Shown here: piece after piece, positions 1 to 64,000 of the stretch
How the letters are laid out: every line of letters starts with the position of its first letter
Numbering within the stretch: the stretch's first letter is position 1
NCBI GenBank assembly: GCA_965218395.1
Contig: OZ244620.1
Span: 1,413,268-1,477,267 of the forward strand
DNA: 64,000 bases
DNA from: an uncultured Candidatus Binatia bacterium
GTDB taxonomy: Bacteria; Desulfobacterota; Binatia; Bin18
Direction: 5' to 3'
Notes under the pieces: model-generated
Databases searched by the model: none
Told to the model about the DNA's origin: nothing
Seen by the model: the letters and a program-made list of their open reading frames with translations, nothing else
Program-made: the position numbers and the translations under genes

Positions 1-98
1 GCCGCGTCATCACAAAGATTATTCCTCAAAAGATCCAAGCCTGGGACTTCTCGAAGGCACCCATGGGCTATGTAGAGTGAAGCGCAAGGAGGTACGGT

Positions 99-1007
99 AT
101 GGCACGTTCTTTCACTGTAGCAGCAGCCCAGCTCGGGCCGAGTTCCAGCACCAAGGCCCAGACCGTCGAACGCATGGTCGGGCTGATTCAGGAAGCCGGA
201 CGGCGCGACGTCGAACTGCTGACCTTTTCCGAGCTTTCCCTGACCCCGTATTTTGCCACGCGGGTGCGCGCAGCCTGGCAGGATTTCCTCGAAGACGGTC
301 AGCCTTCAGCCGTGACCCAGCCCCTTTTTGAGGCCGGGCGTCAGGCTGGACTGCACTGGGTCTTTCCCTTTGCCGAGCGCGAAAACGGCCAGGTGTATAA
401 TACCGCGGTGCTCGTCGATCCGGCGGGAATAATTGTCCAGAAATACCGCAAGGCGCATATTCCCGGCGTGGTCGAGCCGCGGGGCCAGGAGCTCGATATT
501 TTCGAAAAGCGCTATTTTACCGAGGGGAATCTGGGCTTTCCGGTGACGGCTCTGCGTACCGGTGAGTCGGCCAGGCTGGGCATGCTCATCTGTTACGACC
601 GGCGGTTCTCAGAGGCATATCGGGCGCTCGCACTCGAAGGGGCCGAGCTGATCTGCATTCCCTATAATACGCCCACGTTTGGCCGCCCCCCAGAAGAAGG
701 TCACGAAACCGCCGAAATTCTCCTGCGCGCCGCCGCCATAGAGAATCAGGTCTTTATTGTCGCGGCCGGCAAGGCCGGCGTCGAAGATGGCGTCGAGTAT
801 ATCGGGGGCAGCGAGGTCATCTCGCCCGAAGGCAAAATATTGGCTAAAGCCCAGACCGCTGGAGATGAACTGGTCGTCACCACGATCGACCTGGACGCGC
901 TCGCACGGCTCAAAGCCCGCTGGGATTTCATGCCGGACCGCCGGCCGGAGCTGTATCAAACCCTCGCCGACAAGGACCGTACCGCCGCTACGTCAACGGG
1001 AAAGTGA
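99..1007 (+). CDS. Carbon-nitrogen hydrolase family protein (nitrilase / N-carbamoyl-amino-acid amidohydrolase-like)
   Basis: 302 aa ORF. Translation carries the CN-hydrolase signature (catalytic Glu in FSELSLT, Lys, Cys in MLICYD); typical length. Confidence 0.8.
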   Translation: MARSFTVAAAQLGPSSSTKAQTVERMVGLIQEAGRRDVELLTFSELSLTPYFATRVRAAWQDFLEDGQPSAVTQPLFEAGRQAGLHWVFPFAERENGQVYNTAVLVDPAGIIVQKYRKAHIPGVVEPRGQELDIFEKRYFTEGNLGFPVTALRTGESARLGMLICYDRRFSEAYRALALEGAELICIPYNTPTFGRPPEEGHETAEILLRAAAIENQVFIVAAGKAGVEDGVEYIGGSEVISPEGKILAKAQTAGDELVVTTIDLDALARLKARWDFMPDRRPELYQTLADKDRTAATSTGK

Positions 1008-1054
1008 GGGCATCAGTATGCTCGCCTATGCGTAAAGCAGTGGAAGAAATAACG

Positions 1055-2113
1055 ATGCAAGCCGAGCAAAACACATCCGAGCGCCGAGCGCGATGTCCCG
1101 CGTCTGACGAAGACATCCCGATCCTTGACCTGGGTCCATTCCTCGCGGGCGAAGACGGAGCGGCCGAAAAGACTGCGGCGGAACTCCGCTCCGCGCTCGA
1201 ACAGATCGGCTTCTTCTATATTCTGAACCACGGCGTTCCCGAAAATCTGCGCGACCATCTGATTGAGCAAACCGCGGCGTTCTACCGCCTGCCGCTTGAG
1301 CGCAAGCTGCCGCTCAAGATGAACGCCTACGGGGTCGGCTATGTACCCAGGCGGGGCGAGTTGCTCAAAACCTCACCGTATTACACCGGCACGAAAAAAC
1401 CCGATGTGTGCGAAGCCCTGATTCTGCAACGCGACTGGGGACCGGGCTCGGAAACGCGGCAGAACCCGTGGCCGGACCATCTGCCGCTGTTTCGGCAGGC
1501 GGTTCAGGATTTTTTTGAGGCCACGGAAGATCTGGCGATTCAGATGCTGCCGCTGTACGCCTTGGCGCTGGGGCTTGAGCGCGACTTCTTTGCGCACAAG
1601 TTCCGCAAATATAAAGCCCTCAACGCTCTGCGGGTTTCGTATATGCCGCCGGATAGGCTGGCTGACGACGAGTTCAACGTCGGCCCGCATACGGACGGTT
1701 CATTCATGACCCTGCTGGCAACCTCGGATCAGCTCGGCCTGGAAATTCTGTCGCCGTCCGGCCGATGGCTGAAGATGCCGCTCATTCCGAATGCCTTTGT
1801 GGTCAACGCGGGCGACCTGTTGACCCGCTGGTCCAACGGGCGGGTCCGTTCCACACCGCACCGGGTCATCAACACCTCAGGGCAGGACCGTTATTCGATA
1901 CCCCTCTTTGTGCAGCCCACGGCGCACACGCTCATCGACTGCCTGCCAACCTGCTGCGGCCCGGACCATCCGCCCCAGGAGCCGCCCATCGCCTGTGTCG
2001 ATTACCTCCAGTGGTTTATGGAAGAGAATTTTGCCCTGGGAGAGCGCAGCTACGACAGGCCGGAGTCGTCACAGGTCTCTCGGGAAAGGGACAGGCTTCA
2101 GCCACCACAATGA
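1055..2113 (+). CDS. 2-oxoglutarate/Fe(II)-dependent oxygenase (isopenicillin N synthase-like family)
   Basis: Start trimmed to ATG at 1055 (MQAEQ). Has IPILDL N-terminal motif, HTD...H iron-binding pattern and RYSIPLF C-terminal motif typical of 2OG oxygenases. Confidence 0.7.
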   Translation: MQAEQNTSERRARCPASDEDIPILDLGPFLAGEDGAAEKTAAELRSALEQIGFFYILNHGVPENLRDHLIEQTAAFYRLPLERKLPLKMNAYGVGYVPRRGELLKTSPYYTGTKKPDVCEALILQRDWGPGSETRQNPWPDHLPLFRQAVQDFFEATEDLAIQMLPLYALALGLERDFFAHKFRKYKALNALRVSYMPPDRLADDEFNVGPHTDGSFMTLLATSDQLGLEILSPSGRWLKMPLIPNAFVVNAGDLLTRWSNGRVRSTPHRVINTSGQDRYSIPLFVQPTAHTLIDCLPTCCGPDHPPQEPPIACVDYLQWFMEENFALGERSYDRPESSQVSRERDRLQPPQ

Positions 2114-2427
2114 CCCACACCCCCATCGGACGACTGCGCCTGGTCGGCATTCTGGAAGGTATCTCCTTTCTCGTGCTGCTCGGTATTGCCATGCCGCTCA
2201 AATATGTATGCGGACAGCCGCTGACGGTGCGGATTGTCGGTCTGATTCATGGCGTCCTGTTTCTCTGGTTTTGCGGCGTATTGCTCAACGCAAAAGATGC
2301 GGCCGGCTGGGGCCTGAAAAAAGCCGGTCGGATTCTCGTCGCCGCGCTGTTGCCTTTTGGACCCTTTGTGATTGATAGGAGCTTACGCAGAGAAGATGAG
2401 GCGCTGAGAGAAAAAACACCGGCCTAG
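2110..2427 (+). CDS. DUF3817-family small membrane protein
   Basis: ATG at 2110 overlaps the upstream stop (ATGA). About 105 aa with predicted TM helices (LVGILEGISFLVLLGIAMPLKY). Confidence 0.55.
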   Translation: MTHTPIGRLRLVGILEGISFLVLLGIAMPLKYVCGQPLTVRIVGLIHGVLFLWFCGVLLNAKDAAGWGLKKAGRILVAALLPFGPFVIDRSLRREDEALREKTPA

Positions 2428-2441
2428 AAAAGGAGAAAACC

Positions 2442-3308
2442 ATGCAAACGATCAGCAAAGAGCATATTGTCCGCACCTTTGACGCCACCCATCCACCGGC
2501 GGCCCGCGTCCAGCCGGGCGAGGTCTTTGTCATGGAAACCAACGATCGCTTCCGGGATTGGAACGACGGCGGTCAGTGGCCCATGGAGCAGTTGTCCGTG
2601 ATGACCGGCCCGGTTTGGATCGAGGGCGCCCAGCCCGGCCATACCCTGGCCATCGAGGTCCTGGACATCCGGCCCGCGCTGGGCTTTGGCTATGTGGTGG
2701 CGATTCCGGGCTACGGTTTACTCAAGGACCAGGTCGAGTTCTGCAAAAAGGTCGTGCCGATTGAGGGCAATCGTATTCGCTACAACGACACGATCAGCCT
2801 GCCGTTTATTCCGAATATCAGTAAGATTGGCCTGGCTCCCGCCGACGGCTCCCGCCCCAGCAACGCGGTCGGCGCTTTTGGCGGCCAGCTCAGCAATAGT
2901 CAGCTCGGCAGCGGTTCCACTGTGTTTTTGCCGGTGAGTGTCGAGGGCGGCCTGCTGACCATAGAAGACGTGCATGCCCGGATGGGCGATGGCGAGGCCA
3001 CCGCTTCGGCGGTTGAAATCGCGGCGGAGGTGACGCTGCGCTGTCGCGTCGCGCACGAGTTTCCGTTGCAGCGGCCGCTGGTGATCACGCAGGATGAAGT
3101 CCTCACCATGGGTGATGGGGAGACGGCCGAAGTCGCCGCCCGGCAGGCCCTGGAAGACCTGTCCCAGCTCTTGGTGGAGCGCGCCGGGGTCAACCCAACC
3201 GAAGCCGCCATGCTGGCCAGCGTTGCCGCCGACCTGCGCATCTCAGAAATGGCGGGCTCCCCGTGTCATGTGCGGGCCGCAATAGACCGGGACATTCTCA
3301 ATTTATAA
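2442..3308 (+). CDS. Acetamidase/formamidase family amidohydrolase (FmdA/AmdA)
   Basis: 288 aa ORF. N-terminal motif pattern (VQPGEVFVMETND...WPMEQ...GPVWIEGAQPGHTLAIEV) characteristic of the FmdA_AmdA family. RBS GGAGAAAACC upstream. Confidence 0.75.
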   Translation: MQTISKEHIVRTFDATHPPAARVQPGEVFVMETNDRFRDWNDGGQWPMEQLSVMTGPVWIEGAQPGHTLAIEVLDIRPALGFGYVVAIPGYGLLKDQVEFCKKVVPIEGNRIRYNDTISLPFIPNISKIGLAPADGSRPSNAVGAFGGQLSNSQLGSGSTVFLPVSVEGGLLTIEDVHARMGDGEATASAVEIAAEVTLRCRVAHEFPLQRPLVITQDEVLTMGDGETAEVAARQALEDLSQLLVERAGVNPTEAAMLASVAADLRISEMAGSPCHVRAAIDRDILNL

Positions 3309-3330
3309 ATGGTCGGACTGGTAGAAGAGT

Positions 3331-3567
3331 ATGGGAGCATCAAGAATCGCCATTCATATCGATGAGACGTTGTTGACTCGCCTCGATCAACTTGTTCAGA
3401 CCCGTGTTTTTCCGAGTCGAAGCAAGATTATCCAAGAAGCGATAAGAGAAAAACTCGAACGATTTGACCGAGGTCGCCTCGTCCGCGAATGCAAGAAACT
3501 CGACCGGCAGTTTGAGCAGGTGTTGGCAGAAGAAGGGCTGGATGACGAAGAATGGCCCGGATATTGA
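3331..3567 (+). CDS. Ribbon-helix-helix (CopG-like) antitoxin
   Basis: 78 aa ORF directly upstream of and overlapping a MazF-like gene by 16 bp. N-terminal beta-strand [14 protein letters not shown] is typical of RHH proteins. Confidence 0.6.
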
Positions 3568-3890
3568 GGGGTGAAATCCGCTGGGCCAACCTGAGCCCGG
3601 TCCGAGGGCGGGAACAGGCGGGACGGCACCCAGTCCTCATTCTGAGCCAGGATATTTTTAATGAGCATTCTGGGACAGTGATCGCTATGGCCCTGACAAG
3701 TCAGCCACAGCGAGCCGGCTTCCCCCTTACGCTGGAACTTCACTCGCCCGTACTACCAAAGCAATCCTGGGTAAAGATCAGTCAGATTCGGACCCTGTCG
3801 GTAGAGCGAATTGGAAGAAAATTAGGCCAGGTCCCAGCCGAAGAGCTCGCCCGAGCTATTGAAGGCCTGAATGAAATCATAGGAGGCTGA
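3552..3890 (+). CDS. mazF: MazF/PemK family type II toxin endoribonuclease
   Basis: 112 aa ORF with the PemK signature ([32 protein letters not shown]...VIAMALTS). Confidence 0.7.
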
Positions 3891-3946
3891 TCCACGCCAG
3901 GCAGGCGGTCGTCACTGGAAAAGATATTTGGATTGGTGGACGACGC

Positions 3947-4561
3947 TTACTTCTTCGGGGCCTGCCCGAACGAGCCGCTGCCGGAGTCCAGAAACGCCTG
4001 CTCTTCCGGGGTGGACCTTCGTCCGAGCAGGACGTTGCGGTGCGGGAAGCGACCGAAGCGCCGAATAAGAGCAAGATGCTTGCAGGCCGAGCCCTGAAAA
4101 TCCTCGATCAGTGCTGCCCACTCCGGGGGAGCAGTCGCCAGCACAGCATCGCCTCGACGCACCGCTTCTTCTTGGAGCGTCAGGTCCTCGGCGTGCTGGA
4201 ACGGCATCAAACAAAACAGTTGCTCCAGCACGCTCAAAGAGGCAGGAAAGCCGCGCTCAAAGCCGCGCCGGGTGACGTGTTGGGCGAACGAATCGGCCGC
4301 AAAGGCCGCGGCCGTGCCGCGATAGAGATTCCGCGGCAACTGATCCAGGGCGATAATCAGCGCCAGCCACCCTCGGGGGTGGGATTCCCAGGACGCCAAT
4401 CCGCCGGACCGGGCTTGTATCACGAGATCGGAAAAGCGGGTTCTGATGACGGCATCGGTTTCGGGTGTGGCCTGAAACCAAAAAGGATAACGCTCTTCGG
4501 CCTTGCGCGCGTCCGAAGCCGCATCGGCGAACCAGAACTGGAGCAGTTGTTCGGGGTCCAT
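3947..4561 (-). CDS. DUF924 family protein
   Basis: 204 aa ORF. WF...RF...AL..LDQ.PRN motif arrangement typical of DUF924. Confidence 0.55.
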   Translation of the reverse strand: MDPEQLLQFWFADAASDARKAEERYPFWFQATPETDAVIRTRFSDLVIQARSGGLASWESHPRGWLALIIALDQLPRNLYRGTAAAFAADSFAQHVTRRGFERGFPASLSVLEQLFCLMPFQHAEDLTLQEEAVRRGDAVLATAPPEWAALIEDFQGSACKHLALIRRFGRFPHRNVLLGRRSTPEEQAFLDSGSGSFGQAPKK

Positions 4562-4581
4562 AGGCGTGCGGATTATCCACT

Positions 4582-5235
4582 TTATCGGAGCACTCTGACG
4601 GTCTGACCGTCTTGAACCAGCACGGTCGGGTCCATCCCCACAAACAGCCCGCTGCCAACCACGCCGGGAATCGAGAGGATGTGTTGCTCAAATTCGGCAG
4701 GATTGGCAATCGGACCGATCGCGCAGTCAATAATGGCGTTGTCGTTATCGGAGACAAACGCCCCCGATTCGGTCTGCCGCGGGGTGGGCGCGCAGGACAG
4801 GGCGCGCAGACGGCGGCAGCAGGGCGTGACTCCGAACGGCACGACTTCAACCGGCAGCCTGCCCCGCTCGCCGAGCACGGACACCAGCTTTTCGGTGCCC
4901 ACCAGCACGATGAATTTCCGGGCCGCGGCAGCCACGATTTTTTCGCGCACCAGGGCCCCGCCATAGCCTTTGATGAGGTTCCGGTCGGGGTCAACCTCAT
5001 CCGCGCCATCAACGGCAATATCGATGCTCTCGACTGCCTCAAAAGTCGTGAGGGGAATGCCAAGCTCCTGGGCGAGCGCCAGCGTGACTCGGGAGGTCGG
5101 AAGCCCACGAATACGTAAGCCGGTACGCACCCGAGCGCCAAGCGCGCGCACGAAGGCGGTCGCGGCCCGGCCCGTGCCCAGACCGACGACATCTCCGTCT
5201 TTTACAAATTCGAGGGCGCGTTCAGCGATAGTCAT
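4582..5235 (-). CDS. rpiA: Ribose-5-phosphate isomerase A
   Basis: 217 aa ORF with RpiA motifs (GLGTGRAA, DGADEVD, KGYGGALVREKIV). Confidence 0.85.
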   Translation of the reverse strand: MTIAERALEFVKDGDVVGLGTGRAATAFVRALGARVRTGLRIRGLPTSRVTLALAQELGIPLTTFEAVESIDIAVDGADEVDPDRNLIKGYGGALVREKIVAAAARKFIVLVGTEKLVSVLGERGRLPVEVVPFGVTPCCRRLRALSCAPTPRQTESGAFVSDNDNAIIDCAIGPIANPAEFEQHILSIPGVVGSGLFVGMDPTVLVQDGQTVRVLR

Positions 5236-5264
5236 GCCTTGCTCTGCTGTGTCGGGAGAAACCC

Positions 5265-8126
5265 CTAGGCCAGGGCTTGCGTAATGGTCTCGCGCAGGGT
5301 TTGCAAGCCGGCGTGCACGTCCGGTCCGAGGTGCACGCGTAGCGCCCGCCGTCCCCGTTCGGCCAGCACCGCAAAGTCGCCTTGGGCCTGGAAGCGTTTC
5401 AGCGTACCAAAACTGTAACCCTGGCCGGGAATGTCCAGGTCGTTGGCGTCGTCTGACGTAATCTGGAGAAACACGCCGGAGTTGGGACCGCCCTTATGCA
5501 GTTGGCCGGTGGAATGCAGGAAGCGTGGCCCAAAACCGAGGGTGGTGGCCACGCTCTTCGCGTCCCGGACGGCGCGGCGCAGGGCTTGCAATTCGGCGCA
5601 GGTTGCCTCGTTCATTTCAATATAGGCATTAATGGCAAAATAATCGCCGGCCTGAATCCGCCCGAGATGCGCGCCAAGCAGGGCTACCGCGTCCTGGCAG
5701 GCTGCTGCTTGCAGAGCTTGCGTATTTGCTGCATCCGAGAAGAAGCGCAGCCCCCGGTCTGCTAAAAACGGCGTCTCGTCCGGCACCTGGCCGGTCTCTT
5801 CAAACGTCGCGGTCAGTTGTCGGGTGGCCCTTTTACTGGCTTCCACGTCCGGCTGGTTAAAGGCGTGAATCCCGAGCAGGGCGCTGGCCACGGCCGTCGC
5901 CATCTCCCAGCGGAAAAATTCCTGGCCCAGGCTGAGCGTGTCTTCGAGACTGATACGCACGACCGGCTGGCCGGCTTTTTCGAGCGCGTCCATAGCCGCA
6001 TCCTGCTCGGCCGCAGGCGCGCTGTTGAGTCGAATATAGATAAAGAGCCGATCCCGGCCATAGACCTCGGGCGGACCCAGGGTCTCGGCGTCAATCGGGA
6101 TAAGCCCCTGCCCCTGCTTGCCGGTCGATTCGGCGATGAGCTGCTCCAGCCACGCGCCTAGGGCGTCGATGCCCGGCGAGGTCACGAGCGTCACTTTGTC
6201 TCGGCCGTGTTGCGCCAGGGTGCCCATAATCGTTCCCAGCGTGACACCGGGATTGACCTCGGGCGGCACACTCGCCGAGCAGGCCTGGACCATCAGGGCG
6301 GAACTGTCCAGGAAACGCTGGACATCGAGGCCCATCAGGGCAGCCGGGCCCATGCCAAAATTCGACAGGGCCGAATACCGGCCGCCGATGCTTGGCACCC
6401 CCGACAAGATGGAACGGAACTGACGCTGTTCGGCAAACTGTTGGAGCGGGCTGTCGGGATCGGTAATGGCGATGAACCGCGCACCGGCTTTGTCCGCGCC
6501 AAGAGCCTGGACGACTTGGTCAAAGAAATATTGCGTGAAGACATTCGGCTCGGTCGTCCCACCCGACTTTGAGGAGACAATAAACAGCGTCTTCCTAGGA
6601 TCGATTTTTTGCGCACAGGCTCTGACTTGAGCCGGCACAGTCGAGTCGAGAACGAGGAGTTCAGGGCGGCCGTCCAGCACGCCGAAGGTGCGTTTCAGAA
6701 CCTCCGGGCACAGGCTCGAACCGCCCATGCCAAGCAGGAGGATATGCTGAAAGTCACCGGCCTTGATCTCTTCGGCGAGTTGAATGAGGGGGAGAATGTT
6801 CGTCCGCTGCGCCTCCACGATATCGAGCCAACCAAGCCACTGATTCTCGTCCTTTCCAGACCAGAGCGCCGGGTCCTTGTGCCATAAGCGCCGAACTTTC
6901 CCCTGTGTCCGCCAGTCTTTCAGGCTGGCTTCGACGAGAGCGGACGCACCGTCCAGGCTATACGTCTGCTGGGCCAGCTCACTGCCCAGCATGGCCTGGC
7001 GCTTGCGCTCGATTGAACCGAGCAGAGTGTCAAACGGTTCAACAAATTTACGCACGGCTTCATCCAGGAGTTGGCCGGTCGCAGCTTGCAGAGACACTCC
7101 GACCTCAGCCAAGGTACTGATGATAGTCTGTGCGTTCGCCAGGTTTTCTTCCCAGTTGGCGGTCAGCCGTGACTCGACCCGGCCGCCATCCCGGAAGGCC
7201 GTAAAGGTTTCGCCCGGCATGGTATTGACGGTGTCCGGGCCAATCAGTTCGTCAACATAGAGCGTCTTGGAATAGCGCGGGTTTTTCGTGCTCGTGCTGG
7301 CCCATAAGAGGCGTTGCGGTCGCGCGCCGTGTGCTTCGAGAGCCCGCCAGCGCTCGCTGGCCATCAGATTTTTATACGCGGCATAGGCAATTTTTGCGTT
7401 CGCAATGGCGACTTTTCCGAGCAGGTTTTCGATTGTGGCCTTTTGCTCGGCACTGTCTGCGGTCTCAATAGCCTGGCTGAGCTTTTGGTCGATCAGGGTG
7501 TCGATGCGACTGATGAAAAAGCTGGCGACACTCGCCACCGTGCTCAGGTCTCCACCCCTTTGAGAGAGTTGCTCCAAGCCGTCCAAATACGCCTCGGCGA
7601 CCGCTTCATACGCTTCGACCGCAAAGAGCAGGGTCACATTGATATTGATTCCTTCACCAATTAACTGGGCGATGGCCGGCACGCCGGCTTGGGTGGCCGG
7701 CACCTTAATCATGACATTGGCCCGATCGACCATTGTGTACAGACGCCGGGCTTCTTCGAGGGTCGCTTGGGTGTCATGGGCCAGATAGGGCGAGACCTCA
7801 AGGCTGACATAGCCGTCTTTGCCCTCGGTTTTCCGATACACCTCAAACAACACGTCCGCGGCCAGCCGGATGTCCTGAATCGCCAGACGCTCATACACGT
7901 CCAGGGCCGACCCCACCCCCTGTTCGACCAGGGCCTGCATGGGTTGATCGTAATCGGCACTACCCGTCAGCGCCTTCTCAAAAATAGCCGGATTCGACGT
8001 CATGCCGAGCAGGCCGTCGTGCTCGACCATGGCCCGGAGATCACCGGAAGTGATAAGGCTGCGCTGGATATTGTCATACCAGATACTTTGACCCAATTGC
8101 TGGACAGCAACCAATGGATTTTCCAT
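5265..8126 (-). CDS. Bifunctional transaldolase / glucose-6-phosphate isomerase (fused Tal-Pgi)
   Basis: Start trimmed to MENPLVA (ATG at 8126). N-terminal about 380 aa is transaldolase-like (SIWYDN, TSNPAIF, active-site Lys region). C-terminal about 550 aa carries PGI motifs (ILLLGMGGSSL, SKSGGTTE). Single uninterrupted ORF. Confidence 0.85.
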   Translation of the reverse strand: MENPLVAVQQLGQSIWYDNIQRSLITSGDLRAMVEHDGLLGMTSNPAIFEKALTGSADYDQPMQALVEQGVGSALDVYERLAIQDIRLAADVLFEVYRKTEGKDGYVSLEVSPYLAHDTQATLEEARRLYTMVDRANVMIKVPATQAGVPAIAQLIGEGININVTLLFAVEAYEAVAEAYLDGLEQLSQRGGDLSTVASVASFFISRIDTLIDQKLSQAIETADSAEQKATIENLLGKVAIANAKIAYAAYKNLMASERWRALEAHGARPQRLLWASTSTKNPRYSKTLYVDELIGPDTVNTMPGETFTAFRDGGRVESRLTANWEENLANAQTIISTLAEVGVSLQAATGQLLDEAVRKFVEPFDTLLGSIERKRQAMLGSELAQQTYSLDGASALVEASLKDWRTQGKVRRLWHKDPALWSGKDENQWLGWLDIVEAQRTNILPLIQLAEEIKAGDFQHILLLGMGGSSLCPEVLKRTFGVLDGRPELLVLDSTVPAQVRACAQKIDPRKTLFIVSSKSGGTTEPNVFTQYFFDQVVQALGADKAGARFIAITDPDSPLQQFAEQRQFRSILSGVPSIGGRYSALSNFGMGPAALMGLDVQRFLDSSALMVQACSASVPPEVNPGVTLGTIMGTLAQHGRDKVTLVTSPGIDALGAWLEQLIAESTGKQGQGLIPIDAETLGPPEVYGRDRLFIYIRLNSAPAAEQDAAMDALEKAGQPVVRISLEDTLSLGQEFFRWEMATAVASALLGIHAFNQPDVEASKRATRQLTATFEETGQVPDETPFLADRGLRFFSDAANTQALQAAACQDAVALLGAHLGRIQAGDYFAINAYIEMNEATCAELQALRRAVRDAKSVATTLGFGPRFLHSTGQLHKGGPNSGVFLQITSDDANDLDIPGQGYSFGTLKRFQAQGDFAVLAERGRRALRVHLGPDVHAGLQTLRETITQALA

Positions 8127-8290
8127 GCTCTTCCTCGTCCTTCCCCTCACCCCAGGCACTCATTCCTACCGGGTAGGGCCTGAATGGCATTGGCGATCCG
8201 CACGACCCACCCTCTTCTAGCATAGCTCCTTTCGCGTCGGCAAAGGGGGCGGGGATGTCGGCTTACGCCTCGCCAGCCTGCCCGCTTGAG

Positions 8291-8333
8291 CTGACGATTG
8301 GACTGGGCCATACTGAGCCAGTCCAATCGTCAG
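8291..8333. promoter_or_regulatory. Perfect 16-bp inverted repeat (ctgacgattggactgg / ccagtccaatcgtcag), candidate operator or hairpin
   Basis: Read directly from the sequence. Arms at 8291-8306 and 8318-8333 with an 11-nt loop, about 40 bp upstream of the hicB start, in the divergent region between tal-pgi and hicB. Confidence 0.45.
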
Positions 8334-8372
8334 GACCAATGCCCGTCCATACCGACCCAGGGGGAGCACCCA

Positions 8373-8585
8373 ATGAGCGCGGAATACACTATCGTTATCG
8401 AGAAGGATGAAGACGGCTATTACGTGGGGAGTGTTCCCGCCCTTCCGGGCTGCCATACTCAGGGCTCGTCCATTGACCAGTTGCTCGAACGGATGCAAGA
8501 GGCAATCGCACTCTGGCTTGAGGTTGAGGGTGAAGACGCGTCAAGTCCACTTGAACTGGTCGGTGTACAAAGAATCTCTGTATGA
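8373..8585 (+). CDS. hicB: HicB family antitoxin
   Basis: Start trimmed to MSAEYTIV. EYTIVIEKDEDGYYVGSVPALPGCHTQG is the HicB/UPF0150 RNase H-like fold signature. 4-bp overlap (ATGA) with the downstream hicA. Confidence 0.65.
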   Translation: MSAEYTIVIEKDEDGYYVGSVPALPGCHTQGSSIDQLLERMQEAIALWLEVEGEDASSPLELVGVQRISV

Positions 8586-8812
8586 CCAGACTGCCGCGCG
8601 TGACGGGTGCCCATGTGATCCGCTCTCTGCGGAAGGTCGGTTTTGAGGTTGTGAGGCAACGTGGGAGTCATGTGATTATGAAGCACCCGGATGGACGCGG
8701 CACGGTTGTGCCCATTCATAGTGGTGAAACGATCGGCGTTGGCCTTCTGTCCAAGATTCAGAAAGACATCGAGATTGATCGGGAGGCATTCATTGGTCTG
8801 CTCGGCAATTGA
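8582..8812 (+). CDS. hicA: HicA family toxin (mRNA interferase)
   Basis: 76 aa ORF. LRKVGFEVVRQRGSHVIMKHPDGR..VVPIH is the HicA/YcfA motif with the catalytic His. Confidence 0.65.
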   Translation: MTRLPRVTGAHVIRSLRKVGFEVVRQRGSHVIMKHPDGRGTVVPIHSGETIGVGLLSKIQKDIEIDREAFIGLLGN

Positions 8813-8890
8813 TACAGCGCCCATCGTTAATACCGGCGTTAATATCGAGCGGGAGAGGGCTGTCGGATTACGCTACGCCGACCTTCGGGG

Positions 8891-9805
8891 CTATAAAATT
8901 GGCAACTTCCGAGCAGTCTCCTGGCCTCGATTGAACCAGCCATTATCAGGGCCGATCATGAGAAATCCATCGACGTAGCTTATTTCTCCTCCATACCTGT
9001 CTCCCAAGGCAATCGATCCTAAAATTTTTAATATGCATCGTTCGCGAGTATTCAGCTTTCCTTCTTCATCTTTTCCTAAAGCTCGATCACGCTCTAAAGA
9101 GAACAATCCAACCGAACCAAAAACACCGCTACCACCGCCACAGTCGTAACATTCCACCATTTCGACCCCCGATGGGGAAGTCGCAACGTGTGAGTACATA
9201 AAGAACTCTCTTCCAGAACCTACCCATTCCACCCACGATCTTCCATTACGATCATTGATGTTAAATTCGCCATAGAATCGATTACTTCGATTTGTAGAAA
9301 CAATATCCACACCGACTATTGTTTCTGTGCTGTCAGATATCCATCCTAGCAACTCGCGAATTATCAAGGGATTAACGAACTCCTCACGGCAAAACGAATA
9401 CCGGCTTTGCTCAAGAGAAGATTGCATACCACCTTCCGATGATCCCAGAACATAGCTCACATTGCGAACGGCAAGACGTTCGATGTCCTCTTTGGATGCG
9501 AGATTCTGAAGAGTGTCGGCAATTTCTTTTGGTATAGAGGACACTTCAAGCGACTTCGCACATTTTTCATACCAAGCATCTCGTGCTTCTTGAATCTGCT
9601 TGCGCATCCGCGGATTGGCTCCGTACGTCACGTGACAGGAAGGACAGAGTGGGGCGGCGTTATCCTCGGTATCCGCTCCTCCTTCTACCTGCGGAATGAT
9701 GTGATGGACCTCCACGGGGAAGGAGTGGCATATGCAGCACTTATTCAGTGCGCGTTTACGAACCTTCGTTTTTAGTGCTTCTGAGAAAGGCATCTTAAAC
9801 TCCAT
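8891..9805 (-). CDS. HNH endonuclease domain protein with uncharacterised about 230-aa C-terminal domain
   Basis: N-terminal CCICH...HHIIP...DN..PLCPSCH matches the HNH motif; the rest has no family I recognise. Local GC is clearly lower than its flanks. Start choice (MEFKMPF) uncertain. Confidence 0.55.
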   Translation of the reverse strand: MEFKMPFSEALKTKVRKRALNKCCICHSFPVEVHHIIPQVEGGADTEDNAAPLCPSCHVTYGANPRMRKQIQEARDAWYEKCAKSLEVSSIPKEIADTLQNLASKEDIERLAVRNVSYVLGSSEGGMQSSLEQSRYSFCREEFVNPLIIRELLGWISDSTETIVGVDIVSTNRSNRFYGEFNINDRNGRSWVEWVGSGREFFMYSHVATSPSGVEMVECYDCGGGSGVFGSVGLFSLERDRALGKDEEGKLNTRERCILKILGSIALGDRYGGEISYVDGFLMIGPDNGWFNRGQETARKLPIL

Positions 9806-9887
9806 GAATGATGTCGAACGGGGTCTGACCGAGTACGGCTTGGAAAGCAAAGCCTGTGCAGGCTAGAAGCCTGCGCTCCCAGGGGGC

Positions 9888-10361
9888 TCAGTCGGGAATG
9901 TCGGACTGTGCGCCCGCGGCCTGGGCGAGCTGGCCTTCCTGCTGAGAGACGGCCTGGGGACGGTCGCGCTCCGCATCGACGATGCAGAAAAAGCCAAAGG
10001 GTTCAGCGCCGCCGGCCAGAAACTGATGGGGGGTCCAGGGCGCGACGTATACGGTGTCAAGCGCCTGCATCTCCGAGGCTTGATCGTTCAGTATGACCCG
10101 CCCCTGCCCGCGCACGGCAATCACAACGTGTGCGTGGGCGTGTTTTTCCAAGCTGGAGTAGCCGCCCGGTTCGATTTCAAAATAGCGCAGATGAAAGCCG
10201 GTCTCTTCGGCCTGTTTGCCGACCAGAACCTGGCGGATAATACTTTTCCATTCTCGTCCCGACTCCTGCCCCTGCTTATAGGCTTCGCATTCGACCTCGG
10301 ACCAGGTGTACGGGCCGTGATCTTTTTGCGCGCGAATGAGACGGCTTTTGGGAGCGGACAT
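9888..10361 (-). CDS. Cupin domain protein
   Basis: Start trimmed to MSAPKS (ATG at 10361). G..H.H.....V.V..G, P...H cupin motifs (EKHAHAHVVIAVRGQG...PWTPHQF). Confidence 0.6.
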   Translation of the reverse strand: MSAPKSRLIRAQKDHGPYTWSEVECEAYKQGQESGREWKSIIRQVLVGKQAEETGFHLRYFEIEPGGYSSLEKHAHAHVVIAVRGQGRVILNDQASEMQALDTVYVAPWTPHQFLAGGAEPFGFFCIVDAERDRPQAVSQQEGQLAQAAGAQSDIPD

Positions 10362-10368
10362 GGTTTTC

Positions 10369-11412
10369 TCAGGCAAACTCAATAATCGTCTTGAGGGAGT
10401 CTCGCGCCTCAGCCGCGTTACGATAGGCAGCGTGGAGTTGATCAAATGGGAAACGATGGGTGATGAATTGCGCGGCCGTAATGACGCCGTCCTGAACCAA
10501 CCGGAGCGCCTCGCGGGTATCGTTCGGGCCGCAGGAATAGCTGGGGATGAGGCGGACTTCATTAAAATACAGATCATTGGGCGAGAATGTCAGCGTGTCG
10601 TCCGGTTTACTGGCCGTAAACAGCACCACGGTTCCGCCCTTGGCCGCACAGCGCAGGCCGAGCTGCATCGCTTCGATCGAACCCGGTCCGACAATGACGA
10701 CCTCAGCCATCTCGCCCTGAGTATATTCCCGCAGCGCGTCCTCGACATTGCCGTCTTTCACAGCCTGCGGATTCAGCGCGAGATCGGCCCCCAGTTCACG
10801 CGCCTTTGTGCAGCGATAGGGGACGAAATCTGTGCCAATGATGCTTCGCGCTCCGGCATGTTTCGCCAGGGCAACGTGCAACTGCCCCATGATGCCGAGT
10901 CCGATCACAAAGACGCTGTCGCCGGCCTGAAACCCCGAGCGTCGCAGGGACTTGACCGCACAGGCCGTGGGTTCAACCAGAGAGCCGTCGGCAAACGACA
11001 TCTGCTCAGGCAGGCGTAAGGTATCACCGGACAAATTGTCCTTGGGCACCACGAAGTATTCAGCCATGCCGCCCGGAACAATCTTCGTCGCCCGCCAGGT
11101 TGGACACTGTACGAACTCGCCGCGTTGACACGCCCGGCACGAAAAACACGGGGCGTGATGATGGACGAACACCCGGTCGCCGGGCTGAAAGTCGTCCACT
11201 CCCTCACCGATTGCAACGATTTCACCCGCGGGTTCATGCCCAAACACCAGCGGGGCCTTTTTCTTCATATACCAGCCCATGACATCGCCCGAGCAAATCC
11301 CGCACGTCCGGGTCTTCACTAATGCCTCGCCCGGCCCGACAGCGGGAATGGGATCGTCTTCAAAACGAATATCGGTTGAGTCGTACAAACGAGCGACTTT
11401 CATGCTGGGCAT
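10369..11412 (-). CDS. Zinc-dependent alcohol dehydrogenase (MDR superfamily)
   Basis: GHEPAGEIV Zn-binding motif, structural-Zn Cys cluster (CFSCRACQRGEFVQC), GLGIMG NAD-binding glycine motif. Confidence 0.8.
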   Translation of the reverse strand: MPSMKVARLYDSTDIRFEDDPIPAVGPGEALVKTRTCGICSGDVMGWYMKKKAPLVFGHEPAGEIVAIGEGVDDFQPGDRVFVHHHAPCFSCRACQRGEFVQCPTWRATKIVPGGMAEYFVVPKDNLSGDTLRLPEQMSFADGSLVEPTACAVKSLRRSGFQAGDSVFVIGLGIMGQLHVALAKHAGARSIIGTDFVPYRCTKARELGADLALNPQAVKDGNVEDALREYTQGEMAEVVIVGPGSIEAMQLGLRCAAKGGTVVLFTASKPDDTLTFSPNDLYFNEVRLIPSYSCGPNDTREALRLVQDGVITAAQFITHRFPFDQLHAAYRNAAEARDSLKTIIEFA

Positions 11413-11530
11413 AGTGACAGCGGCTTCCTTTCTGCTGAGCGAACCTGGGACCATTATGCCAGGAGAGGATTTCGCGGCAAGCCGGACTGAGTCCTTGCGA
11501 AATCACTCGAAGGGAGGTTATACTTTTAGT

Positions 11531-11767
11531 ATGAAAACGGCAATCTCAATCCCTGATTCTGTTTACACGGAAGCGGAACGCCTCGCCCAACACCTCGGAA
11601 AATCTCGCAGTCAGTTGTATAGTGAGGCGGTTGCGGAATATGTCGCCCGTCACGATACCGAGACGCTTACAGAGGCGATGAACAAGGTGTGTGACGCTGT
11701 TGATGCCCATTCCGACCCTGCCTTTTCATCCGTGACTCGACGCGTTCTCGAACAGAGCGAATGGTAG
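11531..11767 (+). CDS. Putative antitoxin of MazEF-like pair
   Basis: 79 aa. ATG at 11531 sits inside a longer ORF-track ORF. Immediately upstream of and overlapping (7 bp) a MazF/PemK gene. Basic N-terminus with beta-strand character. Confidence 0.45.
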   Translation: MKTAISIPDSVYTEAERLAQHLGKSRSQLYSEAVAEYVARHDTETLTEAMNKVCDAVDAHSDPAFSSVTRRVLEQSEW

Positions 11768-12105
11768 TAGCTCAGGGTGAAGTCTGGTGGGCTGACTTGC
11801 CCAGTCCGGTGGGTTCAGGCCCTGGCTTTCGGCGGCCCGTGCTCGTGGTCCAGGGAGAGTCGCTCAACCGGAGTCGGCTCGCCACAGTCGTTTGTGTTCC
11901 ACTGACGAGTAATCTCCGCTGGGCCAATGCTCCAGGAAATGTGTTGCTGCGGGCGCGCAGCACCCGGCTTCCCAAAGATTCCGTTGCCAATGTTTCTCAA
12001 ATCCTGACGCTTGATCGGACACTCTTAACTGAACGGGTCGGGCATATTTCCCGCCGTCAGGTTGAATCCGTCCTTCTGGGGATTGACCTCATTTTACGGC
12101 GCTAG
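11761..12105 (+). CDS. mazF: MazF/PemK family type II toxin
   Basis: GEVWWADLPSPVGSGPGFRRPVLVVQGESLNRSRLATVVCVPLTS is a strong PemK-family match. Confidence 0.7.
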   Translation: MVVAQGEVWWADLPSPVGSGPGFRRPVLVVQGESLNRSRLATVVCVPLTSNLRWANAPGNVLLRARSTRLPKDSVANVSQILTLDRTLLTERVGHISRRQVESVLLGIDLILRR

Positions 12106-12349
12106 AGAAATGCCCGTCTCGCCCCTCCCAATTCTCTCGTTCAGTTGAAAGATGGTCCTTCAGATAGAGACCCTTCCCGATACCGGCAATGGCCTTGGCG
12201 TACTTCTTTGGCTTAGGGAGCAGGACAACTGTCTTTCCTCGCACCACAAAGAGCAGCCGGTCTCCCGCCTTCACTCCAAGAGCTGCCCGCGCCTCACGCG
12301 GAATGACGATCTGGTTCTTGGCAGAAAGTTTTACTTCGTTCACGCTCAT
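12089..12349 (-). CDS. AbrB/MazE/SpoVT-fold DNA-binding protein
   Basis: Start trimmed to MSVNEV. KLSAKNQIVIPREARAALGVKAGDRLLFVV is the swapped-hairpin AbrB-fold signature. Lies downstream of a SprT-like gene on the same strand. Confidence 0.6.
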   Translation of the reverse strand: MSVNEVKLSAKNQIVIPREARAALGVKAGDRLLFVVRGKTVVLLPKPKKYAKAIAGIGKGLYLKDHLSTERENWEGRDGHFSSAVK

Positions 12350-12371
12350 CTTGTACTCTATAAACAAATGG

Positions 12372-12794
12372 CTACGGCCCACCCGTCACATAGGTAGCGA
12401 GGTTGATCGGACCGAGCGGAGCGGCCAGGGCGGCCAGGCGGGTCATTTCTTGGCGAAAGCGCGGACCGTGGTGCACATTGGTCGCCACATGAGCCATTTC
12501 GTGCAGCAGGATGCCTTCCCCTTTGGGGAAGGGAAAAGCCTCCAACAGAATCCGGCGCCGTTTCTTGTCGCAGTAGCCGGCTATGTATTTGCTCATTGCG
12601 GCGGATACCCCAGGGACGATGAGCGGGTCATGGAGCGTGACGCGGTACGGGGGCAGCGTATTGGCGAAGTACCGGCGGTTGAAATACTCGAAGTGACGCT
12701 GGTACTGCTGTTCCCACTCGGCGAGTTGGGCGGCGGTGGAGCGGTGGCGCTTGCGATCCTTCCAGGTGGAAAGAGTGGAGCGGGTGGCGCCCAT
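12372..12794 (-). CDS. SprT-like HExxH zinc-metallopeptidase domain protein
   Basis: 140 aa. LLHEMAHV HExxH motif. N-terminal F..RYF...LPPY pattern resembles the SprT-like domain. Assignment from motif recall only. Confidence 0.45.
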   Translation of the reverse strand: MGATRSTLSTWKDRKRHRSTAAQLAEWEQQYQRHFEYFNRRYFANTLPPYRVTLHDPLIVPGVSAAMSKYIAGYCDKKRRRILLEAFPFPKGEGILLHEMAHVATNVHHGPRFRQEMTRLAALAAPLGPINLATYVTGGP

Positions 12795-12900
12795 GTATTT
12801 TTTCCTGTCGTGATCTACGGTTGTATATAGGGAGAGAGAAGAGCCCTCACCCTAGCCCTCTCCCAGGGGGAGAGGGAAACAAGATAAGGACGGAGAGGAC

Positions 12901-13899
12901 TTAGGCCGCCATCATCCACTTGGCCATGCGCAGCATGTCCTGGGGGCTCTCGGGCAGTTTGCGCATGACCGAGGCCTCGAAGCCGGAGTGCATGAGACAG
13001 TTCTGACATAAGGCGTCTTCGCGTTTTTCCCAGTAGTCCCAGTCCACCCCGTTCCAGAACTCGTCCCAGGTCTTGAAGTATTTCTTGCCGATTAAATAGC
13101 ACGGGTCCTTCCAGCCGAAGGGCGTCCGGGTGACGTTGCCCCACGGCGTACAGGGATAGTCGCGCTCGCCGGCGGCGAATTCGAGGAACAGCGGGGTGAG
13201 CGAGATCTTGTAGCGCTCGGACAGTTTCAGCACGTGTTTGAACTTCTGGTGGATCTCGTCCCGATACAGAAAGTGGTTGGTCTCAAGCGCCTGGTAATGA
13301 TAGCCGGGCGAAATCATGATGCCGTCCACCCCAAGCCCGGTCAGCATCTCGCACATCTCTTCGATCTCTTCCAGGCTGGTTTCGCGGAACACCGTGGTGT
13401 TGGTGCACATGGAATACCCGAGCTGTTTGCCGCGCTTAATCATGTCAACGGCCGTATCAAAGACGCCCGGCTTGTCACACACAAAGTCGTGGGTGTCGCG
13501 CATGCCATCCAGATGCACGTTGATGGACAGGCGTTTATGCGGCTTCCCTTTGGCGTAAAAGCGCTCCAGTAAAATCCCGTTGGTACACAGATAGATGTGG
13601 CGCTTACGGTCAATAATGCCCTCGACCAGCTCCGGCAGCTCCGGATACACGGTTGGCTCTCCGCCACAAATCGACACCACCGGCGTGCCGGACTGATCGA
13701 CCGCTTCAAAGCATTGATCGAGAGAGAGTCGATCTTTGAGATCGCCTTGATGTCGTTCCGGCGTACAGCCCACACAGGCCAGATTACAGGTGTATAAGGG
13801 CTCAAGCATGAGCACGACGGGGTAACGAGACTGGCCGTTCAGCTTGTTCTTGAGCTGCCACTTAATCATGTCGGTAGTGATGTGTAATGGAAACCGCAT
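12901..13899 (-). CDS. hpnH: Adenosylhopane synthase (hopanoid biosynthesis-associated radical SAM protein HpnH)
   Basis: 332 aa. CNLACVGC radical-SAM cysteine motif. N-terminus MRFPLHITTDMIKWQLKNKLNG and overall length match HpnH. Confidence 0.8.
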   Translation of the reverse strand: MRFPLHITTDMIKWQLKNKLNGQSRYPVVLMLEPLYTCNLACVGCTPERHQGDLKDRLSLDQCFEAVDQSGTPVVSICGGEPTVYPELPELVEGIIDRKRHIYLCTNGILLERFYAKGKPHKRLSINVHLDGMRDTHDFVCDKPGVFDTAVDMIKRGKQLGYSMCTNTTVFRETSLEEIEEMCEMLTGLGVDGIMISPGYHYQALETNHFLYRDEIHQKFKHVLKLSERYKISLTPLFLEFAAGERDYPCTPWGNVTRTPFGWKDPCYLIGKKYFKTWDEFWNGVDWDYWEKREDALCQNCLMHSGFEASVMRKLPESPQDMLRMAKWMMAA

Positions 13900-14064
13900 A
13901 TCCTTCCTCGTCCTGAGCCTGTCGGGCCGCTTGCCCCTTCAGCCTCACCGGCTGACCGTTCGGTTAGGGAATACTACCGATCCGTCTACAAGCTCGCAAG
14001 GGGGAAGGTCGGAACGAAGCATGTGGCGCTTTACAAGTTTTGGGGCCTTGGTCACAATAGAAGT

Positions 14065-14385
14065 ATGGTAAAGAAGAAGACTGGTGGTCGGGGTAGTGGT
14101 GGCGGACAAGAGAACGCGACGCTCGGAGAGCTGAAAGAGGTCGCGACACGGCTGGGCATTCAGGTCCGAGAGGAAAAGTTGCTGCGTGAAGTCGGGTATC
14201 GCGTCCGTGGCGGGGGCTGTCGCGTGCACGACCAAGACATCGTCTTCCTCGACCGAGACCGGCCGGTGACCGAACGGGTTGACATCCTGCTCGATGAGCT
14301 GGCGCAACGCGCGGTTGATACGCAGGCGCTGTCGCCGTCAATCCGTCACCTTCTGGCGGGCATAGCAGGAGAGCATCCGGCATGA
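14065..14385 (+). CDS. Hypothetical protein (Gly-rich basic N-terminus), overlaps fur start
   Basis: ATG at 14065 (MVKKKTGGRGSGGG...). 4-bp ATGA overlap with fur suggests co-transcription. No family recognised. Confidence 0.35.
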   Translation: MVKKKTGGRGSGGGQENATLGELKEVATRLGIQVREEKLLREVGYRVRGGGCRVHDQDIVFLDRDRPVTERVDILLDELAQRAVDTQALSPSIRHLLAGIAGEHPA

Positions 14386-14846
14386 GCGAGCGACTTGATA
14401 CCTTTCGGCTCTGGATCAAGGAGCAGGGCCTCAAGGCCACCGCTCAGCGAGAAGACATCGCCCGCGTCTTTTTTGCGATCACGCGCCATATCAGTGTGGA
14501 AGAACTGTATAGTGAGGTCCGCCAGGTCAATCCGCGGGTGGGCTATGCCACCGTCTACCGGACCCTCAAATTACTCAAAGAGTGCGGGCTTGCCGAGGAG
14601 CGTCATTTTGCCGATGGGCAAGCCCGCTTCGAGAACATTGAAGCCGAACGGCATCATGATCATCTGATCTGCGAACGCTGTGGGCGTATTATCGAATTCG
14701 TTCAGCCCCATATTGAGGAACTCCAGGAGGAACTTGCGCAGCGCTACGACTTTGTGGCGACCACGCACAAGATGGAAATCTACGGGATTTGCAAAGAATG
14801 CCGAGAAAGTCTTGACCCGCGTCAGGGGCGCTTCTTCAACGGCTAG
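14382..14846 (+). CDS. fur: Fur family transcriptional regulator
   Basis: 154 aa. RHISVEELY, HHDHLIC, CxxC...C..C metal-binding motifs of Fur/Zur/PerR. Confidence 0.8.
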   Translation: MSERLDTFRLWIKEQGLKATAQREDIARVFFAITRHISVEELYSEVRQVNPRVGYATVYRTLKLLKECGLAEERHFADGQARFENIEAERHHDHLICERCGRIIEFVQPHIEELQEELAQRYDFVATTHKMEIYGICKECRESLDPRQGRFFNG

Positions 14847-15622
14847 GCGTCGAGCCGAAAGAGGTGGGCGGTATTGCGCCAGGTGGCCTGCGCCACCTCT
14901 TCAGGCGGCACGGCTTTTATTTGGGCAAGCGTTACCGCCACCTGGGAGACATAGGCGGGTTCGTTCCGCCGGCCACGGTAGGGGACCGGGGCCAAATACG
15001 GGCAATCGGTCTCAATGAGCAGACGGTCCATGGGCACGAGCGGCACGACCGCGCGCAGCTCGTGCGCACTCCTGAACGTCACGATCCCACTGAACGAAAG
15101 AGACAAACCAAGGGCGAGCAGGGCCTCGGCTTCCGGTATCGTGCCGGTAAAGCAGTGCATCACGCCTCGGACGCGGCCGTCACCTTCTTGGCGGAGAATC
15201 TCAGCGGCTTCAGTATAAGCCTCACGGACATGCATGGAGAGTGGCAGGTCGAGTTCGAGCGCGAGTCGGATAAAGGTGCGAAAATGCCTCTGCTGCGCTG
15301 CGCGGGGAGCATACTCGTAGTAAAAATCCAGGCCGGTCTCGCCCAACCCGACGACCTTGGGCTCCTCGGCCAAGCGGCGCAGTCGGGCATAGGTTTCCGG
15401 GCTAATCGTTTCGGCATTGTGTGGGTGCACGCCAACCGTGGCAAAAACATCGGGGTGTTCCTGGGCCAGGGCTACGGCTTTTTCGTTATGCCAAAACTCG
15501 CCCGTCGCTCCGATCGTAATAAAACGGCCGACGCCGGCCTGACGCGCCCTGGTCAGAAGCGCAGCCCGGTCTGCGTCAAACTGGGTGTCAGTCAGATGAC
15601 AGTGTGAGTCGGCCAGACGCAT
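14843..15622 (-). CDS. tatD: TatD family hydrolase (Mg-dependent DNase)
   Basis: DSHCHL N-terminus, SMHVREA, ETDCPYLAPVPYRG motifs of TatD. Downstream of metG. Confidence 0.8.
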   Translation of the reverse strand: MRLADSHCHLTDTQFDADRAALLTRARQAGVGRFITIGATGEFWHNEKAVALAQEHPDVFATVGVHPHNAETISPETYARLRRLAEEPKVVGLGETGLDFYYEYAPRAAQQRHFRTFIRLALELDLPLSMHVREAYTEAAEILRQEGDGRVRGVMHCFTGTIPEAEALLALGLSLSFSGIVTFRSAHELRAVVPLVPMDRLLIETDCPYLAPVPYRGRRNEPAYVSQVAVTLAQIKAVPPEEVAQATWRNTAHLFRLDA

Positions 15623-15640
15623 GGTCGGCGGTCCTCCCCG

Positions 15641-17395
15641 CTAACCCGCCGCCTCTTGCTCCGGCACGTTTTCGTCGAGTTTGACAAATAAGGGCGCGGG
15701 CTGCCGCAGGGCCTGGCCTGGAGCGAGCGTGCCCGGCTCCCACGTGCCGGTCGCGGTGCTGTTGTCATAGCGCAGCACGCGATGCTCGCCTCGGGCGTCT
15801 GTGACGACCTGCGTATACTGACGGCCAAAGAGCTGACCCTCATAGCCCAGGAATTCGTGGAGCTGTTGGCTGGTGTGGGGCAGTATGGGTGCCCAGAGCA
15901 TTTTCAACCAATCGATGGCTTGCAGCGCCACATAGACTGAGGTGGCGGCCTGTTGGGGGTCGGTCTTAATCGTACTCCAGGGGGCGGCGTCGTGCAGATA
16001 CTGGTTCGCCCGTTGGCTCAGCCGGCGGACCTCCTGCATGGCGGCCTTGAGCTTCACCCGGTCGTATAAGTCCCCGACGCTGTGGAAGCCGGCTTTGACT
16101 TCATCCAGCAGCCCCTGCTCTTTTGCACTCAACGGTCCTGGTGCGGGGATGACGCCCTGCCAGCGCTTATAGGCAAAGCCCAACACCCGATTCACCAGAT
16201 TACCCCAATTCGCCACCAGTTCGTTATTGACACGTTCGACAAAATCGTCCCAGGTAAAGTCCACATCGTTGGTTTCCGGCGCGATGGCGGTGAGCGCGTA
16301 ACGCCACGCATCAGCCTGGTAGCGTTCGAGCACGTCCAGAACGCTGATGACCCGCCCCTGGCTTTTGCTGAACTTCCGGCCGTACATATTCAGGTATTCG
16401 TTGGCCGGAACATCATAGGGCAAATTCAGACTCTGGTAGGCAATCAGCATCGCCGGCCACATCATGGCGTGAAAAGGGATATTGTCCTTGCCGATAAAAT
16501 TATAGATACGGGCCTGGGGGTTGGTAGTGGCGTCCCACCACTGACGCCAGTGTTCGGTCTCGTTATTGAGCTGGGCCCACTCTTTTGCCGCGCTCAGATA
16601 GCCGATGACGGCGTCATACCAGACATAGATGCATTTCCCTTCCGTCTTCGGCAGCGGAATGGATACGCCCCACTCCATGTCACGGGTGATCGGGCGGCCA
16701 CGCAGCTCGGTCTGTTCAACCTGGGTGCGCGCGAAATGGATGACATTCGGACGCCAGTGTGTCTTGCCGTCTTGCAGCCAGGACCGCAGCCGTTCCTGGA
16801 GCTTTGACAAGTCCAGGAAGTAATGCTCGGTCTCCCGGACTTCGAGGCTGGTATTCCCGGTAATGCGTGAACGGGGGTTTTTGAGTTCGACCGCTTCGTA
16901 GGTGCGCCCACACTGATCGCACTGGTCCCCGCGCGCTTCGTCATGGTCACAAAACGGGCAGTTGCCCTCAACATAGCGGTCGGGCAGAAACCGGTTGGCC
17001 TGAGCGTCATACAATTGCTGCTGGCTGTCCTGATAGATATAGCCGCCCTCCAGATGGGTGCGAAAAAGATCCTGGGTTACATCCCAGTGGTTTTGGGTAT
17101 CCGTATGGGTAAAGAGGTCGAAGGTCAGACCGAGCTTGAGGTAGCTGTCGATAAACGTGGCATGAAATCGATCAACAATCTCAGCCGGGCCGACCCCCTC
17201 AGCCTCGGCCCGGACGGTAATGGGGGTGCCGTGCGTGTCAGAGCCACTCACCATCAGGACCTGGTTGCCGCGCATCCGCTGGAAGCGGGCAAAAATATCG
17301 GGCGGAAGATAGGCGCCGGCAATATGGCCGATGTGTTGCTCGCCATTCGCGTACGGCCAGGCGACGCCAACAAGTATATGTCGTGGTTGATCCAT
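15641..17395 (-). CDS. metG: Methionine--tRNA ligase
   Basis: Start trimmed to MDQPRH (ATG at 17395). HIGH motif (NGEQHIGH), KMSKS (KFSKSQG), and zinc knuckle [18 protein letters not shown]. Confidence 0.9.
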
Positions 17396-17420
17396 GTCTG
17401 TCTCCTCGAATCTCTCTTTC

Positions 17421-18455
17421 CTAGCGGGCCGGCGCAGCCTCAGCAAGTTCCAGCAGCATATCTTCGACGGCGAGTCGAGGATGGGCGTTCCGGCCCAGGG
17501 CCTGCAGCGTCTCGTAGACGACGTTGAGATCGTGCCAGGCCTGGGCGAGGTCCACGTTCGCGGTCGCCTGGGCCAGGGCGGGCAGACAGTCCTGATAGCG
17601 CACGACCGCGCTCTTGCCAAGCAGGAGGTAGCGCAGCGCCTCTTCATACCAGGCCAGAACGAGTTCCAGGCGGGCGCCCTTCTCCAGGGCTTCCGGCGTC
17701 TCGGCTTTCTTCTTGGTCTTGGAGCTACGGTCGGCCACCAGCCATTCGGCCAGTTGAGACAAGGCTGAAAAAGAAGCCCCGGGTAGCGTGGAGAGGTACT
17801 CGACAACCCGCTGGCGCTCCTCAATCAGTTTGGCTGGATCAAGGCTGAGGGCGCGGCCAATACTCCCGCGGCTATAGCGGGCCAGGAGGCTCGCCGGGTC
17901 GGCCTCCAGACCGGCCTCCTGCCTCAGGAGGCGTTCCACGTCCCGAACCGGCAGGGGAGCAAAGCGCACGTGCTGGCAGCGTGACAGCAGCGGCAGGGAG
18001 AGTGTCGCCCCGCTGGCGGCAAGCAGCACGATCAGCGCGTCGCCGGGCGGTTCTTCAAGAATCTTCAGCAGGGCACTCTGCGCCTGGTCCGTCAGGCTCT
18101 GGGCTTCATTGAGGATGCAGACTTTCTTGCCGCCGCGAACGGGCCGAAGCGCCAGAAACCGCTGCATGGCCCGAATCTGATCGATACCCATGCTCTGCTT
18201 TCCGGGCAGGGGCGCGCTGAAATAATAGTCCGGATGAGAGCCGGCTTGCAGGGACACACAGGCCGGACAGGCGGTACAGCCACGCTGAGGAGCCGCCTGG
18301 CAGAGTACGGCGTGCGCCAGGGCAATGGCGGTACACCGCTTGCCGATGCCGTCCGGCCCGGTGAAGAGATAGGCATGGGCAACTCGATCAGTGGCCAGCG
18401 CCTTGCGCAATGTCGCCAGCGCTGAGGCGTGGCCGTGTATCTGATCCAGCAGCAT
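17421..18455 (-). CDS. holB: DNA polymerase III subunit delta-prime
   Basis: [13 protein letters not shown] Walker A-like motif, zinc module C..C..C, conserved tmk-holB-metG gene order. Confidence 0.8.
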
Positions 18456-18470
18456 GGTTTTCCCGAGTGC

Positions 18471-19127
18471 CTAGCCCTCGATCACGGCGGGCAAGCGTTG
18501 GCGGACACCGGCCAGAACGGCCGCGTGCACCGCCTCGATAGCCTGGTCCGCGTCAATCAGGCAGACCCGCTCGGGCTCGGCGCGGGCAATGGTCAGGAAC
18601 CCCGCGTGTACCCGCTCGTGAAAAGCCACTGACGCGGCCTCAAAGTGGTCGATCGCAGCCGCTCCCCGTCGCACGTCGGCGCGTCGCATCCCAACGGTAA
18701 CCGGCAGGTCCAACACGAAGGTGAGTTGGGGTTGGCAGGCGTCGCACACAAAGGCGTTCAGCCACGCAATCTCAGCCAGATCAAAGCCTCGTCCATAGCC
18801 TTGATAGGCGGTGGTCGAGTCCGCGTACCGGTCGCAGAGCACAATACGCCCGGCGTGCAGGCCGGGCAGGATGACCTGCTGAATATGCTGCGCCCGGTCG
18901 GCGAGCATGAGCAGCAATTCGGCCGGGGGAAGAAGCGCGTCGGTCGGCGGCCCGGTGGACGGGCGTAACAGGAGTTGGCGCAGGGTCTGACCGACTGGCG
19001 TACCACCCGGCTCGCGCGTCTCGACGACGGCGTACCCACGCGCGCGCAAGGCCGCGGCCAGAAGAGCGACCTGGGTGGTCTTGCCACTGCCTTCGCTCCC
19101 CTCAAAGGTGATAAAAAATCCGCTCAT
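18471..19127 (-). CDS. tmk: Thymidylate kinase
   Basis: Start MSGFFITFEGSEGSGKTTQ (P-loop). DRY motif (CDRYADS). Confidence 0.85.
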   Translation of the reverse strand: MSGFFITFEGSEGSGKTTQVALLAAALRARGYAVVETREPGGTPVGQTLRQLLLRPSTGPPTDALLPPAELLLMLADRAQHIQQVILPGLHAGRIVLCDRYADSTTAYQGYGRGFDLAEIAWLNAFVCDACQPQLTFVLDLPVTVGMRRADVRRGAAAIDHFEAASVAFHERVHAGFLTIARAEPERVCLIDADQAIEAVHAAVLAGVRQRLPAVIEG

Positions 19128-19166
19128 GAGACGCACTCTGTGGGCGTGTGGAACATAGCGAAAAAG

Positions 19167-21029
19167 TCAGCCGACTTCCAATCCGACCGAGCGCATCAGC
19201 GCCAGGGCATTACTCTTTTGGACGACACCGGTCCGCATGCGGTAATCGAACCGGAGTGCGCCGTCCTCGAATTGATCCTCAAAACAGACATTGGCCACGC
19301 GCGGCGACAGGCTGTCGGCGATCCGGGCCAGGGCGAGATCATGGGTTGTGACCAAACCAATGGCTCCGCGTTCAAGCAGACTGCGGACCACGGCTGCCGC
19401 CCCAATCTGGCGGTCGTGAGAATTCGTCCCGTGAAAAATCTCGTCCAGAAGAAACAGCACGGGCAGCGGACCCGCCGCGCCATCCAGCAGTTGTCGGACG
19501 CGTATCACCTCCGCGTAGAAGCGCGAGGTCCCGGCGTGCAGAGAGTCCTGGATGCGCAGGCTTGCGCCCAGCGTCAGCGGGGAGAGGCGCAGCTGCCGCG
19601 CCCGCACCGGGGCGCCGGCCAGGGCCAGGACGGCGTTCACCCCGACGGTCCTGAGCAGCGTGCTCTTGCCCGACATATTGGAACCACTGACGATCAAGGC
19701 CTGAGGAGACTGGTTCAGGGCAATATCGTTGCGGACACAGTGTTGCTCGGGCAGCAGTGGATGGCCGAGGCCCGTGCCTTCAAAACAGGCGCTCCGGTGG
19801 CCATCTTTTTTCTGGGGCACGAGTTCCGGGAAGGGGTCGGCCGGGTGCTCATAGGCATAGCCGGCCAGCGCATTCAGGGCCTCGAACTGGCCGATCGCCT
19901 GTAGCCAGTGGGCAATGGCCCGGCCCGAGACGGCCCGCCAGCGTTCGAGGGCGCAGGCGAGCTGGGTCGTCCACAGCAGCAGGCCGGCCAGCGGAATAAA
20001 AATCTGATTCTTGCGCGATTCGAGCAAGGTAATCAGACGGTTGAGGCGGGCGATCTGGCGCGAGGGTGGTGAGCCGTTGCTTGCAATTAATGCCTGGAGA
20101 CGGGCCAGCCACGGACACGCAAGCGCCTCTTGTTCGAGGCAGGTCAGAACGGCGGACAGCAGGCTGAGTTCGCGTCCGACCCGCTCGATATTGATAGTGG
20201 CGCGTCCGGCCCGCTGCCGGACACCGGCGGCAAAAAGACCCTGCACTACACTCGCCACCACAAACGGGATCGGCCCGATCGAGCTCAGCCCCCAAGCGGC
20301 CAGGGTCGCCAGCGACACAAACGAGAGGCCGCCGGCCACACCAGACACCCACCAGCCAGAGAGGTGGGGCGGCGCTTGTCCCCAGTCTTGCAGAATATGG
20401 GGCGAGACACCGGCGTCAATATCGTCGCCACGCACGGCCAGCTCTTCGCGCAGGTCGAGACGGAGACAGAGCTCATCAACGGCGGCCTGACGAGCGTGAA
20501 TCTCCTCAGGCGTCGCGGGTGTGGTCAGCCAGGCGGCCAGGGTCTGGCGTCCAATCGAGGTCCGCGCGGTGCACAGCAAGGTAAACACCGAGCCCGGACC
20601 AAACAGGTCGAGGTCGGCGGCATAGGGATGCCCAGCCTGCTGGCTCTCTTGCAGAAATTCGCTCCCAGGCTCTCCACCCGCGACCCAGCGATCTTCAAGC
20701 CGGGCTAATCCCTGGGTGTAAAACGCCACACTCCGTTCTGCCCGCAGCCGCCGGTGTTTGACCCGTTCATGGTAGAGCACGAGTCCGACAAAGCCGATTA
20801 CAAAAGGCAGCAACCAGCCCCACGATAAGGTGCCGGGCCGCAGGAAAAGCCAGGTAACACCACAGCCGGCAAGAAAGAGAATAAGACGCGCGTGGCCGAT
20901 CGCTCGGTCCCGCTGCGTACACTGGCGGAACTGTCTGTGGCGTTGACTCAGCCGCTCGGTATACGCGGCAGACGGGTCTGCGGGACGCGGGCGGTCTCCG
21001 GTATTCCGCGACAGGTCGGCCGATATCAT
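19167..21029 (-). CDS. MutS domain V (ABC-ATPase) protein with N-terminal transmembrane region; MutS-related, not canonical MutS1/2
   Basis: C-terminal GSNMSGKST Walker A, DEIFHGTN, TTHD motifs of MutS ATPase domain. N-terminal half hydrophobic with no mismatch-binding domain. Confidence 0.6.
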   Translation of the reverse strand: MISADLSRNTGDRPRPADPSAAYTERLSQRHRQFRQCTQRDRAIGHARLILFLAGCGVTWLFLRPGTLSWGWLLPFVIGFVGLVLYHERVKHRRLRAERSVAFYTQGLARLEDRWVAGGEPGSEFLQESQQAGHPYAADLDLFGPGSVFTLLCTARTSIGRQTLAAWLTTPATPEEIHARQAAVDELCLRLDLREELAVRGDDIDAGVSPHILQDWGQAPPHLSGWWVSGVAGGLSFVSLATLAAWGLSSIGPIPFVVASVVQGLFAAGVRQRAGRATINIERVGRELSLLSAVLTCLEQEALACPWLARLQALIASNGSPPSRQIARLNRLITLLESRKNQIFIPLAGLLLWTTQLACALERWRAVSGRAIAHWLQAIGQFEALNALAGYAYEHPADPFPELVPQKKDGHRSACFEGTGLGHPLLPEQHCVRNDIALNQSPQALIVSGSNMSGKSTLLRTVGVNAVLALAGAPVRARQLRLSPLTLGASLRIQDSLHAGTSRFYAEVIRVRQLLDGAAGPLPVLFLLDEIFHGTNSHDRQIGAAAVVRSLLERGAIGLVTTHDLALARIADSLSPRVANVCFEDQFEDGALRFDYRMRTGVVQKSNALALMRSVGLEVG

Positions 21030-21068
21030 GCGGTAGTCCTTTTCACGTTCTCCACAGGGAGGGTCGGG

Positions 21069-21890
21069 TCAGCGCAGGTCGAGATACCAGGCGATCAGGG
21101 ATTCTCCGACGAAGAGATAACACCCGGCGCCAAACGCCAAGAACGGACCGAAGGGTAAGACGAGTTTGGAGTCGGCCCGCCGGCGTAGCATGGTGGCAAT
21201 CCCGACCGCCGACCCGGTGCAGGAAGCCAGCAGCAGGGTAAAAGGTATGGCCCGCCAGCCCAGAAACGCGCCGATCATGGCCAATAGTTTGATATCTCCC
21301 CCGCCCAGGCCCTCGCGTTTTGTCACGGCCCAATAACCGCAGGCTACTGCCAGCAGGACGCCGGCTCCGAGTCCGGCTCCTATGAGCGACTCCCAGAACG
21401 TCAGGTGCGGAGAGATCGCGGAAAAGAGCAGGCCGAGGATGATCCCAGGCAGACTGATGGCATCGGGAATAATTTTATAATCCGTATCAATAAACGTGAT
21501 GACGACCAAGGCCGCGGCAAAGACGAAATACCCCAGGGTTACCAGGCTGACGCCAAATTGAATCACCAGCAGACCGGCAATCGCGGCGGTCAGCAGTTCG
21601 ACCCAGAAGTAGCGGGCAGAAAACCGAGCGCCGCACACCCGACAGCGTCCGCGCCGAACAAGATAGGTGAACAGCGGAATGTTATCGTACCAGGCAAGCG
21701 GGGTTGCGCAACTCCGGCAGTGGGAACCAGGGGAGACCACCGACTCCTCAAGCGGCAGACGGTAGATACACACATTCAGGAAACTCCCGATACAGGCGCC
21801 GCCGACACACGCCAGCAGGCAAACAAACAGCGGGGGGAGGTCAATGGGTAGCAACCACTGTAGTCTAATCGATCCGGACCCGACCGGCAA
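21069..21890 (-). CDS. pilD: Prepilin peptidase (A24 family)
   Basis: N-terminal Cys tetrad (C..C...C..C), multiple TM helices, conserved Asp region (FIDTDYKIIPD) and GGGDIKL motif. Confidence 0.8.
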   Translation of the reverse strand: MPVGSGSIRLQWLLPIDLPPLFVCLLACVGGACIGSFLNVCIYRLPLEESVVSPGSHCRSCATPLAWYDNIPLFTYLVRRGRCRVCGARFSARYFWVELLTAAIAGLLVIQFGVSLVTLGYFVFAAALVVITFIDTDYKIIPDAISLPGIILGLLFSAISPHLTFWESLIGAGLGAGVLLAVACGYWAVTKREGLGGGDIKLLAMIGAFLGWRAIPFTLLLASCTGSAVGIATMLRRRADSKLVLPFGPFLAFGAGCYLFVGESLIAWYLDLR

Positions 21891-22347
21891 GATTGATCAC
21901 AATATGCTTTGAGAACTGTCCGTCAGGAGATGCCAGCGTGAGCGTCATCCCGCCGTCAACATGGCCCCGCGGAACAAAAATCACATCGCCGCGCGAATTT
22001 GCGGCCGAGACGATCACACTCGTTGGCAAGAGGATACTGCCTGATCCATCGCCACCGCTGTCATGACTGTGGAGACGATGGTCCTGCCAGCGTCCGTTCT
22101 CTCTTTTTTCGACGAGATAGGTAGCGGAGCCAGGCTGGAAGGTCACGCGTAAGCGGCGGTTATGCGCGATGGCTTGCATCCGAACGAGTTGGAGATCGGC
22201 AGCCACCTGTCGGACCCCACTATTGACCGCGACACGCTGCAGGAGTGGGGCGAGTTGAAGCGAGGCTATCCCAGTCAGAATGCCCAGCAGCGCAAGGACA
22301 CACAGGAGTTCGAGCAGGGAAAAACCTCGGCAGCCCCGGCTATGCAT
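21865..22347 (-). CDS. Type IV pilus minor pilin / pseudopilin (FimT/GspH-like)
   Basis: Start MHSRGCRGFSLLELLCVLALLGIL: class III prepilin leader with cleavage-site G-F and Glu+5. Confidence 0.6.
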   Translation of the reverse strand: MHSRGCRGFSLLELLCVLALLGILTGIASLQLAPLLQRVAVNSGVRQVAADLQLVRMQAIAHNRRLRVTFQPGSATYLVEKRENGRWQDHRLHSHDSGGDGSGSILLPTSVIVSAANSRGDVIFVPRGHVDGGMTLTLASPDGQFSKHIVINLAGRVRID

Positions 22348-23755
22348 CAAACTGCTCCGTCCAGGACACGGTGCGGTGCAAGAGCATAAGCGCCCGAACA
22401 ACGGCTTCACAGCTGTAATTCACGGCAAACGGAGCGCAGGCGCTGCTACGTTGCACCCGATTAAAATCCAGCCTTTGGCCTGGGGTTCCAGATTCTTGGA
22501 CCAGAACGGCGCCAAGGATCTGGCCACACACATTCGGCCCCACAGCGCGCAGGTCGCCCTCCCCCATAATGATGACTATGCCCTGCCACTGAAACGTCAC
22601 ATTGCTGAGCAGCACGACACGCGGAATAATCAGGACACCGGCTCCGGTCACCCGGGCATTGTTGCCCATCCGGAAGGGACTGGGGCCAGCTTGGATCTGC
22701 GTCACACGCGGCTGGACTGCCGTTCCATAGGCGTATGAGCCATCCTCAAGGTGCTGCGTAATCTCCAGGACCTGCTCCGGCTCCAGCCTGGCGATTTGTT
22801 GCTGTATCTCCGCCCGCGCGGTCTGGAGCTGGCGCCGCTCTTCAGCGGACAACAGATAGGCGAAGGGTCTGGTTGCAGAACTCGGGCTAAACGGTCCTCG
22901 GTCATTCGGGGCTGTAGGCAGGTGGACGTGGGCAGGCTGAGCGGTTGCTCGCAGAACGGCTGCCGACAGGTCGAGGTGCAGGAAGCACGTCGGTTCCTCC
23001 AGCCGACACGGTCGGGGGTCAAAACGCGGTAGCAGCGTCGGCCCGCGCACCCAGGCAAGGCCAGGGGTACACACACCAAAGGCCGTACTGCCGCCATCGG
23101 CCTGACAGAAGAGATTGGCCCGGGTGACGATCCGTTGTTTCAGGGAATGCTGGGCGCTGATGAGATCGGTCTGCGCCTGGATTTGGCTGACCGCAAATGG
23201 GGCAATATCAGGGCAGCGAGCGGACAGGCCGCCGCCGAGCGCATGATTTCTGCCGTCTATGCTGAAGTCCGGGATACGCTGCCCCGACCCGACCGGACTG
23301 GTTGCCGGGTCGGTAAAATCCGGCCGCAGCCCCGCACCGAGACCGGTGACCGCACCCCAGGGTGTAAACGGGGGAAGAGCGACCACTTCTTCAACCACTC
23401 GACGGGCCGCCTCAGCCCCGACCCCGGCTGCGGTAATCCGATAGCGCCGGGCATCAAGCTCCTCAATGCGGACCGTGTACGTTCCCTCACCGAGCGCTTG
23501 CGGCCCGAGCGTTACGGGGAAGGTCTCTCCCGGCAGATTGGCTTCGAGCCAGTTCTTTCCCACTGCGGCTCCGGCCTGGGCGAGCCAGAACGCCTGGACG
23601 CCGCTCCTGAGATTGTGCGAGATAAACAGGTCAACCCGGCTGAGTATGGTTCGGCTGCCTCCCAGGGCGGCCAGCAGGGTCATCAGGATGAGAGTGGTCA
23701 GCAACACCACGCCGCGCTCTGAACGAAGGACATTACGCCGGAAGAATATACGCAT
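22340..23755 (-). CDS. Type IV pilus assembly protein PilX-like (large minor pilin)
   Basis: Start trimmed to MRIFFRRN...ERGVVLLTTLILMTLLAAL (PilX N-terminal domain-like). Adjacent to the pilW/pilV-like genes. Confidence 0.5.
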   Translation of the reverse strand: MRIFFRRNVLRSERGVVLLTTLILMTLLAALGGSRTILSRVDLFISHNLRSGVQAFWLAQAGAAVGKNWLEANLPGETFPVTLGPQALGEGTYTVRIEELDARRYRITAAGVGAEAARRVVEEVVALPPFTPWGAVTGLGAGLRPDFTDPATSPVGSGQRIPDFSIDGRNHALGGGLSARCPDIAPFAVSQIQAQTDLISAQHSLKQRIVTRANLFCQADGGSTAFGVCTPGLAWVRGPTLLPRFDPRPCRLEEPTCFLHLDLSAAVLRATAQPAHVHLPTAPNDRGPFSPSSATRPFAYLLSAEERRQLQTARAEIQQQIARLEPEQVLEITQHLEDGSYAYGTAVQPRVTQIQAGPSPFRMGNNARVTGAGVLIIPRVVLLSNVTFQWQGIVIIMGEGDLRAVGPNVCGQILGAVLVQESGTPGQRLDFNRVQRSSACAPFAVNYSCEAVVRALMLLHRTVSWTEQFDA

Positions 23756-23771
23756 GGGACTCGGTTGAGGC

Positions 23772-24473
23772 TCAGTTGGGTGGATTCGACAGAAAGATGG
23801 CCGAGCCCAGTCTGGCCGTAATCGGTTCACCGACCTGAGGGTCGGGATGTGGCTGAGCGGTACGAACAACCAGGTCGATCAAAAAGACGGCGGCCCGCTC
23901 GGCAGGGTCAAGCGGTGGCAGGAGTTGGGTGCCGTCCCGGTCGAAATAGGACAAGCGAAAACCGTCCACAGGGATATTGCCGATAAAGGGCTGGGCCGAG
24001 CCACGTCCGGTCGCCCGGCGGAGCATCTGCGCCTGGGCATCGTAGGTATACCTGACCCGTTCGCTCGGATCGTCCGGACAGCCGTCTGCAGGCGAGTCAA
24101 TACGATCGCCGCGAAAGTCATACTGGAGGGAGATGGCCTGCGCCTCGGCTACTAAGAGGCGTTCGAATCCGGCGCACGCCCCGTCCCGGACCGGGCGTGC
24201 GCCGGCCATACGCAGCTCTCTAACCAAAAAATCAATGGCCAATCGACTGCTCTCGCGCACGCTCAGCCGCGCGGTTTCCGCACTCAGGGTCTGCAGATTG
24301 AAACGGTAAAACCCATACAGCGCGAGCAGGAAAAGGCTCGCTACGCCCAGGGCAACAAGCGTTTCGAGCAAGGTCCAGCCGGCTTGTCGCCGGGGAGAAC
24401 GACGCTGAAGAACGAACGGCAGCCCTCTCTTGCCAGGTCTGTACGCTACGGGGTCACTGCTGCGGGTTTGCAT
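23772..24473 (-). CDS. Type IV pilus assembly protein PilW-like
   Basis: Prepilin-type N-terminus AGWTLLETLVALGVASLFLLAL. Size and cluster position fit PilW. Confidence 0.5.
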   Translation of the reverse strand: MQTRSSDPVAYRPGKRGLPFVLQRRSPRRQAGWTLLETLVALGVASLFLLALYGFYRFNLQTLSAETARLSVRESSRLAIDFLVRELRMAGARPVRDGACAGFERLLVAEAQAISLQYDFRGDRIDSPADGCPDDPSERVRYTYDAQAQMLRRATGRGSAQPFIGNIPVDGFRLSYFDRDGTQLLPPLDPAERAAVFLIDLVVRTAQPHPDPQVGEPITARLGSAIFLSNPPN

Positions 24474-24485
24474 CCTGCTCGGTTC

Positions 24486-24827
24486 CTAGCGATTCACAAC
24501 CGTCACCAGGTCCACAGAATGGGGCCCCTCGACAAACCACGAGACCGCGACGTCAATGCGGGTGACTCCAGGCTCGGGTGAGTCAGGCGTCACCCGCCAG
24601 CTTCGGGTATAACCTGGTCGTGGCGCGTCTTCACCATCCCGGAGCGGTTCAAAGGCCGCTCGAAACTCTTCCAGCTTTTCTTGGGCCAGAATCGTCGCCT
24701 GGGTCACGTGCTGACTGATAGCCCCGGCCCGAATAACCGTGGTGACTCCAGCCGCCAGCCCGAGCGAGGCGATCGCAAACACCGCCATGGCCACCAGGAC
24801 CTCAATCAGCGAATAGCCACGATGCAT
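24486..24827 (-). CDS. Type IV pilus modification protein PilV-like
   Basis: MHRGYSLIEVLVAMAVFAIASLGL prepilin N-terminus. 113 aa. Confidence 0.6.
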   Translation of the reverse strand: MHRGYSLIEVLVAMAVFAIASLGLAAGVTTVIRAGAISQHVTQATILAQEKLEEFRAAFEPLRDGEDAPRPGYTRSWRVTPDSPEPGVTRIDVAVSWFVEGPHSVDLVTVVNR

Positions 24828-24973
24828 AGCAGTCGTTTTCTTCTTTACCGAGGCATTTTGTACTCCCTACTACTATATCGATCCCTCTTTTCACAAGAGG
24901 TCGTTCGGTTCAGGTTGGGGGTGGGTATATACCTCTGGGACTCGTTTTGCGTCCTTTGGCTCGCCTCCTCCGT

Positions 24974-24999
24974 CTGTATAAACAGACGCTGTTATACAG
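24974..24999. promoter_or_regulatory. Near-perfect inverted repeat CTGTATAAACAG-ACG-CTGTTATACAG abutting the RBS of the ArsI/CadI-like gene: candidate metalloregulator operator
   Basis: Seen directly: 12/11-bp arms, 3-nt spacer, ending 3 bp before the AGGAGG RBS at 24998-25003. Confidence 0.45.
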
Positions 25000-25009
25000 G
25001 AGGTTTTCG

Positions 25010-25531
25010 ATGAACGGTCAATCTGCAGTAGAATTTGCGACTCCGGCCCGGGTCCACATCGCTTTGTCGGTTCGTGACGCGGAGCGCTCCGCCATCTTCT
25101 ATCGACGCCTGTTCGCCCAGGAACCGACCAAGGTGCGCCCCCGCTATGCGAAATTCGAGGTTGCCGACCCGCCCCTGAACCTCAGCTTGCACGAAGATGC
25201 AAACCAACGGACCCGGCCCGGTCCGAGCGCCCACTTCGGGGTTCAGGTCAAATCGACCGAGACCGTCGCTCGGATTGCCGCCCGGTTGCAGGCCAGCGGG
25301 CTCAAGCCACGCCTGGAAGACACCGTCTCGTGTTGCTACGCTGTGCAGGACAAGGCCTGGGTAACCGACCCGGACGGGAACGCCTGGGAGATTTTTGTGG
25401 TCCTGGAGGCCGATGTGCCGGATTACGGAAGAAAGAAAAGGGAGACCGGCGGTGCACAGGCGGGCGCTGTGCCAGACCGGCAGGCGCTTCAAGGCTCCAC
25501 GTGTTGCACAACCGAATGCTGTGCGGAATAG
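25010..25531 (+). CDS. ArsI/CadI-like VOC (glyoxalase/bleomycin resistance/dioxygenase) family metalloenzyme with C-terminal Cys-rich tail
   Basis: Start MNGQSAVEF after AGGAGG RBS. VOC fold motifs (HIALSVRD...FYRRLF, HFGVQV). C-terminus STCCTTECCAE with two vicinal Cys pairs, as in ArsI/CadI. Confidence 0.5.
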   Translation: MNGQSAVEFATPARVHIALSVRDAERSAIFYRRLFAQEPTKVRPRYAKFEVADPPLNLSLHEDANQRTRPGPSAHFGVQVKSTETVARIAARLQASGLKPRLEDTVSCCYAVQDKAWVTDPDGNAWEIFVVLEADVPDYGRKKRETGGAQAGAVPDRQALQGSTCCTTECCAE

Positions 25532-25539
25532 GAGGTCGG

Positions 25540-26172
25540 ATGAGCGTCTCAACCGAGTACGCCTGGCAGGCGCTGAGCCAGCAGTTGCGCGCGTTCTTTC
25601 GCCGCCGTGTCAGGGATGACCACCTGGCGGAAGACCTGCTCCAGGAGACGTTTGTGCGGGTCCATAACGGACTCGCCTCCCTCCGGGAACAGGAACGGCT
25701 GACAGCCTGGGTCTATCGTATTGCCCACAACACGCTGCGGGATTATTTCCGCACGGGCCTCGTATCGAAAGAGATGCTCGCCCCTGACGGTGTCGGGGCG
25801 GACGCCATCCCTGAAGAGCACACCCCAGACGAGAACTATAATGAGGAGATCGCGGCCGGTCTGGGCTGCATGGTGCAACAGTTGCCGCCCCGCTATCGTG
25901 AGGCAATAGAGCTGGCGGAGCTCCAAGGGCTGACACAAAGCGAGGTCGGCGCCCGCTTAGGCCTGTCCCTGTCCGGGGCCAAGTCCCGCGTCCAACGCGG
26001 TCGGACCAAGCTGAAAGACCTGTTGCTGGAGTGCTGCCATTTTGAGCTTGACCGGCACGGCAATGTGATCGATTACCAGCCGCAGCACAGCTGTTCAGGC
26101 TGCTGCGGAAACCCGCCTGCGGCTCCAGCCTCCCCAGTCACGACGAGCCAGTCAGACAAGCGCTGCGAGTAA
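25540..26172 (+). CDS. ECF sigma-70 family sigma factor with C-terminal cysteine-rich domain (CorE-like)
   Basis: Sigma-2 region (DLLQETFVRVH, AWVYRIAHN) and sigma-4 (LTQSEVGARLGLSLSGAKSRVQRGR), followed by ECCHFELDRHG...HSCSGCC extension. 9 bp downstream of the VOC gene. Confidence 0.65.
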   Translation: MSVSTEYAWQALSQQLRAFFRRRVRDDHLAEDLLQETFVRVHNGLASLREQERLTAWVYRIAHNTLRDYFRTGLVSKEMLAPDGVGADAIPEEHTPDENYNEEIAAGLGCMVQQLPPRYREAIELAELQGLTQSEVGARLGLSLSGAKSRVQRGRTKLKDLLLECCHFELDRHGNVIDYQPQHSCSGCCGNPPAAPASPVTTSQSDKRCE

Positions 26173-26281
26173 CAGAAAAAGGGCTGCTGAGGGAGACTCC
26201 TCCCTTGCCCAGCCTCCTGGTTGCTCCATAGACTCAGGTCGCGTAGGCGGCTGCGCATTGCATCCTTTTCCGAGACGACAT

Positions 26282-26337
26282 AGTTTTCAGGCAGAGGTTT
26301 TCAGGCAGAGGTTTTCAGGCAGAGGTTTTCAGACGGA
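26282..26337. repeat. 14-bp direct tandem repeat (ggttttcaggcaga) x4 immediately upstream of the HIT gene start
   Basis: Read from sequence: agttttcaggcaga/ggttttcaggcaga/ggttttcaggcaga/ggttttcagacgga. Confidence 0.8.
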
Positions 26338-26350
26338 AAGGGATGCAGCC

Positions 26351-26794
26351 ATGCCGCATGAGACATTATTGAAATTCAATTACCCGAACACCCTGCTGCG
26401 TGAGTATACGCACTGGGCGGTCCTCCTGCGTCCACAGCAAGTGACGCTCGGTTCGCTGGTGCTGGTGTGCCGCGCCGAGGTCACGAGTATGGCGGAGGTC
26501 TCAGCCGAGGCGTTTGCCGAGTTGCAGACCGTCACAGCAGACCTGGAAGGGACGCTCAAACGGGTCTTCGCCTTCGACAAAATTAACTATCTGTTACTCA
26601 TGATGGTGGATAAGCACGTCCACTTTCATGTGATTCCACGCTACGCCACTCCGCGGACTATAGGCGGTGGTGCGTTTTCTGACCGGGCCTGGCCCAAGCC
26701 GCCTGACGTCACCCAAGCGTTGGAGCTGACCGAGCAGCAGGGTACGGAATTATTCCAACTGCTGCGGACGGCGTGGCCGGCAGCGCGTGACTGA
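26351..26794 (+). CDS. HIT (histidine triad) family protein
   Basis: Start MPHETLL. HVHFHVIPR histidine triad motif. Confidence 0.6.
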   Translation: MPHETLLKFNYPNTLLREYTHWAVLLRPQQVTLGSLVLVCRAEVTSMAEVSAEAFAELQTVTADLEGTLKRVFAFDKINYLLLMMVDKHVHFHVIPRYATPRTIGGGAFSDRAWPKPPDVTQALELTEQQGTELFQLLRTAWPAARD

Positions 26795-26953
26795 CGCGGC
26801 CAGCCCTGCGGTGTCGAGACTCACGTTTCTCCTGGAAAAATACCAGGGTAATGCCCCCGATATGCGGGGAAAAAGTCTGCCGCGTAAAAATATCGGAGGA
26901 AAGAGTGATAGGGGGGTTGCAAAATCTGCACTAACAGCTAGTAAGCTGTAGCT

Positions 26954-27274
26954 ATGATGTATGCTGCTGTGGATATGATGATGGTGGATGTGGAAGGTGG
27001 CGAGCAGCAGCCCCGCTATTCGTCATACAACCCATTCAAAGCGCTCCTCCGCAACGTTTTATCCGATGCCTTTGTGGTACGCGATTTAGTGCGGAAGGGT
27101 AACAGTTTGTTTCTCTCACAGTTTGAGTTGGACCGGATGTGGTTTTTCTCAGAGGATGAGAGCCCGTTCAGCTTCTTGTGGACCTGTCAGCACCTGGCTC
27201 TCGACCCGCGGAAAATCCAAGCCTTGTATTTCTCTGCTGAGCCGGCGCGGATCCCGCGTTGGTGGGCGGCGTAA
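26954..27274 (+). CDS. Hypothetical protein
   Basis: 106 aa ORF in a lower-GC patch with sigma70-like TTGCAA...TAGCTA hexamers upstream. No family recognised. Confidence 0.3.
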   Translation: MMYAAVDMMMVDVEGGEQQPRYSSYNPFKALLRNVLSDAFVVRDLVRKGNSLFLSQFELDRMWFFSEDESPFSFLWTCQHLALDPRKIQALYFSAEPARIPRWWAA

Positions 27275-27315
27275 GCGAGAGCGTCCTCTTCCTCAGCTCT
27301 CACCACAAGGCAAGT

Positions 27316-29154
27316 TTAGCGCTCAGCCCTTGCCTTGCGCAGGGCCTCGGTCAGGAGCGGTACGACTTCGGCATAGTCGCCGACAATACCGAGATCGGCA
27401 GTTTTGAATATGGGTGCTTTGGCTTTGATGTTGATGGCCACAATGGTGCCGGCCTTACGCAAACCGACCATATGCTCGAACGCGCCTCGAATACCAATGG
27501 CAAAATACAGCTTCGGCGCGATCGCCCGACCGGTGATGCCAACCTGATGTTGCCGGGGGAGCCAACCCAGGTCTGAAATATCCCGCGTCGAAGCCAGTGG
27601 CGCTCCGCCTAACACTTCGGCCAGTTGTTCAATCACGGGCAGATTCTCCGGCCCGCCGATGCCTTTCCCAACACCAATAGTGATATCCGCGGCATCCAGG
27701 GCCGCGGCCTTGGCCGCGTCGGCACCCGTTTGTGATACCAGTTGCACTCGGCTATGGACGTCATCATCAAGCGTCAGTCTTTCAACCCGTGCCTGACGGC
27801 CGGCAACCGACTGAGACGGAGATAGCATACCGGGACGGACGGTCGCCATTGCGGGCGTTGTTTTCGACAGAATCGGCGCAACGATGTTGCCGCCAAACGC
27901 GGGCTTGAGTTGCAGCAGGCGCCCCTGATTATCAACTTCCAAATCGACACAGTCGCCGGTGAGGCCCAGGCCCAGCCGCGCCGCAACCCGCGGCGCCAGG
28001 TCGCGGCCGATCGCGGTTGAACCCAACAGCAGTACCTGGGGGGTGTGGGTTTGAATTGCCCGGCTCAACAGCGCGGCATACAGGTCGGTGTCATAGCAGG
28101 TAAGGCGGGCATCATCGGCCCGATAGACCACATCGGCTCCATACTCGGCTAAAGGCGCGATATGGCCGTCGAGCCCGCCGCCGATCAAGACCGCACCCAC
28201 TTCACCCCCGTACTGCGCCGACAGCTCAACGGCTTTGCCTAAAAGCTCAAGGCTGACCGGCCGGAGCGTATCGCCCAGGGTTTCAGCCACCACCCAGACC
28301 GCTTTCCCCGGCTCGGGTGCGGCGCTTCGTGCCTTCTTTTCGCCCGCCGTACCCTCATCCGCCCAGGTTCCAAACAGCCCACGGGCTAAGAGTGTCTGGA
28401 CCAGGCTATCGATCTGTTCAGACAGTTCCCCTTCAAGCACCCGGCTTTCACGGTTGTCTTCAACAGTCTGGACCGACTCCACCCAGGTCGGCGAGCCCGC
28501 GGCCCCAAAGCGCGTCAGGTCGGCTGAAAGGTCGCCTGCCGTCACCGTCTCCACCGGCTTGTCTTGGGCGGCCTGTCGCTCCGCCTTCCTGGGAAAGCGT
28601 TCTGGCGCCAGGTCTTCGGTGGCCGACACCAGGGCCGGCAGAGGACAGTCAAGGGTGTCAAAACCGCTGTCGGTCTCACGTTCGACCCGGAGAGTCTTTC
28701 CGTCGGCGCCGAGCGTTAACGCGGCCACGCCCGTCACCTGAGGAATATCAAGCAGCTCGGCAATCTCCGGTCCGACCTGACCGGTTTCCGCATCGGTGCT
28801 GTGCCGACCACACAGAATGAGATCATAGCCTTCCCGCTGACACGCCAGGGCTAAAGCCCGGGCGGTCGCCAGCGTGTCCGCCCCGGCAAAAGCCCGGTCC
28901 GTCAGATGCACGGCCCGGTCCGCTCCCAGAGCCAGGCAATAGCGCAGCGCCTCCTCTGCCTGGGGTGGGCCCATCGTCAGCGCAACCACCTCGCCGCCGT
29001 GTTCTTCCCGCAGCTCCAGCGCCTTCAACAGTCCACGGACATCAAACGAACTGACCTCGGACGGTACGCCCTCACGTCGGAGGGTTTTCGTTTCCGGGTC
29101 GAGCTGCATGGCCGAAACCACGGGCACCTGCTTCACCAACACAATACTCTTCAT
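27316..29154 (-). CDS. Fused electron transfer flavoprotein beta-alpha subunit (EtfB-EtfA single polypeptide)
   Basis: Start MKSIVLVKQVP (EtfB N-terminus), no stop across the junction. C-terminal half has the EtfA FAD-binding region (ATGFDV-like block, GIRGAFEHMVG...ADLGIVGD). Single 612-aa ORF. Confidence 0.8.
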   Translation of the reverse strand: MKSIVLVKQVPVVSAMQLDPETKTLRREGVPSEVSSFDVRGLLKALELREEHGGEVVALTMGPPQAEEALRYCLALGADRAVHLTDRAFAGADTLATARALALACQREGYDLILCGRHSTDAETGQVGPEIAELLDIPQVTGVAALTLGADGKTLRVERETDSGFDTLDCPLPALVSATEDLAPERFPRKAERQAAQDKPVETVTAGDLSADLTRFGAAGSPTWVESVQTVEDNRESRVLEGELSEQIDSLVQTLLARGLFGTWADEGTAGEKKARSAAPEPGKAVWVVAETLGDTLRPVSLELLGKAVELSAQYGGEVGAVLIGGGLDGHIAPLAEYGADVVYRADDARLTCYDTDLYAALLSRAIQTHTPQVLLLGSTAIGRDLAPRVAARLGLGLTGDCVDLEVDNQGRLLQLKPAFGGNIVAPILSKTTPAMATVRPGMLSPSQSVAGRQARVERLTLDDDVHSRVQLVSQTGADAAKAAALDAADITIGVGKGIGGPENLPVIEQLAEVLGGAPLASTRDISDLGWLPRQHQVGITGRAIAPKLYFAIGIRGAFEHMVGLRKAGTIVAINIKAKAPIFKTADLGIVGDYAEVVPLLTEALRKARAER

Positions 29155-29386
29155 AGACACGCCCACTCCCTGGCTCAAAACGGTGCGCAGCAATCTATCT
29201 TGCCTGTCCGCACAGCGTCAACCAAGCCGGCGTAACGGCGTCCGAATCGTGGCTTCTATATCGATGAGTTTGTCGCCCAGGTAAGAGGGCACGCGCCCCG
29301 TTTCGGGCAGTCGTCATTGAAGGATTGAGGGCGGATTTCGAGAACGGGGTTGAACACTTGCGTCTCAACGCCTATTACCGCTCGGC

Positions 29387-30421
29387 TTAATGTTGAATTG
29401 TTCGGGGATGGATCGGGTGCCGTCCTCGCCTTCCCTCGGCATGGTCAATTCCATATATGATCTTCTGGGCGAGAAAACGAAAATCACTGTAACAATCTCC
29501 GACCGCTTGCATACGCGCACCGAAAGCACCATCCGCTGGTTTCAGCAGGAACATGGGCTTGTTTGCTTCCTGTGCCAGGGGCATGAGCGAGCGATAGTTT
29601 TTCAGCTGCGCTAGTAGATGCTCGTCGCTTTCAAGCGGCGGCGTCGCGGGATCATTCTGCTTCAGAACGGCCCGCCGATATTCCGCTGGTATCCTTTTAA
29701 TCCATCTTTGAAATGCCTGCACCGGACGGTCCAACCGGACGGCGTGGCGCATGACGATATAGCCGAGTGGCTGCATGGCACCGGAGGGCAAATCGATGTC
29801 CAGGTCTTCCGGCTTTTCCTCAATGCGTTTTGCCCACGCCTTTCTCCAATCCCGCAAGGTTGGCCCGACGTTTCCCAAACCGTGCAGCGAGAACAAATCG
29901 GGCGCAAGCGGAATGACTACATAGTCACAGGCTATTAGCGCCGCCCGGTTAATCGCTCCGAGATTCGGCCCGACGTCTATCAGTGCCAAGTCGGCTTTGA
30001 ACGTCTCGTTTGCACCGTCTACTAAACGCGCGAAGGCGGTCGTCACGCGAAAGGCTCTTTCTTCCCTATCCAGACATTTCGACCACCGCTCCGATAGCTC
30101 TCCCTCACGCTTGGAAAGGGCGAGGTTGCCGACCAACAGGCCGATCCGTTCTCCGATTTTTTCGATATGAGGGTGTGCGGCAATGTCTCCTGTTCCCCTG
30201 AAGAGCGGAGCAATATCATCGTCTACGGTCTTCCTGTGCGCCTCCTCCCATAATTGCTCAAGCCTGCCTTCGTTCAGAAACATCCCACTCAGATTAGCCT
30301 GCGGGTCAAAGTCGGCGGCGACGACGCGATAGTCCAGTTCACTGAACATCCAGGCGAGGTGGTAGACCAGGGAAGTCTTTCCCACACCGCCTGTATTATT
30401 GAAAAACGCGACCGTTTTCAT
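29387..30421 (-). CDS. ParA/MinD-like deviant Walker-A ATPase with about 90-aa C-terminal extension
   Basis: NNTGGVGKTSL deviant Walker A, DFDPQANLS, DVGPNLGAINR motifs. 344 aa, longer than partition ParA. 4-bp overlap with the upstream gene. Local GC about 52%. Confidence 0.7.
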   Translation of the reverse strand: MKTVAFFNNTGGVGKTSLVYHLAWMFSELDYRVVAADFDPQANLSGMFLNEGRLEQLWEEAHRKTVDDDIAPLFRGTGDIAAHPHIEKIGERIGLLVGNLALSKREGELSERWSKCLDREERAFRVTTAFARLVDGANETFKADLALIDVGPNLGAINRAALIACDYVVIPLAPDLFSLHGLGNVGPTLRDWRKAWAKRIEEKPEDLDIDLPSGAMQPLGYIVMRHAVRLDRPVQAFQRWIKRIPAEYRRAVLKQNDPATPPLESDEHLLAQLKNYRSLMPLAQEANKPMFLLKPADGAFGARMQAVGDCYSDFRFLAQKIIYGIDHAEGRRGRHPIHPRTIQH

Positions 30422-31608
30422 GGCTTCTTCCGTATTCTCACAAAAACGAGCGTCTCCTGAATATCGAACTCGGGAAGCGGGTTGCCGTTCGCGACCAATG
30501 CCCGTCGCGCTGTGGGGATGCCGATACCGAAACGCTGCATGAATCCCATATTTTTCATTGCCTCGGCAATGGTCGGATTGCGGTAGGCGGTGACATCCGG
30601 CTTCCCGAAGTTCTCTTTTGTTACCACCCCATACACCGAGCCAGGGTTACTGATTTCTATGTTGTCCGCGAACCACGTGACCCGCACGGGGGTAGTCGAA
30701 TTTTCGTAGTTCCTGTGAATGACCGCATTACGGGTGAGTTCGCGTAGCGCCTCAAAGGGATAGTCCGGCTCCTCAACATGCCTCTCCCCTTGGGTATGCA
30801 GGGCGGTTGCTATGTTCAGTTTCAGCAGACGGTCCACTTCGCGCAGTTGATCTGACAGGGGACCGGAGAGCTCAGCCTGGTCAAGAATATCGTCCGTAAC
30901 CTCGTTTCCGGCATGCCGGACAAACTGAATATACGCGCCCGGAAACCAATAGCGTGGGTCTTTCCCCAGCATGAGTATTGCCGTCACCGTCGGCATACCG
31001 TCCCGCGTCGTCAGACGTAACGCCCGCATTTGTTCTTCCAAGCTGCGGTTATTCTCTTCGAGCACCTCCGGCGAGACGGCAGCGGGAAGATATTCATTTT
31101 CAAACCGCCGTCTGTCCAAATCGTCTTCTACGGACGAACCCTGCACGCCTTGGGCATCATAGGGCAGATTGCCCCAGCGTCTTTTCTCGGTCAGGCGGCG
31201 TTCTTCTTCCGCGGTAGCTTGGGCACGTCTTGGCCCGACGCGAATCCAACATCGACCATCGACTTTGACCGGCGGGTTATCCGAAGGCTCTACTTGTATC
31301 ACGGCGACGTCGCAGTCGTTCAGCCTTCGTTTTCCAACCTCCATACTCGGAAACGGAAGTATCTTGCCGTCAGTTTTCAACCCGCCAAGAGTCTGTAACA
31401 ATCCGTCGTCAATCGTTAAGTCAGCACAACTGCCATCGTCCTTTATGCCGATGAAGATTAAGCCGGGCTTCTGGTGAGCGGGCAGGTCGTTGGCAAAGGC
31501 GCATATTGCTTTTCGGAATTTGTCCAGATCATTGGTCGATTCGGTAAACTCCACACAATCGCTTTCGCCGTTATTGAGGACGCGGGTCAGTTCATCAGAA
31601 GTGAACAT
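30418..31608 (-). CDS. AlbA_2 (Schlafen-like divergent-AAA) + HATPase_c_4 domain protein
   Basis: N-terminus L.NGESD.VEF..S......KAICAFAND..GLIFIGI.DDG matches the AlbA_2 domain. C-terminus LRELTRNAVIHRNYENSTTPVRVTWFADNIEISNPG matches the HATPase_c_4 GHKL-like ATPase. Lower GC than flanks. Confidence 0.7.
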   Translation of the reverse strand: MFTSDELTRVLNNGESDCVEFTESTNDLDKFRKAICAFANDLPAHQKPGLIFIGIKDDGSCADLTIDDGLLQTLGGLKTDGKILPFPSMEVGKRRLNDCDVAVIQVEPSDNPPVKVDGRCWIRVGPRRAQATAEEERRLTEKRRWGNLPYDAQGVQGSSVEDDLDRRRFENEYLPAAVSPEVLEENNRSLEEQMRALRLTTRDGMPTVTAILMLGKDPRYWFPGAYIQFVRHAGNEVTDDILDQAELSGPLSDQLREVDRLLKLNIATALHTQGERHVEEPDYPFEALRELTRNAVIHRNYENSTTPVRVTWFADNIEISNPGSVYGVVTKENFGKPDVTAYRNPTIAEAMKNMGFMQRFGIGIPTARRALVANGNPLPEFDIQETLVFVRIRKKP

Positions 31609-31720
31609 ATCTTGACTCTGCTTCTGGCTGCTATGTCGAATGAGTACAAAGACTTACTGTTCATCGCCACGTATGGCGACGCCTTTTGTCTGGCCTTCGG
31701 ACGGCAAGACAAAAGGCGGC

Positions 31721-32170
31721 TCACGCCCCGCGTCCGGGCGTATATTCGTCGGCCGGCAGGCTGTAGTAGGTGATGATCTTGCGCTCCTTAAACCACCAGC
31801 GGCCGGCGTCTTTGATGAATTTATCATCATAGCGACCAAAGACGACCATGGGCTTATCGGTCGACTTGGTGATGGCGTCGGCATCCAGATAGCAGCTTGA
31901 GGTGGCTTGGTTGCCCGATACCTTAATCACGGGCGACTCGATCTTGTGGCGCAGAAAGCGCACGCCGTTCCGCAGCGTCTTGTCGTAATTGGCGTACCAG
32001 CCCTTCACCGCGTCGCGGCCCTCATAGCGCGTATCGCTTTCATAGAGCGGCAGCAGAACTGCGTCGGGGTGAAACAGCTCGGCGATTTCGTCTAGCGTGC
32101 CACGGTCCACCACATGGCAGTAGGTGTGGAGCAACTGCTGAATGGCAATAATATCGTCCGCGTAAGACAT
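31721..32170 (-). CDS. SnoaL-like / NTF2-fold protein
   Basis: 149 aa. IQQLLHTYCHVVDRG...ELFHPDAVL typical of DUF4440/SnoaL-like NTF2 fold. Confidence 0.5.
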   Translation of the reverse strand: MSYADDIIAIQQLLHTYCHVVDRGTLDEIAELFHPDAVLLPLYESDTRYEGRDAVKGWYANYDKTLRNGVRFLRHKIESPVIKVSGNQATSSCYLDADAITKSTDKPMVVFGRYDDKFIKDAGRWWFKERKIITYYSLPADEYTPGRGA

Positions 32171-32192
32171 GCTCGGTCCTCCCGTTGCGGGT

Positions 32193-33086
32193 TTATTGTC
32201 TCCGTCCCCGTATCCGCAGCAATTCGTTAATCGTCAGGTCGATGTCCTCATCCCGCAACAGCGGCGCGGCGACGCGCTTGCGCCGGACGGCATCGAGGCT
32301 GAGGTCCGCCGTGACAAAATCTTCCTCGTAATAGCGTCCCTTGGCAATGCACTGCCCAAAAGGATCAATCACCTCCGAGCCGCCCCAGAACCCTACCCCG
32401 TCCTCAAAGCCGACCCGATTGGCATAGATCACAAACACCCCGAAGGTCTCGGCATAGACGCGGTTCAGCGACTCCCAATAGCGCGCGTTCTCGTCCTGTT
32501 GTCTCTTGTCAGCAATACCGCGGAGTGGACTAGAGGAAGGACAGATGAGCATCAGGGCATGATCGAGGGCCGCAATATACGCCGTGGACGGATGCCACAG
32601 ATCTTCGCACACCAGGGCTGCCGCGCGACCATGCGGGGTGTCAAAGGCGCGCACGCTATCCCCGCGCGCGAAGTAGCGCTGCTCGTCAAACATGCCATAG
32701 GTTGGCAGATAGACCTTGCGGTGAACGTGACGGACGTCACCCCCACTGAGATAGACGGCAGCGTTATAAAAACAAAAGTCCGGGCTCTCTTCGACCAGCC
32801 CGGCCAGACAGGCGACCGATGTGCTCAGCTCCCGCAGTCGGGTGAACTCCGGCGCGTCCTGACGCAGGGCGACCGTCGCCACCATGTCCCGCAGGTGGTA
32901 GCCGGTCAGACTCAACTCGGGAAAGATGAGCAACTCAACGTGCTCGTTCTTGGCGCGGGCAATGGCCTGTTCGTACAGGGCCAGGTTGGCAGTAACATCT
33001 CCGAGGCGCGGGCTGATCTGGGCAATGCCGATTTTGAAGTGCGTGTTCACGGTGGCACGCTGGTTACGCTGGACTGCCTTTTCCAA
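32193..33086 (-). CDS. Carbon-nitrogen hydrolase family protein (nitrilase superfamily)
   Basis: Catalytic-triad context: FPELSLTGY (Glu), RKVYLP (Lys), ALVCEDLW (Cys). Confidence 0.75.
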   Translation of the reverse strand: MEKAVQRNQRATVNTHFKIGIAQISPRLGDVTANLALYEQAIARAKNEHVELLIFPELSLTGYHLRDMVATVALRQDAPEFTRLRELSTSVACLAGLVEESPDFCFYNAAVYLSGGDVRHVHRKVYLPTYGMFDEQRYFARGDSVRAFDTPHGRAAALVCEDLWHPSTAYIAALDHALMLICPSSSPLRGIADKRQQDENARYWESLNRVYAETFGVFVIYANRVGFEDGVGFWGGSEVIDPFGQCIAKGRYYEEDFVTADLSLDAVRRKRVAAPLLRDEDIDLTINELLRIRGRRQ

Positions 33087-33576
33087 ACAGGCGCTTCAGC
33101 CATCTGCCCAAGGTCCCCCGTTTGACCTCTTCATCGGGCAAGGCTTGGATCTCGACCTCCATAGCCCTGAAGAACTGACCGATCAGCATCTTCGCCGCGC
33201 CGTCCACCAGGCGTTGTCCGACACTGGCCAGCAGCCCGCCGATTTGGACATCGCCGCGGTAGGTCAGGATGGTCTGGCCGTTTTGCTCGGCTAAATCAAT
33301 CGTGCCCGAGCCCTTGAGAAAACCCTGCTTGCCCTTGCCATCAAGGTTGAGTTTGTAATGCGAGGGCGGCTGGATCTCCTCCATCCTGACCGTGCCGTTG
33401 TAGACGCCTTTGACCGCGGCCACGCCAACCTTGATCTCCCCGCTGTATTCATTCTCGCCGCTTTCTTGCAGACTCTCACAACCGGGCATGCACCTGGCGA
33501 GTTGGTTCGGGTCGGTCAGGAATCTCCAGACTTTCCGTTGGGGGGCCAGAATCGTTCGTGTTCCGTTGAGTTTCAT
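33064..33576 (-). CDS. SRPBCC-fold CoxG family protein
   Basis: 170 aa. N-terminus MKLNGTRTILAPQRKVWRFLTDPNQLARCMPGCESL typical of CoxG. Confidence 0.6.
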   Translation of the reverse strand: MKLNGTRTILAPQRKVWRFLTDPNQLARCMPGCESLQESGENEYSGEIKVGVAAVKGVYNGTVRMEEIQPPSHYKLNLDGKGKQGFLKGSGTIDLAEQNGQTILTYRGDVQIGGLLASVGQRLVDGAAKMLIGQFFRAMEVEIQALPDEEVKRGTLGRWLKRLFGKGSPA

Positions 33577-33614
33577 AGTTGGTGTCCTGTGCGCGCAGCC
33601 CCACTCCTGACCGA

Positions 33615-34781
33615 TTATGTTCTGAGCGGTCGGAAGAAGGCGCGTATATCATTGACCAGGAGTTCAGGTTCTTCCATCGGTGCGAAATGCCCACCCGAGG
33701 CCATGGGCGTCCAGCGTTGTAAATTGTAATAGCCCTCGGCCCACTTGCGCGGCATGAGAATAACCTCTTCTGAAAAAACGGCAACGCCGGTCGGGGCCTG
33801 GACAACCGGCGTCTGCGCATGCGACGGCTGCCAGGGGTTATGGGTTGCTTCATAATAGTAGCGTGCGGACGTGCCAAAGCTCTGAGTCACCCAGTATAGC
33901 GTCATCGTGGTGCACAGGTCATCCTTGCTGAAACGCTTTTCGACATCTCCGTTGCAGTCACTCCAGGTGCGGCGCTTTTCCAGGATCCAGGCACACAGCC
34001 CGACCGGAGAGTCATTCAGGGCAAAGGCCAAGGTCTGCGGCTTGGTTGTCTGCAAGGCGGAATAGCCGCTCTCGGCAGCAAAAAAGTTCAGGTTCTTTTC
34101 ATGCCAGCCCTCCTCCTCCGGGCCGTACTCGGACGCCTCGGGCATGGCGCCGACAAAAATATCCAGCGGAGCCATGAGGTTGATATGACAGCCGAGCAGG
34201 TGCTCGGCGTATTTATGCCCGAGCTGGGCGGTAATGAGCGCGCCCCAGTCGCCGCCCTGGGCGGCGAATTTTTCATAGCCCAGGACATCCCGCATGAGCC
34301 CGACCCACAGGTCGGCCGTTCGCCAGAAATTGATGCCCGTAGTGGTCAGCGGGGTGGAAAATCCATACCCCGGCAAGGAGGGTACAACGATATCAAACGC
34401 ATCCTTCGGGTCGCCGCCGAACGCGGCCGGGTCGGTCAGCGGCCGAATGACTTTATGAAAATCCCAGAAGGTCCACGGCCAGCCGTGGCTCAGGATCAGC
34501 GGCGTCGGATTCGGGCCTTTTCCCGGCTCGTGGATGAAATGGATCGGCACACCCTCAATTGTCGTCTTATAGTGGGAGAAGGCGTTCATCTCGCGTTCAA
34601 CCGCGCGCCAGTCGTAGTCGGTGCGCCAGTATTCGACCACTTCCTGGAGGTAGGCTTGATTCGTCCCGTACGCCCACTGCTCGTTGGCAAACTCGCCCGG
34701 CCAGCGGGCCTTTGCCAGCCGCTCGCGTAAGTCTGTCAAGACCGCATCCGGGACGGAAACCGTAAACGCTTCTTTGCTCAT
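33615..34781 (-). CDS. Epoxide hydrolase (alpha/beta-hydrolase with EH N-terminal domain)
   Basis: Start MSKEAFTV. EH N-terminal-domain pattern (ARWPGEF...QWAYGTNQAYLQEVVEYWRTDYDWR), HGWPWTF oxyanion motif, nucleophile GGDWGA. Confidence 0.7.
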   Translation of the reverse strand: MSKEAFTVSVPDAVLTDLRERLAKARWPGEFANEQWAYGTNQAYLQEVVEYWRTDYDWRAVEREMNAFSHYKTTIEGVPIHFIHEPGKGPNPTPLILSHGWPWTFWDFHKVIRPLTDPAAFGGDPKDAFDIVVPSLPGYGFSTPLTTTGINFWRTADLWVGLMRDVLGYEKFAAQGGDWGALITAQLGHKYAEHLLGCHINLMAPLDIFVGAMPEASEYGPEEEGWHEKNLNFFAAESGYSALQTTKPQTLAFALNDSPVGLCAWILEKRRTWSDCNGDVEKRFSKDDLCTTMTLYWVTQSFGTSARYYYEATHNPWQPSHAQTPVVQAPTGVAVFSEEVILMPRKWAEGYYNLQRWTPMASGGHFAPMEEPELLVNDIRAFFRPLRT

Positions 34782-34880
34782 GACGCCCTCCTTTTTGGCA
34801 TCCAGTGCGCTTGGCACCCAGCAGGACAGATACTGCCCTTCCCCGCTGCTGGCAAGAGGGGCGTCCCCCTGCTGAAACGC

Positions 34881-36728
34881 TCAGTCCACCTCAACTGCCG
34901 CCGGCACCAGGTCGGGCTGCCGCTCGAACTGAGCGGCAATCCTTGCCAGCTCTTCCCCGGAGATGGTCTCTTTCTCTAACAGGACCTGGGCGGCTTGACG
35001 CAGAATGGGGAGCTTCGCCTTCAGTATCTGTGTGATACGCGCGTGCTGTTCGTCGATAATACGGCGCACCTCAGTATCGATCTCCCGTGCGGTCTCTTCG
35101 CTATAGCCGCCTGGCCCGGGCGCTTGGCCGTTTTGCAGGAACATGGGCGGGCGCTCCTGGTCAAAGCTTTGCTGACCGAGCGTGTCGCTCATCCCGTAGG
35201 ATTTGACCATGCTCCTGGCCGTATCGGTTGCTTTGAGCAGATCGTCCCGGGCCCCGGTCGAGATCTCCTGGTAGATCAGCTCTTCGGCCACCCGCCCGCC
35301 GAGGAGCACGGCAATTTTGTTTTCCAACTCGGATTTGGTCAGCAGAAACCGATCTTCGCTCGGCAGTTGGAGGGTATAGCCCAAGGCCGCCACGCCCCGC
35401 GGAATAATCGAGATCTTTTGGACTGCATCCGACCCCGGTAACGACATGCCCGCCAGCGCATGCCCAATCTCGTGGTGGGCGACGCGCGCTTTTTCCTTTT
35501 GGCCCAAGACCCGGTTCTTCTTTTCCAGTCCGGCAATCACCCGCTCAACCGCCTCCTGGAGTTCGGGCAGGCCGACCGTGTCCTTGCCGCGCCGGACCGC
35601 CAGCAGCGCCGACTCGTTGACGATATTGGCCAGGTCCGCGCCGGCGAAGCCGGGCGTCATGGCGGCAATCACCTCCAGGTCGGTTTCGGCCTCAAGGGGA
35701 ACCGCCCGGGCGTGGACCCGAAGAATAGCCAGCCGGCCGATTTTGTCCGGACGGTCCACGACCACGTTGCGGTCAAAGCGTCCGGCCCGCAGCAGGGCCT
35801 GGTCCAGGATCTCGGGCCGGTTGGTGGCGGCCATCAGAATGACCCCGACCCGCTGATCGAATCCGTCCATTTCCACCAGGAGCTGGTTGAGGGTCTGTTC
35901 CCGCTCGTCGTGCGAGACGGGTCCCATGCCGCGCGCTTTGCCCAGGGCGTCCAGTTCATCCATGAAAATAATGCAGGGCGCCTTTTCTTTGGCCTGGGTA
36001 AACAGGTCGCGGACTCGGGCCGCCCCGACGCCGACAAACATCTCCACAAACTCGGAGCCGCTAATCGAGAAAAACGGCACCTGGGCCTCTCCCGCCACCG
36101 CTTTGGCCAGGAGCGTTTTCCCCGTCCCCGGCGGTCCAACCAGCAAAATGCCTTTCGGGATTTTCCCTCCCAGCCGGCTGAATTTTTCCGGCGTCTTGAG
36201 AAACTCAATGACTTCCTGGAGTTCGGTCTGGGCTTCTTCGACCCCGGCCACATCGGTGAAGCGGACTTTGACATCCTGCTCCATATAGATCTTGGCCTTA
36301 CTCTTGCCGATCGACATAAAGCCGCCACCGAAGCCGCCGCGCTGGGCCATCCGCCGCATCAGAATCAGCCAGACGCCAAAGAATAGCAGGACCGGCAGAA
36401 TCCAGGCCAGCAGGTCGCTGACAAACGTGCTCTCAATCTCCCCGGCAAAGCGGACCTCGCGGGTGGCCAGGTGCTCGGCCAGGTCGGGGGCCACCCGGAC
36501 CGTCACAAACTGGCTGGGCTGTCCTTCGACGGGATCGTTGAGCGTGCCCTGGATATAGTGCTCCGAGATACGGATCTCTGCGACGCGACCATCATTCAAA
36601 TATTCCTGGAACTGGCTGTAGGGAATCTGTTCGATACGGGTCGCCTGCAGCCAGACGCCGTGCAGGATGACGACCCCCCACAGGGCAATGAAAAGATACC
36701 AGATGTTAAACTTTGTCTTTTTATCCAT
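34881..36728 (-). CDS. ftsH: ATP-dependent zinc metalloprotease FtsH
   Basis: Start [15 protein letters not shown] Walker A, DELDA Walker B, SRH region, HEIGHAL zinc site. Confidence 0.9.
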
Positions 36729-36827
36729 AACCGTTCCATTATAGCGTGCCAGAACCGACTGCCTACTGGCCAAGGTCGTCTTTCCGCCGATTGCACTTTC
36801 ATCTGAGCCGGGCGATATTCAGGACCC

Positions 36828-37661
36828 ATGCCTCACCTCCCCACGAGTCGCTTCATCCGCGTGAACGGCCTTGCCCTGCATTACCTGGAATGGGGAGAGG
36901 CAACCAAGCCCGCGCTCATCCTGCTTCACGGCGGCTCGGCCCATGCCCGTTGGTGGGACCATATTGCCCCGGTGCTGGCGCGGACGCACCGGGTGCTGGC
37001 CCTCGACCTGCGCGGGCATGGAGAGAGTGCCTGGACGCACCCGCCGGCCTACGAGATCGCCGATTACGTCGCGGACCTTGAAGGCCTTGTCACCGCTCTT
37101 GACCTCGATGCTCCCGTTCTTCTGGGTCACTCGCTTGGAGGCTTTGTGGCACTGCATTACGCCACGGCAGCCGCAACGAGCCGTGGCGCATTCGTTATCG
37201 TTGATATCGGTTCCCGGCTGCGCCCGAGTCGAACGATGCGTTTGCTGCGCTGCCTGCCACCGCCGACGTACTCCACTGAGGCCGAGGTCTACACTCGATT
37301 TCGTTTGCTGCCGGCAGAGACGCGGGCAACGCCCGAGCTGTTGAGACATATTGCCCGACACAGTGTGAGAGCTGACCACGCCGGTCGTTTTCACCTCAAA
37401 AGCGACCGGGCGGCCATGACCCGCCAACCGTGTGACCTGGAGCCACAGCTCGCGCGTATTGCTTGCCCCCTCCTGTTCATTCGGGGCCAACACAGCCGGG
37501 CGCTCTCGGCCGAGCGCTTAGCCCACCTGGTCCAGGCCTGTCCGCGGGCCAGCGGGGCGGAAATTCCCCAGGCCGGACACCACGTTTTTCTCGACCAGCC
37601 CGCAGCCTTTCTTGACACCGTGACTACTTTCCTGCACGAGACAAGCAGGGCTCCCGCCTGA
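36828..37661 (+). CDS. Alpha/beta hydrolase fold protein
   Basis: HGGSAHARWW, GHSLGG nucleophile elbow, C-terminal His. Confidence 0.7.
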   Translation: MPHLPTSRFIRVNGLALHYLEWGEATKPALILLHGGSAHARWWDHIAPVLARTHRVLALDLRGHGESAWTHPPAYEIADYVADLEGLVTALDLDAPVLLGHSLGGFVALHYATAAATSRGAFVIVDIGSRLRPSRTMRLLRCLPPPTYSTEAEVYTRFRLLPAETRATPELLRHIARHSVRADHAGRFHLKSDRAAMTRQPCDLEPQLARIACPLLFIRGQHSRALSAERLAHLVQACPRASGAEIPQAGHHVFLDQPAAFLDTVTTFLHETSRAPA

Positions 37662-37994
37662 TTCACAGAAAGAGTCCGGAGTGGACGCTAGGCAGGCGCT
37701 GGCAGCATAGGAGGGAGGGTTTATGTTCTGGTTTGGGTTTATCGTTGGGGCGGTCTCGGCCACCGTGTTTATTCTGTACGGCAATGGTGAGCTGGTGGTG
37801 AAACTCCACGATCGGATCAAGAGTGTCTCCGATCGGTTTTGGGAGTCGCAGAAAAAATAAGCAGCGCTTCATTCCGATCCTCACAGCGCTCTTTCATTTG
37901 GACGGCCTTTTTTGTTCCGCTCACTTTGTTCGCCTCTTGGCCTTGTGCTAGAGTTCGGGCAAGCGAGAAGCATATCAGTAAGGAGGGCAGGCGT

Positions 37995-39203
37995 ATGGCA
38001 AAGCCGCTGGATGGAATTCGGGTCCTTGACTGGACCATATGGCAGCAGGGGCCGGTCGCGACCATGATGCTCGGCGACCTCGGTGCCGAGGTCATCAAGC
38101 TCGAAGAGCGCGTGGGGGGCGACCCTGGGCGCGGCGTAATGCAAATTGCCGGGGCCAAAACCGGCGCGCGCAACTATTATTTTGAAGCCAATAACCGGCA
38201 TAAAAAAAGCCTCACGCTCGATCTCAAGAAGCCCGAGGCCAAGGAAATCGTCTATAAGCTGGTCGAAAAGTCCGACGTCTTTGTCCAGAACTATCGCAAG
38301 GGCGTGGCGGCCAGGCTCGGCCTCGACTATGCCACCCTCTCGAAATACAACCCCAAACTGATCTATGCCAGCGCCACCGGCTATGGTCCGCACGGGCCGG
38401 ACGCGGGGGAGCCCTCCTTCGACTATATGGGCCTGGCCCGGTCCGGGATCATGACCGCGGCGGGTGAGCCGGACATGGAGCCCGTGAATATCACCGGCGG
38501 TATCGCCGACCAAATGGGCGCCATCATGCTGGCCCACGGGATTACCGTGGCCCTGTTGGCCCGCGAGCGCCTGGGCGTCGGCCAGGAGGTCGATACCTCG
38601 CATCTGGGCAGCATGATGGCCCTCCAGGGGCTCAATCTGGCCTGTCGCCTGACCCTGGGTAAAGAGTTCAAGCGTTTTTATCGCACCAAGGCGGTCAACC
38701 CGCTCTGGAATCACTATAAGTGCCAGGACGATAAATGGGTCTGTCTGGCCATGCCGCAAGCCGACCGCTACTGGCCGGATTTCTGCAAGACGCTCGGCAT
38801 TCCGGAGTTGGAGAAGGACCCGCGCTTTGAGAACATGAAGGTGCGCGGTCGCAACGCCGAGGAGATCATCGCCATTGTCGATAAAATTTTCGCCTCAAAG
38901 CCACGCGCCGAATGGATGCAAATCCTGAAGGACGGCGGTGATTTTATCTATACCCTGGTGAATAATATCACCGACCTGCCCGACGACCCGCAAATGCAGG
39001 CCAACGACTATGTCGTGGATTATGAGCACCCCACCTGGGGCGAAACGCAGATCGTCGGCTCACCCCTGATCTTGAGCAAGACGCCGGCCGACCCGAAGGC
39101 CACGGCCCCGGAGTTTGGCGAGCATACCGAACAGGTGCTGGTCGATATGCTGGGCTATTCCTGGGAGGACGTGGGAAAGTTGCGAGAGTCTGAGGTCCTG
39201 TAG
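37995..39203 (+). CDS. CaiB/BaiF family III CoA-transferase
   Basis: Start MAKPLDGIRVLDWT. GPVATMMLGDLGAEVIKLE and catalytic Asp region typical of family III CoA-transferases. Confidence 0.75.
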   Translation: MAKPLDGIRVLDWTIWQQGPVATMMLGDLGAEVIKLEERVGGDPGRGVMQIAGAKTGARNYYFEANNRHKKSLTLDLKKPEAKEIVYKLVEKSDVFVQNYRKGVAARLGLDYATLSKYNPKLIYASATGYGPHGPDAGEPSFDYMGLARSGIMTAAGEPDMEPVNITGGIADQMGAIMLAHGITVALLARERLGVGQEVDTSHLGSMMALQGLNLACRLTLGKEFKRFYRTKAVNPLWNHYKCQDDKWVCLAMPQADRYWPDFCKTLGIPELEKDPRFENMKVRGRNAEEIIAIVDKIFASKPRAEWMQILKDGGDFIYTLVNNITDLPDDPQMQANDYVVDYEHPTWGETQIVGSPLILSKTPADPKATAPEFGEHTEQVLVDMLGYSWEDVGKLRESEVL

Positions 39204-39273
39204 AGGCTGCCGTAGGGGCAGCCCGTGTGGCTGCCCGTGGCGCTACAAAGAGTAAACGTGTCCAGCTTCTATA

Positions 39274-40245
39274 CTATTTGGATTGAAGGATACGTTTACT
39301 CTTCGGCCAAACAACCCGATGCCGCAACGCTTCCCCCCGCACGTAACGCCGGAGATTCTCCAGCCACAGTTCGCCGACCCGCGGCAGATAGAGCGGCGAG
39401 GTTGAGGCCGTATGCGGGGTGATAAACACATTCGGCATATCCCATAAGTCGTCGTCCGCGGGCCACGGCTCGGTAGGCAGGACGTCGAGGCAGGCGTGGC
39501 GCAGCGCTCCCGCCCGGAGCGCCTCTTTGAGCGCAATCATATCGACGATGATCCCGCGCGCGATATTGATCAGCGTGGCAGAGGGTTTCATGAGCGCCAG
39601 CGCATCCGCGCCGATGAGCCCGCGCGTCCGGGGGGTGGCCGGAATGGCCAGAATGACAAAGTCGGCCTCGGGCAGAAACCGGTGGAGGTCGGCCAGCGTG
39701 CCGTGCTGGTCTACTCCGAGCACAGCTTGAGTTGATTGACGAATACCGAGAATCCGCATCCCAAAGCCGCTCAGCATGGCAACAATACGCCTGCCAATGG
39801 CACCCAGGCCGACGACCAGAGCGGTTTTGTCGCTCAGGCTTTCAAGCCCGACCTCCTGCCATCTATGCTGGCGTTGACGGGCGGACAGTTCTCCGAATCG
39901 TTTTGCCGACCACAGCACAAAGCCCACGGCGAACTCCGCCACCTCAGGCGCGTTTGTGCCAGGACTATGGGAAACGAGCGCGCCTTTGGCCCGCATGGCG
40001 TCATAGAAACGGCCGTCCGTGCCGGCGTCTTCGGTATGCGCCCAGCGTGGCTGCGGGAGCTGTAGCGTGGCGTCTATGAAGGCTTTACGATATGCGTCGC
40101 CGGCTAACACGATAAGGTCGCAGTCATCCGGCGGGGCCGACCAGGAGCCGTCCGGCTCAATCAAAGCCCAGCCCAACTCCGGCACAATGGCCTGAGCGCG
40201 TTCGCCAAAACGGACAAAAAATTCTCGGCCGGCCGCAACTTTCAT
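39274..40245 (-). CDS. D-isomer-specific 2-hydroxyacid dehydrogenase family NAD-binding protein
   Basis: Start trimmed to MKVAAGREF. GLGAIGRRIA Rossmann motif, catalytic His in FITPHTAS. Confidence 0.75.
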   Translation of the reverse strand: MKVAAGREFFVRFGERAQAIVPELGWALIEPDGSWSAPPDDCDLIVLAGDAYRKAFIDATLQLPQPRWAHTEDAGTDGRFYDAMRAKGALVSHSPGTNAPEVAEFAVGFVLWSAKRFGELSARQRQHRWQEVGLESLSDKTALVVGLGAIGRRIVAMLSGFGMRILGIRQSTQAVLGVDQHGTLADLHRFLPEADFVILAIPATPRTRGLIGADALALMKPSATLINIARGIIVDMIALKEALRAGALRHACLDVLPTEPWPADDDLWDMPNVFITPHTASTSPLYLPRVGELWLENLRRYVRGEALRHRVVWPKSKRILQSK

Positions 40246-40368
40246 CAGGACCTCCCTGTCCAGCGGTCTTACCACGGAAGAGAAGCGTCTGCCTATGGCG
40301 GCAGGGAAGTCCGCGCGCTGGACAGCCCAGTCCAAATATGCGACACGGCAGCACAGAGGAGCACTCGC

Positions 40369-41391
40369 ATGAAATTCGGCATTATCCACGACTTCCGCAA
40401 TCCAGCCCCATGGCACCGCCCCTATCCGGAGCTATATCACGCCCTGCTCGATCAAATCGTTCGGGCTGAAGAACTGGGCTATGACAATGTCTGGCTGGCG
40501 GAACATCACTTCACCGCAGACGGTTATAATCCGTCCAGCCTGCCGACCGCCGCGGCCATTGCCGCGCGCACGAGCCGCATTCGGATTGGGACCTATATTC
40601 TGCTGATGCCGTTTCAGCACCCGGTCCGGGTGGCCGAAGACACGACCTGCATCGATATCTGGTCAAACGGGCGTTTTGATATGGGAGCCGGCCAGGGCTA
40701 TGCCGCGGGCGAGTTTCAGGCTTTGCATATTCCACGCAAGGAACGTTCGGCTCGCCTGGCGGAAGGCGTCGAATTGGTCCGCCGCTTATGGACCGAAGAA
40801 AAGGTGACGTTCGAGGGCCGCTTTACGCAGGTCAGTGACCTGACGCTCTCTCCGAAGCCCGTCCAGCAACCGCATATTCCGCTCTGGATTGGCGCACGGG
40901 CCGACAGGGCGATTCGGCGCGTGGCCCAAATGGGCTGTCATCTCATGGCGACGATCGGGCCGGACCCCGCCCCGCTCTATATCCAGACCCTGAGAGAAAA
41001 CGGCCATGACCCGACCGATTTCAACATCGGACAAATCCGGATGGTCTACGTCGCCGAGAATGAAGACCAGGCCTGGGAAGATGTCCAGGAGCAGCTGCAC
41101 TATTCCATGCAGTACTACGGCGTCATCTTGGCCGAAGCCAACGACGCGCCGGGCGACGCAGACGGCTGGCAGTTCACCCACGCCAGCCAACTCCGTGACT
41201 CAGGCTTTGGCCGGGCCGCCATGATCGGTACCCCGAACCAGGTCGCCCGCAAAATGGAAAAGTTCCGCCAGCGTTTTCACTGCACCCATTTTGTGCTGGG
41301 GACGCAACTCCCAGGACTCGACCCCCCAAAGGTCACGCGCTCGCTGGAACTATTTGCCCAGGAGGTCATGCCGGAGTTTCGGGAGAGGTAG
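40369..41391 (+). CDS. LLM-class (luciferase-like) flavin/F420-dependent oxidoreductase
   Basis: MKFGII..., VWLAEHHF, TIM-barrel LLM motifs. Confidence 0.75.
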   Translation: MKFGIIHDFRNPAPWHRPYPELYHALLDQIVRAEELGYDNVWLAEHHFTADGYNPSSLPTAAAIAARTSRIRIGTYILLMPFQHPVRVAEDTTCIDIWSNGRFDMGAGQGYAAGEFQALHIPRKERSARLAEGVELVRRLWTEEKVTFEGRFTQVSDLTLSPKPVQQPHIPLWIGARADRAIRRVAQMGCHLMATIGPDPAPLYIQTLRENGHDPTDFNIGQIRMVYVAENEDQAWEDVQEQLHYSMQYYGVILAEANDAPGDADGWQFTHASQLRDSGFGRAAMIGTPNQVARKMEKFRQRFHCTHFVLGTQLPGLDPPKVTRSLELFAQEVMPEFRER

Positions 41392-41451
41392 CGCATACGC
41401 CCATTCCAATCTTCTCGCTTTTCCGTACAATAAGGCGTAAGAGTTCTCGCT

Positions 41452-41715
41452 ATGCCCCAAAGACTGCCTCAGTTGCTCAAAGAATTAACGCCGCAAGAAC
41501 AGGCACAAGTCGAAACCTTTGCGGCCTTCATCCTCGCGCGCCGAAAACTCCAGCAGCCCCAACTCCTCACGAACGATCTTTCAGTCCAAGAACTCACTCA
41601 GCTTGTTGCTTCAGCAGGGAGCTTTGAGTGGCTCGAAGAGGAGGAGGATATTTATTCCCCGGATGATGGTGAGGCAGTGCAGTGGCCCAGTCCCCCGTCA
41701 AACGAGGAAGCGTAG
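41452..41715 (+). CDS. Hypothetical acidic small protein, putative antitoxin of downstream MazF-like gene
   Basis: 87 aa, acidic C-terminus (EEEEDIYSPDDGE). 34-bp overlap with the downstream toxin gene. Confidence 0.35.
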   Translation: MPQRLPQLLKELTPQEQAQVETFAAFILARRKLQQPQLLTNDLSVQELTQLVASAGSFEWLEEEEDIYSPDDGEAVQWPSPPSNEEA

Positions 41716-42044
41716 TTCTGATACGCTATCCATTTACGAACCTGACCGGAGCAAAGGTTCGACCCGCACTCGTTCTGACACCTGATTCTCTGCTGTCTCG
41801 TCTTGATGATGTCCTATGCCTCTTCATATCATCCTCGCTCCCCGAAGACCTTCTCCCGACCGATCTTGTCCTGAACGCCGAGCATCCTTCTTTTTCCAAA
41901 ACAGGGTTGAGGCGGCGCTCCGTGTTGAGAGCACACAAATTAGCCTTGCTTCAAAAATCCCTTGTGCTGCGCCAGCTAGGAGAAATCGAGCAGCCACTCC
42001 TTGATAAAATCAATCAGCGGTTACGGGTGGCTTTAGGGTTATAG
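41682..42044 (+). CDS. MazF/PemK-like toxin
   Basis: RGSVVLIRYPFTNLTGAKVRPALVLTPD is a PemK-like signature. Confidence 0.6.
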   Translation: MAQSPVKRGSVVLIRYPFTNLTGAKVRPALVLTPDSLLSRLDDVLCLFISSSLPEDLLPTDLVLNAEHPSFSKTGLRRRSVLRAHKLALLQKSLVLRQLGEIEQPLLDKINQRLRVALGL

Positions 42045-42152
42045 TTCTGTAGCGAACTGAGGCAACCCAGCATAGGGCTGAATTAGTTGAGAATTGGGAG
42101 CGTGCTGGGCGGCAGGACCCACTGCATCCGATCGAGCCGTTGGAGTAGAGCC

Positions 42153-42440
42153 ATGCTAAAAGATATTGTGAAAGCCCAGCCAACAACGAACTATTGTCTT
42201 TACCTTTGTTTTGAAGATGGGGTGGAAGGTGAGGTCGATATCGCTCAGCTCATTCATTTTACTGGTATTTTTGCTCCTCTGAAGGAGCAGTCCGAGTTTA
42301 GGAAAGTCTCCGTGAAGCCTGAACTCGGAACGATCTGTTGGCCGAATGGGGCTGACCTTGACCCTGATGTGCTTTACGCTCGAATAACCGGACAGGCTCT
42401 TCCAAGCGTCTCCACAGAAGAATCAAGGACCATAGGTTAA
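42153..42440 (+). CDS. DUF2442 domain protein
   Basis: Start MLKDIVKAQ. CLYLCFEDGVEGEVDI...ICWPNGADLDPD is typical of DUF2442. Confidence 0.5.
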   Translation: MLKDIVKAQPTTNYCLYLCFEDGVEGEVDIAQLIHFTGIFAPLKEQSEFRKVSVKPELGTICWPNGADLDPDVLYARITGQALPSVSTEESRTIG

Positions 42441-42462
42441 CCCGCAACGCGTTCCATCACTG

Positions 42463-43032
42463 TCAGGCCAGCTCCTGCTCGATATACGCCAAGGCTTGCT
42501 GCGGAGTGGGAACCGCGGTGTAGAGACCGCGAAATTTCCGGTTGATGAGCGCTTCGGCAAAGCCACGCTCGAATTGCTGCAACAGGCCGTCGAAATAGCC
42601 GTTGGTGTTCACCAGAACAATCGGCTTGGAGTGAAAGCCGAGCTGCTTCAGGGAGATCACCTCAAGGACTTCCTCGAATGTCCCAAACCCGCCCGGCAGG
42701 GCGATAAAGGCGTTCCCACGTTCATCCAGTCCCTGCTTCCGGCTGCGCATATCATCGGCGGTATGCATTTCATGCCCGGCCTGTCCGTAGCCGTCTTCGA
42801 GAAAGCGCGTCAGGATCACACCGACCACCCGCCCGCCGGCGGCCAGCATGGCTTGGGATACGGCTCCCATCAGGCCGGTATTGCCGCCGCCATAGATTAA
42901 GGTGTAGTCGCGCTGGGCCAATAGTTGGCCCAGTTCGGCCGCCGCGTCCAGATACACCTGCGGACAGCGTTTGCTTGACGCGCAGTAGACGGTGATGGCC
43001 CGCGGGCGATCGTGGGAGTGGGAAGAGGACAT
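42463..43032 (-). CDS. LOG family protein (cytokinin riboside 5-prime-monophosphate phosphoribohydrolase-like, TIGR00730)
   Basis: ITVYCASS, GGGNTGLMGAV, PGGFGTFEE motifs. Confidence 0.75.
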   Translation of the reverse strand: MSSSHSHDRPRAITVYCASSKRCPQVYLDAAAELGQLLAQRDYTLIYGGGNTGLMGAVSQAMLAAGGRVVGVILTRFLEDGYGQAGHEMHTADDMRSRKQGLDERGNAFIALPGGFGTFEEVLEVISLKQLGFHSKPIVLVNTNGYFDGLLQQFERGFAEALINRKFRGLYTAVPTPQQALAYIEQELA

Positions 43033-43118
43033 TGGGGTGTAACGGAGCTGTTATGCGGTAGGCTCGGGAAGGAGGTCTGATGCACTCAGAGAGTCAGCAC
43101 CCCCTCCCCATTTCTCCC

Positions 43119-43415
43119 TTATGAGAGATTGTTCACCACACCGTCCATACCACTCCACTCAACAATAGGCGTGAGGCGGCGTTTGGTAATCAAGCCCTGG
43201 GCAACCAGCGTCGAAAAGGTGGTGAAGGTCTTGGCATGATCCTGGATATCCAGAACCAGCACGATCTTCGCCTCTTCGTTCGAGGCCCAGGGTCCGGCTT
43301 TCAGCGTGACCCCCTCGGGAAAGCCGGTCTCTCCGCTTAAGACCCCCTTGAACATATTATGGACCTCTTTGGTCCGGGCCGGTTCCCAATAGATCTCGTC
43401 CAAATAGAGCGGCAT
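43119..43415 (-). CDS. DUF3303-like small protein
   Basis: Start MPLYLDEIYW (ATG at 43415). Family assignment tentative. Confidence 0.35.
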   Translation of the reverse strand: MPLYLDEIYWEPARTKEVHNMFKGVLSGETGFPEGVTLKAGPWASNEEAKIVLVLDIQDHAKTFTTFSTLVAQGLITKRRLTPIVEWSGMDGVVNNLS

Positions 43416-43590
43416 ACGATTTCCCTCCTTCTGGGATAGATTTGCTCGGGCATAGCAAAAAAACCGCATCCAGCCTAGCCCTTGACTACGCCGGGCAGCG
43501 CTCCCACCTTTGGCATTCCGGGTGCGGTGTGCTAGCGTCTGCGCCAAGGCGTTGTACAGAGAATGTTGCCAACACGGGAGGGAGGCACCA

Positions 43591-44778
43591 ATGGCATTGC
43601 CGCTACAAGGGATTCGCGTGCTGGATATTGCCAGCATGTTGGCCGGTCCGTATGGCGCGACCATGCTGGGCGATATGGGTGCGGACGTGATTAAAATCGA
43701 GCCCCCCTATGGGGATGAATCCCGTGCCATTGGTCCCAAGGTCGAGAATGACAGCGGCTTCTATGTCGGGATTAACCGCAATAAACGCGGCATGGTGCTG
43801 GACCTGACCCAGCCGGAGGGCAAAGCCCTGTATTTCCGGTTGGTCCGCACGGCCGACATTATTGTCGACAACCTCCGCCCCCAGGCCAAAGCCAAGCTGG
43901 GGGTGACGTATGAAGAAACGTGCCAGCATAACGACAAAATCATCTGCATCTCGGTCAGCGCCTTTGGTCAGGACGGACCGTATGGCGGCCGGCCGGGCAT
44001 CGACCCCCTGGCCCAGGCGCTGACCGGCTTTATGAGCGTCACCGGAGAGCGGGACGGCAAGCCCCTGAAGGCCGGGCCGGCCATCGCCGACGCCACCTGT
44101 GCCAATCTGGTCGCCTTTGCCGCCATGGTCGGCCTGTGGACCCGCGAGCAACAGGGCATTGGTCAGCAGATTGAGCTGTGTCTGATGGACGGACTGATCC
44201 ACGTTCAGCCGTCCCAGGTCGGCCAATTCTTTCTCAGTCAGTACATCCAGCCGCGCGTCGGGAATGCCAGCCCGTTTTATGCGCCTTACGGAACCTTCAG
44301 GTGTCGGGATGGCCGGGACATTCAGATTGCCTCGTTCAATAATAAGTTCTTCCACAATATCTGCCGCGCGATCGAACGCGAGGACCTGATGGCGGACCCG
44401 CGCTTTGAGACCGGAGCGCTTCGCCTGCAACACGAAGCCGCCCTCAATGAGGAGTTGCAGGCCGAGTTTGCCAAAAGAGACGTCGATGACATGATGCAGC
44501 GCTTGAGTGCGGCCGACGTGATGGCCGCGCCGGTGAACAGCTTGCCCGAAACCTTTGCCGACCCCCAGGTCCGGCATAACAACATGGCGGTCGAGGTGGA
44601 CCATGCGCGGGTCGGCCCACTCAAGGTTGGCGGCATTCCGGCCAAGCTCAAGAAAACGCCGGGCGCCGTGCGCCTCGCCCCGCCGACCCTGGGTCAGCAT
44701 ACCTGGGAGATCTTGCAGGAACTGGGCCTGAGTGGCGATGAGGTGGAGCAACTGAAACACAAGGGTGTGGTGAAGTAG
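43591..44778 (+). CDS. CaiB/BaiF family III CoA-transferase
   Basis: Start MALPLQGIRVLDIASMLAGPYGATMLGDMGADVIKIE. Family III CoA-transferase N-terminus. Confidence 0.75.
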   Translation: MALPLQGIRVLDIASMLAGPYGATMLGDMGADVIKIEPPYGDESRAIGPKVENDSGFYVGINRNKRGMVLDLTQPEGKALYFRLVRTADIIVDNLRPQAKAKLGVTYEETCQHNDKIICISVSAFGQDGPYGGRPGIDPLAQALTGFMSVTGERDGKPLKAGPAIADATCANLVAFAAMVGLWTREQQGIGQQIELCLMDGLIHVQPSQVGQFFLSQYIQPRVGNASPFYAPYGTFRCRDGRDIQIASFNNKFFHNICRAIEREDLMADPRFETGALRLQHEAALNEELQAEFAKRDVDDMMQRLSAADVMAAPVNSLPETFADPQVRHNNMAVEVDHARVGPLKVGGIPAKLKKTPGAVRLAPPTLGQHTWEILQELGLSGDEVEQLKHKGVVK

Positions 44779-44822
44779 GGGCGAAAGATTTTTCGCCCGT
44801 ACAAAGGAAGAAGGGAGGGGGC

Positions 44823-46442
44823 ATGCCCCGAGGAGCCGATGGCATCGTTCTGGCCCTGAAAGAGGCCGGTGTCTCGACCATTTTTGGTATCCCCAGCATC
44901 CATAATATCGGCCTGTACGAGTCCCTGCGCCACGAGCCCTCGATTCGGCATATTGGCTGTCGGCACGAGGCCGGCGCCACCCATATGGCGGACGGTTATG
45001 CCCGGGCGAGCGGTGGGCTGGGGGTTATTGTCTCGTCCACCGGCCCAGGCGCGGGATTTACGGTTTCGGCCCTACAGGAAGCCTGGGGCAGTTGCTCGCC
45101 GGTCCTGATGATTACGACCAATATCGACGCCGCCAAGATTGGCAAAGGTTTGGGCGTCCTGCACGAACTGGAAGAACAGACCTCTCTCTTTCGGACCATT
45201 ACCAAAGAGGTGATTATTCCTCGGACGGGCGATGATTTGTATGCGGCCGCACGGCGCGCCATCGCCCTGGCTCAGGCCGGCCGGCCCGGCCCGGTGTGTC
45301 TGGAAGTCCCCACCGACCTGATGGCCGGAGAAGCACCCGTGGCAACTCCGATCTCGTCGGACGACGCTCCAGCCTTCCCGCGGCTGCCTCCCCGGCTTGA
45401 CGAGGCGGTCGCCATTCTGCGTAACGCAAAACAGCCTCTCATTCTGGCCGGGACAGACGCGGCCCGGGCCGATATTGCCGGAGACCTCCAAGCCCTGGCC
45501 GAGGCTCTATGCGCGCCCGTCATCACCAACACGCCGGGCAAGGGTGTGGTGCCGGAAGATCACGCCCTGGCATTCGGCAATGCCGCGCGCAAACTGGTGG
45601 TCAAAGACCTCGTGCCCGGCTGCGATGCGGCCGTCGTGATTGGTTCCCGGCTGCGTGAGGTCGATGCCAAACGGCGCGGCTTGGCCCTGCCCGAACAGTT
45701 GATTCATGTGGATTGGGACGAGCGTTGGATCAGCAGAAATTATCCGGCCGCGCTGCCGCTGGTCGGCGATATTGGAGCCATTACCCGCGCGCTACGGGAC
45801 CAACTCGAAGGAGAACCCTACACCGGTCCGCGCCAGGAACGGACCGCGGCGTGGCGGCGGCAGGCGGATGCGGAGATCGAGCGACTCGGCCGGGAGCGGC
45901 CGGAAATTCAGTCGCTCCAGGCGATTCGGGCCGTGCTGCCCCGAGACAGCGCCCTGGTAGTCGATAATACCCAGCTTGGCTATTGGGCCGAGTATTTTTA
46001 TCCGTCTTACCAGGCCAACGGGATCATCGGGGCCAAGGGCTCCGGTCTGCTCGGCTTCAGTTTTCCGGCGGCCGTTGGTGCCAAGCTGGCGCGGCCTGAC
46101 ACCCCGGTTGTCGGCCTGATCGGAGACGGGGGCTTTCTCTACACGGCGCAGGAATTGGCTACCTGCGTGCGCCACAAGGTTGGCTTTCCCCTCATTGTGG
46201 TCAACGATGATGCGTTTGGGGTGATCGGCTATTTGCAGCGGACCGCGTATCAGGAGGCGTATCAAGCCCAGCTCACGAACCCGGACTTCCTGGCCTTCGC
46301 CGCAGCCTTTGGCGTCCCGGCAACGCGCGTCCAGTCTCCGGCAGAACTCCAAGCGACCCTGGACCGGACGCTCGCCTGCGGAGAGATGCATCTCATTGAA
46401 TATCAGATGACCATTCAGGAACCCCCGTTCGGGAAGTACTGA
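44823..46442 (+). CDS. Thiamine pyrophosphate-dependent enzyme (acetolactate synthase / benzoylformate decarboxylase-like)
   Basis: TPP N-terminal PYR domain (GIPSIHNIGLYE...GCRHEAGATHMADGYAR), central domain, and C-terminal GDGGFLYTAQEL TPP-binding motif. Confidence 0.75.
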   Translation: MPRGADGIVLALKEAGVSTIFGIPSIHNIGLYESLRHEPSIRHIGCRHEAGATHMADGYARASGGLGVIVSSTGPGAGFTVSALQEAWGSCSPVLMITTNIDAAKIGKGLGVLHELEEQTSLFRTITKEVIIPRTGDDLYAAARRAIALAQAGRPGPVCLEVPTDLMAGEAPVATPISSDDAPAFPRLPPRLDEAVAILRNAKQPLILAGTDAARADIAGDLQALAEALCAPVITNTPGKGVVPEDHALAFGNAARKLVVKDLVPGCDAAVVIGSRLREVDAKRRGLALPEQLIHVDWDERWISRNYPAALPLVGDIGAITRALRDQLEGEPYTGPRQERTAAWRRQADAEIERLGRERPEIQSLQAIRAVLPRDSALVVDNTQLGYWAEYFYPSYQANGIIGAKGSGLLGFSFPAAVGAKLARPDTPVVGLIGDGGFLYTAQELATCVRHKVGFPLIVVNDDAFGVIGYLQRTAYQEAYQAQLTNPDFLAFAAAFGVPATRVQSPAELQATLDRTLACGEMHLIEYQMTIQEPPFGKY

Positions 46443-46486
46443 AGAGATAGAGAGCGGAGATAGAGATAGAGGTTTAAGGAGTATTT

Positions 46487-48103
46487 ATGGCACAGCGTCG
46501 AACCACCATTTGGGGCTGGGGATTCGAAGACGAACAGCCCACCCCGGAACAGAAAAAAAATATCGCCAAGGGCATTGCCGAGAGTGTCGGGGCGAGCGAT
46601 TTTAGCCTGGACCCGGAGCCGCGCGTTGAAGACATTCGGCTCCGCGCGCCGCGCCTCTCAGCGCCCGCGTCTCTCGCTGGCTTCTGCTCGACCGAAACCT
46701 ACGACCGCGCGGCCCATTCCTATGGCAAAGCCCTGCCCGATATCGTGCGGGCCTTCCATCTGGACTTTCCGAACCCGCCCGATGTGGTCGCCTTTCCCAG
46801 GACCGAGGACGATGTGGTGGCCGTTTTGGACTGGTGCAACGAGGTGGGGGCTGCGGCTATTCCATTCGGCGGGGGATCGAGCGTCACCAGCGGCGTCGAG
46901 CCTCCGACGGGGGACGCCTATCCCGGTAGCGTGTCCATCGATCTGCGCTGCCTCGACAAAGTGCTGGAAATTGATGAGACCTCGCGCGCGGCCCGCATTC
47001 AGGCCGGCGTGTACGGCCCGGCCCTGGAAGCTCAGCTCAAACCGCGTGGCTATACCCTGCGGCATTATCCCCAGTCGTTCGAGTTCTCGACGCTGGGCGG
47101 CTGGATCGCAACCCGCTCGGGCGGACATTTTGCCACGCTGTACACCCATATTGATGACATGGTCGAGTCCACCCGGGTCGTCACCCCAAACGGTATTGTC
47201 GCCTCGCGCCGCCTGCCGGGGTCGGGCGCCGGTCCCAGCCCGGACCGCATGTTCATTGGCTCGGAGGGCATTCTGGGCATCATTACCGAAGCCTGGATGC
47301 GCTTGCAGCAGCGGCCGGTGTATCGGGCCTCAACCGCGGTGCATTTTGAAAAATTCGAGAATGGGGTGGAGGCGATTCGTTTGCTCAGCCAGTCGGGCCT
47401 GTATCCCACCAATTGTCGTATTCTCGACCCGACCGAGGTCAAACGGAATAATGTCGGCAATGGCACGGGCGGTAGCCTGCTCATGCTCGGCTTTGAATCC
47501 GCGGACCATCCGCTCGAAGCCTGGATCAACCGCGCGCTCGAATGCTGTACCGACCTCGGCGGCACGACACCCAACGGGGTGGTGATTAAGGGCGGCGGAG
47601 AAACCACGGGCCGGGGCGGCTCGGTTGGCGACTGGCGCAACGCCTTTATCCGCATGCCCTACGCCTTTTCGACCATGGCCGCCATGGGCGCGATATTCGA
47701 CACCACCGAGAGCTCGATTCCGTGGAATCGGTTTCACGAATTCCACGCCGGCGTGATGCGGGATGTCCAGAGCGCGCTGGATGAGGTGTGTGGCGGAGGC
47801 GTGTTGTCGTGCCGCTTTACCCACGTCTATCCCGACGGTCCCGCGCCGTATTTCACCTTTACCGGCATGGGCAAAAAGGGCAGCGAGCTGGAGCAGTGGC
47901 ACGAGATCAAAACCGCGGCGTCGGAGGCGGTCGTGCGCTATGGTGGCACGGTGACGCACCACCACTCCGTCGGTCGGACCCATCGTCCACAGTACGAGAA
48001 GCAACGCCCCGATCTGTTTGCCAGCGCCCTTCAGGCCGCGAAAGCCGCCCTTGATCCGCAGGGCCTGCTCAATCCGGGCGTGTTAATCGATCCGCGTCGC
48101 TGA
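46487..48103 (+). CDS. FAD-linked oxidase (FAD_binding_4; alkyl-DHAP synthase / D-lactate dehydrogenase-like)
   Basis: FGGGSSVTSG FAD-binding region, 538 aa, C-terminal FAD-oxidase_C-like region (HHHSVGRTH). Confidence 0.7.
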   Translation: MAQRRTTIWGWGFEDEQPTPEQKKNIAKGIAESVGASDFSLDPEPRVEDIRLRAPRLSAPASLAGFCSTETYDRAAHSYGKALPDIVRAFHLDFPNPPDVVAFPRTEDDVVAVLDWCNEVGAAAIPFGGGSSVTSGVEPPTGDAYPGSVSIDLRCLDKVLEIDETSRAARIQAGVYGPALEAQLKPRGYTLRHYPQSFEFSTLGGWIATRSGGHFATLYTHIDDMVESTRVVTPNGIVASRRLPGSGAGPSPDRMFIGSEGILGIITEAWMRLQQRPVYRASTAVHFEKFENGVEAIRLLSQSGLYPTNCRILDPTEVKRNNVGNGTGGSLLMLGFESADHPLEAWINRALECCTDLGGTTPNGVVIKGGGETTGRGGSVGDWRNAFIRMPYAFSTMAAMGAIFDTTESSIPWNRFHEFHAGVMRDVQSALDEVCGGGVLSCRFTHVYPDGPAPYFTFTGMGKKGSELEQWHEIKTAASEAVVRYGGTVTHHHSVGRTHRPQYEKQRPDLFASALQAAKAALDPQGLLNPGVLIDPRR

Positions 48104-48143
48104 TTCCGACGGCGCATCATATGAGGAGGAGCAGTAGATAACC

Positions 48144-49529
48144 ATGACGAGGGAGATGAAGAACATCCGTGAAGCCATCATGGAGGGCCAGGCCAAAACC
48201 GAAGACTTTGAGGGGCTACCGCTCCCGGAATGGATGCTGGCGGTTACGACCCATAAGGACGAAGTGACTATGTTCGAGGGGCTGGAGTCCTGGGGAAAAG
48301 ACCCCAAGAAAAGCCTCCACCTTGACCAGGTGCCTGTCCCGGAGGTCGGCCCGAACGAAGCTCTGGTCGCGATCATGGCCTCCAGCATCAATTTCAATAC
48401 GGTCTGGAGCGCCATCTTCGAGCCCCTGCCGACGTTTTTGTTTTTGGAGCGGAACGCCAAGAAAAGCCCGTGGGACAGTCGGCATAACCTGCCGTATCAC
48501 ATCCTGGGTAGCGACGCGTCCGGGGTGGTGTTGAAGGTCGGGCCGGGGGTGAATTTGTTCAAGCCGGGCGACGAAGTCACCGTTCACTGCAACTATGTGG
48601 ACATGCAGGCCCCGGACGGCCACGACGATTCCATGCTCGACCCTGACCAGCGCATCTGGGGCTTTGAAACCAATTTTGGCGCGCTGGCTGAAATTGCCGT
48701 TGTCCGGGCCAACCAGCTCATGCCCAAGCCGCCGCATCTCACCTGGGAAGAGTCGGCCTCCATGCCGCTGGTCAACTCCACCTCGTATCGCATGCTGGTC
48801 AGCGAAAACGGTACCCATATCAAACAGGGCGATATCGTCCTGATCTGGGGCGCGGTTGGCGGGCTGGGCGGCTTTGCGTTGCAGTATGTGTTGAACGCGG
48901 GCGCCTTTCCCATCTGCGTGGTGTCATCCCAGGACAAGGTCAAGTTATGCGAAACCATCGGCGCGCGTTGGGTGATTGATCGGAATGCCGAGGGCTATCA
49001 GTTCTGGAATAAAGACGGGTCGCAAAACCAGGGAGAACTGCGTCGCTTTGGCAAGCAGATTCGGGACATGACGGGCGGCGAGGACCCGGATGTGGTGTAT
49101 GAGCATCCGGGCCATGAAACCTTTGCGGCCAGCGTCTTTATTGCGCGGCCCGGAGGTCAGATCGTCACCTGCGCCTCCACCAGCGGCTATAATCACGAGT
49201 ACGACAACCGCTATTTATGGATGAACAAGAAGCGCATCATTGGCTCGCATTTTGCCAACTACAGAGAAGCCTGGGAGGCGAATCGCCTGGTCTGCAAACG
49301 CGCCATTCATCCCCTGCTGTCAGAGACCTATCCCCTGGCCGAGACCGGTGAGGCGGCCTATCGGGTACACCACAATACGCAGATCGGAAAAATCGGCGTG
49401 CTGTGCCTCGCCCCGGAGGAAGGGCTGGGCGTCACGGACGAGGAAGGCCGCGCCCGGCATATCGGGCAGATTAATTTATACCGAAATGCCGCCAAAGGCG
49501 ATTTTCGCCTGGTGAAGACCGAGCCGTAG
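48144..49529 (+). CDS. Crotonyl-CoA carboxylase/reductase family enzyme (NADPH-dependent enoyl-CoA reductase, MDR superfamily)
   Basis: 461 aa, typical CCR length. N-terminal extension before the MDR domain, GAVGGLGGFALQ nucleotide motif, CCR-like NFNTVWSAIFEP region. Confidence 0.65.
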   Translation: MTREMKNIREAIMEGQAKTEDFEGLPLPEWMLAVTTHKDEVTMFEGLESWGKDPKKSLHLDQVPVPEVGPNEALVAIMASSINFNTVWSAIFEPLPTFLFLERNAKKSPWDSRHNLPYHILGSDASGVVLKVGPGVNLFKPGDEVTVHCNYVDMQAPDGHDDSMLDPDQRIWGFETNFGALAEIAVVRANQLMPKPPHLTWEESASMPLVNSTSYRMLVSENGTHIKQGDIVLIWGAVGGLGGFALQYVLNAGAFPICVVSSQDKVKLCETIGARWVIDRNAEGYQFWNKDGSQNQGELRRFGKQIRDMTGGEDPDVVYEHPGHETFAASVFIARPGGQIVTCASTSGYNHEYDNRYLWMNKKRIIGSHFANYREAWEANRLVCKRAIHPLLSETYPLAETGEAAYRVHHNTQIGKIGVLCLAPEEGLGVTDEEGRARHIGQINLYRNAAKGDFRLVKTEP

Positions 49530-49547
49530 CGGGGGAAAGCGCGATTC

Positions 49548-50039
49548 ATGCCGAGCATCACCATCCGTTTCGCCACTGCGGACGACGTGCCGCTCATCCT
49601 TGGGTTCATCAAGGCATTGGCCCGATTCGAGAACGAGCCGGACGCGGTCAAGACCACGCCCGAAGACCTGCTGCGCGACGGCTTTGGCGAACGGCCTCGA
49701 TTCGAGGTGCTGATTGCCGAGCGGGATGAAAAGCCGGTCGGCTTTGCCCTGTTCTTTATGACCTACTCGACCTGGGAGGGACGGCCGAGCCTGTATCTCG
49801 AAGACCTGTTTGTCGTCGAGTCGGCGCGTAAATATGGAGTCGGGCGAGCGCTCATGGCAAAACTGGCCGCTCTTTCAGTCGAACGCGGCTATCAGCGCCT
49901 GGAGCTTCAGGTTCTGGACTGGAACCCCGCCCGCGAGTTCTACCATCGTCTGGGCATGGGCCATATGCAGGAATGGCTGCCCTACCGGCTCAGCGGTCAA
50001 GCGCTGCACGCACTGGCGGTAGAGGCAAAACCTTCGTAG
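49548..50039 (+). CDS. GNAT family N-acetyltransferase
   Basis: 163 aa. Acetyl-CoA binding R/Q-x-x-G-x-G/A motif (RKYGVGRALM). Confidence 0.7.
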   Translation: MPSITIRFATADDVPLILGFIKALARFENEPDAVKTTPEDLLRDGFGERPRFEVLIAERDEKPVGFALFFMTYSTWEGRPSLYLEDLFVVESARKYGVGRALMAKLAALSVERGYQRLELQVLDWNPAREFYHRLGMGHMQEWLPYRLSGQALHALAVEAKPS

Positions 50040-50116
50040 GGGCCCCTCGCCCTCATACGTGTGTAAACCAAATGTCCGAGTCAGGTGTCTACAACAGAGA
50101 GAGGAAGACCGCGTCC

Positions 50117-50692
50117 ATGCTCGTTGGAGTTGGAATAGCTGAGATGGGAGCACTGCCGGCTGAACGTGAGGAGTGTTTCGGCACATTTGTTGCCCTCCAG
50201 CGTGACCGCGCGAGGCGGCTGGCCTGGCGCTTGGTCGGCGGCGACGAGGCTGCGGCCGAAGATGTCACCCAAGAGGCTTTCGTCAAGGCATATCAGGCAT
50301 TTGACCGCTTTCGGGGTGAGGCCAGTCTCGAAACGTGGTTCTATCGCATCCTCGTCCGTCAGGCGCATAACTATCGCCGCTGGCGGGCGGTGCGGACCCT
50401 CTGGCAGCGTGAAGGCGAAGAAGAATTCCCTGATCCAACATCGGCCGTGCAAGGCGACCCTGGGCTGCGGCGGCGCATCGCCCAGGCCCTGGAGCGGCTC
50501 TCACGTCGGCAGCGCGAAGCCTTTGTGCTTGTCCATCTTGAGGGCTTTACGGTGCAGGAGTGCGCCGATTTTTTGGGAAAACCGAGCGGGACCATTAAGA
50601 GCCATCTCCATCGCGCCCTGGTCAAACTGCGCGCGGAACTGGCCGACCTGAACGAAGGCCCGGGAGATGCACCACAGACAGGAGGCGCGTAG
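50117..50692 (+). CDS. ECF sigma-70 family sigma factor
   Basis: Sigma-2 (DVTQEAFVKAYQAFDRF, ETWFYRILVRQA) and sigma-4 (RQREAFVLVHLEGFTVQECADFLGKPSGTIKSHLHRA). Confidence 0.7.
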   Translation: MLVGVGIAEMGALPAEREECFGTFVALQRDRARRLAWRLVGGDEAAAEDVTQEAFVKAYQAFDRFRGEASLETWFYRILVRQAHNYRRWRAVRTLWQREGEEEFPDPTSAVQGDPGLRRRIAQALERLSRRQREAFVLVHLEGFTVQECADFLGKPSGTIKSHLHRALVKLRAELADLNEGPGDAPQTGGA

Positions 50693-50694
50693 TC

Positions 50695-51102
50695 ATGCCG
50701 TCTTCAGATGAGCCCAACAACCTCACGCCTGCCGACCGGCGCTTTATTCAGCGTGTGGCCAAGGACTATACGCCCCAGCCACTCTCGGCGGCGCAGCGGG
50801 CGACGTTTGACCGAAGGCTTGAAGAACGACTGGCGGACTCGTCCCGGCTTCCTTTCCTGCGGCCGGCCAGCCTGCTGGCCGCGACGTGTGCGGCGCTGCT
50901 GCTGTGGTTTGCGCTCCCCTCGCAACAGGCTTCCGGCCCGAACTTTGGGGATAGCACCCTACCGTCAGCCCCAACCCCGCTCGCGCAGGACACGACCTCT
51001 CACTCGACCCTTTTGGCGTATGCCTATTACCAATCAGAATCACAAGATGACTTTCTTCCCGCTGAATACATCGCCCTGGCGGATGCTTTTGAGCTGTTGT
51101 GA
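50695..51102 (+). CDS. Putative anti-sigma factor (single-pass membrane)
   Basis: Immediately downstream of the ECF sigma (3-bp gap). Central hydrophobic helix LLAATCAALLLWFAL. Confidence 0.5.
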   Translation: MPSSDEPNNLTPADRRFIQRVAKDYTPQPLSAAQRATFDRRLEERLADSSRLPFLRPASLLAATCAALLLWFALPSQQASGPNFGDSTLPSAPTPLAQDTTSHSTLLAYAYYQSESQDDFLPAEYIALADAFELL

Positions 51103-51112
51103 GCCGGCTGTT

Positions 51113-51616
51113 ATGAGAAAGACCGACATATTTCTGCTCGTGGCTGTGTTCACTCTGTGTGAATGGGGCGGCTGGGCGGCTGGCGGCTGGGCGCAGCCCC
51201 CAGGGCCGTCCGCCCGTCATGCTCCGCCCGGTTCGCGGCTTGAGCGTCTTGTCGAGGAGCTGGGGCTCGATGAAAGAACACTGGCACAGGTAGACGCGAT
51301 CATTGATGCCTCCCGTGCCAAGAAACGGACGCTGCGGCGTCAATTGCGTGAAGCACACCAGCACATGCGCAGTCTGTTGGAGGAAGAAACACCCAGGGAA
51401 ACCGCCCTGTTGGAACAAGTCGATGTGATTGGTGGTCTGCGGACGGAACTCCGCAAAGAGCAATTAAAAACCATGCTCCGCGTCCGCGCTCTGCTGAGCC
51501 CCGAGCAACGCGCCACATTGCTCGAACGGCTCAACAAAGGCCCCCGGCGTGGCCGACGTGGGTTTGGTTGGCATCAGGATTCTCACTCCTCTCCCCGGCC
51601 GAACGAAGTTCGGTAA
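51113..51616 (+). CDS. CpxP/Spy/ZraP-like periplasmic protein (LTxxQ motif family)
   Basis: Signal peptide, then coiled-coil-rich sequence with LSPEQRATL (LTxxQ-type motif). Confidence 0.5.
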   Translation: MRKTDIFLLVAVFTLCEWGGWAAGGWAQPPGPSARHAPPGSRLERLVEELGLDERTLAQVDAIIDASRAKKRTLRRQLREAHQHMRSLLEEETPRETALLEQVDVIGGLRTELRKEQLKTMLRVRALLSPEQRATLLERLNKGPRRGRRGFGWHQDSHSSPRPNEVR

Positions 51617-51675
51617 CCCGGAATTCATCCACGCGTGTCTAATCAGACAGACACACATACCAAGGAGGTCGATAT

Positions 51676-52164
51676 ATGACAAAAAGAAAATGGAGCATCA
51701 TCGGTGTCAGCGTGGTTGCCGCGGGACTCCTGCTCACCTCACTCGTGTCCGCCCGCCCCGGACACGGACATTTTGGTCGGGGTGGCCCTGGATTCTTCCC
51801 CGCGCGCGTGTTGCAGAACCTGGACCTGGCCGACACCCAGCAGGCCAGTATCGAGGCGATCAGGAAGAAGCATCGGGAAAGCCTGACCGGCCTCAAAAAC
51901 GATCTGCGGGAGACCCGTCAGGAGATCATGAACCGCCTCCTGGGAGAGTCGGATGTTGAAGCCGGCGACTTCACTGCCCTGCAAGCCGAGTTGAATCAGC
52001 TTCGCTCGGCTCTGTTTGAAGAATCCCTGGCAATGGGCTTAGCCATCCGGGCCGAACTGACTCCCGCCCAACGCACGAAAGCGGTGACCCTGATTGAGGA
52101 ATTTCGGGCGCGTCGAGCCGAGAAACGCGCCGAGTGGCGTGCGAAGAAAAACAAAGAACGCTAA
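51676..52164 (+). CDS. CpxP/Spy-like periplasmic protein (LTxxQ motif family), paralog of upstream gene
   Basis: Signal peptide MTKRKWSIIGVSVVAAGLLLTSLVSA. LADTQQASIE and LTPAQRTKAV motifs. Confidence 0.55.
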   Translation: MTKRKWSIIGVSVVAAGLLLTSLVSARPGHGHFGRGGPGFFPARVLQNLDLADTQQASIEAIRKKHRESLTGLKNDLRETRQEIMNRLLGESDVEAGDFTALQAELNQLRSALFEESLAMGLAIRAELTPAQRTKAVTLIEEFRARRAEKRAEWRAKKNKER

Positions 52165-52231
52165 GCGACCGGAGCGGCCGAGAGAAACGGGGCACCCCAG
52201 AGTGCCCCGTTTTGCATGGAATCGAGAGAGG

Positions 52232-52993
52232 CTACTGTGCCACCAGACCGCCGTCCACCTGCATCGGAATACCGGTCACAAACGAGGCGGCATCCGAACA
52301 CAGCCAGACTACGGCCTCGCCAACTTCCGAGGGCTGCCCGAAGCGGCCAACCGGCTCCATGGACACGGCGAGTTCGTCGAACCCCGGAGATAACTGCGCT
52401 CCCCGTTCGACCATGGGGGTTTGAATCACGCCCGGACAGACGGCGTTCACCCGAATGCCGGACTTGGCGTATTCCAGCGCTGCGGTCTTGGTCAGACCGA
52501 CCACGCCATGTTTACTCGCCACATAGTCGGGCAGACCGGGAAAACCAACCAGACCGGCGGCCGAAGCCGTATTGACAATAGTCCCGCCGCCCTGGCTGAG
52601 CATCTGTTGGATCTCGTATTTCATGCACAGCCAGACACCGGTCAGGTTCACCGCAATCGTCCGGTCAAACTCTTCCTCCGTACAGTCTATGGTCGGCTTC
52701 ACCCCCCCCTCGATGCCCGCGTTGTTGAACGCGCAGTCGAGGCGGCCATACGTCTCAACCGTCTGTGCGATCAGCGCCTCCACGTCTGCGGCCTGCGACA
52801 CATCGGCTTTGACAAAAATGGCTTCTCCACCCGCGGCTCCAATCTGCTGCACGGTTTCCTGACCACCTTCGACCACAATATCTGACACAACGACTTTGGC
52901 ACCTTCTCGGGCAAAGACGAGCGCCGTGGCCCGACCAATACCGGACCCGGCTCCGGTCACGAGTGCAATTTTGTTGTCCAATCGTCCTGGCAT
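52232..52993 (-). CDS. Short-chain dehydrogenase/reductase (SDR)
   Basis: Start [33 protein letters not shown] catalytic motifs. Confidence 0.85.
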
Positions 52994-53266
52994 ACGTTTC
53001 CTCCTGTTTCGATTTGTTTCTTGAAAGGGTGTGTCAGATGAGCGGTCCTGGCGAGAAACGGCACGGCAGATGCTTAGTGCCATCGTTCAGGTCGGCTTCG
53101 GGCAGAATGGCCTCGGTCATCTCGGTCGGGAAAGCTTCGGCCAGATTCATCTCGGGGGCTAGATTGGCGTGGGCCAGGATGAATCCGGCCAGGAACTCCG
53201 GCACGGTGCTTCCTCAGTTCTGCTCCTGTCATGGATTCTCTCCTCTGGGGCTCAATACCCCCAGGG

Positions 53267-54007
53267 TTATTGGTTGTTCTGGCCTTCTAGGATGGTGCCC
53301 GTCAGTATGGCCCCGACCAGGGTCGCTCCCTTCAGCTTGGCCTCGCGCAGGAAGGCATTGCTCAGGTTGGCTCTCCAGAGAGAGGCCCCCCGCAGGTCGG
53401 CTCTCCAGAGAGAGGCCCCCTTCAGGTTGGCTCCGGTCATCTTGGCATTGCTCAGGTTGGCTCCGGCCAGAGAGGTCTCGGCCAAGTTGGCTCCGTATAG
53501 GTCAGCCCCGGTCAGGTCGGCTCCGGTCAGAGAAGCTGAGGGCAGGTTGGCCCCAGAGAGGTTGGCTCCAGCCAAGTTGGCTCCAGTGAGATTGACGCCG
53601 GACATCTCGGCTCCAGACAGGTTGGCATTCTTCAGGTTAGCGTAGACCAGATGAGCATGGTTCGGGAAGGCTCCCGAGAGGTTGGCCCCGGCCAAGTTGG
53701 CTCCCATCAGGCTCGTGTGGAACAGCCGGGCTCTTTCCAGGTTAGCCCCGGCCAGGTCGATCTCGGCTAGGTTCATGTAGTCCAGGTCGGCCCCGGCCAG
53801 GTTCATTCCACGGAAATCCCGCTCACCCTTGGCATAGCGGTCTTTCAATTTGAGCTTCGCCGCCAGTGCTAGCAGTTCCTCGTCGCTCATACTCTGCAGA
53901 TCGGCTGCGGCCTGATTGCCTTCAGCTAGGACGGCTGGGGGCATGATGACTCCCGCCAGGAGCACGCCCACGAGGATGACTCCGGCATAGCGTTTGGCTC
54001 TTGTCAT
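53267..54007 (-). CDS. Secreted pentapeptide-repeat protein
   Basis: Signal peptide plus about 35 tandem A(N/D)L.. pentapeptide units (ANLSGANLAGANL...). Confidence 0.8.
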   Translation of the reverse strand: MTRAKRYAGVILVGVLLAGVIMPPAVLAEGNQAAADLQSMSDEELLALAAKLKLKDRYAKGERDFRGMNLAGADLDYMNLAEIDLAGANLERARLFHTSLMGANLAGANLSGAFPNHAHLVYANLKNANLSGAEMSGVNLTGANLAGANLSGANLPSASLTGADLTGADLYGANLAETSLAGANLSNAKMTGANLKGASLWRADLRGASLWRANLSNAFLREAKLKGATLVGAILTGTILEGQNNQ

Positions 54008-54062
54008 ATATTCTCCTTTTCTTGCTCCCGTGAAGAGACCGTGCTGAGCACAGTCTCCCTGT

Positions 54063-54272
54063 CTACATTTCCGGCATCATTTCCTTTATGGAAATGTACA
54101 ACTCGTTATCGGCCCGGGTTCGAGCAAACTCCTCGATCCAGATGTGGGCAGCGTATCTGTTCCCCCACTCTCGCATTGGGTGAGGACCCTCTCGTTCTTC
54201 GAGACTCTTGCGCCAGAAGTCCCAGTTCGACAGGTCAATAGCGTCAATAGAGTCAGGATAGCGCAGATGCAT
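54063..54272 (-). CDS. Hypothetical small protein
   Basis: 69 aa ORF, lower GC. No family recognised. May be spurious. Confidence 0.25.
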   Translation of the reverse strand: MHLRYPDSIDAIDLSNWDFWRKSLEEREGPHPMREWGNRYAAHIWIEEFARTRADNELYISIKEMMPEM

Positions 54273-54292
54273 GCCTCTCCTTCGTCCCGAGC

Positions 54293-54799
54293 CTAGTCAT
54301 TAATGCACGTCCAGCCCTCACAGATTGGGGTGACCTCACCATTCACCAGGGCCTTAATATCAGAGGCCGCCTTTTTTGAGGTCGCTGTTCGCGTGCACAT
54401 ATCCGTTGTCACGGTCTCGCCGGCTCCATTGAAGGCATACACCAGATATTCTTCCCCTTCCTGGAACAACACCCCACACAGCTCGGTTGTGGCGGCTGTT
54501 TCGAGGGTTAGTTGAGATTTGTCCGTGCCTTTAATGGCAGTGCTGACATCCATAGAGACTCGGAGCGTCTCAAATTCGTACAGATGCTCAGCGCCCAGCA
54601 TGGATTTCCACGACCCGTACAGCCAGCCATCGGCCTCGATATGCTCAATATTCGCCACCTTCCCCACAAAGACGACGTCTACGGCTTGCGCTCCTCCGCT
54701 TGGCGACGGCGAGGTGAGACAGGTACACGCCTGCGCCGGAATAGGCAGCAGTCCCAACACAGCAATACAGCCAACAACGAAACCCAGAAAACGATTCAT
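54293..54799 (-). CDS. Secreted NTR/TIMP-like domain protein (bacterial tissue-inhibitor-of-metalloproteinase-like)
   Basis: Signal peptide ending AQA, then mature N-terminus CTCLTSPSP...AQAVDVVFVGKV. Resembles the TIMP Cys-x-Cys N-terminus and following AD.V..GK motif. Additional Cys pairs (TELCG, DMCTR, PICEGWTC) suggest disulfides. Confidence 0.4.
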   Translation of the reverse strand: MNRFLGFVVGCIAVLGLLPIPAQACTCLTSPSPSGGAQAVDVVFVGKVANIEHIEADGWLYGSWKSMLGAEHLYEFETLRVSMDVSTAIKGTDKSQLTLETAATTELCGVLFQEGEEYLVYAFNGAGETVTTDMCTRTATSKKAASDIKALVNGEVTPICEGWTCIND

Positions 54800-54898
54800 A
54801 ACACTTCTCCTCTTTCTTAATCTGTTTCAGAAACGTTACCTTCCTTTCCGTCTGGTATCAATCTCCACCCGCCCCACAAGATTGCAGCCAGCCCCGTT

Positions 54899-54978
54899 GT
54901 ATGGCAAGGAAATGGAAAGCGTGGCAAGGAAATGGAAAGCGTGGCAAGGAAATGGAAAGCGTGGCAAGGAAATGGAAG
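54899..54978. repeat. 20-bp direct tandem repeat (gtggcaaggaaatggaaagc) x4, about 100-180 bp upstream of the amidohydrolase gene
   Basis: Read directly from the sequence. Three perfect copies plus one degenerate. Confidence 0.85.
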
Positions 54979-55075
54979 GATGGTGTTTCACGCGGCATGG
55001 TGTAATGGAAGCCAGGTTGGTATGCTGAATCGCTCTTTTCAGCACCTGTTTGCAAACAATCCGAAGGAGGGATGT

Positions 55076-56272
55076 ATGAGCGGCTATACGATTATTGATG
55101 TTGATACACATGTGACGGAGAGCCCGGACCTGTGGACGAGTCGGGCGCCGGAGAAGATGCGCGACCGGGTGCCTCACGTCGAAACCGACAAAGACGGCCG
55201 GCTGTCCTGGTTTGTGGGAGGCGAGTCCTTACTGGCCAACCCCGGCATGACCGCCACCGCCGGCCGCGGCAATATGCAGAACCCGCCCAAGAACTACGAG
55301 GAGATGCACCCCGGCGCGCACGATGCCCAGGCGCGGCTCGAGTATATGGACCAGATGGGCATCTGGGCCATGGTCATGTATCCCAACGTCGGCGGGTTCG
55401 GCGCCCAGGAATTCTTAAAATTGAACGACCCCGAGCTGATGCTGACCTGCGTGCAGATCTATAACGACTGGCAGACCGAGTGGGCCTCGGCCGACACGCG
55501 GCGCTTGCTGCCTATTACCTCGCTGCCCTTCTGGGATGTCGGGGCCGCGGTCACGGAGATACGGCGCTGCGCCACCATGGGACACCGCGGCATCCTGTTC
55601 ACCGGCGAGCCGCAGTTCTGGGGGCAGCCCCTGCTCGGCGACCCGCACTGGAATCCCCTCTGGGAGGTGTCGATTGAGTTGAACCTGCCGATCAGCTTCC
55701 ACATCGGGTCGGGCAATATGGAGCTGGGTCTGCTCAAGAACAAGATCGAATCCTACGGCAAGATGGCGGCCTTTACCGAACTGTCCGTGGATGTCTTTTT
55801 GCGCAACGGCATGCAGATGGCCGACTTAATCATGTCCGGCGTACTGGCCCGTTATCCGGAGATCCAATTCATCTCGGTCGAGAGCGGGATAGGCTGGATT
55901 CCGTTTGTACTCGAAGCGCTGGATTATCAGTTTCAGGACAACGGCGTCGCCAAGGACAATCCGGAGTTCGACATGCTGCCGTCCGAGTACTTCGCCCGCA
56001 ATATCTACGCCTGTTACTGGTTCGAGCAGACCGCGCCCCGGCGGCTGATCGACAAGGTCGGCGTGGATAACATTCTGTTTGAGACCGACTTTCCGCATCC
56101 GACGTCGCTCTATGGCGACGAGGTGCATAAGCGGATCAAGGGTGGTTTATCCGACTGTGAAGAGTCCGTCCGCCGCAAGATTTTGTGGGACAACGCCCAG
56201 CAGCTCTATCAAGTCGCAACCCCAACCGCCCAGGACGAGGCCAAACGCGAGACCGTGGCGGTCGCGGCCTAG
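55076..56272 (+). CDS. Amidohydrolase-2 family metal-dependent hydrolase (ACMSD-like)
   Basis: Start MSGYTIIDVDTHV after AAGGAGGG RBS. HxH metal motif at N-terminus, FETDFPHP C-terminal Asp. Confidence 0.7.
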   Translation: MSGYTIIDVDTHVTESPDLWTSRAPEKMRDRVPHVETDKDGRLSWFVGGESLLANPGMTATAGRGNMQNPPKNYEEMHPGAHDAQARLEYMDQMGIWAMVMYPNVGGFGAQEFLKLNDPELMLTCVQIYNDWQTEWASADTRRLLPITSLPFWDVGAAVTEIRRCATMGHRGILFTGEPQFWGQPLLGDPHWNPLWEVSIELNLPISFHIGSGNMELGLLKNKIESYGKMAAFTELSVDVFLRNGMQMADLIMSGVLARYPEIQFISVESGIGWIPFVLEALDYQFQDNGVAKDNPEFDMLPSEYFARNIYACYWFEQTAPRRLIDKVGVDNILFETDFPHPTSLYGDEVHKRIKGGLSDCEESVRRKILWDNAQQLYQVATPTAQDEAKRETVAVAA

Positions 56273-56326
56273 GGCAATATCAGCGCAAAGGTGTATCGCA
56301 ATTCCGTGGTGTCAGGGAGGGAACAC

Positions 56327-57463
56327 ATGGGACGCACGTATAATGTGATCGATTCGGATGGCCACGTCCTCGAACCGCCCAATTTCTGGCGGGAATATAT
56401 TGACCCAAAGTACCGCGATCAGGCACCCGAGTTGATCGTCGATCCCGACGGGAAAGACCGCTTTCAGGTCGAAGGGAAATTGCTCGGTCCGCCCGTCGGC
56501 CTGGGGTTGATCGGGGCGATTGGCGTGCGCGAAAAGATCGACGGCAAGTGGGTCCACGCCCCGCGAGTGTCCACTAAAATGGCCTACACCCAGGGTCGGG
56601 CGGGCGGCTTTGATCCGCACGCCCGGATTCCGGACATGGACCTGGACGGCATTGACGCCGCTTTCCTGTATCCCAGCCTGGGCCTGTTTGCCGGTGCGAT
56701 TGGGGACCCCCAACTCGCCGCCGCGGCCAGCCGGGCCTATAACCGCTGGCTGGCCGATTACTGCGCGCCCTACCCGGACCGGCTGTTTGGCGTGGCTATG
56801 CTGCCCATGCAGTCGATTGAGCTGGCGCTGGAAGAGATGCGCTATGCGCGCAACGAACTCGGCATGCGGGCCGGCTTTCTGCGACCCAATCCGTATAACG
56901 AGAAGATGCTCGGGCACCGGGACTACGATGCGTTTTGGGCTGAAGCCCAGGACCTCGACTTTTCGGTTGGCATCCACGAAGGAACCGGTGGCATGCCGGC
57001 CGTCGGGGTGGAGCGTTTTCGGAGCTTTGGGGCCAAGCACATGGTGTCGCACACCATGGAGATGATGCTGGCCGCGCTGTCGATCATCTGGGACGGCGTA
57101 TGCGAACGCTTCCCCAAAGTGCGGGTTGGTTTTCTGGAGTCAGGTGGGGGGTGGATGGCCCCCTGGCTGGACCGTATGGACCGCCATTTTGAGGATAAGG
57201 GACTGTTCAACGATTCTTCGCTGACCATGCCGCCCAGCGAGTATTTCAAGCGTCAGTGCTGGATTTCGTATGAACCGGTGGAGGGCAACCTGACCCATCT
57301 GGTGGACTATATCGGTCCGCACAAAGTCCTGTGGGCGACCGACTACCCCCATCCGGACGGTTTCTTTCCTGGAGCACCCGAGCAGATTGCCGAAAAACTG
57401 CCGGAAGAACACCGGCACGCGGTGCTGGCCGGGGGCGCTCTGCAATTCTACAATCTGAGTTAG
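56327..57463 (+). CDS. Amidohydrolase-2 family metal-dependent hydrolase (paralog)
   Basis: Start MGRTYNVIDSDGHVLEP. WATDYPHPD C-terminal motif. Confidence 0.7.
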   Translation: MGRTYNVIDSDGHVLEPPNFWREYIDPKYRDQAPELIVDPDGKDRFQVEGKLLGPPVGLGLIGAIGVREKIDGKWVHAPRVSTKMAYTQGRAGGFDPHARIPDMDLDGIDAAFLYPSLGLFAGAIGDPQLAAAASRAYNRWLADYCAPYPDRLFGVAMLPMQSIELALEEMRYARNELGMRAGFLRPNPYNEKMLGHRDYDAFWAEAQDLDFSVGIHEGTGGMPAVGVERFRSFGAKHMVSHTMEMMLAALSIIWDGVCERFPKVRVGFLESGGGWMAPWLDRMDRHFEDKGLFNDSSLTMPPSEYFKRQCWISYEPVEGNLTHLVDYIGPHKVLWATDYPHPDGFFPGAPEQIAEKLPEEHRHAVLAGGALQFYNLS

Positions 57464-57785
57464 GGCTCGTAGCCCCGAATCGAAAGAGTGGCCGTATGAC
57501 TTTTATGGAATGGATTGCAATCGGTATTGGCGTTTCTATCCTCGCTAGAGCGTTTCACGATAAGTTGTAGCCATGCCAGTCCGCGCTCGTCGGGAAAGAC
57601 AATGGCTGGCCCCAAGCGGCCAGGGAGGGGGGGGCTCCCCGCCTGGGAGGGCGGCCATCCTGGCCGCCATGCGGGCTGGAAGCCCGCACTCCTCCAGGAG
57701 GAGAGAGACGCGCTACATAGCATCGTGATTTGCTCTAGCGTCGCAATTTTTGCTTGGAAGATTGTCACCTACCGTTAATTGAGCG

Positions 57786-58673
57786 ATGACGACCGTCCTT
57801 AAAACAACCGCCGAGACCGGTATAGACCTGCCGACTCGGCAGCATCCTGTTGTGACCCTGCATGGGGACGCGCGCGACCTTATTCGGCAGTTCCCGAATG
57901 ATACGTTTCAATGCGTCATCACGTCGCCTCCGTATTGGGGCGTAAGAGACTACGGCATTGAAAATCAGATCGGTGCCGAGCCGGACTTATTTCAATACAT
58001 TGAACACCTTGTCGGCGTCTTTCGTGAGGTTCGTAGGGTGTTGAAGTCGGATGGCACGTTCTGGCTCAATATCGGCAATACCTATTCGTCCGGTGGCAGA
58101 AAATGGCGGGATACAGATGATAAGAATAAAGGCCGGGCCATGTCGTACCGCCCGCCAACCCCACCCGGACTGAAGAAAAAGGATCTGATTGGAGTCGCCT
58201 GGTTATTAGCCCTGGAATGTCAAAAAGACGGTTGGTATCTACGCAATGACATTATCTGGCACAAGCCCAATTGCCAGCCGGAAAGCGTCAAAGACAGGTT
58301 TACGGTGTCCCACGAATATCTGTTCATGTTTTCAAAATCCGAGCGGTACTATTTTGACCAGGAAGAAATTAAGGAGAACACGACACAGGGCAACGGACGG
58401 AAAAACAGGCGAACGGTCTGGTCGATAAATACGGAGCCCTGTCCGGAGGCGCATTTTGCGGTCTTTCCCAGAGCCTTGATTCGACCCTGCATTGTCGCCG
58501 GCAGCCGTAAAGACGATATTATCCTTGACCCTTTTTATGGCGCCGGCACGGTCGGGATTGTGACACAAGAACTCGGGCGGCGCTGTATCGGTATAGAACT
58601 GAATAGTGAGTATCTGGACATCGCAGAGCGGCGGGCGGCAATGGTGCAAGCGGCCCTCATTCCTGAGGTATGA
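57786..58673 (+). CDS. Site-specific DNA methyltransferase, beta-class N4-cytosine/N6-adenine (type II R-M methylase)
   Basis: Motif IV ITSPPYW precedes motif I DPFYGAGTVG (beta-class circular permutation). 295 aa. Confidence 0.8.
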   Translation: MTTVLKTTAETGIDLPTRQHPVVTLHGDARDLIRQFPNDTFQCVITSPPYWGVRDYGIENQIGAEPDLFQYIEHLVGVFREVRRVLKSDGTFWLNIGNTYSSGGRKWRDTDDKNKGRAMSYRPPTPPGLKKKDLIGVAWLLALECQKDGWYLRNDIIWHKPNCQPESVKDRFTVSHEYLFMFSKSERYYFDQEEIKENTTQGNGRKNRRTVWSINTEPCPEAHFAVFPRALIRPCIVAGSRKDDIILDPFYGAGTVGIVTQELGRRCIGIELNSEYLDIAERRAAMVQAALIPEV

Positions 58674-58680
58674 AAAATTC

Positions 58681-59424
58681 CTACTGCGCGTGAACTCGAC
58701 AGGCATCTTTACTCAAGTTCTTGATCTGTAATTTTCTCTCGCCGCCACCGTCAAAGCATAGACTGAAAACAGTCTGGCCGTCCTCATTACGAACATAACA
58801 GTAGCCGGGCTTTGGGAACTGCTTGCTGCCTAATTTCATTTCCAACTGACCACCATTGGCGAGTTTGAGAATATCTATTGGGATTTCAACAAGTTCATAT
58901 TTCCAGCGCGGTGCCTTTCTGACAGCCCGCAGACTCAGTATCTTCTCATAGCACTCCAGATGGTTGAGAAACTGGCCGCGCAATCCTTCCAGATCGTTCG
59001 GGTCATCACCCCAATCTCCTCTCCCCAGTTCCATGAATTTGCTGATCCACAAGGTGCCTTCCTTAATATTTTTATCCGTCTGCGTCTTCAATGATAATTG
59101 CACCCCATCAACGGTAGCGTCATGGCCCGGATTGCCTTTTGGAGCCAGTTCAGCCTTATGCCCGCTCATCTTCAGGACATGGACGAGAACGTATTCAAAC
59201 TTATCCTTACTAAAGGGTTCTGACGAGAAACTATGATGAACCCGCAGGGCATCTCCAAAGTTTTGCAGGGTGGTTTCATCGAATAAATCACTCCCATTCA
59301 ATATGAATGTGTGATCGGCAGAGAAAACAGAGACCACACGCCGAATCCAGTGGAGTTGGCCAGCGGTCAATGCTGGGATTGAGCGTACTAATGATTCTAT
59401 AAGCTGCCGTTTATCGGTGTTCAT
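58681..59424 (-). CDS. Type II restriction endonuclease (SmaI/Cfr9I-like by motif recall)
   Basis: Convergent with and 8 bp from the methyltransferase stop. GC about 48% against about 62% background. Motifs NPGHDATVDGV..LKT, SKQFPKPGYCYV, FSLCFDGGGERKLQIK resemble my recollection of the SmaI-family REase. Not verifiable here. Confidence 0.5.
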   Translation of the reverse strand: MNTDKRQLIESLVRSIPALTAGQLHWIRRVVSVFSADHTFILNGSDLFDETTLQNFGDALRVHHSFSSEPFSKDKFEYVLVHVLKMSGHKAELAPKGNPGHDATVDGVQLSLKTQTDKNIKEGTLWISKFMELGRGDWGDDPNDLEGLRGQFLNHLECYEKILSLRAVRKAPRWKYELVEIPIDILKLANGGQLEMKLGSKQFPKPGYCYVRNEDGQTVFSLCFDGGGERKLQIKNLSKDACRVHAQ

Positions 59425-59464
59425 TCTTTTTCATAACTATCCAGAAAAGAGAATTGGCTCGCGT

Positions 59465-60685
59465 TCACACCGGGCCGCTGCGCAGAATCTGCTTGCGCTC
59501 CAACTCCTGCACCTGGTCTGGCGTATAGCCGAGCCATTGGGTCAGGATTTCGCTATTATGCTCGCCCAGCGTCGGGGCTTGTAGCTCAAGGGTCTGGGGA
59601 AATTCCGAAAACCGGAGCGCGAATCCGGGGACATCCATGTCGCCGAGAATACGGTCATGGACCGTTCGGACCGTTCCGCGCTGGCGCAGATGCGGATGCT
59701 GGAGCGCCTCGGGTACGGACAGAATGGGGGCGATCGGCACATGATGTTCTTTCAGGGTCGCAATGGCCGCGTCATCACTCGGCTGAGAGCGCAGCCAGGC
59801 CTCAATGGTGTCTACCAACTCGTCCAGGTGATTCATGCGCGCCTCGTTGTCGGTAAAGCGCGGGTCGCGTGCCAGCTCCGGCTGCCCCATTGCATCGCAT
59901 AGCTTGGTCCAGTGCTGCTCCAGAGGGGCGATAAGAATCATATAACGCTCACGCCCCTTGAACACGCCAGCGGGGGCCGCATACCACGAGTGCGCCCCCG
60001 AGCGGGTCGGGTTTATTTTTCCCTTGCTCAGGCTGTACATCTGAAAGCCGGCCTCATGGTAATGCGCATAGGTATCGAGCAGCGCCAGGTCCAAATGCTG
60101 CCCGCGCCCGGTCCGCTCGCGGTATAACAGCGCGGCGCAGACCGCGCCCATGGCATGCGCGCCGGTCGAAACGTCGCCCAAGGCCACCATCGGGAATATG
60201 GGCGGGCCGTCCTTTTCGCCCCCCATCGAGGTGACGCCGGAGTAAGCCGCGCCCACCCAGTCGAAACCGGGCTCATGCGCGAGCGGGCCGGTCTGTCCAA
60301 AGGCGGAAATCGAGCACATCACCAGCCGCGGATTGAGCTGACTCACCACGTCGTAGCCGAGACCCAGGCGGCCGATGACGCCGGGGGCATAGTTCTCGAC
60401 CAGCACATCGACTTTCTCAACCAGTTCTTTGAGGATGGTCAGTCCCTCGGGAGTTTTGGCGTCAAGGCATACGTCCTTCTTGCCGCGGTTGTGCTGGACA
60501 AAATAACCGCTGCGGCCATCGACCAGGACCGGCCCCATACGCGCGCCGTCGCCGGCCGGCGCCAGTTCCACCTTGATGACCTCAGCCCCCATTTCGGCCA
60601 GCATCAGCGTGCAGGTCGGTCCTGCCACAATTTGTGAGAAATCCAAGACCTTATAGCCATCCAGCACATGCTTCGGCCGATTCAT
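59465..60685 (-). CDS. CaiB/BaiF family III CoA-transferase
   Basis: Start trimmed to MNRPKHVLDGYKVLDFSQIVAGPTCTLMLAEMGAEVIKVE. Confidence 0.75.
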   Translation of the reverse strand: MNRPKHVLDGYKVLDFSQIVAGPTCTLMLAEMGAEVIKVELAPAGDGARMGPVLVDGRSGYFVQHNRGKKDVCLDAKTPEGLTILKELVEKVDVLVENYAPGVIGRLGLGYDVVSQLNPRLVMCSISAFGQTGPLAHEPGFDWVGAAYSGVTSMGGEKDGPPIFPMVALGDVSTGAHAMGAVCAALLYRERTGRGQHLDLALLDTYAHYHEAGFQMYSLSKGKINPTRSGAHSWYAAPAGVFKGRERYMILIAPLEQHWTKLCDAMGQPELARDPRFTDNEARMNHLDELVDTIEAWLRSQPSDDAAIATLKEHHVPIAPILSVPEALQHPHLRQRGTVRTVHDRILGDMDVPGFALRFSEFPQTLELQAPTLGEHNSEILTQWLGYTPDQVQELERKQILRSGPV

Positions 60686-60827
60686 TTTACCCTCCCACAG
60701 TCTTATACTGCTCCCATAACAGCCCGGAGCAGGGAGACAAGAGGGCGGAGCAGGGCCATATGACCTATTCTGGCTCCGGTGAGAGCGTGGAGTGAGAACA
60801 TTCAGGCAACCCATAAGGAGCGGACGT

Positions 60828-61973
60828 ATGAACCTCGTCACTGCCGCACTCGAACTGCAACCCCTAATCCGCAAGTATCTTGGCAAAGGAGAACAGGAAG
60901 CCAGACTGGTGAACGAGGTGTTCGCCGCGGTCGGCCAGGTCGGGCTCTTCCGCCTCTTCGCCCCGCACGAAGTCGGTGGCCTGGAAGCCTCCCCGGCGGT
61001 CGCGTTCGCCGCTATTGAAGCGGTCAGTGCCGCCGACCCGGCCGTGGGCTGGTGTATCGGCAATTCTCAACCGGCCTGCCTGGCTGCCGGCTGGCTGGCC
61101 GAGGACGAGCGGGCGAAACTCTTTGCCGAGCCGGATCGCAACTTCGGCTTCTCGGCGGCACCGGCCGGGCGGGCCGTGCCGGAACATGGTGGCTATCGCC
61201 TCAGTGGTCAGTGGCCGGTTGTGACGGGCTGTGAGGATGCGAGCTGGTGCGCCCTGGCGGGTCTGGTCATGGATGGAGATACGCCGCGCCAGGTGCATGG
61301 CGTGGCCGACGGACGTCTTTTCCTGGTTCCAACGGTGGACAGCGTCATCTCTCCAACCTGGCAGGCGGCCGCGGCCATGCGTGGAACGGGCAGTAACGCG
61401 GTGAGTGTCCACGAGGTATTCGTGCCGGAAGGATTCGCCCATACTCCGGCCAAGCCACGCCTGATTGACCGTCCCCTGTATCGCCTCCCGCTCCCGTTGT
61501 TGTTTGCGCCGGCCGGTGCGGCCGTCGCTCTGGGGGCCTTGGACACCGCTGTGGCGAGTGCCAGCGAAGCGCTGGGGGCAAAGGTCTCCTCCTTTAGCGG
61601 GCAGACGGTTCGTGACCAAACGCCGATTCAGGAGCTGATTGCCCACAGCAGCGCCGCGTTACGGGCGGCCCGCGCAGGGCTTTTTGCCGCGACGAAAGCC
61701 GTCTGGGACCTGGCGAGTAGCGGGGCTGAGGTCCCGCTGCCGCTCCGGGCGGAACTGTACGCCTCCACTTTCTATGTCCTGGACACGGCGCGGGATACCG
61801 TCAGCCAGCTGTACGCCCGGGGCACGCGCGCCGGGTTTATGCAGGGCAACCCACTGGAACGGGCGCTCAGGAATTTGCACGCCATCGCCTTTGGCTATGA
61901 ATCCTCGCGCGGCATTCAGCATTCCGCCGGGCGGGTATTACTCGGCGGCGAGCCGCTTGACCCCCTGTTCTGA
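60828..61973 (+). CDS. Acyl-CoA dehydrogenase family protein
   Basis: Start MNLVTAAL. ACAD N-terminal, middle and C-terminal domain arrangement; 381 aa. Divergent from ACADs. Confidence 0.6.
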   Translation: MNLVTAALELQPLIRKYLGKGEQEARLVNEVFAAVGQVGLFRLFAPHEVGGLEASPAVAFAAIEAVSAADPAVGWCIGNSQPACLAAGWLAEDERAKLFAEPDRNFGFSAAPAGRAVPEHGGYRLSGQWPVVTGCEDASWCALAGLVMDGDTPRQVHGVADGRLFLVPTVDSVISPTWQAAAAMRGTGSNAVSVHEVFVPEGFAHTPAKPRLIDRPLYRLPLPLLFAPAGAAVALGALDTAVASASEALGAKVSSFSGQTVRDQTPIQELIAHSSAALRAARAGLFAATKAVWDLASSGAEVPLPLRAELYASTFYVLDTARDTVSQLYARGTRAGFMQGNPLERALRNLHAIAFGYESSRGIQHSAGRVLLGGEPLDPLF

Positions 61974-62139
61974 ACGGAGACGCCGGGTGTCCGACTCGGT
62001 GTTGCTCGCCCGTATTGAACAGTCCGCTTGGACGAAACTTTCCCTGATCGTCGCCTATGCAACCCGCTTGTTCTCCGCTATCACTATGCCGTGAAAAGGA
62101 CCGCTACTTGATAAGAAAACGGGGATCGAGAGGAAAACG

Positions 62140-64000
62140 ATGCGTGAACAACACACCCTTGACCGTCAAGAGGAAACACAGGAGTTTGCCCAAGCCATTA
62201 CCACCGCGAATATCCCGGCGCTGCTGATGGTCTTGGTGCAGTTGACCGGAGAGCTGCACTGGTTGGAGGAACCGTACCGTCTCACCCGCGCCCGAGGCAT
62301 GGGGGATAATGATTCCGGCGGTCTGTCTGAGGAACTCCAAACGAAAATTCGTCAGGCGGCGCTTGAGGCGATCCTGGCCTGGCGGGCGGGCAAGCCGGTG
62401 GCTCTTCCTGATCCCTGTCCGGAACTCCGACTCAGGATGCTGAGTTGGGCCATGGCCGAGAGGGTTCCGGCCGAATATGACCCGATCATCGAAGCCGAGC
62501 TGGCGCCCGTGTCGGGCAATGGCAATAACGGTCTACACAAGCTGCCGGTCCCGGACGGGTTTGCAGTCCTCATTATCGGGGCCGGCGTCTCTGGCCTGTG
62601 TACGGCGATTAAGCTCCGGCAGGCCGGGATTCCCTTCACCATCCTGGAAAAGAGCGCTAGCCTGGGCGGCACGTGGCGCGACAACCACTATCCGGGGGCG
62701 GGGGTTGATACCCCGAATCATCTTTACTCGTTCTCCTTTGCGCCCTACGACTGGTCCATGTATTTCGCCTTGCGCGACGAACTCACAGCCTATCTTGAAC
62801 ACGTGGCGGATGAGTTCAACCTGCGCTCGCATATCCGCTTCGAAACCGAGGTCGAGTCCGCGGATTATGACACCGACACCCAGTGCTGGCGGGTCGCCGT
62901 GAAGCGGGCTGACGGCTCACGGCAGACGCTCGCGTCAAACGTCCTCATTAGTGCGGTCGGCATTTTTAATCCGATCAAGTTACCGCATATCAAGGGGCTG
63001 GAGCGCTTTGCCGGCCCAGCCTTCCATACGGCCGAGTGGCCGCAGGAGCTTGATCTCACCGGCAAACGGGTGGCCATCATCGGCAATGGTGCCAGCGCCA
63101 TGCAGGTCGGGCCCGAGATTCAGCATCAGGTAGCATCGCTGACCATCTTTCAGAAGTCGGCGCACTGGGTCGCCCCCAACGAACAGTTTCGCAAACCTAT
63201 CCCCGCCGCCATGCGTTTCATGCTGCGCGAGGTGCCGTTATACCGGGTCTGGTACCGCTTACGCCTGGGCTGGACGTTTGGCGACCGGGTGCATACGACC
63301 TTACAGAAGGACCCCGACTGGCCGTATGCCGACCGCTCGCTCAACAAGGCCAACGATTCGCATCGCGGCTACTTCACCCAGTATATTGTCTCGGAAATTG
63401 GTGACCGGACCGAGTTGCTCGACAAAGTTGTTCCCAACTATCCACCCTTTGGCAAACGCATGCTGATGGATAACGGCTGGTACCGCATGTTGCGCAACGA
63501 CAAGGTAGAACTCGTCTCAAACCCCATTATTGAGATCGGTCCGGACCGGGTTCTGACCGAAGACGGCGCCGAGTATGCAGCCGATGTCCTCATCATCGCC
63601 ACGGGTTTCGATGTCCTCCGCTTCCTGACCTCCTTTGAGGCGCGCGGCCGCTCAGGGCGGAGCCTGCGGGCCGTGTGGGACGATGATAACGCGCGTGCCT
63701 ATCTCGGTCTCAGCATACCTGACTTCCCCAACTTCTTTTGCCTGTACGGTCCCAACCTCCAGCCGGGCCACGGCGGGAGTTTCATGTTCATCGCCGAGAT
63801 GCAGGTGCGCTACATCATGGACATGCTGAAGAAGATGCTGAGCCAGGGGCTGGGCGCGGTCGAATGTCGTCAAGACGTCCACGACGCCTACAACGCGCGT
63901 ATAGACCAGGCGCATGAAAATATGGTCTGGACCCATCCGGGTATGGAAACCTACTACCGCAACGCCCGCGGCAGGGTGGTTGTGAACTCGCCGTATCGCA
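62140..64000 (+). CDS. Flavin-containing / Baeyer-Villiger-type monooxygenase (FAD/NAD(P)-binding), 3-prime truncated by window end
   Basis: ORF absent from the supplied track because it has no in-window stop. ATG at 62140, frame open to 64000. GAGVSGLCTAIKL FAD motif, second Rossmann motif IIGNGASAMQ. Confidence 0.7.
   Translation, partial: MREQHTLDRQEETQEFAQAITTANIPALLMVLVQLTGELHWLEEPYRLTRARGMGDNDSGGLSEELQTKIRQAALEAILAWRAGKPVALPDPCPELRLRMLSWAMAERVPAEYDPIIEAELAPVSGNGNNGLHKLPVPDGFAVLIIGAGVSGLCTAIKLRQAGIPFTILEKSASLGGTWRDNHYPGAGVDTPNHLYSFSFAPYDWSMYFALRDELTAYLEHVADEFNLRSHIRFETEVESADYDTDTQCWRVAVKRADGSRQTLASNVLISAVGIFNPIKLPHIKGLERFAGPAFHTAEWPQELDLTGKRVAIIGNGASAMQVGPEIQHQVASLTIFQKSAHWVAPNEQFRKPIPAAMRFMLREVPLYRVWYRLRLGWTFGDRVHTTLQKDPDWPYADRSLNKANDSHRGYFTQYIVSEIGDRTELLDKVVPNYPPFGKRMLMDNGWYRMLRNDKVELVSNPIIEIGPDRVLTEDGAEYAADVLIIATGFDVLRFLTSFEARGRSGRSLRAVWDDDNARAYLGLSIPDFPNFFCLYGPNLQPGHGGSFMFIAEMQVRYIMDMLKKMLSQGLGAVECRQDVHDAYNARIDQAHENMVWTHPGMETYYRNARGRVVVNSPYR

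What the first reader, a model, noticed from the sequence alone, without database searches (positions are those of the whole stretch)
29387..31608. Lower-GC two-gene ATPase operon (AlbA_2/HATPase_c_4 + extended ParA/MinD-like): candidate undescribed defence module
Two translationally coupled genes (ATGA overlap at 30418-30421) sit in a patch of about 52% GC inside about 62% GC chromosome. They lie between housekeeping-type genes (fused ETF; SnoaL-like).

The first gene combines a Schlafen-like AlbA_2 N-terminal domain with a GHKL-type HATPase_c_4 C-terminus. This architecture recurs in defence islands and Abi-type systems.

The second is a deviant-Walker-A ParA/MinD ATPase with an about 90-aa C-terminal extension. 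No ParB, origin or plasmid context is present, so a partition role is unlikely.

I do not know of a described defence system with exactly this pairing. The compositional anomaly, tight coupling, and a window already rich in other defence/TA modules make a sensor-effector or NTPase-switch system plausible.
Basis: partly seen in the sequence, partly recalled or inferred. Interest (0 to 1): 0.78.

Follow-up and report, generated by a model that had tools for sequence, protein, structure and literature searches.

The report
Schlafen-nuclease plus ParA-like ATPase defence cassette
Two overlapping genes, a Schlafen-type RNA-cutting enzyme with its own ATP switch and an unusual ParA-like ATPase, form a conserved, horizontally exchanged cassette that often sits inside known anti-phage systems and has not been described as a unit, although this genome's copy carries a mutation in a key ATPase residue.

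Summary
The two genes are real. Both lie on the minus strand: A at 31608-30418 (396 aa) and B at 30421-29387 (344 aa), sharing an ATGA overlap.

A is a stand-alone "Schlatpase" (SLFN_AlbA_2 nuclease plus GHKL ATPase PF13749). B is a ParA/Soj-fold ATPase of the uncharacterised DIP2308 (PDB 3PG5) subfamily.

The pairing is not chance:
- About 74 of 80 metagenome loci carrying a B homologue have an A gene directly upstream.
- In 63 of 64 complete pairs the genes overlap or lie within 8 bp.
- Flanking genes differ between phyla.
- Both genes are under purifying selection (dN/dS 0.10-0.17).
- The cassette's synonymous divergence disagrees with its flanks, which indicates recombinational exchange.

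Relatives are embedded in BREX and Hma operons. Others lie next to type IIG/DrmMI or type III methylases, Dsr1 and TIR genes. More distant B-type ATPases in prophage contigs are coupled or fused to SIR2, RelA/SpoT, HEPN or RES effectors.

PADLOC v2 has no model for B, and no paper I could search describes the pair.

Most likely this is an abortive-infection or toxin-antitoxin-like defence module, with A as tRNA-nuclease effector and B as an ATP-dependent switch or sensor.

- The GC dip is modest (54.8% against 59.6%).
- There is no 90-aa C-terminal extension.
- This copy alone has Thr in place of the signature Walker-A lysine.

The parts
30418..31608 (-). Gene A: 396-aa stand-alone Schlatpase. 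It has an N-terminal Schlafen/AlbA_2 nuclease domain, a linker, and a C-terminal GHKL-type ATPase (PF13749).
   Evidence: ORF and translation. Pfam. Collinear with the SLFN-GHKL part of the PADLOC SLFN-pAgo model (residues 18-380, E 1.7e-14). Foldseek hits to 3LMM, histidine-kinase/PDK ATP-binding domains and SLFN11/12/13. More than 3300 homologues; the top 120 are 69-97% identical and 392-404 aa long (mostly 394-399).
31543..31566 (-). Predicted nuclease motif of A: E15-x4-E20-x-T22. This is the Schlafen E(x)4(D/E)xK motif with Thr in place of Lys.
   Evidence: E20 is invariant and E15 is at least 90% conserved in alignments A2/A3. The motif is defined for SLFN-pAgo in bioRxiv 10.64898/2026.05.29.728809.
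31489..31503 (-). CAFAN (residues 36-40), the family's version of the SAFAN 'Schlafen box'.
   Evidence: C36, A39 and N40 are invariant in both alignments; A37 and F38 are each invariant in one and at least 90% conserved in the other. Box as described.
31438..31440 (-). D57, an invariant acidic residue. It is the candidate third metal ligand of the nuclease site.
   Evidence: Invariant in A2 and A3. Its assignment as a metal ligand is an inference by analogy with the SLFN E/E/D triad.
30706..30741 (-). GHKL N-box region of A (E290-L-T-R-N294-A-V-I-H298-R-N-Y301).
   Evidence: N294, A295, H298 and Y301 are invariant in both alignments; E290 is invariant in A3 and at least 90% conserved in A2. 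Assignment as the Bergerat-fold N-box is an inference.
30520..30648 (-). Glycine-rich ATP-lid region of the GHKL domain, from N321-P-G323...G327 to G355-F...F360-G361-x-G363.
   Evidence: P322, G323, G355, F356, F360 and G361 are invariant or nearly so. The region lies within the HATPase_c_4 match at 307-390.
30418..30421 (-). ATGA overlap: the stop codon of A lies inside the start codon of B (translational coupling).
   Evidence: Sequence. The same 4-bp overlap occurs in 44 of 64 complete pairs elsewhere, and 63 of 64 overlap or lie within 8 bp.
29387..30421 (-). Gene B: 344-aa ParA/Soj-fold ATPase of the DIP2308 (PDB 3PG5) subfamily.
   Evidence: Profile match to 3PG5 over the full length, E 3e-37. 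AF2 model pLDDT 85; best Foldseek hit 3PG5 (E 4e-17), then Soj/ParA/McdA. 468 clusters at 50% identity reach E<=1e-30 in an exhaustive search.
30371..30400 (-). Walker A of B (N8-N-T10-G-G-V-G-K15-T-S17). Codon 30392-30394 (aca) encodes Thr where 119 of 120 homologues have the signature Lys and one has Arg.
30299..30313 (-). Walker A' region of B (D37-F-D39-P-Q41).
   Evidence: D37, D39 and Q41 are invariant even across the distant SIR2-, RelA- and HEPN-linked relatives.
29963..29989 (-). Walker B region of B (L145-A-L-I-D149-V-G-P-N153).
   Evidence: D149 and P152 are invariant across subfamilies.
29387..29431 (-). Disordered C-terminal tail of B (residues 331-344 plus the stop codon). It is absent from most homologues.
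   Evidence: pLDDT below 50. Alignment A1 shows most homologues end near residue 329.
31609..31720 (-). Upstream intergenic region of 112 bp between the SnoaL gene and A. It holds a hairpin just after the SnoaL stop and presumably the cassette's own promoter.
   Evidence: Sequence. Terminator-like hairpins at 31729-31713 and 31664-31679, and no sigma-70 consensus match. The promoter is an inference.
29194..29386 (-). Downstream intergenic region between B and the ETF gene. A promoter-like site for ETF lies at 29221-29192.
   Evidence: In the relative L002 this spacer is about 940 bp.

Best explanation
The pair is a self-contained, horizontally exchanged conflict module of the abortive-infection / toxin-antitoxin type.

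**Gene A is the effector.** It is a Schlafen-family nuclease. By analogy with characterised prokaryotic Schlafens, it cuts tRNA once its own GHKL ATPase domain has driven oligomerisation.

**Gene B is the regulatory partner.** It is a ParA-type ATPase that switches between monomer and ATP-bound dimer. I propose that it:
- binds A in 1:1 stoichiometry, which the translational coupling would ensure;
- keeps A silent in uninfected cells;
- licenses A when an infection cue changes its nucleotide, dimer or DNA-bound state.

**The cue is unknown.** Two observations point to a DNA-related signal, such as foreign or unmodified DNA, nucleoid damage, or an anti-restriction DNA mimic:
- ParA-type dimers typically bind DNA non-specifically;
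- the module is so often nested in methylation-based systems (BREX, Hma, type IIG/III).

**What is shown**
- The domain identities.
- Conservation of the catalytic motifs.
- Obligate pairing and coupling of the two genes.
- Purifying selection on both.
- Horizontal exchange of the cassette.
- The defence-system neighbourhoods.
- Swapping of effectors among B relatives.

**What is inferred**
- tRNA as the substrate.
- Physical contact between A and B.
- The direction of control.
- The trigger.

**This genome's copy.** B carries K10T at the signature lysine. The switch may therefore be attenuated or locked here.
For: **1. Domains**
- Pfam calls for A and B.
- A is collinear with the Schlafen-GHKL module of SLFN-pAgo. 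In RzAgo, the Schlafen domain cleaves tRNA and GHKL ATP binding drives tetramerisation (paper read).
- A second experimentally studied prokaryotic Schlafen, Cash, also cleaves tRNA (PMC13462974).

**2. Active sites are kept**
- In A: E15/E20, CAFAN, D57, and the GHKL N-box and G-boxes are invariant or nearly so.
- In B: Walker A, A' and B are kept in the family.

**3. Obligate pairing**
- An A-type gene lies directly upstream of B in about 74 of 80 metagenome loci.
- The same holds in all long-contig contexts.
- 44 of 64 complete pairs have the 4-bp overlap, and 63 of 64 overlap or lie within 8 bp.
- The A and B distance matrices correlate (Mantel r 0.54, p<=0.001).
- Fused A-B proteins exist (P0267, P0353).

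**4. Selection and mobility**
- dN/dS is 0.10-0.17, as for the flanking genes.
- Against L001, cassette dS is 0.10-0.15 while flank dS is 0.28-0.42.
- Against L002, cassette dS is 0.64-1.26 while flank dS is 0.35-0.54.
- Flanks are unrelated in other phyla.

**5. Defence context**
- BREX: BrxC-PglX-[A-B]-PglZ (L091) and PglX-[A-B]-BrxC-PglZ (L067).
- Hma: HmaA-[A-B]-HmaB(-HmaC) across L055, L071, L081, L060 and L011.
- A DrmMI/type IIG methylase directly downstream (L003, L172), followed by Dsr1 in L172.
- An AriA-like ATPase plus a type III methylase upstream (L083).
- TIR and HigB genes nearby (L174).

**6. Swappable effectors around the same ATPase subfamily**
- 22 prophage-contig loci have a RelA_SpoT gene directly downstream (14 clusters at 90% identity).
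- 18 have a SIR2_2 gene (15 clusters at 90% identity).
- 2 have a HEPN gene. Most of these are within 0-9 bp or overlapping.
- A methylase-ParA-SIR2 cassette occurs in Salmonella Infantis.
- A ParA-like-RES fusion exists.
- In P22-like phages the gene sits just downstream of the c2 repressor gene, next to the PADLOC candidate PDC-S43.

**7. Precedent**
- A single ParA/AAA_31-type ATPase, GiPD474, experimentally protects against FO1, T4 and Alf5 (PMC12724215).
Against: - No experiment exists on any member of the A-B pair.
- This copy's neighbours are housekeeping genes, as are those of several close relatives.
- 65-90% identity across phyla is unusually conservative for defence genes, and fits a selfish addiction module equally well.
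- The K of the Schlafen E(x)4(D/E)xK motif is Thr in this family.
- PADLOC v2 gives no system-level hit.
- B in this genome lacks the signature lysine. About 7% of the 120 close homologues have lost the P-loop lysine, so ATPase activity may be dispensable or the modules may be decaying.
- One relative has A split by a frameshift (L173).
- A-B contact was not modelled. The A model is of low confidence (pLDDT 65).
- Homology between B and GiPD474 could not be tested.
- The direction of control (inhibitor or activator) is not resolved by any result.
Confidence: 0.6

Rival explanations
1. A pure toxin-antitoxin addiction module. A is a growth-arresting nuclease toxin and B is its proteinaceous antitoxin. 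The cassette persists because losing it kills or arrests the cell, and it plays no dedicated role against phage.
For: - The genes are tightly overlapping and co-inherited.
- The cassette spreads horizontally and inserts among housekeeping genes.
- Sequence conservation is very high.
- B relatives sit in the usual antitoxin position, upstream of classical toxin domains: RelA/SpoT toxSAS-like, HEPN and SIR2. One is fused to a RES domain.
- TA genes lie nearby in L174 and L039.
Against: - Both proteins are much larger than typical type II TA components.
- A carries its own ATP-dependent activation domain.
- The pair is repeatedly embedded inside BREX and Hma operons and in prophage immunity regions, which points to phage conflict.
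- P-loop mutants of B coexist with an intact A (window, L003, L172). This would be hazardous if ATP-bound B were the neutralising form.
- The two readings are not mutually exclusive, since many TA modules defend against phage.
Confidence: 0.2
2. An accessory or regulatory component of methylation-based defence systems (BREX, Hma, type IIG/III RM), with no activity of its own. Copies lacking such a system, like the one in this window, would be orphaned remnants.
For: - At least 10 of about 38 long loci have the pair inside, or directly abutting, a methyltransferase-based system. In some the stop and start codons overlap the neighbouring system genes.
- Methylase-ParA-SIR2 cassettes occur.
- A published survey notes Schlafen-ATPase proteins tightly associated with BREX and RM (PMC13462974).
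Against: - Most close relatives, including three Binatia genomes, have no methylase within several kb.
- Despite that, both genes stay under purifying selection with dN/dS 0.10-0.17.
- The host systems differ (BREX, Hma, type IIG, type III). That pattern fits an independent cassette using a common insertion hot spot better than a dedicated subunit.
Confidence: 0.1
3. A housekeeping positioning or partition system. B acts as a ParA/McdA-like ATPase that positions a cargo on the nucleoid, with A as its adaptor.
For: - B has a complete ParA/Soj fold and the family keeps the deviant Walker A.
- ParA-like ATPases are normally paired with a small adaptor encoded next door.
Against: - No ParB, parS, centromere-like repeats or cargo genes were seen in any context.
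- The pair is absent from PLSDB plasmids at more than 32% identity.
- The partner is a nuclease-ATPase, not an adaptor, and is replaced by SIR2, RelA, HEPN or RES toxin domains in relatives.
- The flanks are variable.
- NCBIfam partition models score far below their cut-offs.
Confidence: 0.04
4. In this particular genome the module is inactive or attenuated, a recently disabled copy. This reading is compatible with any of the functions above.
For: - B has K10T at the signature lysine, unique among 120 homologues, plus two further departures from residues conserved at 95% or more (Q180H, D275N). A has only one such departure.
- In ParA/MinD/Soj proteins this lysine is needed for ATP-dependent dimerisation and hydrolysis (established knowledge of the family).
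- The nearest relative, L001 (94% identical), still has Lys.
Against: - Both reading frames are intact.
- dN/dS against L001 is low (0.13-0.17).
- Some functional ParA-like ATPases lack the signature lysine; cyanobacterial McdA is an example (own knowledge), and McdA structures are among the fold matches.
- The change is a single base and could be an assembly error.
Confidence: 0.3

Closest known systems
Schlatpase supradomain (SLFN_AlbA_2 + GHKL ATPase PF13749), as in SLFN-pAgo RzAgo (bioRxiv 10.64898/2026.05.29.728809)
   Same: - Same two Pfam domains in the same order, collinear with the PADLOC SLFN-pAgo model.
- The acidic nuclease residues, the SAFAN-type box and the GHKL motifs are conserved.
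- The paper notes that most Schlatpase proteins are small stand-alone proteins like gene A.
   Different: - A has no Argonaute core and no C-terminal HTH.
- The motif lysine is Thr.
- The paper reports no conserved partner for SLFN-pAgo and never mentions a ParA-type partner. Here the partner is near-obligate.
DIP2308 of Corynebacterium diphtheriae (PDB 3PG5), an uncharacterised extended ParA-like ATPase
   Same: - Full-length profile match (E 3e-37) and best structural match for B.
- It shares the family motifs FFNNKGGVGKT, DxDPQxN, GPxLG and the conserved C-terminal region.
- In C. epidermidicanis its orthologue lies in an MmeI / GmrSD / Fic island.
   Different: - Only about 25% identical to B.
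- It stands alone, without a Schlatpase or other effector gene next to it in the genomes examined.
- No function has been assigned.
GiPD474, a Gifsy-1 prophage ParA/AAA_31-type ATPase with experimentally shown anti-phage activity (PMC12724215)
   Same: - ParA/MinD/Soj-like P-loop ATPase of about 360 aa with a GGVGKT Walker A and an AAA_31 annotation.
- Horizontally spread.
- Located in a prophage immunity region, as are the distant B relatives in P22-like phages.
   Different: - It acts as a single gene with no effector partner.
- The ST160 orf23 cluster (357-368 aa) did not list its accession.
PARIS (AriA ATPase + AriB TOPRIM effector)
   Same: - It works similarly on paper: a two-gene ATPase-plus-nuclease abortive-infection system whose effector attacks tRNA.
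- It is often nested in BREX loci and is triggered by an anti-restriction DNA mimic (own knowledge of the literature).
- An AriA-like gene sits beside the pair in L083.
   Different: - No sequence relationship. Neither A nor B matches the AriA/AriB or AbiL models in PADLOC.
- The ATPase is ABC/OLD-type rather than ParA-type, and the nuclease is TOPRIM rather than Schlafen.
Canonical ParA/Soj/MinD partition and positioning ATPases
   Same: - Same fold over the whole length (Foldseek TM-score 0.70-0.76 normalised to Soj, ParA or McdA).
- The family keeps the KGGxxGK[ST] deviant Walker A and the Walker A' and B aspartates.
   Different: - B is about 80 residues longer because of internal insertions.
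- HMMER aligns solved Soj/ParA sequences only to short segments of B, mostly the first ~46 residues.
- There is no ParB/parS partner.
- NCBIfam partition models score far below their cut-offs.
- The partners are toxin-type enzymes.
Cash (CRISPR-associated Schlafen) and other defence-linked prokaryotic Schlafens (PMC13462974)
   Same: - A Schlafen nuclease acts as tRNA-cleaving effector under the control of a nucleotide-binding regulatory module.
- That paper lists Schlafen-ATPase clusters tightly associated with BREX and RM.
   Different: - Cash is regulated in cis by a Csx15 cA4 sensor.
- Here regulation would come from an intrinsic GHKL domain plus a separate ParA-type protein.
- No CRISPR association was seen.

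Membership tests
Schlatpase (stand-alone Schlafen-GHKL protein) | SLFN_AlbA_2 (PF04326) followed by HATPase_c_4 (PF13749) in one polypeptide | tested here: met
   Both domains score above the Pfam gathering cut-offs (53.9 and 61.3 bits). The protein is collinear with the SLFN-pAgo N-terminal module.
Schlatpase (stand-alone Schlafen-GHKL protein) | Schlafen nuclease motif E(x)4(D/E)xK plus the SAFAN box | tested here: inconclusive
   The motif reads E15-x4-E20-x-T22, so the acidic residues are kept but Lys is Thr in most of the family. The box reads CAFAN: C36, A39 and N40 are invariant, and A37 and F38 are at least 90% conserved.
Schlatpase (stand-alone Schlafen-GHKL protein) | ATP-dependent oligomerisation and tRNA cleavage | not testable with these tools
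   Shown only for RzAgo and Cash in the papers read.
SLFN-pAgo | Argonaute MID/PIWI core fused to the Schlatpase module (proteins of 1071-1187 aa) | tested here: not met
   A is 396 aa and ends right after the GHKL domain.
ParABS partition system | ParA/Soj fold with the deviant Walker A KGGxxGK[ST] | tested here: inconclusive
   The fold criterion is met. The motif is present in 119 of 120 homologues, but this copy has Thr at the signature Lys.
ParABS partition system | Adjacent parB or centromere-binding gene and a parS site; plasmid or origin-proximal location | tested here: not met
   The neighbours are ETF and SnoaL genes. No ParB family appeared in any annotated relative's locus. There are no close homologues on PLSDB plasmids. 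NCBIfam partition models score 19-54 bits against cut-offs of 180-725.
DIP2308 / 3PG5-type extended ParA-like ATPases (working name) | Full-length similarity, including the conserved insertions and the C-terminal ...SLMPxAQxxxKPxFxLxxxDG... region | tested here: met
   Profile match to 3PG5 over positions 1-324 of 330, E 3e-37. The motifs are shared across the SIR2-, RelA-, HEPN- and RES-linked members.
BREX / Hma / DISARM-type methylation-based defence | Core genes (PglX, PglZ, BrxC; HmaA/B/C; DrmMI) in the same operon | tested here: not met
   None lies next to the window copy. They are present around relatives L091, L067, L055, L071, L081, L060, L011, L003 and L172.
PARIS / AbiL | AriA (ABC/OLD-type ATPase) and AriB (DUF4435 TOPRIM) profile matches | tested here: not met
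   Neither A nor B gave an AriA, AriB or AbiL hit in PADLOC.
Any system or candidate in PADLOC-DB v2.0.0 | Significant full-length profile match of both proteins to one system | tested here: not met
   A matches only pAgo-associated Schlafen/PNTD models. B matches only the P-loop of PDC-M28B (E 0.003, 38 residues).
Type II toxin-antitoxin module | Toxicity of one product, neutralised by direct binding of the co-transcribed partner | not testable with these tools
   Only the architecture (an overlapping two-gene operon) and the toxin-type partner domains in relatives are consistent with it.
GiPD474-type single-gene ParA-like defence | Sequence homology to WP_000368620.1 and location in a prophage immunity region | not tested
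   The sequence was not retrievable here. The window copy is not in a prophage. Distant B relatives do lie in P22-like immunity regions.

The most novel reading that the evidence does not exclude
DIP2308-type ParA ATPases are a previously unrecognised, promiscuous regulatory hub of bacterial immunity. A single ATP-driven dimerisation and DNA-binding switch would have been recruited repeatedly to gate at least five unrelated suicide effectors:
- Schlafen-GHKL tRNases;
- SIR2 NADases;
- RES NADases;
- RelA/SpoT toxSAS enzymes;
- HEPN RNases.

The Schlafen-ParA cassette would be its most widespread form. It would act as a second line that fires when methylation-based systems (BREX, Hma, type IIG/III) are bypassed or inhibited, with the ParA-type protein sensing a DNA-level cue such as unmodified invading DNA or an anti-restriction DNA mimic.
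Probability: 0.35. Interest if true: 0.85.

Novelty: new variant of a known kind. Interest (0 to 1): 0.72.

Why it matters
**A new regulator class.** If the reading is right, it adds a mechanistically new kind of regulator to the known NTPase-plus-effector logic of bacterial immunity. That regulator is a ParA/MinD-type dimerisation switch, so far known for DNA segregation and cargo positioning.

**Partners and context for orphan families.**
- It gives the large, mostly unstudied population of stand-alone Schlafen-GHKL proteins a defined partner. One survey counted 60,692 Schlatpase proteins in all.
- It gives an orphan solved structure (3PG5) a biological context.

**A widespread gap in annotation.**
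- The module has thousands of homologues, and the ATPase family has 468 clusters at 50% identity.
- PADLOC v2 does not detect it.
- It sits inside BREX and Hma operons, so it may explain part of the phenotypes ascribed to those systems.

**An evolutionary link.** Schlafen nucleases are also antiviral in mammals. A bacterial system that gates a Schlafen through a separate ATPase is therefore a tractable model for how Schlafen activity is licensed.

Tried and rejected
- **Partition locus.** Rejected. No ParB or parS was found, there are no plasmid homologues above 32% identity, and the NCBIfam partition models score far below their cut-offs.
- **A 90-aa C-terminal extension as a separate domain.** Rejected by the AF2 model and Foldseek. 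I therefore did not search with it separately.
- **A fresh island insertion in this genome.** Rejected.
  - Two other Binatia genomes carry the pair at the same SnoaL-ETF site.
  - The discordant dS values point to allele exchange at a fixed site instead.
- **DIP2308 (3PG5) and DIP2311 (3LMM) as a diverged A-B operon.** Both are best structural matches, to B and A respectively, and their locus tags are three apart. Followed up and not supported.
  - In another C. diphtheriae strain the genes after the ParA-like gene are VanZ, GH25 and YjeF, with no AlbA_2 gene.
  - The C. epidermidicanis orthologue also lacks one.
- **Phrann gp30 (antitoxin of the phage toxSAS gp29) as a ParA-like protein.** Nothing in the paper read says so, and no mycobacteriophage matched B.
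- **Per-locus PADLOC annotation of all flanks.**
  - A container alignment gave only family counts.
  - Concatenated flank proteins were abandoned, because greedy ORF calling in high-GC DNA produced many spurious ORFs and the batches exceeded the size limit.
- **Structure of A.** The alignment was too shallow, so the model is weak (pLDDT 65). Its fold matches are only domain-level support.
- **Promoter and terminator scan.** Nothing above chance.
- **Literature.** Ten searches found no description of ParA-like plus Schlafen, SIR2, RelA or BREX. Subscription-only papers were not searchable.

Full report
**1. The observation**

The ORF list shows two minus-strand ORFs. One is 30418-31608 (396 aa, called A here). 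The other is 29387-30421 (344 aa, called B here). A is therefore the upstream gene. Its TGA stop lies inside B's ATG, giving the ATGA at 30418-30421.

Pfam results:
- A: SLFN_AlbA_2 (residues 15-129) plus HATPase_c_4 (307-390).
- B: AAA_31 and CbiA.
- All four hits are above the gathering cut-offs.

The neighbours are a fused ETF, a SnoaL_4 protein, an epoxide hydrolase, FtsH, an ECF sigma factor and a HIT protein.

The GC dip is real but smaller than stated. The pair is at 54.8% against 59.6% for the window, which is the lowest 5% of equal-sized windows. The only other comparably low patches hold an HNH gene and a type II RM pair. A MazF-like toxin gene lies at 41682-42044. This genome therefore carries several small, compositionally deviant conflict cassettes set among housekeeping genes.

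The organism is most likely a Candidatus Binatia bacterium. Two Binatia MAG chromosomes share the whole neighbourhood.

**2. Corrections to the description**

The ParA-like protein has no 90-aa C-terminal extension.
- The AlphaFold model is confident (pLDDT 85, pTM 0.87).
- It shows the seven-strand ParA/Soj core running to residue about 273, followed by helices up to 332.
- Foldseek aligns Soj, ParA and McdA structures across about 325 columns, with TM-scores of 0.70-0.76 normalised to the targets.
- The extra length is therefore internal insertions plus a long terminal helix.
- Only residues 331-344 are a disordered tail, and most homologues lack it.

The family has a textbook deviant Walker A, FFNNKGGVGKTS. 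This copy has Thr at the signature lysine through a single base change (aca for aaa). It is unique among 120 close homologues, and the 94%-identical relative L001 keeps Lys.

**3. What the two proteins are**

*Protein A.* A is a stand-alone example of what a 2026 preprint names the Schlatpase supradomain, a Schlafen/AlbA_2 nuclease joined to a GHKL ATPase (PF13749).
- In the SLFN-pAgo protein RzAgo, the Schlafen domain cleaves tRNA.
- A second paper shows tRNA cleavage by CRISPR-associated Schlafens. It also lists Schlafen-ATPase clusters tightly associated with BREX and RM.
- A is collinear with the Schlafen-GHKL part of the PADLOC SLFN-pAgo model.
- A keeps E15, E20, the CAFAN box, D57 and the GHKL N-box and glycine boxes. 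The motif lysine is Thr.
- Sequence and fold searches point to 3LMM, histidine-kinase/PDK ATP-binding domains and SLFN11/12/13. The A model itself is weak.

*Protein B.* B belongs to a distinct, extended ParA-like subfamily.
- Its one solved member is the uncharacterised DIP2308 (3PG5). The profile match is E 3e-37 over the full length, and 3PG5 is the best fold match.
- Solved Soj/ParA sequences match the B profile only over short segments, mostly the first ~46 residues.
- An exhaustive HMMER scan finds 468 clusters at 50% identity with E<=1e-30.

**4. The pair is a unit**

Both proteins have thousands of homologues. The top 120 of each are 61-97% identical to the window proteins and nearly constant in length, and many come from the same contigs.

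Evidence for linkage:
- In seven long contigs from other lineages the same 395-398-aa A gene overlaps, or directly abuts, the B gene. An eighth (L173) carries A split by a frameshift. The flanks are unrelated: arginine biosynthesis, uvrA/ribosomal proteins, malate synthase, glycosyltransferase/MoaE and others.
- Of 80 metagenome loci found with a B profile (B 53-61% identical), about 74 have an A-type gene directly upstream. The exceptions are contig ends or a few different neighbours.
- Among 64 complete pairs, 44 have the 4-bp overlap and 63 overlap or lie within 8 bp.
- The A and B pairwise-identity matrices correlate (Mantel r 0.54, p<=0.001).
- Two representative proteins are A-B fusions. 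They could be real fusions or frameshift artefacts at the overlap.

**5. Selection and mobility**

Against the two Binatia relatives, dN/dS is 0.10-0.13 for A and 0.14-0.17 for B. Most flanking genes give 0.06-0.13, and HIT and the sigma factor give 0.1-0.4.

The cassette's synonymous divergence disagrees with its flanks in both directions:
- Against L001, cassette dS is 0.10-0.15 and flank dS is 0.28-0.42.
- Against L002, cassette dS is 0.64-1.26 and flank dS is 0.35-0.54.

The cassette occupies a fixed site in this lineage, but its alleles are exchanged by recombination. Between phyla it sits at unrelated sites. It is not found on PLSDB plasmids or in the phage genome collection at more than 32% identity.

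**6. Context of relatives**

PADLOC profiles identify the genes around many relatives as known defence genes.

| Locus or loci | Arrangement |
|---|---|
| L091 | BrxC-PglX-[A-B]-PglZ(-681-aa gene, not scanned) |
| L067 | PglX-[A-B]-BrxC-PglZ |
| L055, L071, L081 | HmaA-[A-B] |
| L071, L060, L011 | [A-B]-HmaB(-HmaC) |
| L003, L172 | [A-B] then a DrmMI/type IIG methylase, followed by Dsr1 in L172 |
| L083 | AriA-like ATPase and type III methylase, then [A-B] |
| L174 | TIR_2 and HigB nearby |

At least 11 of roughly 38 loci with usable flanks are inside or beside defence systems. The rest, including this window, have housekeeping flanks.

**7. The wider ATPase family**

In IMG/VR contigs, B relatives of 25-33% identity align over the whole length and share the family motifs. 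They are coupled to a downstream effector-type gene.

| Downstream partner | Loci | Clusters at 90% identity |
|---|---|---|
| RelA_SpoT | 22 | 14 |
| SIR2_2 | 18 | 15 |
| HEPN | 2 | not computed |

Further cases:
- One HEPN case is an unannotated ORF in a Pseudomonas Pf prophage, next to its att site.
- Salmonella Infantis carries a methylase-ParA-SIR2 cassette on more than 1000 contigs.
- In P22-like phages ST160 and SE1 the ATPase lies immediately downstream of the c2 repressor gene, on the same strand. It follows a DUF3024 gene that PADLOC lists as candidate PDC-S43. From my own knowledge, this is the slot that holds rexAB in lambda and bstA in BTP1.
- One representative is a ParA-like-RES fusion.
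- Some members stand alone. DIP2308 does so in C. diphtheriae. Its C. epidermidicanis orthologue lies in an MmeI/GmrSD/Fic island.
- A 2025 paper shows that a single ParA/AAA_31-type ATPase in the Gifsy-1 immunity region, GiPD474, protects Salmonella and E. coli against FO1, T4 and Alf5. I could not test its homology to B.

**8. Mechanism**

The pattern is one conserved NTPase with interchangeable suicide-type enzymes, tight coupling, horizontal spread and defence-system neighbourhoods. That is the signature of an abortive-infection or TA-like defence module.

I take A to be the effector and B to be the switch. Which way B acts is not settled.

About 7% of close homologues have lost the P-loop lysine, and this copy has lost the signature lysine, while A stays intact. 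This is easiest to reconcile with the ATP-bound dimer being the ON or licensing state. On that reading, ATPase-dead B is harmless (OFF) and not lethal.

ParA-type dimers usually bind DNA non-specifically. Together with the frequent nesting in methylation-based systems, this suggests a DNA-level cue, with PARIS in BREX loci as a functional analogy. This step is inference only.

**9. Novelty**

PADLOC v2 has no model for B-type ATPases and no system containing both proteins. None of ten full-text searches found a description of the pair or of ParA-like-SIR2, -RelA or -HEPN modules. The two 2026 Schlafen papers do not mention a ParA-type partner.

The component domains and the general logic are known. 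The partnership, and the ParA-type hub, appear to be undescribed. I rate it a new variant of a known kind, with the caveat that subscription-only literature and newer DefenseFinder models could not be checked.

**10. Verdict**

- Function remains unproven.
- This genome's copy may be attenuated by K10T.

Noticed in passing
window 30392-30394: Codon aca (Thr10) replaces the signature lysine of B's deviant Walker A. It is a single-base difference from aaa and is unique among 120 close homologues. B also departs from residues conserved at 95% or more at Q180H and D275N.
   Followed up: yes
window 57786-59424: A small type II restriction-modification cassette sits in a second low-GC patch (about 52-54%) between an amidohydrolase gene and a CoA-transferase gene. 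It comprises an N6_N4 DNA methylase (57786-58673, +) and a SmaI-family endonuclease (58681-59424, -).
   Followed up: partly
window 41452-42044: A PemK/MazF-like toxin gene lies at 41682-42044, overlapped at its start by an 87-aa ORF (41452-41715) in the antitoxin position.
   Followed up: partly
window 8217-9850: A third low-GC patch holds an HNH endonuclease gene (8891-9850, -) and two small ORFs without Pfam matches (8217-8498 and 8459-8824). It lies next to a fused transaldolase-phosphoglucose isomerase gene (5265-8159).
   Followed up: no
L008 6019-6546 (Pseudomonas Pf prophage AY324828, record positions about 408-935): An unannotated 175-aa ORF with a HEPN_RiboL-PSP domain overlaps by 8 bp the end of the annotated Soj-like Orf317. 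It lies next to the prophage att site.
   Followed up: partly
L007 4515-6068 (Salmonella phage ST160, orf24-orf23): A DUF3024 gene (full-length match to PADLOC candidate PDC-S43, E 2e-41) and a 357-aa ParA-like gene lie directly downstream of the c2 repressor gene, on the same strand. This is the position that holds exclusion or defence genes in other lambdoid phages.
   Followed up: partly
L170 4905-7919 (Salmonella Infantis NZ_CP148876): A three-gene cassette of DNA methyltransferase, ParA family protein and SIR2 family protein, with the last two overlapping by 4 bp. The ParA and SIR2 proteins each occur on more than 1000 contigs. The same methylase-ParA-SIR2 order is seen in L136 and L140.
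   Followed up: partly
P0267, P0353, P0339 (representative proteins): Single polypeptides combine Schlafen(+GHKL) with the ParA-like ATPase (731 and 690 aa), and the ParA-like ATPase with a RES domain (545 aa). In P0339 both Walker-A lysines are replaced.
   Followed up: partly
PDB 3PG5 (DIP2308) and 3LMM (DIP2311): The best solved-structure matches of B and A are two uncharacterised C. diphtheriae proteins whose locus tags are only three apart. In another C. diphtheriae strain and in C. epidermidicanis no AlbA_2 gene lies near the ParA-like gene, so this is not a conserved operon.
   Followed up: yes
L173 6816-8004; L003 10001-; L172 8001-: Signs of decay or tuning appear in relatives. A is split into two ORFs by a frameshift in L173. 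The P-loop lysine of B is replaced in L003 (KSGVGSTS) and in L172/P0035 (GGVGTTS), while A is intact in both.
   Followed up: partly
L002 10988-11927: In the second Binatia relative the spacer between B and the ETF gene is about 940 bp, against about 190 bp here. It holds an extra 148-aa minus-strand ORF (11312-11758) of unknown nature.
   Followed up: no
L094-L106 (IMG/VR contigs, B-like 36% identical): A group of near-identical viral contigs carries a B-like ATPase with no coupled effector. A 149-aa ORF lies 332 bp upstream and a 95-aa ORF lies 47 bp downstream, neither with Pfam matches.
   Followed up: no
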